In this document: in pieces, positions 1-64,000 of the stretch | Layout: the number at the start of each line of letters is the position of its first letter | How positions within the stretch are numbered: the stretch's first letter is position 1 | NCBI GenBank assembly: GCA_951406725.2 | Contig: OX597814.1 | Span: 24,862,001-24,926,000, forward strand | Direction of reading: 5' to 3' | Length of the DNA stretch: 64,000 bases | Source: Octopus vulgaris | Lineage: Eukaryota | Made by a program: the position numbers and the translations under genes | The notes under the pieces: model-generated | Told to the model about the DNA's origin: nothing | Seen by the model: the letters and a program-made list of their open reading frames with translations, nothing else | The model's database searches: none

Positions 1-145
1 CTTATGCCTACATTGTTAGCGCTTAATATCCAAAAATTTTCTTTCTTTTTTTTCTTTCGCTTCCTCCACTCTTCTGTCTTTTGTTCCAGTTTCTCATACC
101 ATGAATATAACCACATACGCCTTCTAATTCATTCTGTGTTGTAAT

Positions 146-760
146 TGTTGGCAATAGCTAAGCAGCAAAGCATTTTATCCAAAAGAAGAAGTCCAACTGT
201 TTTCACAGATTTGTGCATTTTTTTATTCAACATAGTTTTATACATACATACATACATACAATCATACAAATTTGTACAAAAACATAGAAATACTCAGTTT
301 CATGGAAAAAGAGCAAAAGAAACTGTCACAGATTCTTCAAATCCAATCTATTGGTGGCACAGTGAAGATTTGCAAGACTTTCCAAAAATTCTCTCTCTGA
401 GATTCTCATGTGAATAGATGCACCCACTTGGGTGTATACCTAAACAGTTCGACCAAGACACCAGCTCAACCACATATTTACAAATGCTGAGAACTCTTAA
501 CTAATAAAATCATGTTGCTTTATTAGCAACCAGCTTGAACTCTCTCAAAAAGAACTCAAATTAAACTCAAAGAAAAATCATACATACATTCAAAACCTCT
601 AGCTTCTATATCTATATTATAAATTCACATTTATATCAATAATAATTGCTGCACTTGGTTTTATGAGGAAATGCTTAAAAGATAACCTGGATAAGCTAGG
701 GTTTTCAGAAAAAGTAATCAACCAATTCACACATTACAAGTACAATTCATAAGTGTGACA
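146..760 (-). mobile_element. Candidate solo LTR (~615 bp)
   Basis: Termini are TGT (146) and ACA (760), flanked by GTAAT (141-145) and GTAAA (761-765), a 5-bp TSD with one mismatch. On the minus strand a TATA-like tract (~604-620) precedes AATAAA (plus TTTATT ~222-227). No internal ORF. Confidence 0.5.
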
Positions 761-928
761 GTAAAAATATACAAGACTTACCTAAAGTTTAAAATGCGAC
801 ATTGTTTTTATTATCGTTATTCCAGTGATAAAGCTTTGTATCTTTATAATAAACCAGCTCCTTCTCCAGAGGAAGAATCCAAGTAAGTAAGAATAGAAGA
901 GTACGTTTATATATACATACATTCATTC

Positions 929-976
<48 letters not shown>

Positions 977-986
977 TTATATATAC

Positions 987-1127
987 AAAATTTAGAGGAC
1001 TGACCACTAAAGTGGACAGGCTATATGCTAAACATAGACGTCAAATCATCATTACCATGGTAATGCCAATTTGACGTCTATGTTTAGCATATAGCCTGTC
1101 ACTTTAGTGGTCAGTCCTCTAAATTTT
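987..1127. repeat. Near-perfect inverted repeat (fold-back), ~60-bp arms
   Basis: 987-1046 is the reverse complement of 1069-1127 except for one indel. The centre is a further palindrome, CATTACCATGGTAATG (1050-1065). Confidence 0.92.
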
Positions 1128-1221
1128 ATATGTAACACAATATTTTAATCTTCGGATTTTTTAAATATGCTAAACCACTGGTTTAATTGATTAATATCAA
1201 TTTCTACCTTTATTATTTAAT

Positions 1222-1971
1222 TGTGTGTGAAAAAGTGCCAATCCCTAGCAGTGGAGGGAACCTGTAGAAGAGGTAGACCCAGGAAAACTTGGGACGAGGT
1301 GGTGAAGCACGACCTCTGAACATTAGGTTTCACTGAGGAAATGACCAGCGACCGAGACCTTTGGAAATATGCTGTGCGTGAAAAGACCAGGCAGGACAAG
1401 TGAGTCCAGCCCACTTATGCATGCCTTTCCTCCCTTGGATACACAAAGACCTGTTGAGGCAAGCGAAGTCGATATCGAACCTCATCCGATGACAGGCACC
1501 TATGCTTACGAAGACCTGTTGGGGCAAGTGAAATCAAAATTGAACCAATCCTATGACTGGCACCCGGCAGATGCCAGGACCCCTGGACTGGAGATACGTA
1601 AAAAGCACTATCCGAATCGTGGCCGATGCCAGCGTCGCCTCGACTGGCTTCCGTGTCGGTGGCACATAAAAAGCACCACCCAAATCGTGGCTGAAGCCAG
1701 TGCCACCTCAACTGGCTTCCGTGCAGGTGGCACGTAAAATGCACCAATCCGACCATGGCCGATACCAGCCTTGCCTGGCACCAGTGCAGGTGGCACGTAA
1801 AAAGCACCCACTACACTCACAGAGTGGTTGGCGTTAGGATGAACATCCAGCTGTAGAAACATTGCCAGATAAGACCGGAGCCTGGTGCAGTCTTCTGGCT
1901 TCCCAGATCCCCGGTCGAATCGTCCAACCCATGCTAGCATGGAGAACGGGCGTTAAACGATGATGATGATG
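1222..1971 (+). mobile_element. 5'-truncated RTE LINE copy (ORF C-terminus, 3'UTR, (GAT)n tail)
   Basis: 1222-1403 closely matches ~10157-10334 (KCQSLAVEG..GRPRKTWDEVVKHD..DRDLWKYAVREKTRQD). It ends in GCGTTAAACGATGATGATGATG like the long copy. Confidence 0.92.
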
Positions 1972-1979
1972 TGTATATA

Positions 1980-2025
<46 letters not shown>

Positions 2026-2436
2026 CACACATGCTCACACACACACATATAATCAGAAAAGTTGCAGAAGTGACTCAAAAACTAAGAGTTTCATGCATGT
2101 CATGATATTGTAAAACTGATTTAAAAATCAAAGTTCCATCAATACCCAGCGGAAATGACATTCTTTCTGGAATATTCAATAAAGTATTGGAGAGTTACCT
2201 ACTAAACAGCAAACTTCAAAATCTGGCCATTTAGCAAAGGGGTAGGGAAAAGAGAAAATAAATTTGAAAAATAAGATGAGAGTATATAAATAAAAATATG
2301 GACATGTAGGTTACACAATTTCACATAGATATAAAATTTAAATAATAAAGGCAGGCACACATAAATGCACCTACTATATAGGTTACATACAAGTATACAT
2401 ATGCATGCTTTTATATATATATATATATATTTATAT

Positions 2437-2496
<60 letters not shown>

Positions 2497-3293
2497 GGTG
2501 ATATTTATGTAACTGATTGCAGCTATTTGCTGAAACATTTAATCTGAATTTCAATTTCTCAATTTTGTCAGATAGTGAAATATTGTTGGTGCTGCAGCTG
2601 GTTATTGTTATAGTCTAGTCTTGAAACATATTCTTTCTTCTTTACTGAGAATAGAGTATAAACATTTACATAAACTATTAGTAGAAATAGATTAAATGTT
2701 TTGCATAAGACTTCAATAAACATTATACTCTGATAACACAGACATGGTTTAACAGATTTGAAAGTGTTCACCTATATACAATTTTTGTGTGTATTTAAAT
2801 ACAGGTGTTAATACACGTGTATGCTTGTATACATGGTAGACTCTATATTATCTTCATGACAGAAGGGGAAAACTAGAACCATAACATTGCATGAGTCAAT
2901 GAGGAAACAATCACGTGGTCATTTTGATCTGCTAGAAATATCAGTCAGGTAATTAAGCCAATTCTAACTCACATCATTATCTTCTTAAAAGCAGAGGGAC
3001 ATATCAGATGATGTGCTCCTAGACAATCAACAGTTGAAAATAAAATGTGGTCTCATGATTAAATAACTTTGATCATGAACCAATTTCATCAAGGCTGACT
3101 TTGAAACAAATAGAACAGCAATAACTTAATAAAGTACAATATTTAGGGAGACAAATTATCTCCCTAAATATCGTATTTTGTGTGGTTGCCAAGCAGCTCA
3201 CAAAGCTATGTAACCTGATTGGAGGAGCTTTATGCTAGCAGATAAGGTATAAGGTATGAGAGAAGGGATTGTGGCAGTGCAGGTTCTTGATGT

Positions 3294-3501
3294 TAGCATG
3301 CCGGGCGAAATGCTATGTGGTATTTTGTCTGCTGCTACGTTCTGAGTTCAAATTCCACCGAGGTTAACTTTGCCTTTCATTCTTTCGGGGTCGATAAATT
3401 AAGTACCAGTTACGAACTGGGGTCAATATAATCAACTTAATCTGTTTGTCTGTCCTTGTTTGTCCTCTCTGTGTTTAGCCCCCTGTGGGTAGTAAAGAAA
3501 T
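3294..3501 (+). mobile_element. tRNA-derived SINE type A (Meta-like central domain), slightly 5'-truncated
   Basis: B-box-like GAGTTCAAATTCC; central GCCTTTCATTCTTTCGGGGTCGATAAATTAAGTACC; 13-bp TSD AGGTTCTTGATGT at 3281-3293 and 3502-3514. Nearly identical to 32177-32401. Confidence 0.9.
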
Positions 3502-3888
3502 AGGTTCTTGATGTAGAGGAGCTATGTGGCTACTTACATTTAATGACCAGAAATAATAAAATAGAAATACAATAAATATGGAATAAACATTTTACATAAA
3601 TATTATAAACTTGACTCCAGGAAACATGAAGTTTTGAGAGTTATTATCTGCTAGCTCAAAAGGTACACAATCTGAGGCTGAAGTAAGACTTGCTGCATTG
3701 CAGTGTTGGGCACTTTATTCATATCACTGCCTCTAATTCATATAATTATTTCTAAATTTTGATGGAAGATGGTTGTTAGTTGACTATATCAACCCCAGTA
3801 ATAGTTTGGTACTCTACTTTATCACACCCAGAGAAACAAAAGACAGTCTAGCAAATTTGCCAGCTCTCTGCTTAACAATGTACATACA

Positions 3889-4100
3889 TTTTCTACTCTA
3901 GGTACAAGGCCCAAAATTTTCGGAGAGGGTCCAGTTGATTAGGTCGACCCCAGTTTGCAACTGGTGCTTAATTTATCAACCCCAAAAGGATGAAGGCAAA
4001 GTTGACCTCGGCGGGATTTGAACTCAGGACATAAAATGTTGTAACTAAATACAGAAAGGAACATTGCCAAATAATCTAATGTTTCTGCTAATCTATTCAC
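3889..4100 (-). mobile_element. SINE type A (alternative 3' tail)
   Basis: Reverse complement of the type A head and central domain (GGATGAAGGCAAAGTTGACCTCGGCGGGATTTGAACTCAG); its tail matches 16480-16545. Confidence 0.78.
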
Positions 4101-4659
4101 CAATATTACTAAAGTAATAAAGATACATTGCATTTAAGAAACAGATTAGCTCCATGATTATCTACTTCTTATACTAACTGTGCTTAGCCCCTTCTTGCAT
4201 GATATTGCCTTTGGAAATAGTTCTATGCTTATGCGTTACCTCACAGTACTATGTAAGACATCAGTTACATTGACATCATGCTGTCATCATAATTATGCTG
4301 TTAACACAATAAACCCCAGAGAAAGAAGTATTTTTAATGCTCAGAAATATATGAAATTGTTTCATATTTGTGATTAACCAAGTTACAGTTGCCTCTGTTC
4401 AAATAATTACTGTCCATATGTAATCCACCTTACTAAAAGAGGTGATATTTATTCACTAGCATTTGAATAATTCATATTCTTTATTATCTATTATTTCTTT
4501 TCAGAGATCGCTACAATTCAATGAACTAATACTTAGGTTTCTGTAAATTTAAATGGATGAGAGATAAACTTCCTCCGAGAGTGTGCCAGGTTAATACTAG
4601 AATATTATGTATGAACAGAATGAAAGTTTATAAACATAGTGAATCAATTGTCAATTTTC

Positions 4660-4865
4660 TCATACAATTGCTATATACTATATATAATACAATATACTTT
4701 ATAAAGTAGTAAATTATATCACTCTATATTATATACAATAGTGAAATATACCATTCTGCATTATACAAAGTTGTAAATTATACACTCCACTATTATATAC
4801 CACCCTGTATCATATGACTTTGTAAACTATTGTACCCTTTATTATATAGAGTAATGAATTATACG
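4660..4865. repeat. Degenerate ~31-32-bp minisatellite, piece 1
   Basis: Recurring unit approximately GTAGTGAATTATACCACTCTATATTATATAAA; the same unit recurs at 6505-6730 and 12255-12440. Confidence 0.55.
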
Positions 4866-5061
4866 AGCCTCATCATCATTTTATATTTGCTTTAAATACT
4901 GGTATAGATATGATAAACCATGGAAATTTAAGTTTCCAGGTTTGTTCATATTTTGAGTTACTACCCTTCTAGATGAGTCGGAGGACTACTATATTTTCGT
5001 TTGGGGTTATTACCCTTCTGAACAAGTTTGAGGATTACTGTGTTTTACTTTTTGCTTGGTT

Positions 5062-5333
<272 letters not shown>

Positions 5334-5530
5334 TTCCGTTGTCGCTTTCCATGCTAGCATGGGTTGGACAATTTGACTGAGGTCTGATGAACCAGATGGC
5401 TGCACCAGACTCCAATCTGATCTGGCAGAGTTTTTACAGATGGATGCCCTTCCTAATGCCAATCACTCTGATAGTATAATCCCCTTCATATAACCAGCCA
5501 CTTTACAGAGTGTACTGTATGCCTTTTACC
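5334..5530 (-). mobile_element. RTE 3'-tail fragment
   Basis: GCTTTCCATGCTAGCATGGGTTGGAC...GGATGCCCTTCCTAATGCCAA is the reverse complement of the LINE terminal 3'UTR (~10790-10915). Confidence 0.82.
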
Positions 5531-5577
5531 AACAACAAAGATTGTCATGTCCTCAGCTTGTTTGACAACACTTCTTT

Positions 5578-5825
5578 TATCTTTTATCTTTTACTTGTTT
5601 CAGTCATTAGACTGCAGCCATGCTGGTGGGGGGAGGGGCACCTTGAAGAATCTTTTTAGTCAAATAAATCGACCCCAGTCTTATTTCATCTTTTTTAAAG
5701 CCTGATACTTATTCTATCAGTCACTTTTCTTGAATTGCTAGATAACACAGGACATAAACAAACTAACACTGATAGTCAAATGGTGCTGGGAGGAACAAAC
5801 ACAAACACAATCACACACACACAGA
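5578..5825 (-). mobile_element. SINE type B, 3' half
   Basis: TTTTACTTGTTTCAGTCATT...ACTTATTCTATC matches the reverse complement of ~11160-11360. A probable 5' half lies at ~6390-6500. Confidence 0.75.
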
Positions 5826-5831
5826 TATATA

Positions 5832-6190
5832 TCATCATCATCATCGTCATCATCATTTAACGTCCTTTGTCCATGCTAGCATGGGTTGGACAGTTTAACC
5901 AAAGCTAGCAAGTAGGGGAGCTGCACCAGACTCCAGTCTGATTTAGCATGGTTTCTATGGCTTGATGCCCTTCCTAATGCCAACCACTTTACAGAGTTTG
6001 CTGGGTGCTTTTATATGGCACCACACAGGTGCTTTTATGTGGTGCCACACAGGCACATTTATGGGACACCACATTGGTGCTTTTACATGGAACTGCATGG
6101 GTAATTTTATGTGACGCCACACAGGGGATTTTATGTGATGCTGTACGGGCACTTTTATGTGGAACCACCATGAACACTTTATACCACCAG
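5832..6190 (-). mobile_element. RTE 3'-tail fragment with a 24-bp tandem array
   Basis: (CAT)n tail, terminal 3'UTR, then ~7 diverged copies of GGTGCTTTTATGTGGCACCACACA (~6005-6170). Confidence 0.78.
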
Positions 6191-6504
6191 CAGGATCAGT
6201 CTTAACAGTTCTGCAGCAGGGCATGGGTCTTCGGCCAGGCACTAGGAATCTCGGTCCTTTGTCCTCTCTACTGAAAGGTTACCTTCCTGAGGTCTTTCTT
6301 CAGCACTTCATTCATATATATATATTCTTTTATTCTTTTATTCATTTCAGCCATGCAGCTGTGGTCATGCTGGAGTACAATATATATAAGCCCAAGGCTA
6401 TAGAAGACTACACTTTCCCAAAGCATCAAAGAATAGGACTGAACCTTGGACCATGTGAGTGAGAATCGAACTTCTTACCACAGAGCTACACCTTTGCCTA
6501 TTTA

Positions 6505-6730
6505 CGTACTATATTATTCAATATCATATATGATATCACCCTATATTATATAATGTAGGGAATTATACCACCATATATTTCACAAAGCACCAAATCACAC
6601 CATGTTATGTTATATAAAGTCATAAACTATATATCACTTTACATTATATGAAGTAAGGAATTGTATCATTCTCTAAAGATAATCAACAGTAATTTATACC
6701 ACTCTATATTATAAAAGTGATAAACTAAAC
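6505..6730. repeat. Degenerate ~31-32-bp minisatellite, piece 2
   Basis: e.g. GTAGGGAATTATACCACCATATATT and GTAATTTATACCACTCTATATTATAAAAG; same unit as 4660-4865. Confidence 0.55.
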
Positions 6731-6736
6731 ACAAGA

Positions 6737-6895
6737 CAGGCATGACTGCATGGTTAGAAGCTTGTTTCACAACCACATGGTTCTGAGTTCAGTCTCATTG
6801 CATGGCACCTTGGGCAAGTCTCTTCTACTATAGCCTCAGACTGACCAAAGCCTTGTGAGTAGGTTTGGTAGATGGAAACTGAAAGCCTGTCATGT
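6737..6895 (+). mobile_element. SINE type B (tRNA head, CORE-like domain), 5' half
   Basis: AACCACATGGTTCTGAGTTCAGTC...GGCACCTTGGGCAAGT...GGTAGATGGAAACTGAAAG, ending at the internal microsatellite; matches 10935-11097. Confidence 0.82.
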
Positions 6896-6914
6896 ATGTA
6901 TATATATATAATCA

Positions 6915-7345
6915 ACATCATCATCATCATCATCATCATCTTCATCATCATCATCATCATCATTATCATCATCATCATCATCATCGTTTAACGTCCGCTT
7001 TCCATGCAGGCATGGGTTGGATGGTTTGACTGAGGACTTGTGACCCAGAGGCTGCACCAGACTCAATCTGATCTGGCAAAGTTTCTGCAGCTGGATGCCC
7101 TTCCTAATGCCAACCACTCCAAGTGTGTAGTGGGTGCTTTTATGCGCCACTGGCACGAAGGCCAGTATGGTTTCTATGGCTGGATGCTCTTCCTAATGCC
7201 ACTCACTCCAAGAATCTAATGTGCTTTTTACATGCCACCAGCATGGGTGCAGGTTACATAACACCAGCATCAGCCACAACTATGCTTTCATTTGGCTTGA
7301 TGTGTCTTTTCAAGCATGGGATATCACCAAAGGTCTTGGTCACTT
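6915..7345 (-). mobile_element. RTE 3'-tail fragment(s) with a long (CAT)n tail
   Basis: (CAT)n 6915-6984 followed by CGTTTAACGTCCGCTTTCCATGC; the GCTGGATGC..TTCCTAATGCCA block occurs twice (~7090 and ~7178). Confidence 0.8.
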
Positions 7346-7386
7346 ATCACCTTATATACATACATATATATATATATAGAGAGAGA

Positions 7387-8495
7387 GAGATTGTAGAGCT
7401 GCTTGAACGGAGACGTGTGGATGTATGCTGTATCCAGGAAGTAAGGTGGAGAGGAGGTTCCGCTAGGCTCCTCACAGGCAAGGAACACAGGTACAAGATT
7501 TTCTGGGCAGGGAACACTGATGGGGTCGGGGGCGTGGGTATACTTCTTGCGGAGAAATGGGTAGGTAAGGTAATCGAGGTAGTCAGAGTAAGTGACAGAG
7601 TAATTAAAATTAGATTAGTCCTACACCATAGGACAGCTACCATCATCTCGGCATATGCCCCTCAACCAGGGCTACCGGGAGGACAAAAAGACCAATTCTA
7701 TGACACCCTATTGCGGACTACCTCGTTGACAAATGACAGTGACCTTCTCTTCGTGGCAGGTGATTTCAATGGACATGTTGGACGACATGTCGGGGGCTTC
7801 CATGGCATCCATGGAGGCTACAGTTTTGGCTCTCATAATGAGGAGGGAACCAGGCTGCTGGAGTTCTGTGATACAAATGACCTTATGGTCTGCAATACCA
7901 ACTTCAGGAAACCCACCTCTCACCTAGTCACCTACCGTTCTGGCAGACACACCAGCCAGATTGACTACATCCTTGCCATAAAAAGGGAAAGAGGGCTGAT
8001 TATAAATGCCAAAACCTTTCCAGGTGAAGAATGTACTCATCAACATAGATTAGTAGTTAGCAACTTCAGGATCAGAGCTAAATGGTTTCCCAGAAGAAGA
8101 CCAGCTTGGAGGAGAAGGGTCTGGAAGCTTAAAGATCCTGCTAATGGACAGAGATTTAGAGACATACTACTCGAAGCCTTTGACGAAATAGAAGGGGATA
8201 TAGCTTCACTTAATGTGGAAGACAACTGGAGATTCCTACGAGACAATCTGCTGACAATCTCGACCCAGAGTAACATGGTGTTGGAACACCGTGGTTGACA
8301 GGGCTATTAGACAAAAGAGACAGGCTTGGAAGGACTGGAAGAACAGTGGTAGCAGGGAATTGTATCAGACAGCCAAAAGGGAAGCTAGGAGACAGGTTTA
8401 TTTAGCCAGAGGGGAAGCGGATAAGAAAAAAATTTGCCAATGTTCTGAGCCGTGAGGATGAAAGACTTGAGGTATTTCGTGTTGCAAGACAGTGT
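7387..8495 (+). pseudogene. APE-type endonuclease and linker of the RTE ORF, frameshifted
   Basis: Motifs DVCCIQEVRW, GGVGILL, SAYAPQ, VAGDFNGHVG, SQIDYIL and HQHRLVV. The frame breaks near 8255 (apparent deletion before the RPRVTW motif) and at the A-run ~8426-8432. Confidence 0.92.
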
Positions 8496-10334
8496 GTGAG
8501 AGAGAATCGTGATGTGGTAGGAGAGAAGTGTGTTCGCATGGATGATGGTTCACTTGCGCTAAATGAGGATGCAAAGAGAGAGGTTTGGAGATGCCACTAT
8601 GAAAGGTTGTTGAATAAAGAAAATGAATGGGATAAAGAGAGTCTGCCGAATGTTGACCCAACAGAGGGACCAGCTATCCGAGTTGATAGTTCCGTGGTAG
8701 CTAAGGCAATTAGAAGCATGAAGACAGGAAAAGCCCCAGGCCCATCAGAAATTACTGCAGAGATGCTCAAAATATCTGGCAGTGTTGGCTATAACCTAGT
8801 CACCCGTATAGTCAACCAGGTGATACATGAAGGAGTCATACCCAATGACTGGTGTAGCAGCATACTAGTCAACTGCTACAAAGGTAAAGGTGATGCCCTA
8901 GATACAAATAATTACAGAGGTATCAAGCTGTTGGATCAGGTAATGAAGGTTACAGAGAGGGTCATAGCCCAACTAATTAGAGAGAGAGTTAGTTTAGATG
9001 AGATGCAGTTTGGGTTCGTGCCAGGGAAAAGCACCACTGATGCTATATTCCTGGTAAGGCAGCTGCAGGAGAAATACCTAGCCAAAGATAAGCCCCTGTA
9101 CCTGGCTTTCGTTGACATGGAGAAAGCCTTTGATAGGGTCCCCCGATCCCTCATCTGGTGCTCAATGAGGAAACTAGGGATAGATGAATGGCTGGTGAGG
9201 GCTGTGCAAGCCATGTACAGAGATGCCGTAAGTAAGGTTAGGGTTGGCAACATGTACACAGAAGAATTCAAAGTAGAGGTTGGGGTCCACCAGGGTTCAG
9301 TACTCAGCCCCCTCCTATTTATCATAGTCCTCCAGGCAATTGTGGTGGAATTCAAGACAGGTTGCCCCTGGGAGCTCCTCTATGCTGACGACCTTGCTCT
9401 AATTGCTGAGTCACTATCAGAACTGGAGGAGAAGTTCCAGGTGTGGAAGGAGGGTTTAGAATCGAGGGGCCTTAGAGTCAACCTAGCTAAAACCAAAGTA
9501 CTAATAAGTAGAAATGTAGACAATCCACAAATATCCTCAGGAAGATGGCCCTGCTCGATCTGTAGAAAAGGTGTAGGTAGAAACTCTATAAGATGTACCC
9601 AGTGTAAGCTATGGACACATAAGAGGTGCAGCAATGTCAAAGGTAGGCTAACTGGGAAGATAGTTTTTGTATGTGGCAGATGCTCGGGAGCATTGACCTC
9701 CGAAAATCTGCAGAAAACAACTTCCGTCACTTTCCAGGGGGAAAAACTAGAAGTAGTTGATAGCTTCCATTATCTTGGTGACCAAGTCAGTAGTGGGGGT
9801 GGGTGCGCTGAAAGTGTAACTGCTAGAATAAGAATAGCCTGGGCAAAGTTTAGGGAGCTCTTACCTCTGCTGGTGACTAAAGGCCTCTCGCTCAGAGTAA
9901 AAGGCAGACTGTATGATGCATGTGTACGAACTGCCATGCTACATGGCAGTGAAACATGGGCCGTGACTGCTGAGGAAATGTGTAAGCTCATGAGGAATGA
10001 AGCCAGTATGCTCCGATGGATGTGTAATGTCAGTGTACATACTCGACAGAGCGTTAGTACCTTGAGAGAAATGTTGTACCTAAGAAGCATCAGTTGTGGT
10101 GTGCAAGAGAGACGATTGCGCTGGTATGGTCATGTGGCGAGAATGGATGAAGATAGGTGTGTGAGAAAGTGCCAATCCCTAGCAGTTGAGGGAACCCGTG
10201 GAAGAGGTAGACCCAGGAAAACCTGGGACGAGGTGGTGAAGCACGACCTTAGAACATTAGGTCTCACCATGGAAATGACTAGAGACCGAGACCTATGGAA
10301 GTATGCTGTGCGTGAGAAGACCCGACAAGACTAG
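8496..10334 (+). CDS. RTE reverse transcriptase portion (open for 612 codons) with an internal PHD-like finger
   Basis: GKAPGP, YKGKGD..NYRGIKLL, QFGFVPGKSTTDAIF, AFVDMEKAFDRV, GVHQGSVLSPLLF, LLYADDL (YADD 9381-9392), YLG, HGSETW, RRLRWYGHVAR, GRPRKTW. The start codon is an artefact of the upstream frameshift. Confidence 0.95.
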   Translation: MRENRDVVGEKCVRMDDGSLALNEDAKREVWRCHYERLLNKENEWDKESLPNVDPTEGPAIRVDSSVVAKAIRSMKTGKAPGPSEITAEMLKISGSVGYNLVTRIVNQVIHEGVIPNDWCSSILVNCYKGKGDALDTNNYRGIKLLDQVMKVTERVIAQLIRERVSLDEMQFGFVPGKSTTDAIFLVRQLQEKYLAKDKPLYLAFVDMEKAFDRVPRSLIWCSMRKLGIDEWLVRAVQAMYRDAVSKVRVGNMYTEEFKVEVGVHQGSVLSPLLFIIVLQAIVVEFKTGCPWELLYADDLALIAESLSELEEKFQVWKEGLESRGLRVNLAKTKVLISRNVDNPQISSGRWPCSICRKGVGRNSIRCTQCKLWTHKRCSNVKGRLTGKIVFVCGRCSGALTSENLQKTTSVTFQGEKLEVVDSFHYLGDQVSSGGGCAESVTARIRIAWAKFRELLPLLVTKGLSLRVKGRLYDACVRTAMLHGSETWAVTAEEMCKLMRNEASMLRWMCNVSVHTRQSVSTLREMLYLRSISCGVQERRLRWYGHVARMDEDRCVRKCQSLAVEGTRGRGRPRKTWDEVVKHDLRTLGLTMEMTRDRDLWKYAVREKTRQD

Positions 10335-10934
10335 TGAAGCCATAACCCGTGGCCCCTACCTGGGACGTAGTCAGTCCACCTGCGCATACCTTCCTCCTTG
10401 TGACACTTGTGAAGACCTGTTGAGGCAAGTGAAAATCAAAATCAAATCAAATCAAACCAAATAAAAATAGATGAACATCAATGGAATTTGTATCCTTGTG
10501 GGTGGCACATAAGAAAACCATCCGAACGTGACCGTAGCCAGTACCTCATCGACTGGCCTCCATGCTGTGGGCATGTAACAAACAACATCCGAGCGTGGCC
10601 GTTCGCCAGCCTCGTCTGGCACCTGTGTCGGTGGCACATAAGAAAACACCATCCGAGCGTGGCCGTCTGCCAGCCTCGTCTGGCACCTGTGTCGGTGGCA
10701 CATAAAAACACCATCCGAGCGTGGCCGTCTGCCAGCCTCGTCTGGCACCTGTGTCGGTGGCACATAAAATCACCCACTACACTCTCGGAGTGGTTGGCGT
10801 TAGGAAGGGCATCGAGCTGTAGAAACACTGCCAGATCTGACTGGCCTGGTGCAGCCTTCGAGGTTGCCAGACCCCAGTTGAACCGTCCAACCCATGCTAG
10901 AATGGAAAGCGGACGTTAAACGATGATGATGATA

Positions 10935-11094
10935 TGTAGGAGTAGCTGTGTGGTAAGTATCTTGCTTACAAACCACATGGTTCCAGGTTCAGTCCCATTG
11001 CATGGCACCTTGGGCAAGAGTCTTCTACTATAGCTTCAGGTCGACCAAAACTTTGTGAGTGAATTTGGTAGAAAGAAACAGAAAGAACCCCATC

Positions 11095-11132
<38 letters not shown>

Positions 11133-11360
11133 ATGTATGTAAGTGTATATGTTTGTGTGTCTGTGTTTGTCTCTCCCAACATCACTTGACAACTGATGCT
11201 GGTGTGTTTACATCCCCGTAACTTAACAGTTCAGCAAAAGAGACTAATAGAATAAGTACTAGGCTTACAAAGAATAAATCCTGAGGTTGATTTGCTCGAC
11301 TAAAGGCAGTGCTCCATCATGGCTGCAGTCAAATGACTGAAACAAGTAAAAGATTAAAAT
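10935..11360 (+). mobile_element. SINE type B, full length
   Basis: tRNA-like head (GCTGTGTGGTAAG...GGTTCAGTCCC), CORE-like GGCACCTTGGGCAAG, internal (TA)n/(TG)n, 3' end GACTGAAACAAGTAAAAGA. Multiple copies in the window. Confidence 0.9.
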
Positions 11361-11397
<37 letters not shown>

Positions 11398-11399
<2 letters not shown>

Positions 11400-11684
11400 T
11401 CATCTCATCGTGACTGACCAGACTATCAAATGTTGCTACACATCGCTGGTCACAATGCTCTTCGCATTGTTTTAGCCTTAAAATGACGCCACCCCACTGG
11501 CTAAGCAAGCAGGCCAACAGAAGAAAGAGTGAGAGAAAGTTGTAACGAAAGAGTACAGCAGGGACCACCACCACCCCTGCCAGAGCCTCGTGGAGCTTTA
11601 GGTGTTTTTGCTCAATAAACACTCATAACACCCGGTCTGGGAATCGAAACCGCAATCCTATGACCGTGAGTCCACTGCCCTAAC
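11398..11684 (-). mobile_element. tRNA-derived SINE type C
   Basis: Minus strand reads GTTAGGGCAGTGGACTCACGGTC...GGTTTCGATTCCC (B box), followed by a ~230-bp body ending in GATGAGATGATG. Confidence 0.75.
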
Positions 11685-11755
11685 AATATATATATCGTTT
11701 GTTTAGAAACACATAAAACCAGAGAAAAAGCACACTCTAAGGAGTTGAGCAGTCT

Positions 11756-12001
11756 ATATTTACTACTGTTGAAGGCCGGTTTATAGAGTTGCCCTGGGTT
11801 TTAAGACATAAAGGGTACCTTTATAGTATATCTTCAGACCTCAAGATCTGTTGCCCTATGGCCTCTTTAAAATATGGAGCAATATTTTAAAGAGGCCATA
11901 GGCCATCAGGTCTTAGGGTCTGAAGATATACTATAAAGGTACCCTTTATGGTGAGAAACCCAGAGTAACCCTATAAACCAGCCTTCTCCAGTAATAAATA
12001 T
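11756..12001. repeat. Gapless inverted repeat, 120-bp arms, 6-nt loop
   Basis: 11756-11875 versus the reverse complement of 11882-12001: 103/120 matches by manual alignment, no indels. Confidence 0.95.
11914..11973 (+). ncRNA. Type I hammerhead-ribozyme-like motif
   Basis: Stem I TAGGGT/ACCCTA; CTGAAGA 11920-11926; stem II TACTATAAAGG/CCTTTATGGTG; GAAA 11955-11958; C-ccaga-G; triplet GTA ending at 11967. There are extra nucleotides at the base of stem II. Confidence 0.6.
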
Positions 12002-12017
12002 TCATATATATACATAT

Positions 12018-12250
12018 ATGTGTGTGTGTATGTCTTTGTATCTGTGTTTTTGTCTTCCATGCCACGCCTTTGGCCACTGCTTGACAACCAGTGTTAGTGT
12101 GTTTGCATCCCCAAAACTTAGCAGTTCAGTAATAGCAACCAATAGAATAAGTACGAGGCTTTAAAAAAATCAGTCCTGGGATTGACTCAGTTGACTAAGT
12201 GCCCCAGTATGGCCATAGTCTAATGAGTGAAACAAGTAAAATAATAAAAG
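12018..12250 (+). mobile_element. SINE type B, 3' half
   Basis: GCTTGACAACC...ATAGAATAAGTAC...GAAACAAGTAAAATAATAAAAG; likely the continuation of 6737-6895. Confidence 0.8.
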
Positions 12251-12254
12251 AATA

Positions 12255-12440
12255 CCATGTAGGGAATCATATCACTGCATATTACAAAAATCAGTGAAAG
12301 ATACTATGCCATATTATATAAGATAATAAATCACATCATCTTCACATTTGTAGTTAATTATACCATATTATATTGTATGATGTATTATGCAACTATAGTT
12401 AAATGCAGTGAACTGTTTCACAATGTATCATATAAATAAG
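12255..12440. repeat. Degenerate ~31-32-bp minisatellite, piece 3
   Basis: GTAGGGAATCATATCACTGCATATTA and GTAGTTAATTATACCATATTATATTGTAT; same unit as pieces 1 and 2. Confidence 0.5.
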
Positions 12441-13454
12441 TGAGTTAGTTCATCCTGTTTTACCACTTGAGTAATAAGCCATCAAAGAAGTTTCTATGGA
12501 GTTGCTTGATCTGCTAGTAATAGCCACCAAACTTTAGTAAAAAATGGGTACATAAGATGTGAGCCTGAATATGCTGTATATGAAAAAACAAACCAAAGAA
12601 AAAATAGGTGTTTGTCACAGCTAGAATTCCTTTTGGTCTGCTTCATCAAAGCTGTTCTGGGGCTAAACAATAAGAGCAACTGCCTAAATATTGCCTGTAC
12701 CCTAGTGATATGATTACCTTTGCTCTGGTTACTCTATAGTCAACTAAATCAACCTCAGTACTTGACTGCATTTTATTTAATCAGCTTTGGTGTATACAAG
12801 GTGAATTCCCCACCACAACCACCTGCAAAGAAGAATTTGAACTCAGACCATAAAATCTGATAATTAAATAGCATAAAAGATTCTTTGCTATACTCTACCA
12901 TTTCTACTGGCTTTAGTGCCCAAAATAATATAATAAACATCACATAGAGTTGTAGCCACAGTAATTTACTGAAACAATATCTATGAATCATCATCATCAC
13001 CACATCATCATCACCATCATCCTCATCATCATCATCATCACCATCATCATTATCCTCATCCTCATCATCATTGTTGTTTTACATCTGCTTTCCATGTTGG
13101 CATGGGTTGGATGGGTTGCCATAATCAGAGTCTGCATATATTCAATAATAAACTGCATAGTCCTACACTGCAGAATATTATGCATACAAGATTCTGTCTT
13201 AGTTATAATGGTGTAACTGACATTATCAGACATTCTCTATCTCTTAAATAAGAAAATAAGAAAATAAAGAAAAAAAAGCATTTTTATTAATATAGATGTC
13301 ATTATGTACTTTCTTGTTGCATATTTTCATGGCAGCAAACTTAATTTAAACTTGACATGACTTAGCTCTAAAAAGTTGTTTTTTTTTTCTTCTTACTTAA
13401 GTTTTTCTTTCCTTCCCATTTTTTCTGCTACAAATATATTATTATTGTCTGCGA

Positions 13455-13547
13455 TTGTACACACATAAGCATATGTGTGTATGTGTGCGTGTGTGCATGT
13501 ATGTGTGTGTACCTACATATATATATGTGTGTATGTATATATGTATG

Positions 13548-13581
<34 letters not shown>

Positions 13582-13639
13582 TAGATAGATAGATAGATAC
13601 ATATATGTATTTGCATATATATGCATACATACATACATG

Positions 13640-13719
<80 letters not shown>

Positions 13720-13856
13720 ATACATTCATACATACATTCATACATACATATATACATACATACATGTCTGTGTGTATGTGTGCATGTGTGTACACACATG
13801 TATATATGTGCATGTATAAATACATGTGTGTGTGTGTGTACATATACACACACAGT
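13455..13856. repeat. Compound microsatellite (TG/TA/TAGA/TACA)
   Basis: Directly visible alternating dinucleotide and tetranucleotide tracts. Confidence 0.95.
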
Positions 13857-15760
13857 CACTCACTGATCTTTTCTGAATTATATAATATACATTTATAGTG
13901 CAATTTATTATGAATTGTCTTATGCAGTTTTTCTCTCTCTCTCTCTCTTTCTCCCTCTCTTTCTCTCTCCATCCCCTCTCTTTCTTTCTCTCCCTTCCCC
14001 CTCTCTCTCATACTGATTATAGATCAGTTAGTTTGTCTTTTTTTCCCTCTACCTGAGTGTTGTGAGCATGTGGTTAAATTTAAATATTTAAATTAGGAAA
14101 AAAAGAAAAAGCCAGCAGATGTAGACGCAGTGCAATCAATTTATTATTTTCATTCTATGTTCAATCCTTTCTGTGGATATGGGTTTGTCAGCTCTTTAAA
14201 TTGGAACTAAAATGTATTTTTGAATCACTGGAGTTTTACAGCTGGATGCTTTTCACAGCTGCCTCATTCTTTCTTGAAATAGGATTGGTATACGCTCCTT
14301 GTTACAATGTTTAAAGTACCTAGATTAAATTTATCTAACCTAAAGTTATAATACAACCTGTATAGAAAAATGGATTGTAATGGATATGCATGTCTTAAAA
14401 TAAGGATTATAAGCTTGTTAATTTACATAGCTTAGCCTCACTTAAAGCATTTGATGATCATAAGAAGTCTTCAAAGTTTTCAGTACAACATGAAATGTTT
14501 CTTGTAGCATCTTAAAGGGACAAGTTTAATGAAGTTTGTGACCACACTGGAATTTCAATTTAAGAAACAGGTTTACATATATATTTATATACATATCTGG
14601 CTAAGTTTTCATATTATATAGCAATAGACAATGAAATATTAAACAGTTCCTGTGTTTGTATGTACTTTACAGCATTTTTCTAATGTTATCAATGGAAGTG
14701 TGAATAGACTTCTATATAGTCATTGTATAATAAAACAAAAGTTTCTATTTATTTCTTTTCTTCTCAAACCATAAAATTTTCTTAATGTCTAAAGATTCTG
14801 AGATTTCAATTTGCTCACAAATACGTTGATTGCTTGTCATATTTTTCAAAAGAATGGAAACATTTTTTTTTCTTAAATTTCATTAGTGAGATTATACATT
14901 CATCCCAAAGAATACCCAAATTCTTTACCATTTAATCAGAAACATTATGCAAGTGCTTTAATGAATATTTCAATCAAAGAACCTGAACAAAAATATGCAA
15001 AAGTCTTTTATTTTTCTATATAAAAACAAAAAAACAACACAAAACGATAACCGATTTTTACAGACATTGTCACCTTCAATTACTGATTATTTGAAGCTTT
15101 AGATTTCAGACAAGAGAAGTCAGCCATTCTAACACCCACTCTTTTGATACTAGTCATACTACATTAGCCACATTGTCATCCTAAATTACACCTTTTATGT
15201 TTCATTGTCTCCTTTTCTAAGACTAGTCAGACTGCCTTATATTCTTCTTATCAAAGATTGGTTTTTATTTGGTTTAAATTTAAACTAACAAGCTGCCAAT
15301 CCAAATGAAATTCTTGTAAAATATTCTGTTAGAATATATTTGTTGTTATTGAAATTAATAGATTATTCATTACTTATGATGTATTGATTTATATGGGCAA
15401 TATTTATTGTACTTTTGAATTTTTTTCCTTTATATTGTTTCTGACCTTCATAAGAAATATTTTTTCCAGCCCTAGAATTCACTGACTGAATCTACACATT
15501 TTGAGAATATAAATGGATAATTTCAGCTACATAAAATTTTTTATACTACCTATTAATATAATCTTAAAACACTCTTAGTTTCTGAAATTAATGTAAAAAT
15601 TATGCATGAAGGCAAAAAATTAATTAATGGTACACATTAAATACAAGGATAGTAAGACTTCTTAAATTATATCAGGTTTCTTCCTCTGGTAAACATTTTT
15701 TATATGAAAGCACGAGTTAATGTGAATCATATTTTAAACTAATAAGCTATTTTTAATATA

Positions 15761-16170
15761 TCTTTTTATCTTTATTTGTTTCAGTTATTGGACTACTGTC
15801 ATGCTGGGGCACTGCCTTGGAATTTTAGTCAAAGCCTAGTATTTATTCTATCAGTCTCTTTTGCTGAACCACTAAGTTATGGAGATGTAAACACACTAAC
15901 ACTGATTGTCAAGTAGTGGGGGGGGGGGGGCAGACAGACACACATACACACACGCATGCACACACACAGGCACACACCCACATGCACACACACATGCACA
16001 TACACATATAGATATATGATGAGCTTCTTTCAGTTTCTGTCTACCAAATCCATTCACAAGGCTTTGATTGGTATGAGGATATAGTAGAAGACACTTGCCC
16101 AAGGTGCCACACAATAAGACTCAACCCAGAACCATATGATTTGGAAATAAATTCTCATCACATAGCTACA
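15761..16170 (-). mobile_element. SINE type B
   Basis: Reverse complement of 10935-11360, including ATAGTAGAAGACACTTGCCCAAGGTGCC and an internal (CA)n tract. Confidence 0.85.
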
Positions 16171-16479
16171 TTCAATTTCTATGATTATTGAGGTATTCAT
16201 AATTTCTCTACTACTAAAGAAATAATTGCTTAACATGACTTGTAAAAATGTAAATAATTATATGCCTAGTCACAATTTATATACATAACTGCTTCTGATT
16301 TAGATATAAGACAGCAGAATTAGGGGATGGGACAGTAGCTTATGTCATTGATTCCAGGAAGGATGAGAGACAAAAATTAACCTCAGTGTGAATTGAACTC
16401 GGAACATAAATACCTCAAGACACTTTGTCTAACAGCCTAGAAAATTTGCCAGCTCTCTGCTTCACAATGTATATACATT

Positions 16480-16679
16480 TGTTTACTCTAGGCACAAGGC
16501 CCGAAATTTTGGGGAAGGGGGCCAGTTGATTAGGTCGACCCCAGTATGCAGCTGGTACTTAATTTATCAACCCCAGAAGGATGAAAGACAAAGTTGACCT
16601 AGGCAGAATTTGAACTCAGAACGTAAAGACAGACAAAATACAGCTAAGCATTTCACCCAGCATGCCAATGTTTCTGCCA
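16480..16679 (-). mobile_element. SINE type A
   Basis: GGTACTTAATTTATCAACCCCAGAAGGATGAAAG...TTTGAACTCAGAACGTAA; a more degraded copy abuts it at ~16310-16462. Confidence 0.85.
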
Positions 16680-18659
16680 TAATGCTACAAGACTGACAAC
16701 TTGACAATTACTATCAGAGTACTGGTGTATTAATAGTACTCTTGTTTCATTGCTCACTGTACTGCAGTGACTCTACCAAGTATTTTGGAAGCTTGGGATG
16801 AGGATCTCACTGACTAGTTTCTTTGCTATATTGCTGAAATCTTTGTTGATGGTATGTCAATTTTCCATAAGAAGAAAGAAAAAATATCTAACATTAATGA
16901 CTATGGCAATGAACGGGGGGGAAAAATGTAACCCCATGCTAAAGCTATTGTAATTGTTACAATTATTTCAGAAAAAAGACTCTACATGGCCACTCCACCA
17001 TCTAGAAGTAACAATCAAATATCCTTTAAGTCACACTTCACTATCTCATTATCAGTAAAACATAGTTAATGTAATCCTATGTTTTCACCAAAAGAATATA
17101 AAGCTGAAAGCGCATGGATAATAGATCTGGTGAATAAAGGCAAATCTTGGAATTAAACAACACCAATAACAACATCACCAACACTATTCAGTCTTGAATA
17201 AATGATTGCAGTAAACATTGTCCTAATCGCAAATTATCTCACCATGTACAAATTAAAGGATTAAGACTAAGATATTTTAGATCTCATACACTAAGGTATA
17301 CGTGTTCAGTTTTCTCAGGCTTTTGGTGATGGTATGTAAAACCAGAGTAATTGATGCATTAGCATTTCATTTGAAGAGTAATGAATTCCTAATCCATCAT
17401 TGACACTGAGCTGTTCATTAGGTAATCTCTTGAACATTTCATGGTTCATTGATTTGCAGTAGAGTAGATAACGAGGCAGTAAAAAGATAAATAAATTCAG
17501 GAGAATCAAATTAACTGGGACGTTAACTTGTCATTTGATGATTTACAGCATGAAGGTAGAGCATTGGATAAATTGCTGTGAATATTTAGTCACAGCCCTT
17601 TATATTCTAAGTTCAAATACTGCAAAGATCAACTTTATCTTTCATCCTAGTGGTCAATAAAATAAAGTACTGGTCAAGTATTGGGGTTGATTTAATTGAT
17701 TATGCATGTCCCCAAATTTGTTGCCCTGTATCAATATTAGAATTCGTTATGAATAAATAGAACGAATCTCTCTTGTATTTAGCAACGTTTCATAGCTACC
17801 TGTAATAAGCAATCCTTTATCTTAAAGAGAGTCAACAATATCAACCGCCTAAGAACTTATCTTTATGATCCTGTGCTGATCAGCCAACAGAAATATAACT
17901 GCATTATGCTTAGTATACATCCATAGTTGTTTTACCTCAAAGTCAACTATACAAGAATGAATCATTAACATTAACTTAGGAGGAAAATGTAGAATCTCAA
18001 GTTCCCAAAAACACTACTTAATTTCACTAGGATAAATTTTACTAACCAATAAAATTTTACTAACCAATATCACTGGATATTATCTTTGAACACTTTTAGA
18101 TGCAGGTTTTAGAAATACAAAAATAGCAGGACTTTTTATTTGCTTTTTACCTCTGCTTTCTTCTTTCACCCATCAAGTAAATTGAATTTGACATTTTCAG
18201 AAGAGACAGCTTAAATTTTGTATCTTAGTTCATAGGAAAATTAAAATTTTGTGCTCAATATTAAAAGAAAATGTAATCAGATAGAGTATATTGTACTAAA
18301 ATTTCTTATGAAACTGATTTATTTTTAATGATTCATTTGTATGTAAGATAATGTCCATTTATGAAAGATAAACAAATGTTGAATATTTTGATTTAAAATG
18401 AGTTTGTAAGACTAATATTGCTGTCAGCTTAAGATGATAAAGTTCTGAAAAAAATTTGATTAGTTGGATTAACTACATGTCAGTATTTGTTATAGGTTCA
18501 AATCATAGTGTTAACTCCTTAGTAATCTGAGAAGGATAACTCAAAGTTTGCTTGAGTACTCACTGGAAGTAGCTGTAAAATCTTACCTGAAATGTATTGG
18601 AAAAAAGAAGTTGAACAAATGAATGAATGAATGATTGAATGGAGATATATTATAAATAT

Positions 18660-18890
18660 ATCATCATCATCATCATTTTACATCCGTTCTCTATGCTGGT
18701 ATGGGTTGGATAGCTTGACAGAAACTGACAAGGCCAGGGATCACCCCATGTTTATAGTCTGTTTTGGTACTTAGTTACTACAGCTGGATGTCCTTCCTAA
18801 TGTCAGATACTTAACAGAGTGTACTGGGTGCTTTTTACATGGCACTTTCACCAGTGCTTCTTATGTGGCACCAGTACCAGTTCTTTTCAC
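18660..18890 (-). mobile_element. RTE 3'-tail fragment, diverged
   Basis: (CAT)n, then ATGGGTTGGA...CAGCTGGATGTCCTTCCTAATG...GGGTGCTTTTTACATGGCAC. Confidence 0.7.
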
Positions 18891-18942
18891 GTGGAATACA
18901 CACACACATATGTATATATATGTATGTATGTATGTATATTCC

Positions 18943-19202
18943 TGGTGGTGTGTTGTGCCTCTATGCAAGACACTTTACTTCACATTTCTCCAGTCCACAC
19001 AGCTGGCAAAAATGAGTAGTATCTGTATTTCAAAAGGCCAACCTTGTTTCATTCTGTGTCATGTTGAATCTCTCTGAGAACTATACTAAAGGTATGCACG
19101 TCTCTGGAGTGCTCAGTTACTTGCAGGTTAATTTCCCTAGGTGGCTACCTTGTTGATTAGATCACCTGGAACCCTCATTGTTGTAATAAACAGAGCACCA
19201 GT

Positions 19203-19203
<1 letters not shown>
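18943..19203 (+). mobile_element. SINE body related to type D, head missing
   Basis: GCAAGACACTTTACTTCAC...CTCCAGTCCACACAGCTGGCAAAAATGAGTA matches ~59125-59177; the 3' part differs. Confidence 0.6.
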
Positions 19204-19261
<58 letters not shown>

Positions 19262-19639
19262 TACATATATATATATATAGAGAGAGAGAGACAGAGACAG
19301 ACAGACAGATAGATAGACAGATAGATAGATAGATATAGACAGACACACACACACACACATAAATATATACATGTTGGGCTTCTTTCAGTTTCCATCTACT
19401 ATATCCATTCTCAAGGCTTTGGTTGGCCTGAGGCGAGAGACACTTTCAAATGATATCATGTAAGGAGATCAAACTTAAAACCCTATGGTTCGCAAAGCAA
19501 GCTTTTCAACCACACAGATCCAAATAACATGTAGAATCCAAAAATGTATGTAGATGTGAATGCATAGACAAGTATGTGCAAGAATACACAGTGAAGGATT
19601 TCAATATATTTTATGTACTGGCAAGTGAATTTGTTTTGA

Positions 19640-19960
19640 GAGGCTTTGACTATTTCATGATATTCTATTGACAGAAAGTTTCAATTCACTTTCTTTCAAA
19701 GATGGAATGGGTCGTCCTGTATACTTCAGTAGTTTATTTGAAAGGTTTAGCAGTAATGGATTTTTCTGAGTTCAGGAATATCTGAGAGGGGCTTGGCATT
19801 AATGGTTTCTGTTAAGCCTATTGAATGCCTTTAGTGAGGTCAATGCTAATAATTTTCTGAAATTCAGATTTGGCTTGGTCAACCATGCTGTGAAACTCTA
19901 CTTTAATAGAAATTTGCTTGGAGGTCTCATGAATGCATCAGCTGGAGTGTCTGGATGTAA
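19640..19960 (-). mobile_element. Possible highly decayed LINE RT fragment
   Basis: Minus strand gives ISIDL/TKAFNRL across a frameshift (~19815-19855), resembling RT motif IDLxKAFD; little else is recognisable. Confidence 0.3.
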
Positions 19961-20743
19961 TTTACATAATTAGTAAATATTTATTAAATTTATCAAATAT
20001 AAATCTGAATGTGTACCTTATAGTGCTACATAGGAGTGACTTATATATGTATATTAGGTAAGAAAATATCTTAAATAAGGAACACACCAACCGTTTGATG
20101 AAAGGAAGACAACAAAATTAACTTCTATCTTCTCAATCTTGTCTAGAAATTGGTTTTGATAAGATGAAATATGAGGAAATACGGTGGCATCCTGTTACCA
20201 GAGACAAAGAAGTGGAAATATCTAATTTCTCTTGTCATGAAAACAAGCTGATACAGGAAATAAGAATTGTTAATAAAATTACTAAGTATAAAAAAGATAA
20301 TGATAAAGATGTCTATAAAATAAATCATCATTATCATCCTCATCCTCATCGTCGTCGTCGTCTTCGTCATCATCATCATCATCATCATCAACATTATCAT
20401 CAGTCGTAGTGGTGTTAATAATGATGATAGGGATGAGGTTGTAGTAATAATAGTATTGGTAGTCAAAGGAGAAGGAGGAGTTATAGTTGTAGTAGAAGTA
20501 GTATAAGGATTTCTTGCAATGCTAAAATTCATGCGTTGTCAGTTGAATTGCCCCTCCATATAATTCTAGTATACTTTTCTATTCCAATGGAATTTGAACT
20601 GTGTCAATGAATGCAACTAGGTCCTACTAAGTAGCATAAAAAATACTTGACCATGGGCTTCACATATATCAGTGCTCTACACTTTTCAACAGCCCTTTTA
20701 GCATTACAATGAAATTGAGACCCATGAGAGGGCTTTTTAATGA

Positions 20744-21545
20744 TCAAACCTGACAAGTTTCATTGTTACTTAGCAATTCATCAGGTTTCACTCACCTCCT
20801 CGACCCAAACTGTGTATGATAGAAACTAAATTCTACTTATTAAAACATAAACATGTTTCTTTTACTTTACTTAAAAACTTAATCAGGTTGAAAGATTAGC
20901 CTCAATGATCCTCTTGGTTTTAAGGGCCTCTGAGGCAGAGGAAAAGAAGATACTCCCTCAAATCTAAAACAAGTTTCATTTATTTAACAATTTATCAGCA
21001 TATTCTCATCTCTCCCCCAACAGAACAGACTTCGCTAAAAGACACCCAAGGACCAAGTTGCGGAGTTAAACCAGATGATGATTTAAGTCCACTATCCAAG
21101 AACACAGAACATAAAGAGCTGGGAATAAGATTTCTTGTTTGACACTACTCTGGCCTTGATTCAATTTAATTTTATTGACCCAGAATGGATGAAGTTGAAT
21201 TCGAATGGATTTGAACTCAGAGACCATAGAACAGGAACAAATACAACCAGAAGTTTTTCCCTTCTTAATCTTTTATTCTATTAAGCACAATTGATGTAAG
21301 GTTGACAGCAGAGATGATAATTGCTACAGTGGCAATACAGCAGGAGTTATGAATAACTATATAGGATTCATATCTCCATGGATTTAATCTTGCTGTAAAA
21401 TGAGGCCTGCAAGGGCCTATCCTGCAGCTAGGAATGAGAATCAAACTGACAAGTTTCATTTATTTAACAATTCATCAGTATGCTCTTACCTCTCCCCCAA
21501 ACTTCTGATGACAGTCAAGGAAGATTACTTATTAAAATGTAAATA
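20744..21545 (-). repeat. Three diverged copies of a 55-105-bp unit with hammerhead-core words
   Basis: Copies at ~20744-20850, 20969-21020 and 21440-21545 share ACAAGTTTCATT...CAATT(C/T)ATCAG...CCCAA. The minus strand reads CTGATGA-ATTG..(C)AAT-GAAAC-TT-GTC. Confidence 0.7.
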
Positions 21546-24500
21546 GGTATGTACATACACGCAAACACATTAACTTAATAGCACAAGGTTGGCAACCAGG
21601 CAATAATTAACAGATTACTAATATTGCGTGGTTTATAGATTGGCAAGATTCTGAAATCCTTACAAATTTTCCCTCCAATACTCAATATTAAATCCACAAT
21701 CATTTACAAAGGAATCAGAAGGAAACTTCCATAATATGGATCTTAGTGTGGATCAAGGTTCAGCTCTTTACTGATAAAGTGGTTAATCATTCATCCAAAT
21801 AACTTTTTTTTATATGAGATAAGGTAAGTGCTGACATATTAGAGTTCTGTTAAAGTATATTCTCTAAATAACAAAAATGTTACTTATAACAATATCATTT
21901 TCCATATAATTTTTACTCTTTCATATATTTATGGTTTGATTTCTTCACTTCATCTAAATGTTTGTTCCTACAACAAAGCTTCTTTATGCCCAAATGTTTG
22001 TCTTGCAACTGATTTTTCCTATTTATATGCAAATAGTTTCCTTACAACTAAATATTCCTTCACATAAAAATGTTTTCTTTGCACACAAATCGTTTTCTCA
22101 TTACTTATCAATCATTTTATACAAAAGCATTTTTATGTAAACAATCCAACACTACCATCACTACCGCCGCCGCCACCACCACCACCACCACCACCACCAC
22201 CACTACCAACAACAACAACAACATCCTACCTTTTATTGAATTTATAATTTACTTTCTGCTTCAGCCTGTTTTTTTTATGCATTTGTATTTTTTTTTTAAA
22301 TGCAAGCATTCTTTTACTTTTATTATTTTTAACTATTTATTCTCCACACAAAACAGAAGCCCCGCTTTTCAATTTTATCGTTTTTTAGAAACATTTATAT
22401 TCAACTTTTATAAGCATAATGTCATATATTTTCTTTTAGCTCTTACTACACCATTTGTTTCTTGACAAGTACCTTTACTTTTCTTATGACATTCCTCATT
22501 CAGCTTCCCCAGTCCCTTCTTTAAACTCTTTCAGTTATTGCTTCATTTGTATAATTTGGCTGTCATTCTTAGCCCAATATACTTACTTATTCATCCCTTA
22601 TTCTCCCAATCTTTTCTGTTCCACCATCTTACCTTCCTTTACCACACCACCTTTAACCTGTTCCTTATTTCTTGCTTGAGTTTCTTTTAGTTCATGTCTT
22701 GTGATAAACCACTTCTTCCGTATTTTCTGTCTTTAATACATCATTCAACTATTTTACCTTCTTTCATTCTTTCAAACAATGTTTCTTATCTTCTCTTTTG
22801 TTTCTTCTTTGAAATTATCTATTCTTCTATTTATTCCTTTCATTTTGCTTTCACTCATCCAAACTTTTCCTTAAAATTTCTTTTCATTTATAATCTGTCC
22901 TTTTCTCTTGATGCTTTACACTTTATATTTCTAAAAATTTCTATTATTTCTATGCCTATTCGCCCTCCATTTTGATATCCTTCTGCTCATACTGTCTCTT
23001 CCATTCTTCTCTTTACATCTTATTTCTTACTGCAGGCTACCCAGCTCTAATTACCTACATCATACACAATATTTCCTTTTGAAGATCACATATTTCATAT
23101 ATTGATTTACTCCCCTTACTTCTCATATCATCCCTATATTCTGAACTAATGATCTACCGACTACAAACTTTGACACTAACAATTGCATTTCTTTGTATTC
23201 TATATCATATATAATTTCTATGTGAAAAATTTATTTTATCAATTTTAAAATTTGAATGTGTAAACCTTTTATTAGCCTTTTATATTTTTAAGAATTTTTA
23301 ATTTGATATATAGTTCCTTTACAAATTTGATAATTTTCTTTCCATTTTCCCAAAAATTCACATCTATTTAAAATAAAATTTTCATTACATTTTATTCTTC
23401 TTAGCAGTCTGTTTGGATTAGATTTGGGTAAAACATCATGTCATGGAAATTATTTTCAGGTCTTCATTTGACATATTTTGCTTATCTAGTAATTTAATCT
23501 TTGTCTTTGCTGATCTAAATCTTTGCCTGGAATTTTACCTTTGTCTTCTTTAGACATCTTACAGCATTCTACACTGGCACACACAGTCAAAAACTACTAT
23601 AATTATATGACATTGATGTTATAAAAGATCTCAAAATAAACATTATGCAGCACATACTGAATGCAGGAGTGGCCTGACTTAACTAATTTTATATCAAACA
23701 TGCTAGGTTAAAATGCAGATTTTCACATAAAAATATATTTAAATACTCTCAACTTCAGAAAATGCAAAACCCCGTAATTTTAAGTTATTACTAAATTAAG
23801 AATTAATATTTTGATGCTACTAAACATCATGAAAAATAAGATAACTATCCATCATGCAAAATGTATACCCCATTTTAGATTCCCTGTTTCATGTATCTTA
23901 GATTGTTATTCTATTCAGAAAAAGCAAGATTACCACAAATGTTTTTGTTTCCATTTTTTTAACATCCCCCTGTCTTCATATTTTGCAGAAAACATTCAGT
24001 TGGCCCGAATCTGAGATGTTCAAAGGAAATTACACTAAATTGTATTTATGAAAAAAATATACTTTGTTTCAAAAGGACATGTTGAAGCTGGACAGATTAA
24101 AATTCAGTTAAAACTATTTATACAATTAATTTGAAAAATAAAATCTGTTCTTAAAAGTATCATAGATATTTAGACAGGTGAGTTAAAATGCTATTCAGGG
24201 AGCTATTTATTTTACTCTTACAGAAGATACAATACCATTGCTTATTATTTAAGGGCTGAGGATAAAAAGTAGAATATCCAGCAGAACAACATTACTAAAA
24301 CAGACACACACATATGCATTTGCTAAAATAGACACATGCATACATGCACAGATTAAATCATATGTAACTTCATCTAAAAGTTCAGTTATATCTCAGTAGC
24401 TGAGGATTCATTATTTACTGGTCAAAAATGTCATTTCTGCCCCAAGAAACAAAGACTGGTTTACTTACTATTACTATGATAAAGTTCTTCTCGGTCATTC

Positions 24501-26081
24501 AGATACCCATAAAGTTTAAAAAAGAAATACATTCACATATATGTGTGTGTTATATATACATATATCTGTGTGTGCACGTGTGTGCAAGTATATACATGCA
24601 TACATACTTATATACATGTGTGTGTGTGTGTGTGTGCATGTGTATATTCAGTTGATGAATAGATGGAGACAATGACAGCATCCTAAGTGATGGTAATACT
24701 ATTTGCTTCAGTCACATACATGCTTCAAAACAGCAATGCATTTCTACTTGTAAATTCAGTTGGACAGAAAGATGGTTGCTAATAGGCAATTAAAGGGGTA
24801 GAAAAGAAAAGAAATACCAAAATAAACAAAAAAAGTACACATGTATACACATACATGCATGCATCACACACACACACATGCATCACACACACAATCTCAT
24901 ACACATACATGCACTTGTTTACATTTATGCATATACACATATGTGTGTGTATGTAGATTTTTGTGTGTTGTTGTAATATATATGTATATGTGTGTGTGTG
25001 TGTGTGTTGATATATAGAATAAAAAATACAATAAATAAACATTAAGTTGTAATTATGATCCTCACTACACACGTTTCTGCCGTTCATATATGCCACTCCC
25101 AAATGTAGTCCCTGTCTCCTAGAACCACAGCATCCACCCTTGCCTGGTGACGAATTTTGCTGTCTCATGCAATCATTTTCAGACAGCCTCTGGCAGTATT
25201 TATCACTTGTTAATATCTAAGTTGCAGATGTTTCATATATATTTGGTTGGTTCAGCATGAATTGACAAGCCTCATCAATAGACATGCTTAGGATATAAAG
25301 ACGAAATAAGCATCCCTTTTCAGGGTAAGGAAATTTTTCCATCATTTCACATCAACTAATGGTCATTCATCTGTGGAAAGAAATGCCATTTGAGCCTCAT
25401 AACCTTCCATTCTGGCAGCTTATTTATGAATTTGTGCATAATCCTACATCACATACACTCAAATACACATACATTAGTATACGTATATATACATGCAAAT
25501 CAGTGTGTGTGTGTGTGTGTACGTTGCTTTATAAAAGAAGATATATCATCACAGTCATCATCACCATTATCATCGTCATCAGCAGTAGGAGCAGTATTAT
25601 CATCGTATTCATCTAGTTACTCCATGGGAATGGTGAAAATGATGCAGACTAAAGACAGTGTGTTTATGATGGATTCAGTTCAAATGACTATGGAATATCA
25701 TAAAAATATCCATCCATTACCTTTAAGAATTTTTGTATTTTGAAGTTTTCATGTATTATACACCTTATCAAATACATCAAGGCAGTCTTTATGTACCTTT
25801 CACCTAGGGTTCATTTTCATAATTCTGCAGCAGGAATGAAAAAAAGTATTCAAATTATCTAAACCTCTTTATTTCTTTTGCATGGGTATATGATTAAGAA
25901 GTTCACTCCTCAATTACATAGCTTCAGGTTTAGTCCTGCCGCATGATACCATGGACAGCTGTGTTCTGCTGTCAAGCTGACCTATGCTTTGCAAGGGAAT
26001 TTGGCTGACATAAACAGAAAAAAAAAAACCTTGTGTGTGTGTGTGTGTCTGTGTCTGTGTATGTGTGTGTGTCTGTTTGAA

Positions 26082-26300
26082 TTCTTTTATTCTTTTGTTC
26101 TTTTATTTGTTTCAGTCACTTGAGTGTGGACATGCTGGAGCATTGCTTTTAGTCAAACAAATTGACCCCTTATTCTTTGTAAGCCTAGTATTTATTCTAT
26201 CGGTCTCTTTTGCTAAACTGCTAAGTTACGTGGACATAAACGCACCAGCATTGTTTGTCAAGTGATGGTGGGAGTACAAACACAGAAACATAAACCCATA

Positions 26301-26354
<54 letters not shown>

Positions 26355-26530
26355 CATACATATATATGCCAGGCTTGTTTCAGCTTTTGTCTACCAAATC
26401 CACTCACAAGGCTTTGGTTGGTCTGAGACTATAGTAGAAGACATTTGCCCAAGGTGTCATGCAGTGGGACTGAACCTAGAACCATGTGGTTGGTAAGCAA
26501 GTTACTTACCACACAGCTACTCCTGCACCT
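26082..26530 (-). mobile_element. SINE type B, full length
   Basis: Colinear reverse-complement match to 10935-11360 with an internal (CA)n(TA)n tract. Confidence 0.9.
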
Positions 26531-26843
26531 ATACAATCTATATTGAACTACAGATGTAGTTGATATCACTGCTTGCAACTCAACTTCAAGTGTTGGTGCC
26601 ACCGGTTGAGGATGGTATCCAGATGGCTATGCCTGTTGACATTACCAATCAAAAAATGTTTCCCTATATCTGTGCTTTATAATATCCCTGAAATACAGAA
26701 AAAAATTCCTTCATTTGAAAACTGACAGGAAGAACATCGAATTGCAAAAATCTGCCTCAAATATGAGTGAAATTCCTCTCTCCCCTTTATGATATATTTG
26801 AATTTAGCAGGTAACAGCTAGCCTTTGGCTGCTATTTGGACCA

Positions 26844-27783
26844 TGTTGTGTCTACTACTCTGATTGGTTGATTTTGGCACAATTTGTCTCTTACTCTGTC
26901 GTGCCAATTTGCTGCATATAACCAATCAGAGCCTATAAATAAAATCATGTGAGACAGCCTGTTCTCAACCCAGTTTTAAGCTTACAGCTCCTTATAAAAA
27001 CTCACCTTCTCCCCCTTTCGAGTTCTTTCAGTTCCAGACCTTGAAAGGTCTAGTCACTGACCACAACCAGTTCCAGTGATGACACCACAGCAGCCACGTT
27101 GAGACTTACCAGCTTCGTCCAACAGCATTACGTCGTCAGTCTCCCTGCCACTGTCATGTTTTCAACATTGCCAACATCCTCTCTCTATATACACAGTTCA
27201 GCCAGCAGCTCACCCAGGTTCCAACACTTCTCTGTTTGTGAATTACTTCACCATGGATCAACAATGAATACACACCCTGTAAGAACTCCTATATTCAAGT
27301 GACCCAGGTAGCAGCATGTTGTATGTGAAGCTACGACTTCACATACAACATGTACCTACAACTCTCTCAGCATCATGGCTGCAACTTCTTGATACAGTAT
27401 TTCAACTACCATGTACAATTGACTACGAACTGGTATTCTCATTCCTGTGTCTATGAACTTCTCACTTCGATGGCTATAGACTCCTTCACTACCTACTTCA
27501 CTGCCATTCTTAAATGTTCTTCACACGTGCATACATCTATACTTACACACACACATATACAGTTTTCAACATTGCCAACATCATCTCTCTATATACACAG
27601 TTCAGCCAGCAGCTGTATACATCACACACACACACACACAAGTTTACATATCAATAAATCTTCTCTTAACCATTCTACTCAGTTATGTCTGCTTTTTTTC
27701 TCAGGTACTTACATGTACTATTCATTTTATATGTATTGCATCGACCATGTGATGTACTAAAGAGCCATTCTCATCACCTTACA
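26844..27783 (+). mobile_element. Candidate solo LTR-like element (~940 bp)
   Basis: TGT...ACA ends, inverted CCAAT boxes (26858-26931), TATAAAA ~26994, TCAGTT ~27028, AATAAA ~27653. No TSD found, so the boundaries are uncertain. Confidence 0.42.
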
Positions 27784-28599
27784 TTGCACGGTCCTTGCAA
27801 TTTTCCCTGTCTAAGCCAGGCTGGTATAGAAAAACAGACATTAAACTGAACAAGTGATTAGTTGCAAGAAATTTGACCTCAAACCTTTTATTAAAAAAGG
27901 ATTTTCTTCTTTGGGCAGATGCTTAATTTTTGTTTGCTTAATATTAAATCCATTCGTTATTAGCTAATTAATTAATTAATTACTCATACTTTTCTATTTG
28001 TAGCAGCAGTGTTTTTCAACATATCTCAGTTGCATCTTTGAGTCACTATGCCAAGATGTGATAGAAGGCTTTGTTAATAATTATTTCTAATTTAGGCACA
28101 AGGCCAGCAAATTTGAGGGGAGAAGTTAGTCTATGCCTTTAACCCAGTACTTGATTGGCATTTTATCTTGTCAACCCTGGATGAATCATAGCCATATTGA
28201 GCTCAGTAGTGTTAGAATTCAAAACACAAAGAACCAGAATAAATACTGCAAGATATTTTTTAATGTTGCTCAAACAATTCTTCCAGCTCACCACTTCAGA
28301 AGGTCTTGATAATAAGAATTTCAAAATTTGGCACAAATCCACAGTATGGAAATAAATCAAGCATAATTCTTAAATGGTGCTTATTTCTATGAGCAATCGA
28401 AGAATGACACAAACTCTTCCCCCATTGTACTACATTGAACTGTAAAGAGAATTAACAAAATACCCCAAGTCATTTTGTCTGGCATTCTACAGAATGTGTC
28501 ACTCCACTGTGCTTTGACTCTGACACTAACTATGAATAAAGAAAAAAAAAATGATTAATTAATATTATGCTTTAGGGAAAAAATCAAATATACCTCACG

Positions 28600-28960
28600 T
28601 CTTGTTGCTCAGCAGGTTTCTTCAGAAACGTTTAATAAATTGACTAGCAGAAGACATTATGTTCTTGTTGCTGTTGTATAGTCTTCTTAGATGTGCTTGG
28701 TCAGACTTATGACATGTTGGTAGATTGTCAAAAGGTCTCAGTGCAACTCACAGATCCCAGCAATCTGGATGGATATATCATGCTTCTCTGCCTGGTTGAG
28801 AACTACACTGTGCTCTCTGACATACAATGATTTATCTTGTGAAAATAGGGTGTGATGGTGTTTGTTCCACTGTCTAGACTGCATTCCATGCTGCTCAAGG
28901 ATGACACATTAATTACATTCTTTCAGAGAATGTTACTTGCTGGAAATGCAATCTGATATA
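28600..28960 (-). mobile_element. Decayed RTE (BovB-like) RT fragment
   Basis: Minus-strand pieces across frameshifts (CSLDS, CTETF/TIYQH, DQAHLRRL) resemble the RTE pattern SLD.E...ETWTIY..H...L.QFHLR.L. Confidence 0.4.
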
Positions 28961-30921
28961 ACTTAAATAAAATACATGTTTTCTTAGGTTATGTTTGGCT
29001 TCGATACTGGGTGGTTTTCTTTCTGACATTTTTGCTTGTGGAGACGGAGAAAATAAAGTCTATGGAAACAATTAGATAAAAAGACTCATTCACAAACACA
29101 AACATGCACCATCATAGATGGCTGGATACATTCTCACAGACACGCACACACAAATTCATATTCAAAAATATAAATACATACTCAAAAACATTCTCACTCA
29201 CATTTCTTCATATATATGTACATACATACACAACTTTTTATTCACAAGCAGGCATATTTTTTATAAACAAATGTGCACACACTTACATGCATATACACAA
29301 ATTTGTTACATTTATAGGCACAAATTTATAGTTACAAAAACTATACACTAATATAAAAAAAATTTACATACCTACACATGAAAATAAATAATGAAAAAAT
29401 TTCAACTTTTGTTCAGGAATGCAAACATAGTATTTTTGAATAAATCTCTTATATTTCTCTTTGTTTTTCTCTCTCATTCTCCCACCCATTCTCTCTGTAT
29501 TACAGAAATGAGAATATCAATATTCTTGCTATTTAATAGAAGAGAAGTGAATTTATTCAGGGAATGACAAAATGATTTAGTTAACTTCACAGATCAGACA
29601 CAGTGAATAATGTGGAATGCAAATAAGCATATTTGCTCCCCAAATTTCAGTTGTTGAATCAGTTTGCAAATATTTCAAGCTTGTGTGTACATTGCAGACT
29701 ATTTAATAGCACATATTTCTACTTTGCCTTTTAGTTTAATGTCCATCCCTGTGACAATAATAAAATGCAAAATAGGAAGATAAATACATAGTTTCTATTC
29801 TTCGAGGAATCCAAATATTAATCCTTCTTAATTAAGGTTCTTTACTTGAATGTTAAATGATTTGTGAGAGAACAATGTGACCGACCACAACCTATAATAT
29901 CTCTGATGTATCATTCGTCACACCATTCATGGCTGTAAATTGAATGCCATAAAATAAGCTCATCCCTAGTTATTTGTTTAACTCTTCCAGAGTTATTTCC
30001 GTGACAGCAGGGTTTACTGATGCCATCAACAATGCTGACTCATAATAATTCCCACCCTTTCTCTTTCATACTTTGTCTTCCCAGTATTCATCTGATATTT
30101 TCATCTATTTCCATAACAACGCTCTGAAGAATAATAATTCCAAGCAACGAAAAGATGACACGATTGGCTGTAAGACTAATATCATGGAAGTTATGACTGT
30201 GACATGCTAGTACATGCTAAAATATAATTTCTCACTGTCATTTTGATGCTTTAAGGAGATTACTTGGAACTTCTTAATTTAGAAACTTTGTCAATAAACT
30301 AGGGATATTTTCATATATTCTGCATATAATCTCTGTGTTTCTAGTTGAGCATTGGTAATATTTATGTGTCAGGGACATAAAGTAATACATTTCTACAGTC
30401 TTTCCAGGTATTTCGATATTTCTGCATTATTTATAAACTGTTTTACTCTCTTGCAAACGTAGCTTATTTCTGCTATAAAGCAATGTTCAAGTTTAATGTT
30501 TAGTACAACCTGGGATTTGTAAATTCAGTCGTTTCATTCATTCTCGATGCAAGTATTTTAAATTTTTAAAAGTCTTATTTAACACTATCTCTCCTTACAT
30601 AATCATGATCAGTAATTATTTACTGTTTGTTTTTGTAGGTTTCACATACCTTGAATGTGGTTGTCAGTTAATTGCTTCAGTAATCTCAGTTGATTAAAAG
30701 TTTTACAGCTCAATGTTTAATGTTCTGAACCCCAGCTATATTTATAATTTAACCTTCAAGACATAGGCATTGCTGTGTGGTTAAGAAATTTGTTTCATAA
30801 TCATGTGGTTTCAGGTTCAATACTACTGCAAAGCAAATTGGGCAAGTATTTACTATAACCTGAGACTATTGAGCAAAATCTTGTGAGTGAATGTGCTAGA
30901 ATGAAACTAAAAATAAATCTT

Positions 30922-30924
<3 letters not shown>

Positions 30925-30984
<60 letters not shown>
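30925..30984. repeat. (CA)n microsatellite
   Basis: Pure CA tract. Confidence 0.95.
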
Positions 30985-30985
<1 letters not shown>

Positions 30986-31984
30986 TGGGTCATCCAATAA
31001 ATAATGTGGATTTTTATACTTCTTTTATTCTCCAAAATTAAGATAAACAAAGTTCTTTTTAAATCTAAAATATACACTCCTTCATTTTCAACAATGCTCT
31101 TCCATCTGACTTGCAAGGCTCCTCTTCCAAAATTCACTAGACCATGATGAAAAATACTCCTCCAGTACTGTTCTGACCTCATCTACAGAATTCATATTTG
31201 TTCTGTCCAAATGATTTTGCTTCAATGAACAGTGACTTAGTTTACAATCAGTATGAAAATATTGAGACAAGGGAAAAGTATACATACACATCACATACAT
31301 ACAAGCAGATACACATACACACACACTAGCAGACACACACACACTAGAAGACACATACACACACATTATGTATGTTGTGTTGTGTTTTGTGTGTGAGTAT
31401 GTGTAGAGTATTGGTTTTTTACTATACCAAGTTTACTTGCATGGCATTGGTCAACACAGGGCTATGATGAAAAACACTACACTGTGAGATGCGACTGAAA
31501 CTCAAATCACATAGTTGTGAAACAAAATTGTTAACGATGCAATCATGCCAAGGGTAAGTATTTTCTAAAACTACATACCAAAAAATGTATTGGATTTAAA
31601 AAAGGAATTGGATATAAAAAGTTTATGAGCTGTTCATTCAATTCCTCATCTGCTTAACAATTCTGTCGTTGTTTGGTCACTAAGTTTAAGATAACAGATA
31701 AAAACCACAATTCTCTAATTGAAAAGCTTTTATTTAAAAAGTATGACACTTCTGTTGTAATATTTTAGATTTACAAGACTATTTGAATTCCTGATGCCCA
31801 AACCAAATAAAATACTGTGTATCCATAACATTTCAAATTAGTATTTGAAGTAATCTATATGTGATTAAAAGCCATTGAAATATTTTGTCTAGGTGTGTGT
31901 AATTTTATTATGCCTCTAACATATTCTTGTTTGTGCTAATCATAATTCAACTGAATCACTTGGATCAGTCAGGCTGTCTGATAC

Positions 31985-32510
31985 TAAGTCAGCTTCGCTG
32001 GCCACAACATTTTCTCCAGACCCCTTGTGCTCTCACCATTCTCCTCCATGTTGTTCCAAACAGCTTTCTTCTGAGTGCTCTCTTCCATTTGTGCGGGTAG
32101 CACTCAATAACTGTATGGGTCTACCAACTGTCTGTGAACCTTGCTGCATGATCAGTTTTGTGTGGTGGTATTCTGCGAGCTGGCAGAAATGTTAGCATGC
32201 CAGGCAAAAAGCTTAGCAGTATTTCATCTGCCGTTATGTTCTGAGTTCAAATTCCGCCGAGGTCAACTTTGCCTTTCATCCTTTCGGAGTCGAAAAATAA
32301 AGTACCAGTTACGCACTGGGGTCGATGTAATCGACTTAATCCGTTTGTCTGTCCTTGTTTGTCCCCTCTATGTTTAGTCCCTTGAGGGCAATAAAGAAAT
32401 AGGTATTCTGCAATGATATCCTTCACTCTAGTTCTATTCCTAATCTCCTCATTCTCGATGTGATCTCTTAGTGAGATTCCCAACATCGACATTTCCATGG
32501 CCCTCTGCTA
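31985..32510 (-). mobile_element. Decayed 3' fragment of a second RTE lineage, interrupted by a SINE
   Basis: QRAMEMSMLGISLRDHIENEEIRNRTRVKDIIAE (~32405-32508) continues past the SINE as HAARFTDSW*THTVIECYPHKWKR. Confidence 0.8.
32177..32401 (+). mobile_element. SINE type A with TSD
   Basis: GAGCTGGCAGAAATGTTAGC head, B box, Meta-like domain; 10-bp TSD GGTATTCTGC at 32167-32176 and 32402-32411. Confidence 0.92.
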
Positions 32511-33210
32511 ATCTTAATTATGATAATAATAACCAAATCTATCATGATTTATTAGATATGCAATGCTATACTTGTTTGAATTGTGGCCATGTTTGGGCAA
32601 CGCATCAAAGGATTTAGTCAAGTAAATTGATTCCACTATTCAATTTTAAGACTTGCACTTATTCTCTCACTTTCTTTTTTGTTTAACTGATAAATTACAG
32701 GCATGTAAACAGATTAATACCAGTTGTTAAGTGGTGAGCAACAAACGCAAATATGCATTCATACTCACTCAAACACACACATTTACGTCTATACATCTGA
32801 ATATATCTATATCTGTATTGACATGTATCTATCACTATACACACTCACACCAATATTTATGTATTCTTTTATATGTTTCAGCCCTAAGGCTGTAGCCATG
32901 CTGGGGCACTGCCAGAATTATTAGACAATAAATTGGATGGTATACACTATGAGGGATAAATGCTAGATAGGTTGAAAAAATTGTAGTGATCAATAAACAT
33001 TTTTGTAGCTTTCAGATTCCGCCTCTCTCATTAATCAGATATATATTTATGTATGCATATATGTTTATATATGTTCTAATAAAGAAGTCAAACCAAATAG
33101 TGATATTTTGAAATCATTTACTACAGGCATTTCAGATCTGCATAATATATAATAGGAAATGCATCTATTATGTAAGGCCTTCCTCAGTTAAAACATTAGA
33201 TAGATAGATA

Positions 33211-33725
33211 CCGTAAATCCTCGAGTATAGTCCGCCCTTGAGTATAATACGCAGGGGATTTTTAGGGGGCTGTACCTCTGAAAAACCTAAACCTTGTGTA
33301 TAATATGCACCCCTTCTGTAACTTGAGTCAAGGAGGTCTATATAACGTCCTTGGTTTGTAAAGCTGTATACGGTAACATCCTTTATTATTATTATTGTAT
33401 ATATAACATAATGCAAACGTGTAGCTTTTGTGTGCATTTTGTTTGCAGAAAATAAAGAAATAACAGTAATAACGTTTAATAAATGTTGCTTACTGCAAGT
33501 TATGGATGTTTCTTTTATGACTTCATTGCTTTCAGGCTTAGCTTAAGGTATTTTCGTACCAGACATCACAAAATGCGTCTGAATAAACATTGCCGGACAG
33601 CAAATAGAGACTCGGACATTGCTTACAAAATAATTTAAATTTTTAACCTCATGTATAATATGCACTAGGGATTTTAACCTTTAAATTTTGGGGAAAAAAT
33701 GCGGATTATACTTGAAAATTTATAG
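33211..33725. mobile_element. Non-autonomous Tc1/mariner-superfamily (Tc2/pogo-like) MITE
   Basis: TIRs CCGTAAATCCTCGAGTATAGTCCGC and GCGGATTATACTTGAAAATTTATAG, TA on both sides, subterminal GTATAATA(C/T)GCA repeats; inserted in a (TAGA)n tract. Confidence 0.82.
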
Positions 33726-33761
33726 TAGATAGATAGATAGATAGGTAGATAGGTAGATAGG

Positions 33762-33829
<68 letters not shown>

Positions 33830-34907
33830 CAAACAGACAGATAAACAGGCAAACAGACAAACGGACAGACAGACATAGAGTGTACATTGCCACTACCATC
33901 TCAATCTTCTTTCCAGTAAGCCTCATCCACACCTCATGTAATGCAGGCCAAACATGTGTCTCTTCTTGAGCAAGAAGCCTGTGCTTCTCCTTCTGCCATA
34001 CTTCAACTTCTCAACACCTGATACAAAGCCATCTTCTTCTATATCAAATGCACCCCAGTTCAGTCAAGGAGGCTTTTTTTTATTTGATTTTCTTCTCCTG
34101 CAAGCTACAAAATCACCTCGATAGTGCTCATCGCATGAAAAGAGCACCCAGAACACACTGTAACATGGCTGGCCCTAAGAAGGATATCCAGCCATAGAAA
34201 TCATGCCAAAACAGATACAGGAGATCAATGCAGAACTGTGGTTCATTGGATCCTGTTAAACCATCCAACCCATGCCAGCATGGGAAATGGATGTTAAATT
34301 ATGCTAACTCTGACATTGATATATGTATGAACGTATGTATAAGCATAAGCTTCCATCAATCCCTACATGCATACATACACACACACACACACACATACAC
34401 ACACACATACATACATACATACATGCATATCATTATTTGTTTACCCTTATGTTGCTACTTGTAGCAATAAGCTAATGAATTCCCAGGTAACATTTATATT
34501 TTTAATGCTATGGACACTGCCAGATTGAATTGTACTGCCAAGGTGTCAAAACCAAGGTGATATCCAATTGAGTAGCTGATGATGGGAAAACACACTGTGC
34601 TAGATGGTGAATTTCTTATATCCTAGTCTCATTATTATGGATTATTCATCATTCTTGTAAGTGTAAAGTGTTCATTGATTCACAGTTTGTAAGGATGACT
34701 TATTTTGGTATTGGTTAATTTTCTTCATAGGTAGCCTAATTAGGCTTGGACAATGCTTAGATATTGTTATCTAGATTTAAGAGGTTATGTGACACACACA
34801 CATGTTATTTTTACTTGTTCCAGCCATGAGCAGGGTCCATGCTGAGGCACCACCATTGGAGTACATATACATACATGCACATATATAAATATATGTGTGT
34901 GTACGTG

Positions 34908-34942
<35 letters not shown>

Positions 34943-34947
<5 letters not shown>

Positions 34948-35148
34948 TAATCCAAACAAGAAAACAAAAACAACAACGCAAGGACGTGGAACAAATAAAG
35001 TATTATTGGACGCTCAGGAAAGAAGGGAAGAAGGAGGGTTTGACGTTTCGAGCGGAGCTTTTTGTCGGAAACATAGGAGAAGGAAAGATCCCGAGAAGGG
35101 AAGACAGGGGAAAAAAATCGCTAGTGATACAGACGAGGTCACATACTA
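34943..35148 (-). mobile_element. Short microsatellite-flanked element with a minimal hammerhead-like motif (Penelope pLTR-like)
   Basis: Minus 35072-35038 reads GTTT-CCGACAAA-AAGC-tcc-GCTC-GAAA-C-GTC-AAAC, with pyrimidine-rich flanks and a 3' end at (TA)n. Confidence 0.6.
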
Positions 35149-35175
35149 AATATATATAGATAGATAGATAGATAG

Positions 35176-35269
<94 letters not shown>

Positions 35270-35270
35270 G
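35149..35270. repeat. Compound (TAGA)n(GA)n(GAAA)n microsatellite
   Basis: Directly visible. Confidence 0.95.
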
Positions 35271-36876
35271 TGAGAGAGATGTGACAAGCTTCAGTGTAAC
35301 TTACAATTTTTCTTCACAAAGTGATGATCACCCTTGGTCTAATGTAGAAGGTAATATGCAGTGAAACTGAACTAAAATCATATGGTTGTGAAGCAAACTT
35401 CTTAACCACACAGCCAAGCCTGTTATTATCATCCTCAAAAGGTTTTGATGAGGATTGTTGATGAAACCTAATTTAGCTCTGATCAAAGGTATCCCATTTA
35501 TGACCTTCCTGACTTTTGACACAGTATTTTGTGCAACATTTTCCAATGTGTCCTAAATCACTAATTATTCTTCTCAAATAAACAATACCTTTCTATTACA
35601 AATTCATAGTTTTGCACCTGCATAAAACTTTGCTATAGGTAATAGCAACAGCTTAATTTCTGTGGCTTATCGTTATTATGTTAAGCATAAATTTGGATAA
35701 TGGTATATATTCATGCCTTTGTCTGTGACATTATTTTTTTTTTAGCTAGAGCTTGCCTACTCTTATGCTTATTTCAGCTTATATAAGTAGCCAAGTACCT
35801 TCTAAAAATGTCTTATATAATATCCTTGGCCAAATTGCATCAATTTTGTAAATATGAAACAATGGCTTTGTCAGTTTAGTATTGATTTCTAACATTGGTA
35901 AAAGGTTGTGAAGTGAACTTCTTGAGCACAAATTTTAGAGAGTACAGTTGATTAAATCAACCTCTTGACAGGTGATATATTTTATAAACCCTGGAAGGAT
36001 GATAGACAAATTAGGATTCTGTGAAATTTTGACTCAGAATGTAAAGAGCTGTAACTAAATACCATAAGGCATTTTGTCCACTGCTCTAACGATTTTCCAT
36101 TTCACTATCCTTACCATTGATAAACATTAACAACTTTAAATCTGACTGGGAAGTATAATTCATATTGTGTGCCAAGAAGTCTTATGAGAAATTTCAACAT
36201 AGCAGTTACACTTTTGGCCTAATACTGGTATCAGTTTGTTAAGCCTGGAGATATTAGACAAATTAGGAGCAAAACAGCATGCATCTAAAGAGCCTATTCT
36301 CTCACCAATTAGTTTCAGACATAATCTTTGTGGCGATGTCAAATGACCCATGATTTGCATTTACTTCATTGCTTTGCAAAAACAATTATCTTTCTTAAAT
36401 CAGGCACAAAAAAAATCTATACAAATGAATAAATAAATAACCCATCTTGCCACCTTTCTTGTTGTGCTGACGCTATTTCTATTGATGATATTCTGCTCTA
36501 ATGCAGACACCATTTTGAAATGATAGTCAACACTTATGCTGCCTATCTCCATTTGATAACCTAGAGCACAAGGAAGTAATCATGAACAATTCACTAGTTC
36601 TGCTGCTTCTTCGAACATCCTCGTTGGTCATTCTGCTACAGATATAACAACAAAAATCTAACATACTTTATCAAAAATTCTTTATTGCTTTCTTTTTCAG
36701 AATAAATTTAAGCATGAGTCAATTCCAGTAGTTTTCTCTTTACGTTATATATATACAAACACACATACATACATACACAAATACAAAGAGACACACACAT
36801 ACACACAATCATACATGTGTGTGTGTGTGGGTATATATGTATAAAGGACAAAACTATTAGAATTGAGTTTCAGTTT

Positions 36877-36948
<72 letters not shown>

Positions 36949-37558
36949 TATATATGTAGGTTTGTATACACACACATGTATACGTGTGTGTGTGTGTGTA
37001 TGTGCATGATACCTTCTGAATGTCTTTTTTTCTTGTAAAACATTAATTACTCCTTTTTAACATTTTTTCTTTGTTTTCATCTTTTTTAACTACTAATCCT
37101 TAACAATATATTATACATTCGGTACTACATCCAATAATGAGGAATTTCAGTTTAATCTTTCTCACATCTTGTGTTGATGATATTTAGCTGCTTTCACAAT
37201 ACAACATGGTTCATTGGTCTTGGTGTGTGTTTCTTGCTTTTGGAGGCCTTGGGGCGTCAAACTCTGGAGGAGCATGCATGCTTTCTTTTCTATAGGTGCA
37301 TGTATGGCTGTTTAAATATGGAGTTTGCTTTGCTATCAGCAATCTCAATTTGTAATTCACACTTCAGCACCTTGGTTAAGAGTCTTCTATAGAGAAGATA
37401 TTTAGTCAAAGTACTGTACTACAGTGCTCCTCAATAACATAATTCTGGTTTCAGTCCAATGTATAATTTCTTTGGCAAATGTCTTCCAATATAGCCTTAG
37501 GTCAACCAATGTCTTGTGAGTGAATTTGTTAGGCAGAAACTGTATGAAGCCTGTCGTG

Positions 37559-37592
<34 letters not shown>

Positions 37593-37621
37593 TGCATGTA
37601 TGTAACTATATATATAAATAT

Positions 37622-37657
<36 letters not shown>

Positions 37658-37660
<3 letters not shown>

Positions 37661-37873
37661 CATCTTCCTAGCTCTCCTGTGTGACCACCCCTGTCCGGCA
37701 TTCACATGATAGCTCCTCACTAGCCACTACACATTCGGTATTTTCTCTCCTTGTTTCTTTCTGTGTTCCTTTCTGTGGAAGAGCGTAGGCTCGAAATGTT
37801 AAAGACTTTTTCACTTCCCAAGCGTTTGTCTACGCCACTTGTCTTCATCTTTTGTTTTTTTGTGAATTCTCCC
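37658..37873 (+). mobile_element. Short (TA)n-flanked element with a minimal hammerhead-like motif (Penelope pLTR-like)
   Basis: 37769-37804 reads CTTT-CTGTGGAA-GAGC-gtag-GCTC-GAAA-T-GTT-AAAG; same layout as 34943-35148. Confidence 0.55.
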
Positions 37874-38099
37874 ATATATATATATATATATATAGTAACA
37901 GAAAAGAAGGTATTTCAATTATCCCCACGTGGTGAGTTGTATTATATATATAAGAAATTAAAAAAGGAAAATACACACACTTTTCATAGTTATAATATCA
38001 TTTTTAATATATTGACTGGTTTTGTTTTCGCTATTCATGTTATTAAAGTTTCCTTATTTGGATATGTAGTTTCTTAAGAAGAAATTTTTGTTAATTTCA

Positions 38100-38166
38100 C
38101 ACACACACATATATAAATATATACATACATGCATACATACATACATACATACATACATACATACAT

Positions 38167-38199
<33 letters not shown>

Positions 38200-38280
38200 T
38201 ACATACATACATACATACATACATACATACATACATACATACATACATACATACACATATACACATATATATATATATCT
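38100..38280. repeat. (TACA)n/(CA)n microsatellite
   Basis: Directly visible. Confidence 0.95.
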
Positions 38281-40267
38281 CCATATGTAAGTGTGTGTAT
38301 ATGTGTGTGTGATGAATACTTACATTCTATGACATATATTTCTTGAACACATTGAGCTAAAAACAGAGTTGTTTGATGACATTTCTTATCAACCATACCA
38401 TTCGCAAACTCTATGCTCTCAAAGACAAAGGAAATAAAATAGAAACCGTTTGCTTGCAAGCAAGGGTTAGTGTCAGGAAGGACATCTGACTGTAAAACAG
38501 TATTTCAGCAAAATGTTTTTGTCCATCCCATACCAACATGCCAAAATGAATGAATAAACATGTACATATTGAGTTCTTTTTGTCTCGCCTACAAATATTT
38601 GTCATATAAACTATGCTGGTAAGTCTTCTGTTTTTGCCACACATGAATATCTTTAGAAGTTCATGTGTTATCTATTGTATTAATACATTACCATATTCTT
38701 TCCATGGCTCTCATTGTGAACTGTGAAGAATGAAACCTAGTTTCTAGGAACGATGGATAATTTATTTTTCTATATATCATTCTCAATATGATTATCATCA
38801 CTAACTTTTGTAATTAAATACCAGCTTCATGATCTCAAACTATATTTTCTCTTTGTGTAATATATTAATAAATGAATATAGGAATATAAATTTTATGAAT
38901 GATCCAATCTTAGGTTTATTTTCCATAGCATGACATTCATTAGTGAGAATTTTAACATAATAAACTGGAAATTCAATTAATTAAATTACCTGTAGATATA
39001 AAAATGAAAATATTATTATTGTTCAAAATCATCCTATTCCCTACAGCTCATCATGATTAATATACTGCATACATAACTTGAATAAATTTTGAAAACTATA
39101 TGAATATAGATTAAGTTTAATTACAAAATACTTGTAATTTTTGAGAGTAAAGCTATTGTAAAGAAGGTTTTGGTTGACCACACTAATTAAACAAACAACC
39201 TTCCGCTACTAAGATAGTCTGGATTGTCTTTTCCTGTCTTCTTTTCTGGAATATATTTTCTCATAATACAATCCTTAAATTAATTTTTGCTCCTCACTAA
39301 CATCACCTTCCTATTGAACTTTATTATTGATTATTGATCAACATTTAATGAAATCTAAAAGCGATATATTTCTTATAAATAAATTATTTTGTTATATATT
39401 TTTAAATATTTTTAAATATTCATTACATGAAATCTAATATTTCATTTGTTGCACCACTTAGTTTTCACTCACTCCAACCATTTAGCGTTATTCAATTAAA
39501 AATTATTTTAATTCAGAAAAAGATTAATTTGGTTTTGAATCAATATTATAAAAAATTAATGAATAGAAAAACTCATTATTTTTCTTTCCAAGTGAAGCAT
39601 TATTAAATTTTAATGATTTCTTTTTCAACTTCAACATTAGGGTAATAAATAATAAATAAATAATAAATAAGACTGAAGCAATAAAACATAAACATGTTCA
39701 CTATGTTTACCAGTCACTGAAAGAAAACAGTTTTTGGTAAATAATTGTCTCTGTTTTTAAGCTAAAATATTAAACTTCATTTGACTGGACATAAAGCAAA
39801 CTTTTGTCGGGGAGAAGACATAGAGAAAGCAAAAGCTCCAAAATTAGCTGTAATTAATTTATTGTAAGTTGTTTAGTAAATGTCTCTTGAGCCTTGATTA
39901 TCTCTTGGTTTTTATTAGTTGTGTCCTGGTATGAAATGGACAGGAAATAAATCTTCCAATTCAAGCAACATACTGGTGTTGACTTCCAACAGCTTGCTTG
40001 TGTTATTGAAAATTAAATGGACTCCCAAAATAATCAATGATGCATCAAAAGTTTTGAAGTTTTTGCCTGATATCATATCCCTGGCTACTTCACATCTTAT
40101 CATAACTTAGGGCTATCTCAATGGCATTAGAGGCCTCAGCTAAAACAATGCATTAGAGCCTATAGTATTTATTTGCTAACAGCAAGTCGTAACATATATA
40201 GGTTAGCATAGGATTCCTAGAGCAGTGAGGCCTTTGAGCACTCTAGGCAGATTGCTATCAATTAAAC

Positions 40268-40497
40268 ATAACGTTTTCTTAATCATATTCCCGTTAAAAT
40301 ACACTGTCCTTGCTTTGGTCAATTTTGAAAATAATGAAGAATTTAGTTAGATAACCTTGTCATTATTAATCTAGCATTTGAAATATGAATTAACATGAAC
40401 TTTTGAGGGAAGATTTTAATTTAGATCACTTTAAAACAGGAAGTTTGTATCATAGAACCAATGATGTTCCCATGTGAGTTAGTATCAAAAGACTTAA
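40268..40497 (-). mobile_element. Degraded TTAA-type MITE related to 59916-60135
   Basis: AAGAATTTAGT..ATAAC and GGAAGATTTTAATT are reverse complements of blocks in 59916-60135; similar length; ends in TTAA. Confidence 0.55.
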
Positions 40498-40823
40498 AAC
40501 ACCATTGCATTGACTCCCAAAGGGATGAAATGCAAAGTGGACAGAAGCAACCATCCATGCCTTACACTCGCCCAAGCATTTAACAACTTAAAGTACTGAA
40601 TCAATATTTGAATCTGATTTTCCATTTTACTATTCATTGTTAGTAAAGCAATTACCCTGCATACTGTTTCTAGCATTTTCACCAGTTTTGCTACTTAAAC
40701 TATTGAATCAAAATTTGATTCAGTTTACAATTTGTTGTCAGGAAGAAGTAGTTATATTTGTTAAGAGATAAATTATTAATATGGGTGATTGAGTAACAAG
40801 CCATTATAATTATTATTATTATT

Positions 40824-41380
40824 GAGTGAAAGAGTAGTGAATGCCATCAAAGTGACACTGGGATAAAATATATGAAGCCTAGTATAACTAAGATGACTAC
40901 CCATCAAGATAAGGGTACACCTGGCACATGCATCATACTATATGTGCACAACATGGTGATCTCATATCAAGATACACAGCACATGACCTTGCAGGTGGAA
41001 TCCAGTTAGAATTTTCTTCAGTTTGAGTAGACCATCCCACTCAAAAGATCCTAAATAAGGATAGGATTGTTTAAGGATGTTGAACAAAACACCCATGTTT
41101 CCAGAGGTGTATTATTAAAACTCCAATGAATTCCTCTCAACACATGGCTGTGATGCTGCCTCACTACTTCTGCTTGTGATCTGAGATGCACATATCGTCA
41201 ACCACCAAGGGACATGCTCAACTGGTCAAAGTCAAACAACTGACAAGCAAATCTGTGATATTGAGCACAATATTTGCTGTAGCCCATCCTTTATACCAAA
41301 ACAAAACATGTATGCGTTAACGCTTCCAATTGGTTATGATCAGAAGCCATAAGAGCCAGTGCCTGGTACTGCATCAGAGC
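40824..41380 (-). mobile_element. Unclassified ~560-bp retroposon-like insert in a (TTA)n tract
   Basis: A GC-richer block sharply bounded by ATT repeats on both sides; no ORF, no TIR. Orientation is inferred from the cleaner (TAA)n tail. Confidence 0.45.
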
Positions 41381-42999
41381 ATTATTACTATTATTGTTGT
41401 TGTTGTTGTTGTTGTTATTTTTGCTAAGATTCTTTGAATATTTTATCATAAATTTAACTTATGTTTAAAAATAATTGTATGCACCTAATTTATTCTTACT
41501 ATAAGATTATCTAATCCCAGATCGGTTCTGACTGAGTGGACATATATTTAATAAAATGTAGTTTGTTAGGTGCATATACATCTGTACATTCATATGTATG
41601 ACTATATCTCTCTCTTTAGAGAAAGAGTGATGCATGGACATGCATCTATGTGTTTGTGTAACCAGTATATTTAGTCAAGTATATAATTAGTGGATAAAAT
41701 TACTAATGGATTTGATACATTCACTGTTTACCAATCTATAACCTTCCTTTGACTGACTAGCATGAAACATAAAGCTGGTCTACTGACACTTACCAACCTC
41801 TAGCTCACAGACTTCTGTCTTCTCTCTTAGTCTCTTTCTACTGATACCACAGTGGCTTTGGCTCCTCAACTCTGGCTGGTGTTGTGCCACATCTAATCAA
41901 GCATTTCTCTCTTGGTTACCTCTCAGCATATCATCCTTCTTGTGTCTCACTCTCTAGGCCCCTCCCTCAGTCTTTGTCTGCACATTTTGCCTGCAGCTGT
42001 TGACTTGTAACTTTTCGAAAAGAATGTTAATGGCATAAAACTCTCTTGTCTCAGAGGACATGCAAAAATTTTGAGCAGGACCTCTGCTTCCAGACAAGAT
42101 CACCAAAGAAGTAAGCATGTCTTCTGTTTTGTATACCAACTCATGTAAACATATGTATCTTGGCCTCTTGTTTTTTCTCTTCTATATTTTAGATGTATGT
42201 ACATGTATATGTTCGTGTATCTTATGTGTGAACAAGTTGACTGCATACAGAAAAAAAAACAAATATTTATTCATATATTTAATTGGCAAATATTCTGGCT
42301 GTAAACAGATGCAACTGTCTGGGATGTTAAGTTAATCTGCAAAACATTTAAAGCCGTAAATACCATAACCTTCCTCTCTGATTACATTTTCTGAAACCGT
42401 TTCGGGGGATTTTTGTCATTTCAATTAAAAAAAAAACAAAAGGTTCAATTTATTTTTAAATTGAAGAAAATTAAATTGCATCACTTTTCCAAATCACTTT
42501 TCCAAATCTCTCTCTCTATCTCCCCTTTCTCTCTCTCCCCTGCTCTCTTTCTCTCTCTCAAACACATGTATACACACAAATTTAACAGCTCAAAGAACCA
42601 CAATGGAAGATTTTTATAATGTAAAATAAATAGAATAGTGCATAAGTGTTTCAATGTATACAATGATTCTATGATTTAGTCTAAGGAGATGATCTCAAAT
42701 CACATCACTTACCAGTCGAGTATAACTCATGAAATTTGGACAGTATTTATCTTTTATTGTCCAAAATGGCAACTCAGGCAATTGGGCGCTCTCAATCTTA
42801 GTCTTTGCTTCATCCAGGTCTGTAATCCATGATGCTGAATCAACACTTTGAACTTGGCTTTCCCTGTGTTGAGCTGCAAGATCCCTGACATATCTTCTTT
42901 GATGTAAATTCTTAGCACCAGCTTATATTTATTTAGGACGTTCTTGATGATTACTTTGATTTTCAAGATGCCCTACTATCATTGTTGTCTGCGTATGTT

Positions 43000-43348
43000 A
43001 AAACAGAGCGTGATCGTTGTCAGAGCGGCTAACTGGCATTTGTGCCGGTGGCACATAAAAAGCACTATTCGAGCGTGATCGTTACCAGCGTCGCCTTACT
43101 GACACTTGTGCCAGTGTGTATGTGACATGTAAAAAAACACGATTTTTTTCGTAGCCGTCGCCAGTACCCCCTTGGTGGCCCTAGTGCCGGTGGCATGTAA
43201 AAGCACTCTTGAAGTGGTTGGCGTTAAGAAAGGCATCCAGCTGTAGAAATTCTACCAGATCAAGACTGGAGCCTGGTGCAGCCATCTGGTTTGCCAGTCC
43301 TCAGTCAAATCGTCCAACCTATGCTAGCATGGAAAGCGGACGTTAAAC
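43000..43348 (+). mobile_element. RTE 3'UTR fragment
   Basis: GGTGGCAC(A/G)TAAAAGCAC-type units followed by the terminal 3'UTR and GGACGTTAAACGATGAT... Confidence 0.88.
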
Positions 43349-44264
43349 GATGATAATGATGATGATGAGATCCCTGCATTTCAATTCAAGTGGGATAACA
43401 TTTCAAACCTTATGAAAATAATAATAATGATAGACCTACATACTTTCTTAGCTTATTCCCTTGAGAAGTGCATTTGTTGTTTCTTAGAAGAATTAGAGCT
43501 TGTTCTGCATCACCTGTTTTTAGTAGTTTTGAGTTGTGTCATTTTTGTGGCTTTTTTAAAAACTTTTTCCTGTTGAGTTTATCTTTGACCATCAATACCT
43601 ATGGTAACACTGCCAAGCCAAGAATCCCTGGAAATTGTCCATAGTAGTCTCCAGTCTGAAAGTCCTCCAAAATAGAGCAGTAAGATCGTTCTCATCAATG
43701 CCTAGAGATTCACTGAGATTCATTGCTCTTATTCATCACTAAACTCTCTATATATTGTCACAGTAGAACTTCCACCAGCCACATTATTCAACAAGTAGAG
43801 AGTACCAAAGGCAAGAGACCTGATCTTGTTCATATTTTGATCTTGGACTGTGGCTCTATCAAAGATATGAGCTGCAGAAAAAAACGTCTTTTACAAATGG
43901 AGAACACATTTGTTCACTAACCAGGAAATTCTACAGGTGGCACAGAATCATCAGGTGTTTGTGCCTCAAACAACTATAGCATGCTGATCCTGCCTTCTAG
44001 ACCCAAAGAGATGAAAGGTAAAACTGATGCTGGTGAGATTTGAACTCAGAACATAAAGAAATGTCACTAAGCATTTTGTCTGATGTATTAACGATTCAAT
44101 CAACATGCTGCCTTAATAATAATAATGGTTTCAGCTTTTGCCACAAGGGCAGCTATTTTTGGCTAAGGGATGTGTCGATTGTATCGACCCCAGTATTCAA
44201 CTGGTTCTTAATTTATTGACCCCAAAAGGCTGAAAGGCATCGTCGACCTCAGTGGAATTTATTG

Positions 44265-44277
44265 ATAACAATAATAG

Positions 44278-44340
<63 letters not shown>

Positions 44341-44375
44341 CATAATTTTAATAAAATTAATAATAACAATAATTT

Positions 44376-44424
<49 letters not shown>

Positions 44425-44440
44425 TAATAATAATTACAAT
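44265..44440. repeat. (AAT)n microsatellite
   Basis: Directly visible. Partial type A SINEs lie at ~43985-44260 (minus). Confidence 0.95.
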
Positions 44441-45021
44441 GATGATGACAACAACTTTGATCAATATGATGATGAGGAGGATAATATTGATCTATTGGGA
44501 AGATCAAGGTCTGTAAAAAAAGACCCTCATTATCAAAGAAACTGGTTGTGACCTGGTATCAAAGACATTAATTCTAAATGCAAAACATTCATGCACATCA
44601 TGAATAATAATGGTAAAAGAGGTAAAAAAAAAGACACTGAATTTCTAAAAATATTTTTTACTGATAAAATATTTTGTGAATACTCCCCCAAATAATAAGC
44701 ATTTGAAATATCAAAACAAGGGAAAAGAAATGAAAGTAATATGTAGGCAAATTTTTTCATAGGGCATCGAAAGAGGGTATTTAGGAAATGGACATTTAAA
44801 TAGATATTCTATACCTATGAGGACACTGATAAATTGTTTCTAACAGAGATAATGACACACAATACGTACATTAAACCCTAAGAAATGCTTATCTCCCTAT
44901 ATATCAGTGTTGGGAAGTTGACAGGCATGTACTTCGATTTAGGAATATTTCACTTTTACGTTTACTTACATCTTTTATGTACAAAGGATCTGTATGTGCA
45001 TTATACATATATGTGTGTATG

Positions 45022-45053
<32 letters not shown>

Positions 45054-45056
45054 TAC

Positions 45057-45102
<46 letters not shown>

Positions 45103-45738
45103 ATCATCATCATCATCATATATATATATATGTATGTATGTATATGTATATATGTTTATGTAGGCATATATTTATAACGCTATCCTCTTCATTGTTTTTT
45201 ACATCACCTTTCCATGTTGGGGTGAGAAGTTGTAACCAGATGATATTTGTTTCCAAGTAAAGTAATATATTCCACACAGCAAAACCATAAACTGCTGGAC
45301 ATATAACTTAATTGGGGGCATAAAAAACACAACACTGCAAGTCACTACTCAAAAGCAACAGTTTAAAGATACCAAGGGACAAACACCAGCAAACAAATGC
45401 AAGCACACACATATATCCTTCTTTGAGTATGTAGAAATTAAATTCCTTTTATTGTGTCTCCGGTCATCTAATGGAGCTGGTATAGAAAGTGCCCAGCTAA
45501 AACATTTCAACAATTGCTTAAAGTGTCCGGGAACCCATAATATATGTTTGTGTTATTTTGTACGTTGAAATGATTAAAATTGATAATTTAAAGCAATTCT
45601 GATCATATACTCATTAATAAGTGAGATATTCACACATACATACATACATACATACATACATACATACATACATACATACATACATACATACATACATACA
45701 TACATACATACATACATACATACATACATACATACATG

Positions 45739-46292
45739 TATGGTGGCTGCCCCCTCGTTATCGAGTATGGCCATTGCACGAAGCTTAATCAATGTTGTTA
45801 TCATGCAATGCCTGTGCAAGAAGATTTTTTTTAAAGTGGGGAAAGGCTGTGCACTGAGTCAATCCCACTCATTAAGCAACAGCAGTCATAATCCGAAAAG
45901 AAGAACAAGTCAACATCATCGGTAACCACTGAGCCGCAGGTTTTATGTTGGAGTTATCCCAGTTACCTGAGTTACCTTCTCCTAGAAGGATGCCCTAACA
46001 AAGGCAGGAAGTCCTTCACTCCCAATGGTTTAATCGCACGATCGGGTATTCAGACCGATTATTTCTATGTCTCCGCGCATGATACAGCCTTAAGACATTT
46101 AGTGGATGACCGTTGACTCTCAAGAGTTCCTCCGCCCTTTGACGGGTTTTGTTTGTCATCCCGCAGGGTGTCCAATAAACACCCTCCTCACCAAGCAAGC
46201 TTGGTGGGGTTGCCGGTTTAGTCGCCGACGACCCAACCATGCAACAGGTTGTACTAGGTTACATGTTACCAGTAGCACTCGAAAGTGACCTG
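45739..46292 (-). mobile_element. Non-autonomous RTE-derived (5'UTR + 3' end) element in a (TACA)n tract
   Basis: Minus strand has GGGCATCCTTCTAGGAGAAGGTAACTC and CCTTTCCCCACTTTAAAAA..TGCACAGGC (RTE 5'UTR-type motifs from memory of the family) and a terminal stem-loop CTCG-ataa-CGAG before an (ATGT)n tail. CpGs are retained. Confidence 0.65.
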
Positions 46293-46339
46293 ACATACAT
46301 ACATACATACATACATACATACATACATACATACATACA

Positions 46340-46371
<32 letters not shown>

Positions 46372-46725
46372 AGAAGGTTAGTTGGAAGGCCACTCTTGCA
46401 CTTCAAAGACAAAATAAAAGACTATCTGAAGTGACGCAACATTCCCTTTGCTTCCTGGGAGAACAAAGCATCAGAATGCAGGACCTGGCACCAGTCCTGC
46501 TTCTCCTCAGTTCAAAGATTTGAGCGAAGTTGACACCAACTTCGAGCAAGCATGAAGGCATGCTGGCAAAACACTTCTCCTCTAAATGTGGTTTTGTGCC
46601 ACAAAGCAAAGCAGGCCTTGCCATCCACTCAAGAAATCACACAATGAATGATCTAGAAGCACTCGAGCAAACTAAGTCCTCAACTTGTTCCATTTGCCAA
46701 AAGGTTTGCAAGGCACATTCATGTT
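46372..46725 (+). mobile_element. Decayed C-terminus of an RTE-BovB-like ORF with zinc-finger remnants
   Basis: RRLVGRPLLHFKDKIKDYLK*RNIPFASWENKASECRTWHQ..VQRFE, then CGF...KAGLAIHSRNH and CSICQKVC. Confidence 0.78.
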
Positions 46726-46807
46726 CCGGCACATTCAGGCCTGGCAAGACATATTCATGTCTATAGAACATGATTAACACTTCATTTTATTGAACCCTCA
46801 TTTGTCA

Positions 46808-46955
46808 TTCAAAATAATGGAGACACCTTAAAATTTCAAACAAATCTATTTTAATATGCGGTAGGACTACCTTTGGCAGTAATTACAGCTTGAATTCAAT
46901 GAGGTATGGACTCATACAAAGTTTGAATTGTTTCCAAAGGAATTTTTGTCCAGTC
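46808..46955 (-). mobile_element. Tc1-like transposon 3' fragment
   Basis: Minus strand encodes WTKIPLETIQTLYESIPH*IQAVITAKGSPTAY*, the typical Tc1 transposase C-terminus, followed by TIR-like GGTGTCTCCATTATTTTG. Confidence 0.82.
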
Positions 46956-47007
46956 CTTTGTGTATGTATATATATACATACACACACACACACACACACA
47001 CATGATA

Positions 47008-47232
47008 TGTGTGTGTGTTTTTGTGTCTACATTTGTTCCCCTATCACTGCTTGTCAATCAATGTTGTTGTGTTTACAACCCTGTAACTTAGTGATTCGGC
47101 AAAAGAGACTAATAAAATAAGTACAAGGCTTAAGAAATAAGTTCTGGGGTCAATTTGTTCAACTAAAACCCTTCAAGGCAGTGCTGTAGCATACCTGCAG
47201 TCAGATAACTGACACAAATAAAGGAATAAAAG
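47008..47232 (+). mobile_element. SINE type B, 3' half
   Basis: GTAACTTAGTGATTCGGCAAAAGAGACTAATAAAATAAGTAC matches ~11218-11262. Confidence 0.78.
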
Positions 47233-47259
47233 ATTGCACATACACACACACATTGCATA

Positions 47260-47290
<31 letters not shown>

Positions 47291-49066
47291 CTGTGTGTGT
47301 GTGTGCATATTAATACCTTAAGTCTTATTCTCTATTTCAATGAATTACAAGGCAAGCTCACTTGTGCCATTAGCACATTAAAAGCACCTGAAAAAGCAGC
47401 TAGTACGTTCTATAATGAAACAGGTGATAGGAAAGGCATCCATCTGTGGAAACAATGCCCAAACTGAGACTTTTGAACAAGATGTGATCCTCTGCAACAC
47501 TGGATTCTGTAAACCATCCAACCAAATCATCAAAATTATGACAACACTGAAGATGATTATGATGATGATGATTATGATGATGACATATATATAGCCATAC
47601 CCACACACATATGCACATACACGCACACACCTACACACACACACCTATACACACACACATGTACATTCACTTATTATGACACACAACACAGGGAAAAAAT
47701 AAAAGGCATGATTCTTAACTTATTGGTTTATATCTTACTTGAAAAAAAATAATTGTCATTTTGGCAACATATTGTGAACAATGAGAATGGATTATAGTAA
47801 CATGAAGAATAATAATAGTGATGGTAGTAATGATAATAATAATACATTGATGGATTCCATTATAGATGTAGACATTTTTATTGGGGTTAACATGTTGTCT
47901 AGTTTTACTAATTCAATGATGCAATCACATTGGAAAATAGCAATTTGTAAGTGTTCCTCCAAGATAATTCAGCAGCATGCATGCTATGTGTCAGATGCAG
48001 GAAATTATTAATTTTTTGTGTCAATATTGTCAGAGGAGAAGAATAAAATCTATCACTACCCTGCAGGATGTATTCAGAAAGGAATCACTGAGAATTCTTT
48101 TCTTCCTATGCTATGAATTATCTGTGACCTCAACCTATGTCCTTCTATTGCTGTTAGTCTCTCTCTTTCATTTACAGACAATAGTCTCATCCTTTTCTCA
48201 TATTGATAAAAAAAGGGAATTGTTCTTTATCTGCTAGGTTACTGCATGTCATTTCATATAAATGTTTTCATGTCTAAAGATGCTTCGTTCTTTTCTTTGC
48301 CTGCCATTCTAGTGATGAATACTTGAAGTTCCATTAGCACTAAATGCCATCTCACACATAACTATAACTAAACTGTAATTTTGACTGCCAAACTATATTA
48401 CAGAAATCTGTTGTAGTATATAAATTAATGAGTTATTATTTCAGGCAAGTCAGTTTTAATGTTCAATTTATGATTTCATTTAATTTTATTATGTCTAATC
48501 TTAGACATGTTCCCTAATTTTTTAAAGCTTGCTACTAAGATAGCCTTCACTGGGCCCTGCCAGAAGTCTGTGTCCCTCATTAGCTTTTGTAGGTCCTCAG
48601 TTTCATTTTGTGAGTCTCTGCCAATAATGGTAGTGTAGATGGGGAATTTTTGTTTTCTGTCAGAATGCAGAAGTCTCCAGAATATAACATCAAACGTGTC
48701 CTGGTGTTCAATCTAATAGCAGTAGTTAGTAAAGCCTATCCTACATTAAGCCATAGTAGTTGAGATGGGTGGAATATGTCCACAAATCTTGCTTCCACTC
48801 TTTTTCTCATGGCATGAGACATTTTGATCTCTCAGGAAAAATCTGGTGTACATACTATAGATTTAGCATTTTTTTTACATTTTTTTTTCTGTTAAGTACA
48901 TTTTATCATCATTTAATTATCTGACTTGCTTCATAGTTCTAAAGATATATATGTTTAGTAATATATATGCATTAGTAAAATTAAGAAAAAAAGAAAGTTG
49001 TTACATGATGTTATTGACTGAGTTTTCCAACATATTCTTGAAATAATACATTGTGAAACTCCTATG

Positions 49067-49125
<59 letters not shown>

Positions 49126-49141
49126 CATTATTATTATTATT
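49067..49141. repeat. (ATT)n microsatellite
   Basis: Directly visible. Confidence 0.95.
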
Positions 49142-50240
49142 TTGATTATTTGGCTTTTAAAATCATTTCATACTCTATATCATAGCGATTTCAAGTTTAC
49201 ACTAGACTAATGTAGCTCTGAATGCAGATATCCACAGAATTTGCATTTAAAAACACTGGTTTTCAAAGTGGTTTCTGTTGTTATATCACTTTAATGTTTA
49301 GCAATAATATTACTGATCAGATTTCTACTACTGCTCACTACTTTTATTCATTATCATTACTCATAAAAATCCTATAACATTTTATTAGCACTCTTCAATA
49401 ATCGTAAGAGCTGAATATATCCGCAAATCATTTTCTTGTCTACTACGTTTCATTATTCTGCAAATACCACATCTCTTAAATTGGATCTTATTCCTCTCAC
49501 AATATTTCTTTGTCATATTTCTGCTTTTGCTACATATCAACTGGAAGCTCATGACACATTATTTATGATCTATAAGAGCAAACTAGATTTCAAATGGATG
49601 AATTTATATCAGATTTGATACATAAAATTCACAAAAACCGTTACTACAAGTGTCATTAATGATTGATGAAGAAAAAAAAAGGGAAATGGAAGGTATATTA
49701 TTACCTTAAATATTTTTATATTCACAGAGTGAAATGTGCTGCATTATGTATTTTATAAGTGTCAGAGGATAAGGGTAGTACCTATAATCATAGAAGACCT
49801 TTTCAGACAACTGGGATCAATGTGGCTAGTGTTAGTTTAAGCATCTGTACATCCACGTTTGCACAAAAAGTGTGGAGGGGAATGTGTTCTAGAAATTAGT
49901 CCCTGAAAAGGAATAAGTGAGTAAAGTGTATAGTGTGGTACCTGAGAGGCAACACACAATCCAAATGATGAAGTGAATAAAGATGACTGCATTAAGAACA
50001 ATTAAATTTGCCAGATCTTAGTACAAGGGTTGTAGGTAAATAGCTAGTTTGTGTATTGTGAAGAATCAGTCTTATGAACATATCAGTCGTTTGGATACAA
50101 ATTATGATGATGATACTTTACATTACCCATCCTATATCAGCCTTGTTTAAGCAAATCTATGATCAAAGATATTCCAGTAATGACCATCTTGTCTTTTTTT
50201 TTTCTGATATTAGGATTACATTTTGCAACATATCCTTATT

Positions 50241-50663
50241 CTCTTTCTCTTTCTCTTTTACTTGTTTCAGTCATGTGACTGTGGCCATGCTGGATCACCA
50301 CCTTTAGTCAAGCAAATCGACCTCAGGACTTAATCTTTGTGAGCCTAGTACTTATTCTATTGGTCTCTTTTGCCGAACCGCTAAGTTACGGGGACGTAAA
50401 CACACCAGCATCGGTTGTCAAGTAATGTTGGGGGGACAAACACAGACACACAAACACATGCACACACACATACATATATATATATATATGTACATATATA
50501 TGACAAGCTTCTTTCAGTTTCTGTCTACCAAATCCACTCACAAGGCTTTGGTCAGCTTGAGGCTATAGTAGAAGACACTTGCTCAAGGTGATACACTGTG
50601 GGACTGAACCTGGAACCATGTGGTTGGTAAGCAAGCTACTTACCACACGGCCACTCCTATGCC
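50241..50663 (-). mobile_element. SINE type B, full length, well preserved
   Basis: Colinear with 10935-11360; several CpGs retained. Confidence 0.92.
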
Positions 50664-51010
50664 TATTGTAAGTGATTTGAGAAAGATTTGCATATTTTTA
50701 AACTCCAAACTATATGGAAACTACTTCATTGGGCTAAGATATTTGTGTGTGGCATCAGCACTCTTCTATATACATATGAACACTTCTTGAATATAATTCA
50801 CTCTCAACTTAGTAGCAGGATTGGTGTGAAATATTTTCTGGTTCTTAAAAGAAATCAGATTTTGAGAAATAAGATATAACAATGTTTCATATGTGAGGTC
50901 ACAATAGGAAATCATCAAACATAAAAAAAAAGTAGCAATGTGTAGAAACTTTAAAAACCTTTCAGTACTGCTCGTTTTTATAGAAGGCTCGTTTTCAAAA
51001 CTCTCAACAC

Positions 51011-51365
51011 TTATTAACTCTGCCTTAGCATGTTTTCAGTCATGTTTGTTTGTATTTTGGACACAGTATCTCAAGAACTGCTGGATGGATTCAAATGAAA
51101 CTTTCCGAGATGTTTGGCCTCATGACTGGCACAAACTGGTTAGATTTTGGAATCAATTCCGTATCTGACAAGGATTCTGGATTATTTTTCCTATTTTTTT
51201 TTACGTATTATTCAAGAACGGTCAGGTTCATTTTTAGTATTCTTGTTTGTGAGAGTAGTCGAGTTTATTTCAGATATTCTCGTTTTAAAAATCATCTCTG
51301 GCTAATCATTGAGAGGACATTGGTGTTGCCTTGGTGGAGGTTTGCACTCTCTGAGTGCTCTTGTT
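51011..51365 (+). mobile_element. Helentron-associated non-autonomous element (HINE/DINE-1-like), copy 1
   Basis: Starts TTATTAACTCTGCC, has a short GTTT tract and core, and ends GGTGGAGGTTT-GCACTC-tct-GAGTGC-TCTTGTT (subTIR plus 3' stem-loop, TT ends). Confidence 0.75.
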
Positions 51366-51962
51366 ACCTCCACCTTAGCGAAGGTGGAGGTATTGCTTTC
51401 AGTCATGTTTCTTTGCTTGTGTGTTTGTCTGTGGACAAGATATCTCAAGAACCACAGGATGGATTTGGATGAAACTTTCAGGAATGTTTGGCCTTGTGAC
51501 TGGTACGAAGTGATTAGATTTGGGATTGATCCAATACCGGACAAGGATTTTAGATTATTTGTAGATTATTTGTTATATTTACTTACTTTACATGATTATC
51601 ATCTTACGTTAACTTTCAAGTCTTTCTCAATTATCTCCCTTTAGGCAGTAACTATTTTGAATGGTGAATTTGTTAACTTTGGCTTGTATTAGATAAGGAT
51701 AAACTATTTATTACTGTTATTAAATTTTCTACTGCCACCTTCACATTCCATGACTACTATTGGGATCGATCAGGTACTGGACAAAGATTCTGGATTTTTT
51801 TCCCTGTTTTCTTAATTTTTGATATCAGTGGGGTTTAATTTTAGTATTCTCATTTGTGAGAACAGTTGCTTTTATTTCAGATATTCTCATTTAAAAAATC
51901 ATCTCTGGCTAATCATTGAAAGGACATTGGCAGAGGTTTGTGCTCTCTGAGTGCATTTGTTT
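51366..51962 (+). mobile_element. Helentron-associated non-autonomous element, copy 2 (head-to-tail with copy 1)
   Basis: 5' hairpin ACCTCCACCTT-agcg-AAGGTGGAGGT (51366-51391), same core as copy 1, duplicated GGATYGATC..TACYGGACAA block, same 3' end. Confidence 0.78.
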
Positions 51963-54900
51963 TAAAATGTTTTTCAGAATAATTTATCATTTTATTATAA
52001 TAAAATATAAACCAAGAGCAAAATAATTTCAAAATTGATTCAAAATGCCACAATAATGTTTACTTAATGAATTTTTATTGATCTTGTGCTTCTAGCTTTC
52101 CAAAGTATAATACTGGTTTTATCTAGTAACAGCTTCAGTATTTAGTGACTTCTCACTGTGATGGATGGGTGTATGACATGTACTAAACTTTACATCTTGT
52201 GAACTCTACTATCATCTTTAACCTCTGTGTCTTTTAACAACCCCAGAGTGACAGTAGGTTACTTGAAAATCACTTTTCTAAACAATATGATCTAGTTCAT
52301 TATATATATTTTGGATATTTTTGCTTAGAGATTTCTTTTCTTACAAAAGAATACAGCATAGATAGCCAAACCGGACTTTCTGGTAATACATGTAAAAAAT
52401 AATACCGTATCAGGAAGTTGAAGCATTGTAAAAACAAATTTATTTTACTAAATCAAAAATATTATACATTTAATATTAATGTCGGGGCATATTCTGCTCA
52501 GGTCAACTTTGCCTTTTATGTTTTGGGGTTGATAAAATAAGTACTATTTGAGCACTGGGGGTTCAGGTAATTAATTTACCCTCTCCCCTGAAATGTCTGC
52601 CTTGTGCCAAAATTTGAAACCAATATTAATTTCAGGGCACCTTTTTCAGGTTTACCACTCACAAAGATATCAATTAGAAAGTCGTAATTAAATTCAAGTA
52701 TAAGAAATTATTTGACTGCTATGATCCCAAACTTAGATAGTTTGACTTGGAATATGGTTGAAATCATAATATTCTTTATATAGGGTAAAACCACTGGAAT
52801 ACTTTTCAAACAGTGCAACTGTGACTAATAAAACAGCAAAAAAATCTGAAGTGCCATAACTACATTAGAGGACAGAGCTGTGCAAATTTATTTAATAATT
52901 CAATTAGTGGAATTGGGGTTGAAGAAAAATATTCAATTCATGTATTGGTTTTAAGTGGAATATTTCATATTTCATATCAATCGATCTATCAGTATTATAT
53001 ATTTTACACAGCTAGCATTGAGCTCAATTTGATAATATTCTATTTCCAAATGAATCTAAATGAATAAGATGCAGTGTTGAAATATTTCAAATATTTGATT
53101 GAAATATTTGAAATGACCAGTGCTAGAATAACTATATTCATAACTTTGCATCCTCTTCTAGTTAGAAAATTCATTTAATTTTTCATATTTTTACTCAAAA
53201 TTTCAACTTCACTAAGAAAACTGTTCCATTTTCGTCCAAAAGACTTTTACCAGCCAAATAAGGATTTCAAGTTATTTACTACTGCCTAATTGTAGTATTC
53301 CCGGCTTGAAAACCAATACTACTACAATGAATTTTCCATAAATTTTGATTCAAATTAATGCTATTGTAATACATATGAAAGAATTAAAATAGATTTGAAT
53401 GCCTTTTATGTTTGACATTGGTTCTGGAGATAGATTCACAATAAACAAGGACATAATTGTTTACTGTAGGGCTAGAGCATGATCTTAAAAGGGCTCAATA
53501 TTTTCAATACTTGCCAACCAATGAGTAATAGAGGTTTCATGCAGTGAAACAATTGTTAGAATTTGTCATCATTGGGGATTACTATTAAATATCTTGTAGA
53601 GATTTTGAACTCATCCCAAAAATGTATAACTATTGTAACAATAAGTTGGTACTGTGACAGGTACCTTAAAGAAATACAATCAATAGATTAGACTGGCTTA
53701 GAATTTACTATTGTTCTACTGAACAGACATTTGACTATGTTAGACATTGAATAGAATATCATCTTTGTTTTTAGACTGTAAAGAAATAACTTGGTTATAA
53801 TATCGCATTTGGTTACATTCAACAAAATCATGAATTCATTTTTTTTTTAACTTTGTATAGGCTAGCAGTTCTGTTAAGGTAAACATGCTGTAATGACAAT
53901 TGCAGCTTGTTTTCTTTGATGTATCACGAAGTAAATCCAGATAATATTGTAATATTTTGTATATTCACATTCTGTAAGTACAGATGTGCTAGTTTGATTG
54001 ACTTGACAATTAACAAGCTCATTTTGTTTACCAGGTGATAAATAATGAGATTGAAAGCATTTCTTTTTTTTTTTTTTTGAGAAACTGTAACTTGGTTCAT
54101 GTGATCATTCATAATGCTACTATAATGACTAATCTGTTAAAAAAATCCCCAAGAAATTTCCATTATCTCTTAATACAATCCAACTTTTACTACCATAAAA
54201 CTAGTCTTCATTGTCCATGAAGGACATGGCATCTAGTACTCCCTATTTTCTTCCAAACATTTTTCTATTTCAAATGCTTTGAATCAAAAGAATATCAACA
54301 GACAGTTTATGTGCTATTTATATCCAAGTTTCTTCGGTTCAGATAAGAAAGCTTGAGATATAAACACTGCTTTCATGCTCCTTTAACTTTTCTGAAAGTC
54401 TTCTCTACTCATGTTTTACTGCTGAAATAATTGGAAGAGCAAACTAATGTGATGTAGATTAATCGACAGCAGTTTAGAAAATAGGAAAATACATTTTTGT
54501 TGTGGCTTTAAATAATCCAGACAAGTAAATATTCTTCACTATTTTTGAGTTAATTTTTTTTTAAACACTGAAATATTGACCAAAATCATTTATTGGGTAT
54601 TCCTTTGGAAACATTTATGTTCCCTGCTTTACAGCTTCATAAACCTGACAAATGACTGGTGCCTCTCTAAATAATATTCCAGTGCAGGAGCCAAATTCTA
54701 TAAGGTCTGATGTAGCACTGTAGTTTGCTTGTTTTTTTAACTGTCTCATCATTAATTACAATTGGTTGAGGGATATAGTTTCCTATCATTGCAGATGTCC
54801 CCCCTCTTCCTCCTCCTCCTCATCATCCTCATCATCATCACCACCACCATCATCATCATTGTCCTAATGTCCATTTTTCTATGCTTGCATAGGTCAGATG

Positions 54901-55459
54901 GTATTTGTTAAGGCAGATTTTCTAAAGCAAGATACCTCTCCTGTCACAAACCCTCACCTATGACAAAGATGCCCATTCACTACTTACACAAGATGTCAAG
55001 ACAAAGAGACACAAACACACATGCATACACCCATGCTAATATACACATATAAAAATAAAATGGGCATTTTTCAGTTTACATCTGCCAGACTCACTCATAT
55101 GGTTTTTGTTAACCTTGGGCTGAAGTAGAAGACATTTGTCCAAGGTGCACCCCAGTGAGACTCCAAAACAATGTGGCTGGGAAGCAAATTCTTAACCTCA
55201 GAGACATGCCTGCACCTGTAAGCCATATCAGTTAAGGAGTAGAAAACAAAACTGCATTTGAAAAATACAAATGGAACGATTTACCACAATAAAAATTCAT
55301 TTAAAAGGAAATGAAGTTGGAAAATGTAGGATTTATTCAAATTTGTTGTCATAGAGATGACAACAAATTTTGGAATTTTGATCATGTTGACTTCTTTTCT
55401 TTATGAAATTCTGATTTTTTTGTTAGTATGTTCCAAAACAAGAATTAGCTAGATAAATA

Positions 55460-55680
55460 ATTCTTTTTAGTTTTGGCACAAGACTAGTAATTTTAAGGAG
55501 AGGAGGAAGTAGTTTACATCGACCACAGGGTTCAATTGGTACTTATTTTATTAACCCCCAAGAGGCTGGAAGGTAAGGTCAACTTTGGTGATATTTGAAC
55601 TCAGAGACATAAAGAACTGGAAGAAATGTCACTAAGCGTTTTGTCTGGTATGGAAATAATTCTATCAGTTCACCACCTTA
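55460..55680 (-). mobile_element. SINE type A, diverged
   Basis: TTTGGCACAAG...GGTACTTATTTTATTAACCCC...TTTGAACTCAG. Further decayed copies lie near 17555-17745, 28085-28290, 35885-36105 and 52490-52625. Confidence 0.7.
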
Positions 55681-58600
55681 GATAAATAATAAATAGCAAT
55701 TCCCTCTACAGTTATAATTTTGATAGAGAGGACTTTGCTGATTCACAGATTATGGAAGGTTGTTCTATCACTCATTTAAAAAGAACAATTATTATTAATG
55801 TACTGTTAACCATCGTATTATTGCTTTATAATTATAGTCAGCAAAAATTGGATTGGGATCAGAATATTTGACCATGAATTTGCAGTTGCTTGATCAATTG
55901 AACATTTCACAGATACATTTAATTCTTAGACAGGGGCATCATGATACAGTAAAACACGGTTGTATCTTTGAATTACAAGCACAATTAATCAATCAGGCTT
56001 CTATACAGTTTCCTTCACTAGGACTTGGACAATCTAAGACAACACTTGCTCAAGATGCATCATGGTGAAACTGCATTTTGCCATACTGTGCCTAAACTAT
56101 AGTTAAACAATACACTTATTATAACACAACTTGCTGATTCCCTTTATGTGTGTTTTATTATTTATATTAACACAAAACTCACTGAATGTGGAAAGCTTGT
56201 TTTATTCATATGTATATTAATAATGTACACAATGTGAGTTGTATTTCATTATTTATAAATATAATACTGTTGTTATAATCCTTGTAACAACATCAAACTC
56301 ACTGAAAGTGGAAGGATGTTTTTATTGATATATTTATGAAACAACTTACTGTTACAAACACACACACAACCATATAAACCACTACAACATAGAATTATAT
56401 TTTCTGTAAATTGGTATTTTTTAATTGTATTGTGCTCCGTGGTAAATACCAACTCTTCCCTGACTTTGATCAGTGCTATAAAACAGTCAACACAATTCCC
56501 AGATAGGAACTGTGGGAGCTTGTTCCATTTTTAACAAGAATTACTTAGTCAAATGTTTTATTCAACTATGCCTAGGTTCAAAATACAATACCTCATAACT
56601 TTGGAGCCAATGCGTCTGAATTCTGACTTCTCAATGGCAACATCCACCAGCATGTACAACCCATATACAGACACACTCCTATACATGTTTCTAAGCTTGA
56701 CTGTTAACATTATGTTAGTTATAAAAGAGCTTTTGTTTTGCATGAACTTTGATAATTAGGAAATTTGCAAACTTAAATGATTGCTGGTGTTACATTTCTT
56801 CCACAGACGTTACAGTATTTAAATTGCAAATGAATAAATATATTCTGGAAATTGTACGCCCTCTGTTTGTCTCCATACAATGGGGTTTGTTCCTTCATTG
56901 TTGATATCAGATGACAGTAAAAATGTCTTCCTTTTCAATCATCAAGTGAACTGAAAGTCCTTGCATTCTTCTTTATAATATTATTCTTTCAGAATATTAT
57001 TTCTTCCTTTGGGGATCGTCAGGAAATAAATATGTATGACTGTTCAATAATATGCTTCATGTAGGTGTCAGAAGATTATTGGTCTGGCCTGAAATTCACA
57101 CTCTGACATGAATATATATGCTTGGCTGAGCCATAGAGTCTTGAGATGAAGATAAAGTATGATAAATTGAAATGTGTATACTTATAGAAATAGCCAATGC
57201 CACAAAATGTTTTGGTGGATTGTAGAAGAATGCTACTGAGACTATCTCTGAATAAATGATAAGAAATTTTAAGGGATAATCCCTAGAGACTAAGTAATTG
57301 ATTCCAACACTTATGTCAAAAATAGTGAGCTAAGCTAAACTGCTTGAATCATTCAATATTGGAGCAGAATCCAATTAAAACACTTGATAGATATTGCAGA
57401 AAAAGTCTCTGAGGGATCAAAAGGGAGGTGGTCATGAATTGATAAATTTCAGCTACATTAGAGCTTCAACAGTATGGTGTTGGCTTGATAACTTTCTGTT
57501 GTATGATTAACCAAAAATAATATATATTTCTTTCATATCTTTGGTTGGTTATTGAGTAAATTAAATTGTATATGAATATATATTATTAACACTGAAAACT
57601 TTCTTATAATCTTGTGACCAAGATTATGGGACTTTAAAAAACTACAGGGACTTTTAAAAAAATGCAGTAACCTAAACTTATTTTTTGCAATTTTCTATAT
57701 TTTTTTCAATATTGTCATTGAATCATGAATTATTAGTACTTTTGATTTTCTATTAGGTATATATTATCTGTGTTATAAATTTAATGTAATTTTTCTGTGA
57801 ATGGCTTTTATTATTATGGAAGATTTTCATGAAATATCAAATCAAAGGAATTTCATTTCCTCTTGAGCCAGTAAACTTGGTGATTGATAGAAATTCTAAG
57901 GAATGTTTAAGAATAGTTATAACAAGTACATGCAGAGATGTATACACATTTATATTAAGTAGAAAGTTAGTAGGATTCTCATAAAAGAAAGAAAACAGTG
58001 TTAACCTACTTATAGAGAATAACAATATAAAATTTATACATATCTACATTCATTTATATGACTTCTAAATACAGGCTTATAAAAATAATCCTTACATTCT
58101 TCTTCTTCTTCTACATAATATATTTTGTATTTGGTAACCATATAAATACTTTTAACCTCAAGACAACGAGGAAGACTCTACATAGTCATCTATTCTACTA
58201 AAAATCACAGTTAATTATCCCTTGAATCACACTCTACTGTGTGAACAAAGGTTCAATAAACTTTTAATAAATATATAGTATATTCACAGAATGCTTTGAT
58301 TTTTAAGTATGTTCAGCCAGAGTTGATCTAGAATTAAACATAAGTCATCCTTCATTAAAAATGCCATGGAAACTTATTTCACAGTAATTCAGACTGCTTG
58401 AGCATTAGATGTCTAAGGCCACAAGTCTGTTGTGTTTTAAATTTTGAAGAACCACTTTATAATCATGTTGATGTTTAACATATCTCATTCCAAATAATTA
58501 AAATAGTTTGATAGCATTGTTAATGGAGTTTATCAGGCTATTCTCATAAGATTATTTTATCAAACTCAGATGAGAAAGTTATAAATATTCTCTTTAAGTC

Positions 58601-59029
58601 ATCAAAGCACTTTTTCTTGATTGGCTGTTAAATACAATGTGAAGAAGTATGAGTCCCTTACCTTATTGTAAAGATGACAATGAATAATGATTGTCAAGCA
58701 TGATTGGTAGTGTTGGACACTAAAAAGCCATTTTACCTTTAACTTGATGTAGAATACATCTTGGTCAAATTGATCCTCAATGAGACCAGCATTTTATAAT
58801 CTACACATTGCCCTCAGCTCTAATGCATATTAACAATGAAGACATAATGATATACACTAAGCAGTTTTTTGTTGCTTAGCCTCAAGTCAACTCTGAGCAA
58901 ATAGATTTATGATCAAATGTATTCTCACTATTATCATCTCGTATATTTTTGAAGTGCATTAGTCTTCATTACACTATTTGTAATGTATTCTTTGCTTGTT
59001 TACAATAGTAGGGTATGAGCTGAAACATA

Positions 59030-59292
59030 GTGGAGACACGTGGCTTAGTGGTTAGGGTGTCAGCATCATGATCGTAAGATTGTGGTTTCGATTCCTGAAC
59101 CAGGCAACGCATTATGTTCTTAAGAAAAACACTTCCTTTCATGTTGCTCTAGTCCACTCAACTGGCAAAAATGAGTAACGCTGAGATGGACTGGCGTCCC
59201 TTCCAGCTGGGGAACACATACGCCATTGAAACCGGGAAACCAGGCCCATGAACCTGGCTTGGCTTTAAAAGGGTGCATTTATTTATTTATTT
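59030..59292 (+). mobile_element. tRNA-derived SINE type D (V-domain-like body)
   Basis: A box TGGCTTAGTGG, B box GGTTTCGATTCC, GATGGACTGGCGTCCC, (ATTT)n tail, and an imperfect 16-bp TSD (59014-59029 / 59293-59308). An older related copy lies at ~59333-59466. Confidence 0.85.
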
Positions 59293-59915
59293 TATGATCT
59301 GAAACAGATTTTAATATTATTTCTAGCATAGATTAGTGATTAGGATGTCAGGCTCATATTCATAAGTTCATTGATTCAATTCCAAGTTCAGGTGGCACAT
59401 TGTATTCTTGAGCAAGATATTTCATTGCATGTCACTCCAATCAACTCAGCTGAAAAATGAGTACCATCTAAGTGTTGGTGCAGCCCTACTTCCCTCCAGC
59501 TGCCACATCTTCAATATTCCATTAGGTCAAAGGTCACTTCTTAAATACCAAGAAAATCATTGACAAAAGCATGGAACAATCTTCTAATTTACACGTGTTT
59601 GTGAGTGATATTTATAGTTTATATTCTTATTTCTTATTTTGTTAAACAGATTTCTGGATCTCATTTGACATCATACTCACATCACCTCAATTTTGACCAG
59701 CTTGATAATGTTGCACCAAATGAAGCATCACAGAATTAATAAAACTCTCAAATCAGCAACAAACATCAGCATGGATCTCTTCTGCAGTTTGTCATAGGTA
59801 CATCAAAATCTATGGCTAAATATTAAGGTCGGGTAATTATAAACATCTAAACAGAGTTTTCTAATCTGTGCTAATTACCACATAACACTTCCCTATTTTA
59901 ATATAATATGTTTAA

Positions 59916-60135
59916 CCCTTTCATTACCAACCCGCCTGAAACTGGCTTTGGCTCTGAGAACAAATGTCTTTTTTTCTTAAGTTTTGAATTAAAATCTTCC
60001 ACCAAACCTTAGTCATAATTTATATTCCTAATCCTATCTGAATGATAACTAAGTTATTTTACTAAATTCTTTGTAATATTTAAAGTAATTGAAAGAAACA
60101 CAGAGCATCTCAAAATAAATGCAGTAACAAAAGGG
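59916..60135. mobile_element. piggyBac-like MITE
   Basis: TTAA on both sides (59912-59915, 60136-60139); imperfect TIRs CCCTTTCATTAC / GTAACAAAAGGG. Confidence 0.8.
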
Positions 60136-60177
60136 TTAATGATCTATCTGAATATAATCAAGTTGGGCTGTGTTAAT

Positions 60178-60273
60178 CACTCATCATGTGTAATAATACA
60201 CATGGTGTTCACACATCATGTGTAATAATACATATGGTTCTCACTCATCATGTGTAATAATACATATGGTGTT
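60178..60273. repeat. 3 x 32-bp tandem repeat
   Basis: Unit CACTCATCATGTGTAATAATACA(C/T)ATGGTGTT at 60178, 60210 and 60242. Confidence 0.92.
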
Positions 60274-61570
60274 CTATGATGGTACACTCATATGTTTACT
60301 TTCGTAGCAGTTTAGTAACATATTTTTAAGTAATTTCTCTCATATTTTTCTGAGATCACATGTATTTTTACTGTACTTTTCTAAGACTGCATGTATTATT
60401 TTACTCAAAGCAAAAACATTGGATGTAATGAGACATTTCAAAATTTGAACCCAAGTCACGGAAGAACAAAACTAATTGCTATAATGCAGTTCTGACACTT
60501 TAATAATAACTAAAAAAGAATTTTTAAAAAGTTGAAATTGAGATATTTCAGTGAAACATATTGATCTTGTGTCTAGTGGGCACTACTTCAACCTGTTGTG
60601 TTATTATTTTGATATGGTAGGATAGCAACCATATTTAAACTGCAGTTATACTCATATTTGAATACTGATCAGACTTCAGCTCATCTTATACACACTATCT
60701 AAATCATGGGCTTTCCAATTAATTTTTTCTCTTTTTCCACACTTCACCTCAGTTCTTTGATTTCACTATTTCACATCATTTTTAATAGGTTCTTGATGGT
60801 ACTGTAACAGTAAGGTTCTATTTTATGGCAGAAGAGACTGATATTAATTGGGAATTTTAGATGCCTTGAAATAAATGAATAAAATAATGTGAGTGAGAGG
60901 AAAGAGAGGATATGAAGGAAATGACAACAAAAGAGAACAAAAAAATCAGAAATAAATGAAGAATAGAGGAAGGAGGCATGTGGGAAAGATATAAAGAAAG
61001 GAGAAAGAAAAGGAAAGAAAAAAGAAAAGGTGGGCAGGAAGAGAAGATGAAATAAGAAGAGGGAAAAAAATAATCAAAGATCAACTGCAGATGATTAAAT
61101 CTGCAAGATAAGGGTGTGAGTTTGTGTGTTTGTTTTAGGAATTCATCAGCTCTTAATTCTGTTGGGAATTGGTAAAGTAAACTCTGCGAGATTGATCAAA
61201 ACAGTTTAAACACATTTGAAAAGCTAAAACAAAAATACAAAATAATAATAGCAATTAGCCAATGGGATTGATTATTTGTTAATGTGAGGATTTTTTTCTA
61301 TTAAATTCATGTGAGAAACAAATATTGGTGCAATAAACAAGGGAGGGTTTTACAATGTTTCTGAGAATATTAAATACATTTGTAACACACTCAATATCAT
61401 TTTTATTTAATCGTATGGAGAGTTGTTTTCCATAAGAATATAATCAATTCTTTTGTTGAAATTTTTGACTGGAAAATTCCATATTGTTCCAATGAATTGA
61501 TAAAGAACTGCATATAAATGTTTGTGTGTGTGTATATACATACATATATTATATCTTTGATACATATGTA

Positions 61571-62391
61571 CAAGGTCTAGAATCGAAGGGTTAACCTAGC
61601 AAAAACTAAAATTTTAGTAAGTAGGAAGGCTGTCAAATCACAACCCTTTTCAGGAAGATGACCCTGCTCGATCTGTGGAAAAGGCGTGGGTGGAAACTCC
61701 ATATGATGTACCCAGTGTAAGCTATGGACACATTAAAGGTGTAGCAATATCAAAGGAAGGTAACTGGGAAAATAGTTTTTGTGCATGGCAGATGCACTGG
61801 AGCAATAAACACTGAATATTTTTGTGTATGGCAGATGCTCAGAAAACAGATTCCATCACATGCTATGGGGAGAAACTAGAAGTAGTTAATAGCTTTTGCT
61901 ACCTAGGTGACCAAGTCTGTAGTGGTGGTGGTTGCTCTGAGAGTGTAGTGACTAGTGTAAGAATAGCCTGGGCCAAGTTCAGGGAACTCCTTCCTCTGCT
62001 GACAACTAACGGCCTCTTACTCAGAGTTAAAGGTAGACTGTATGATGCATGAGTGCAAACTGCCATGCTACATGGCAGTGAAACACAAGCCATGAAAGAA
62101 ATGAAGCTAGTATGATCCGCTACATGTGTAATGTTAGTGTGCATACATTACAGAGTGTAAACGCCCTGAGAAGAAAAGTTGGGTATAGGAAGCATGAAAT
62201 GTGGTGTGCAAGGCAGGTGACTGCACTGGTATGACCATGTGTTATGTATGAATGAAAACAGCTGTAGAAACATTACCAGATCAGATTGGAGCCTGGTGCA
62301 GCCACTGGCTCTCTAAACCTCAGTCAAAACGTCCAACACATGCCTGCATGGAAAATGGACGTTAAACGATGAGATGATGATAATGATGATA
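61571..62391 (+). mobile_element. Older, truncated and internally deleted copy of the RTE family
   Basis: Homologous to ~9450-10160 (PHD-like region, GEKLEVV.SF.YLGDQV..GGGC.ESV..RIAWAKFRELLPLL) with stops and frameshifts, then the terminal 3'UTR and (GAT)n. Confidence 0.9.
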
Positions 62392-62734
62392 TATATACGT
62401 GATGATGATATATATACATGATGATAATGATGATATATATATATGTGTGCTTGTGTGTGTGTGTGTACATGTATATTTATTAATTTTCAGTTTCTTACCT
62501 TCATGTCTTAATCAGAGAAGAAACGGCTGCATCCATGACCTTTCTCAAGGCCTTCATGCCTAGTGAATAAAGGAGAGGAATTTCTTTTGCAAGCAAAGAT
62601 AAGATCTGATACTTGTGACTGAGTGGACTCTGCTAAATATATATATGTCTAAAAAGGTGGTATTCAAATTGTCAATGGATTTCTAGGAGAGAACATGCTG
62701 TTTGGAAATATTTGAGAGCTATTACCACTACGAA

Positions 62735-63110
62735 AAAGGGTTTGTAAGGGAAATAACTATATAAGCATTTTTAGAGATGTAAAGTATAATAGCCATCTCA
62801 ATATGGCTAACCACAAAGGGGGTGGTGTTACTGTAGCTTTTTACGTTCTGAGATTTAATAATAAATTTTTAGATTGTTACTTCCCTTATATATATGCCAA
62901 AAAGGCATTAAAAATGGGAAAAATTGATGGTAAATTTTTTTTAAATCGTAGACTCATCGTAGACATGCGCTAATACCCAGAAGGGCTCGATATGAATCAC
63001 GACTATAAGATACCCGGTTTTGGTTAAACTGCACTGCAAAATGTGGGAGTAGTTAGGAATCTAAATCGTAGGAGACAGACAGCACACAACCTCTCTTTTA
63101 TATATAAAGA
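62735..63110 (-). mobile_element. Helitron-like 5' segment
   Basis: Minus strand begins A|TCTTTATATATAAAAGAGAG, the typical Helitron 5' TC terminus, followed by TGTCTGTCT. No 3' hairpin-CTAG found; the left boundary is approximate. Confidence 0.55.
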
Positions 63111-64000
63111 TATATCTTGGGTCTCTGTCATTGCACTATACCCTAAGTCACATAGCCTTGTGTCATCAGCTTCTCATCTCTATCACTTTGTCTCGCATAT
63201 TTCTACCTAACTCAGATGACGGAATGCTCCTACTACCCATTCTCCTATCATCCTGCAGTGATAAAAGGTATATCACATATCCCTCTCATCACTACATTAT
63301 TATTATTCATGCTTCTTTTCTTTCATGATATTTCTTGCTTCAATAATCCACAGAATAGAAAGCCAAATTGAAATCTTTATAGCAACTTATATCTGAAGTT
63401 AAATATATAACAAAAGGGCTTCGTATATGGTATCCATTTTGTATTTGTTTTGTCAGGCAAATTTTAGCAAGCTGAGTTAAGTGTATTGCTAAGGGATTCA
63501 GCACAGTAGCTGCAGTATGATCGGAATGATAACCATGTAGTTAGTGATTCTAAACTTACATACTGTATTCATGTATAAATATCATAAAATATTCTGTTGT
63601 GTCTGGGGAGAGTCATTTTCTTTTTGTGCCTTATAATGTAACACATTCACTGGTAAAATTTCCACTTATTTCTTATTTTTATTTTCCTAAAATTTTCGTT
63701 GCATCTTGCAACTTTTCAATAGTCTTGAACAGTAAAGAGCAGAGACATGAATGTTTACATAAGATTCATACTTTAATTGTTTATAACAGCTATTTTAATG
63801 GAAATAAAAAATACGCATTTACATAATTATATAAGCAACATACATAGTCAATTAATTTAAATGTTATTGGTTACACATCTCATCAGGAGGGAAAGATTAA
63901 AAATGAAAATACTGTTACAGATTTTCACATATTATAATTATACATACATGCATACATACACGCATATACATATACATTAATATATTTGTATATATGTGTG

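Follow-up and report, generated by a model that had tools for sequence, protein, structure and literature searches.

A hairpin with opposite-strand hammerhead motifs in the Octopus vulgaris genome is very probably a head-to-head pair of truncated Penelope-like element ends

The hairpin unit at positions 11690-12001 of the window, the 64,000-nt stretch of Octopus vulgaris contig OX597814.1 analysed here, very probably (about 93%) consists of two 5'-truncated 3' ends of a Penelope-like element (PLE), lying head to head between short TA tracts; they are likely the product of one insertion and have likely undergone neutral decay since. A decayed inverted PLE end was one of the two options left by the preliminary description, and it is borne out by three features: the same ends flank PLE open reading frames, the tail is confined to one of the two arms, and insertion was into a target of the TA type. 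Head-to-head PLE stumps with hammerheads on opposite strands have already been published; only the family was not previously found described. A literature search that had Repbase and Dfam outside its scope found no paper describing the family, and the words "hammerhead" and "ribozyme" occur 0 times in PMC13282606. The single locus matters little, being one of many aged PLE footprints.

The features of the hairpin are collected in Table 1. Its two arms (11756-11875 and 11882-12001) are 120 nt long each, are separated by a 6-nt loop and are identical at 103/120 positions with 0 gaps, which reproduces the values first reported; the same holds for the longest perfect block between the arms, 34 bp at 11917-11950. 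The (TA)n tracts described on both sides are indeed present, if short at about 4-5 units, with imperfections in the one on the right; the boundary between the left tract and the element is ambiguous by a few bases. The tail lies outside the inverted repeat and is matched in other copies (query positions 1-66). Folded as RNA, the hairpin has a stability of -172 kcal/mol (z -19.5), which is reached by 0/100 shuffles. The arm identity of 0.845 is close to the median of 0.848 across 53 pairs of the family, and a perfect block of at least 34 bp is found in 5/53 of these pairs; the p value for the 34-bp block is 0.04 when 17 scattered changes are assumed and 0.11 when a run of five adjacent changes is counted as one event, as it probably was. 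This run, which includes the lesion in GAAA, is the sole real mismatch cluster. The concentration of mismatches in the ribozyme that had been claimed earlier could not be recovered, since no enrichment is present either in the 60 hammerhead columns (of 120), which hold 10/17 mismatches (p=0.30), or at the 12 core positions, which hold 2/17 against 1.7 expected (p=0.53). The majority sequence of the subfamily differs from the left arm at 14 and from the right arm at 8 of 103 columns. Three of them are common to both arms, at 11929, 11930, 11932 and their mirror positions in the left arm, where 1.3 are expected; they would derive either from a variant source RNA or from local conversion.

Table 1. 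Features of the hairpin and its junctions, in window coordinates
Feature	Position	Strand	Basis or detail
(TA)n tract, left junction, likely target site	11686..11695	.	sequence; family ends abut TA tracts
Tail of about 60 nt, 3' extension of the element, on one arm only	11696..11755	-	matches in other copies
Long arm, 5'-truncated PLE 3' end, sense on the minus strand	11756..11879	-	family comparison
Decayed hammerhead, long arm	11784..11843	-	G12A and U16.1C; one mismatch in stem I and three pairs lost at the base of stem II
Head-to-head junction/loop	11876..11881	.	mostly four more long-arm bases plus 1-2 extra bases
Short arm, 5'-truncated PLE 3' end without tail	11882..12001	+	family comparison
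Type I hammerhead motif, core intact	11914..11973	+	descriptor search, pairing analysis
Imperfect TA tract, right junction, running into a copy of another repeat	12003..12020	.	sequence

The stump is found among other repeats. A LINE-type element occupies window positions 7108-10334 on the plus strand, with open frames of 396 and 642 aa in which Exo_endo_phos (Pfam, E 2e-9), RVT_1 (E 4e-32) and a PHD-like finger are recognised. A 62-nt unit is repeated three times in tandem (94-100% alike) within a longer repeat at 10579-10766, and a very high-copy short repeat lies directly left of the stump at 11410-11685, with a summed contig depth far above that of the hairpin in four runs. Diverged copies of another short repeat (11113-11359 and 12008-12249, 76-81% alike over matched blocks), which start in TA/TG tracts, flank the stump about 890 bp apart.

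The assignment to PLEs comes from the other copies of the family in the same genome, for which 91 matches were obtained from the best 40 of 1485 first-look candidates. At two loci, L031 and L077, the same ends flank, in inverted arrangement, a decayed ORF for reverse transcriptase (RT) and GIY-YIG that aligns to most of a 717-aa RT + GIY-YIG protein (P0001), and at two others, L042 and L043, they follow endonuclease remnants. In the longer copies the hammerhead is on the sense strand, roughly 200-300 nt past the end of the ORF. The window copy contains no ORF by tblastn, so its membership of the PLEs rests on the similarity of its end DNA (about 80%). In protein searches, P0001 gives a weak match to the Pfam GIY-YIG model, below the cut-off (E 0.013), five fragments of L031 gave no relevant Pfam match, and a homolog search with P0001 returned 837 matches with no informative name among the 120 listed.

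The clade was assigned by motifs, not by a tree, using the definitions of RWK, DKT, CxCX5C, CxxC and CxH for the Hydra clade in the passages of PMC8557442, section 11, drawn on here. RWK and DKT are intact in L076 (end match 73%) and read KWK and NKT in L031; the CxCX5C linker is found in L031, L072 and L076, and CxxC and CxH also occur in family copies. By these motifs the family would belong to the Hydra clade. The Neptune clade had also been considered as identity and was dropped for Hydra on the motif evidence. The RT stretch of L031 is identical to that of Hydra-1_Obim at 106/146 residues, as counted by hand. The portion of the PMC8557442 supplement consulted contains 0 matches to the helix III motif of the family, which on sequence grounds is thus a family separate from Hydra-1_Obim.

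The short, hairpin-shaped, non-coding, TA-flanked and repeated unit could also suggest a DNA transposon of the MITE or foldback type, with the motif present by chance in its terminal inverted repeats. However, its ends correspond to the 3' UTR of an RT-encoding element, one end is about 60 nt longer than the repeat, and both junctions and lengths differ at every locus; a transposon of this kind is the least probable of all the readings considered.

The arrangement of the arms was compared among copies by a profile search that yielded 95 distinct loci with 151 near-complete arms, with the 12 loci of a younger family (L058-L069) left out; the arms were drawn from the top-scoring 40 candidates per search and are not a random sample. 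The tail of about 60 nt is present on exactly one arm in 53/57 head-to-head pairs and on neither arm in the remaining 4/57. The window obeys this rule, with the tail on its left arm; the right arm was classed as short by hand, because its local alignment ran into the TA/GT-rich flank. Both arms belong to the same subfamily in 51/53 pairs, and TA-type flanks are present at most family copies. Junctions vary by locus and lengths vary widely, with 29/48 long ends below about 220 nt. When a single arm was used as query, a full partner arm was found within 20 nt in 3/40 scored long arms, and a partial partner at 3 more of the 40, the locus of the query itself included.

As to where the long arms stop, 12/30 end within 18 nt of the position of the window junction. 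With tail-only queries, for which 48/60 loci were kept after dropping those sharing 40-mers (a few of the dropped ones being possibly distinct), long-arm ends are scattered over columns 96 to 1 and only mildly more frequent near the window junction, where 19 nt hold 7 ends and the following 30 nt hold 3. Heavy truncation would suffice to explain these positions, without a fixed truncation site (run-off cDNA). Changes common to both arms are more numerous than expected, at 75 vs 40 in tight pairs (n=36) and 24 vs 14 in spaced ones (n=14). Gene conversion between arms was considered for this excess and rejected, as the excess is about equal in spaced pairs, so that unresolved source lineages explain it. 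Six long arms on different contigs (L202, L207, L209, L212, L214 and L236) have a common 3' flank and an extent of about 490 nt, which suggests that one insertion probably spread inside another repeat.

The pair may have been formed by steps that are modelled on the in-vitro study of Poseidon from Anolis, as given in the passages of PMC11167929 used here. The element endonuclease would nick both strands of an AT-rich target; reverse transcription would then start at two sites about 60 nt apart on uncut RNA, generating one cDNA with and one without the tail; both cDNAs would stop early and host repair would join their ends. The arms extend about 35 and 95 nt beyond the predicted cut site, which fits an uncut RNA template. 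In the same genome, a young related PLE is likewise inverted and flanked by TA, and one of its ends is shorter than the other. The long/short pattern of the 53/57 pairs would extend the model of two start sites separated by a tail to a family of the Hydra type, whose tail is longer.

A different route to the same structure, which would leave the identity of the element unchanged, is fold-back synthesis, where a single cDNA, AT-rich and partly palindromic at its end, would have folded over there and served as its own template. In its favour, a short AT-rich palindrome at which the arms overlap forms the centre of many tight junctions, and the arms often end at similar depth (e.g. L204, L211, L240, L249). 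Conversely, in L189, L194, L197 and L213 the start of the partner arm lies 60-80 nt 3' of the point where the long arm ends, in L015, L031 and L077 one arm is longer than the other by hundreds to thousands of bases, and the short arm ends at the same family position across pairs, a constancy that fits a second fixed start site. Fold-back is considered unlikely, while being the one competitor with an appreciable chance, and the joining of two independently primed cDNAs is the route preferred here.

The young PLE is represented by L058:1209-8446 (C5:53449708-53456945) and L059-L069, with a unit of about 2.58 kb, copies about 98-100% alike and, in L058, identical frames for the 717-aa RT + GIY-YIG protein (P0001), organised in tandem and inverted arrays ending in (TA)n. 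Its copies terminate in TA, on one side at a short site and on the other side farther along. A search with the 3' end of this family, in which common words are skipped, gave no matches. Its hammerhead-like motif has a 4-bp palindrome around a 1-nt loop, N7 as A or T and, in the copies inspected, C in place of U4; a U4C variant of a viroid with reduced in-vitro activity is described in the consulted part of PMC3088659. An older relative of the young family has its end at L013:1400-1490, where, as judged by eye, it directly adjoins a hairpin of the present family at the same TA tract. The young PLE is a good candidate for cleavage testing and for the study of junction formation.

The type I hammerhead layout proposed for the right arm was confirmed. 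It includes a 6-bp stem I (11914-11919/11968-11973), CTGAAGA at 11920-11926, an 11-bp stem II with two G·U pairs and a 3-nt loop (11929-11939/11943-11953), GAAA at 11955-11958 and the triplet GTA at 11965-11967; if the motif were active, the cut is predicted 3' of 11967. According to the type I descriptor it is the only motif of this type on both strands of the 64-kb window. The earlier account of the left arm was equally accurate: on the minus strand CTGAAGA is kept, AAAA and GCA take the place of GAAA and GTA, and stem I is damaged by one A·C mismatch and contains two G·U pairs. The core CUGANGA / GAAA / NUH with stems I and II is found in the right arm and in the four subfamily majorities, and it is lost in the left arm. 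The G10.1-C11.1 pair that closes stem II is absent, the family having two bases after A9 and one before GAAA. Rfam returned nothing at the gathering threshold for the hairpin, the best match being mir-9261 with 41 bits vs 86, and no hammerhead model is among the 32 matches at E up to 10.

The right arm is affected outside the core, where a G>A change at 11964 breaks its palindromic helix III by a C·A mismatch; the computed self-duplex of the helix III 9-mer is +1.1 kcal/mol, vs -11.6 kcal/mol for the subfamily majority. Both motifs at this locus are probably inactive, the left one by its core changes and the right one by loss of the dimer helix and, in any read-through transcript, by its pairing to the left arm, as judged from these pairing models. 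The right arm could still pair in trans with an intact family copy, with one mismatch.

Comparison among copies indicates what the motif may have been in the source elements. The arms can be divided into four subfamilies of 67, 29, 26 and 23, with 6 arms in none and a mean divergence of 9.5% from their own majority. None of the four majorities has lost any of the 20 pairs, any of the 11 core bases or the NUH triplet. The fully intact motif is found in 6/151 arms, and among copies the core columns are kept no better than the other columns of the arm alignment, from which insertion columns were left out. The majorities differ at N7 (A/T/C), at one loop II base and by a purine swap beside GAAA; stem I has changes from A-U to G-C and from G-C to G-U to A-U, and in helix III a C-G pair changes to U-A across the 1-nt loop. 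The structure survives random placement of 5, 6 and 9 changes in 1.0%, 0.4% and 0.03% of trials, respectively, under a null that is simple and with compensatory changes that stand for a handful of ancestral events, not for 151 independent ones.

Since the C-G to U-A pair of helix III is impossible within one molecule, it points to a dimer, and the compensatory stem changes, together with the variation at N7 among subfamilies, suggest that the motif was a selected hammerhead, probably dimeric. Thus, the sequences indicate that the hammerhead was probably under selection in active source elements, where it would cut as a dimer through the palindromic helix III; the compensatory change across a 1-nt loop represents sequence evidence for dimeric hammerhead action. 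According to the parts of PMC4209133 and of the review PMC6765202 drawn on here, PLE hammerheads depend on dimers and have low activity. Mutual information was also considered as proof of the structure and was rejected, because all subfamily-diagnostic columns covary.

The other option of the preliminary description was a non-coding element, whose upstream antisense arm would switch the ribozyme off and yield a dsRNA rod suited to ADAR. The left arm is instead the sense 3' end of the element itself, on the minus strand, and a sharing of the arm asymmetry among copies, which the preliminary description had proposed as a genome-wide check, was not borne out in the 53 long/short pairs. In these the core is intact in both arms of 9, in the long arm only of 12, in the short arm only of 16 and in neither of 16 (exact p=0.57; Wilcoxon p=0.70), and the corresponding numbers in 39 tight hairpins are 6, 9, 11 and 13. 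Core loss is therefore without arm bias and damage is random among copies, one of the outcomes that the preliminary description had named as refuting, so the idea of a designed switch fails; the heavier damage of the left arm is likely the result of random ageing, not a built-in off switch. Against this reading, the changes in the left arm outnumber those in the right, its two lesions co-occur on one other long arm, at L005, and G12A is found on 6 long and 3 short arms.

Regarding the rod, the predicted pairing of stem I is 0.997 in the arm alone and 0.000 within the hairpin; if the locus were read through, formation of the rod would prevail over that of the hammerhead, as in any inverted duplication. 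The A-C mismatches that had been proposed as suited to ADAR are no commoner than G·U ones, with 5 A·C and 5 G·U appositions between the arms, types that swap on the opposite strand. No excess of A>G over T>C is present in 145 arms (87/3717 vs 55/2443, p=0.86), and this equality indicates that the copies carry no ADAR footprint. With CpG and subfamily-diagnostic columns set aside, G>A is more frequent than C>T on the sense strand of the same 145 arms (208/2525 vs 174/2865, p=0.002), possibly from hidden ancestral CpG sites or unresolved lineages.

Public sequencing runs give little on transcription: 19 are listed for 11690-12001, of which 1 has part of it and none is recorded as RNA. In run X1, of unrecorded type, a 180-base contig spans the left junction with 5 differences. 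Three runs guessed to be RNA (X2, X5 and X6) have hairpin traces only, the listed piece having 7 differing letters, and leave 12260-12459 uncovered, and four others guessed to be RNA (X3, X4, X7 and X8) have no contigs on 12230-12960; from neither result does it follow that the locus is silent.

A non-coding switch, co-opted or purpose-built, in which the upstream arm masks an active ribozyme and the rod is edited by ADAR, would agree with the intact core of the right arm, with the very high stability of the rod and with the X1 contig across the left junction. It is contradicted by an arm asymmetry that is not common to copies, by the broken helix III palindrome of the right arm, by A·C and G·U numbers as transitions would give and by the missing A>G excess, and it appears very improbable. 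Only a little less remote is the co-option of a stump, whose 120-bp read-through rod would mask the ribozyme and be edited or diced, while RNA starting between the arms would free a hammerhead cutting as a heterodimer together with intact copies of the family. If transcribed, such stumps would supply ready-made dsRNA, and if co-option were true, fold-back stumps, which are probably numerous in the genome, would be sources of dsRNA similar to Alu, in an animal group known for heavy RNA editing. The reading as an aged pair of PLE ends is the one retained.

The window family can be compared with known systems through the passages of each source drawn on here. Hydra-clade PLEs, which have a C-terminal endonuclease (Craig et al. 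2021, PMC8557442), contain the same RWK, DKT, CxCX5C, CxxC and CxH motifs and target (TA)n; their hammerheads are located close to the 3' end, and helix III is a 4-bp palindrome with a 1-nt loop, as in the window family. The published Hydra motifs commonly have additional bases following A9 and preceding GAA, like those of the window family, and several of these motifs depart from the canonical stem II junction. For Penelope-13_HM, the same source has a copy that is inverted and 5'-truncated, so that the motif occurs on both strands, as at the present locus. Differences are also evident: Hydra-1_Obim of Octopus bimaculoides has another hammerhead sequence, whereas stem II of the window family is longer (10-11 bp), and the published one-sided tail is 30-40 bp, vs about 60 nt here.

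The minimal, dimeric metazoan PLE hammerheads (Cervera and De la Pena 2014, PMC4209133) are of type I with a long helix II, an unpaired base after position 9 and a palindromic helix III, as in the window family; conversely, G10.1-C11.1 is highly conserved in them and absent here. Opposite-strand hammerheads found close together were ascribed in that work to truncated PLEs, with a spacing of about 100-700 bp, while the cores in the window are about 80 bp apart. For Poseidon of Anolis (Frangieh et al. 2024, PMC11167929) an AT-rich target is cut and extended on both strands, the tail is the distance between two RT start sites and the template is uncut RNA; Poseidon, however, belongs to another clade, its ORF begins inside the hammerhead and its tail is 30-40 bp. 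Finally, non-LTR retrozymes (bioRxiv 10.64898/2026.07.22.740005) are also non-coding, carry a type I hammerhead and are related to PLEs, but their units, each of which has its own motif, are repeated directly in tandem; direct tandem repeats of the family are absent from the window, whose two family matches lie on opposite strands and form an inverted pair made of the truncated ends of a coding element.
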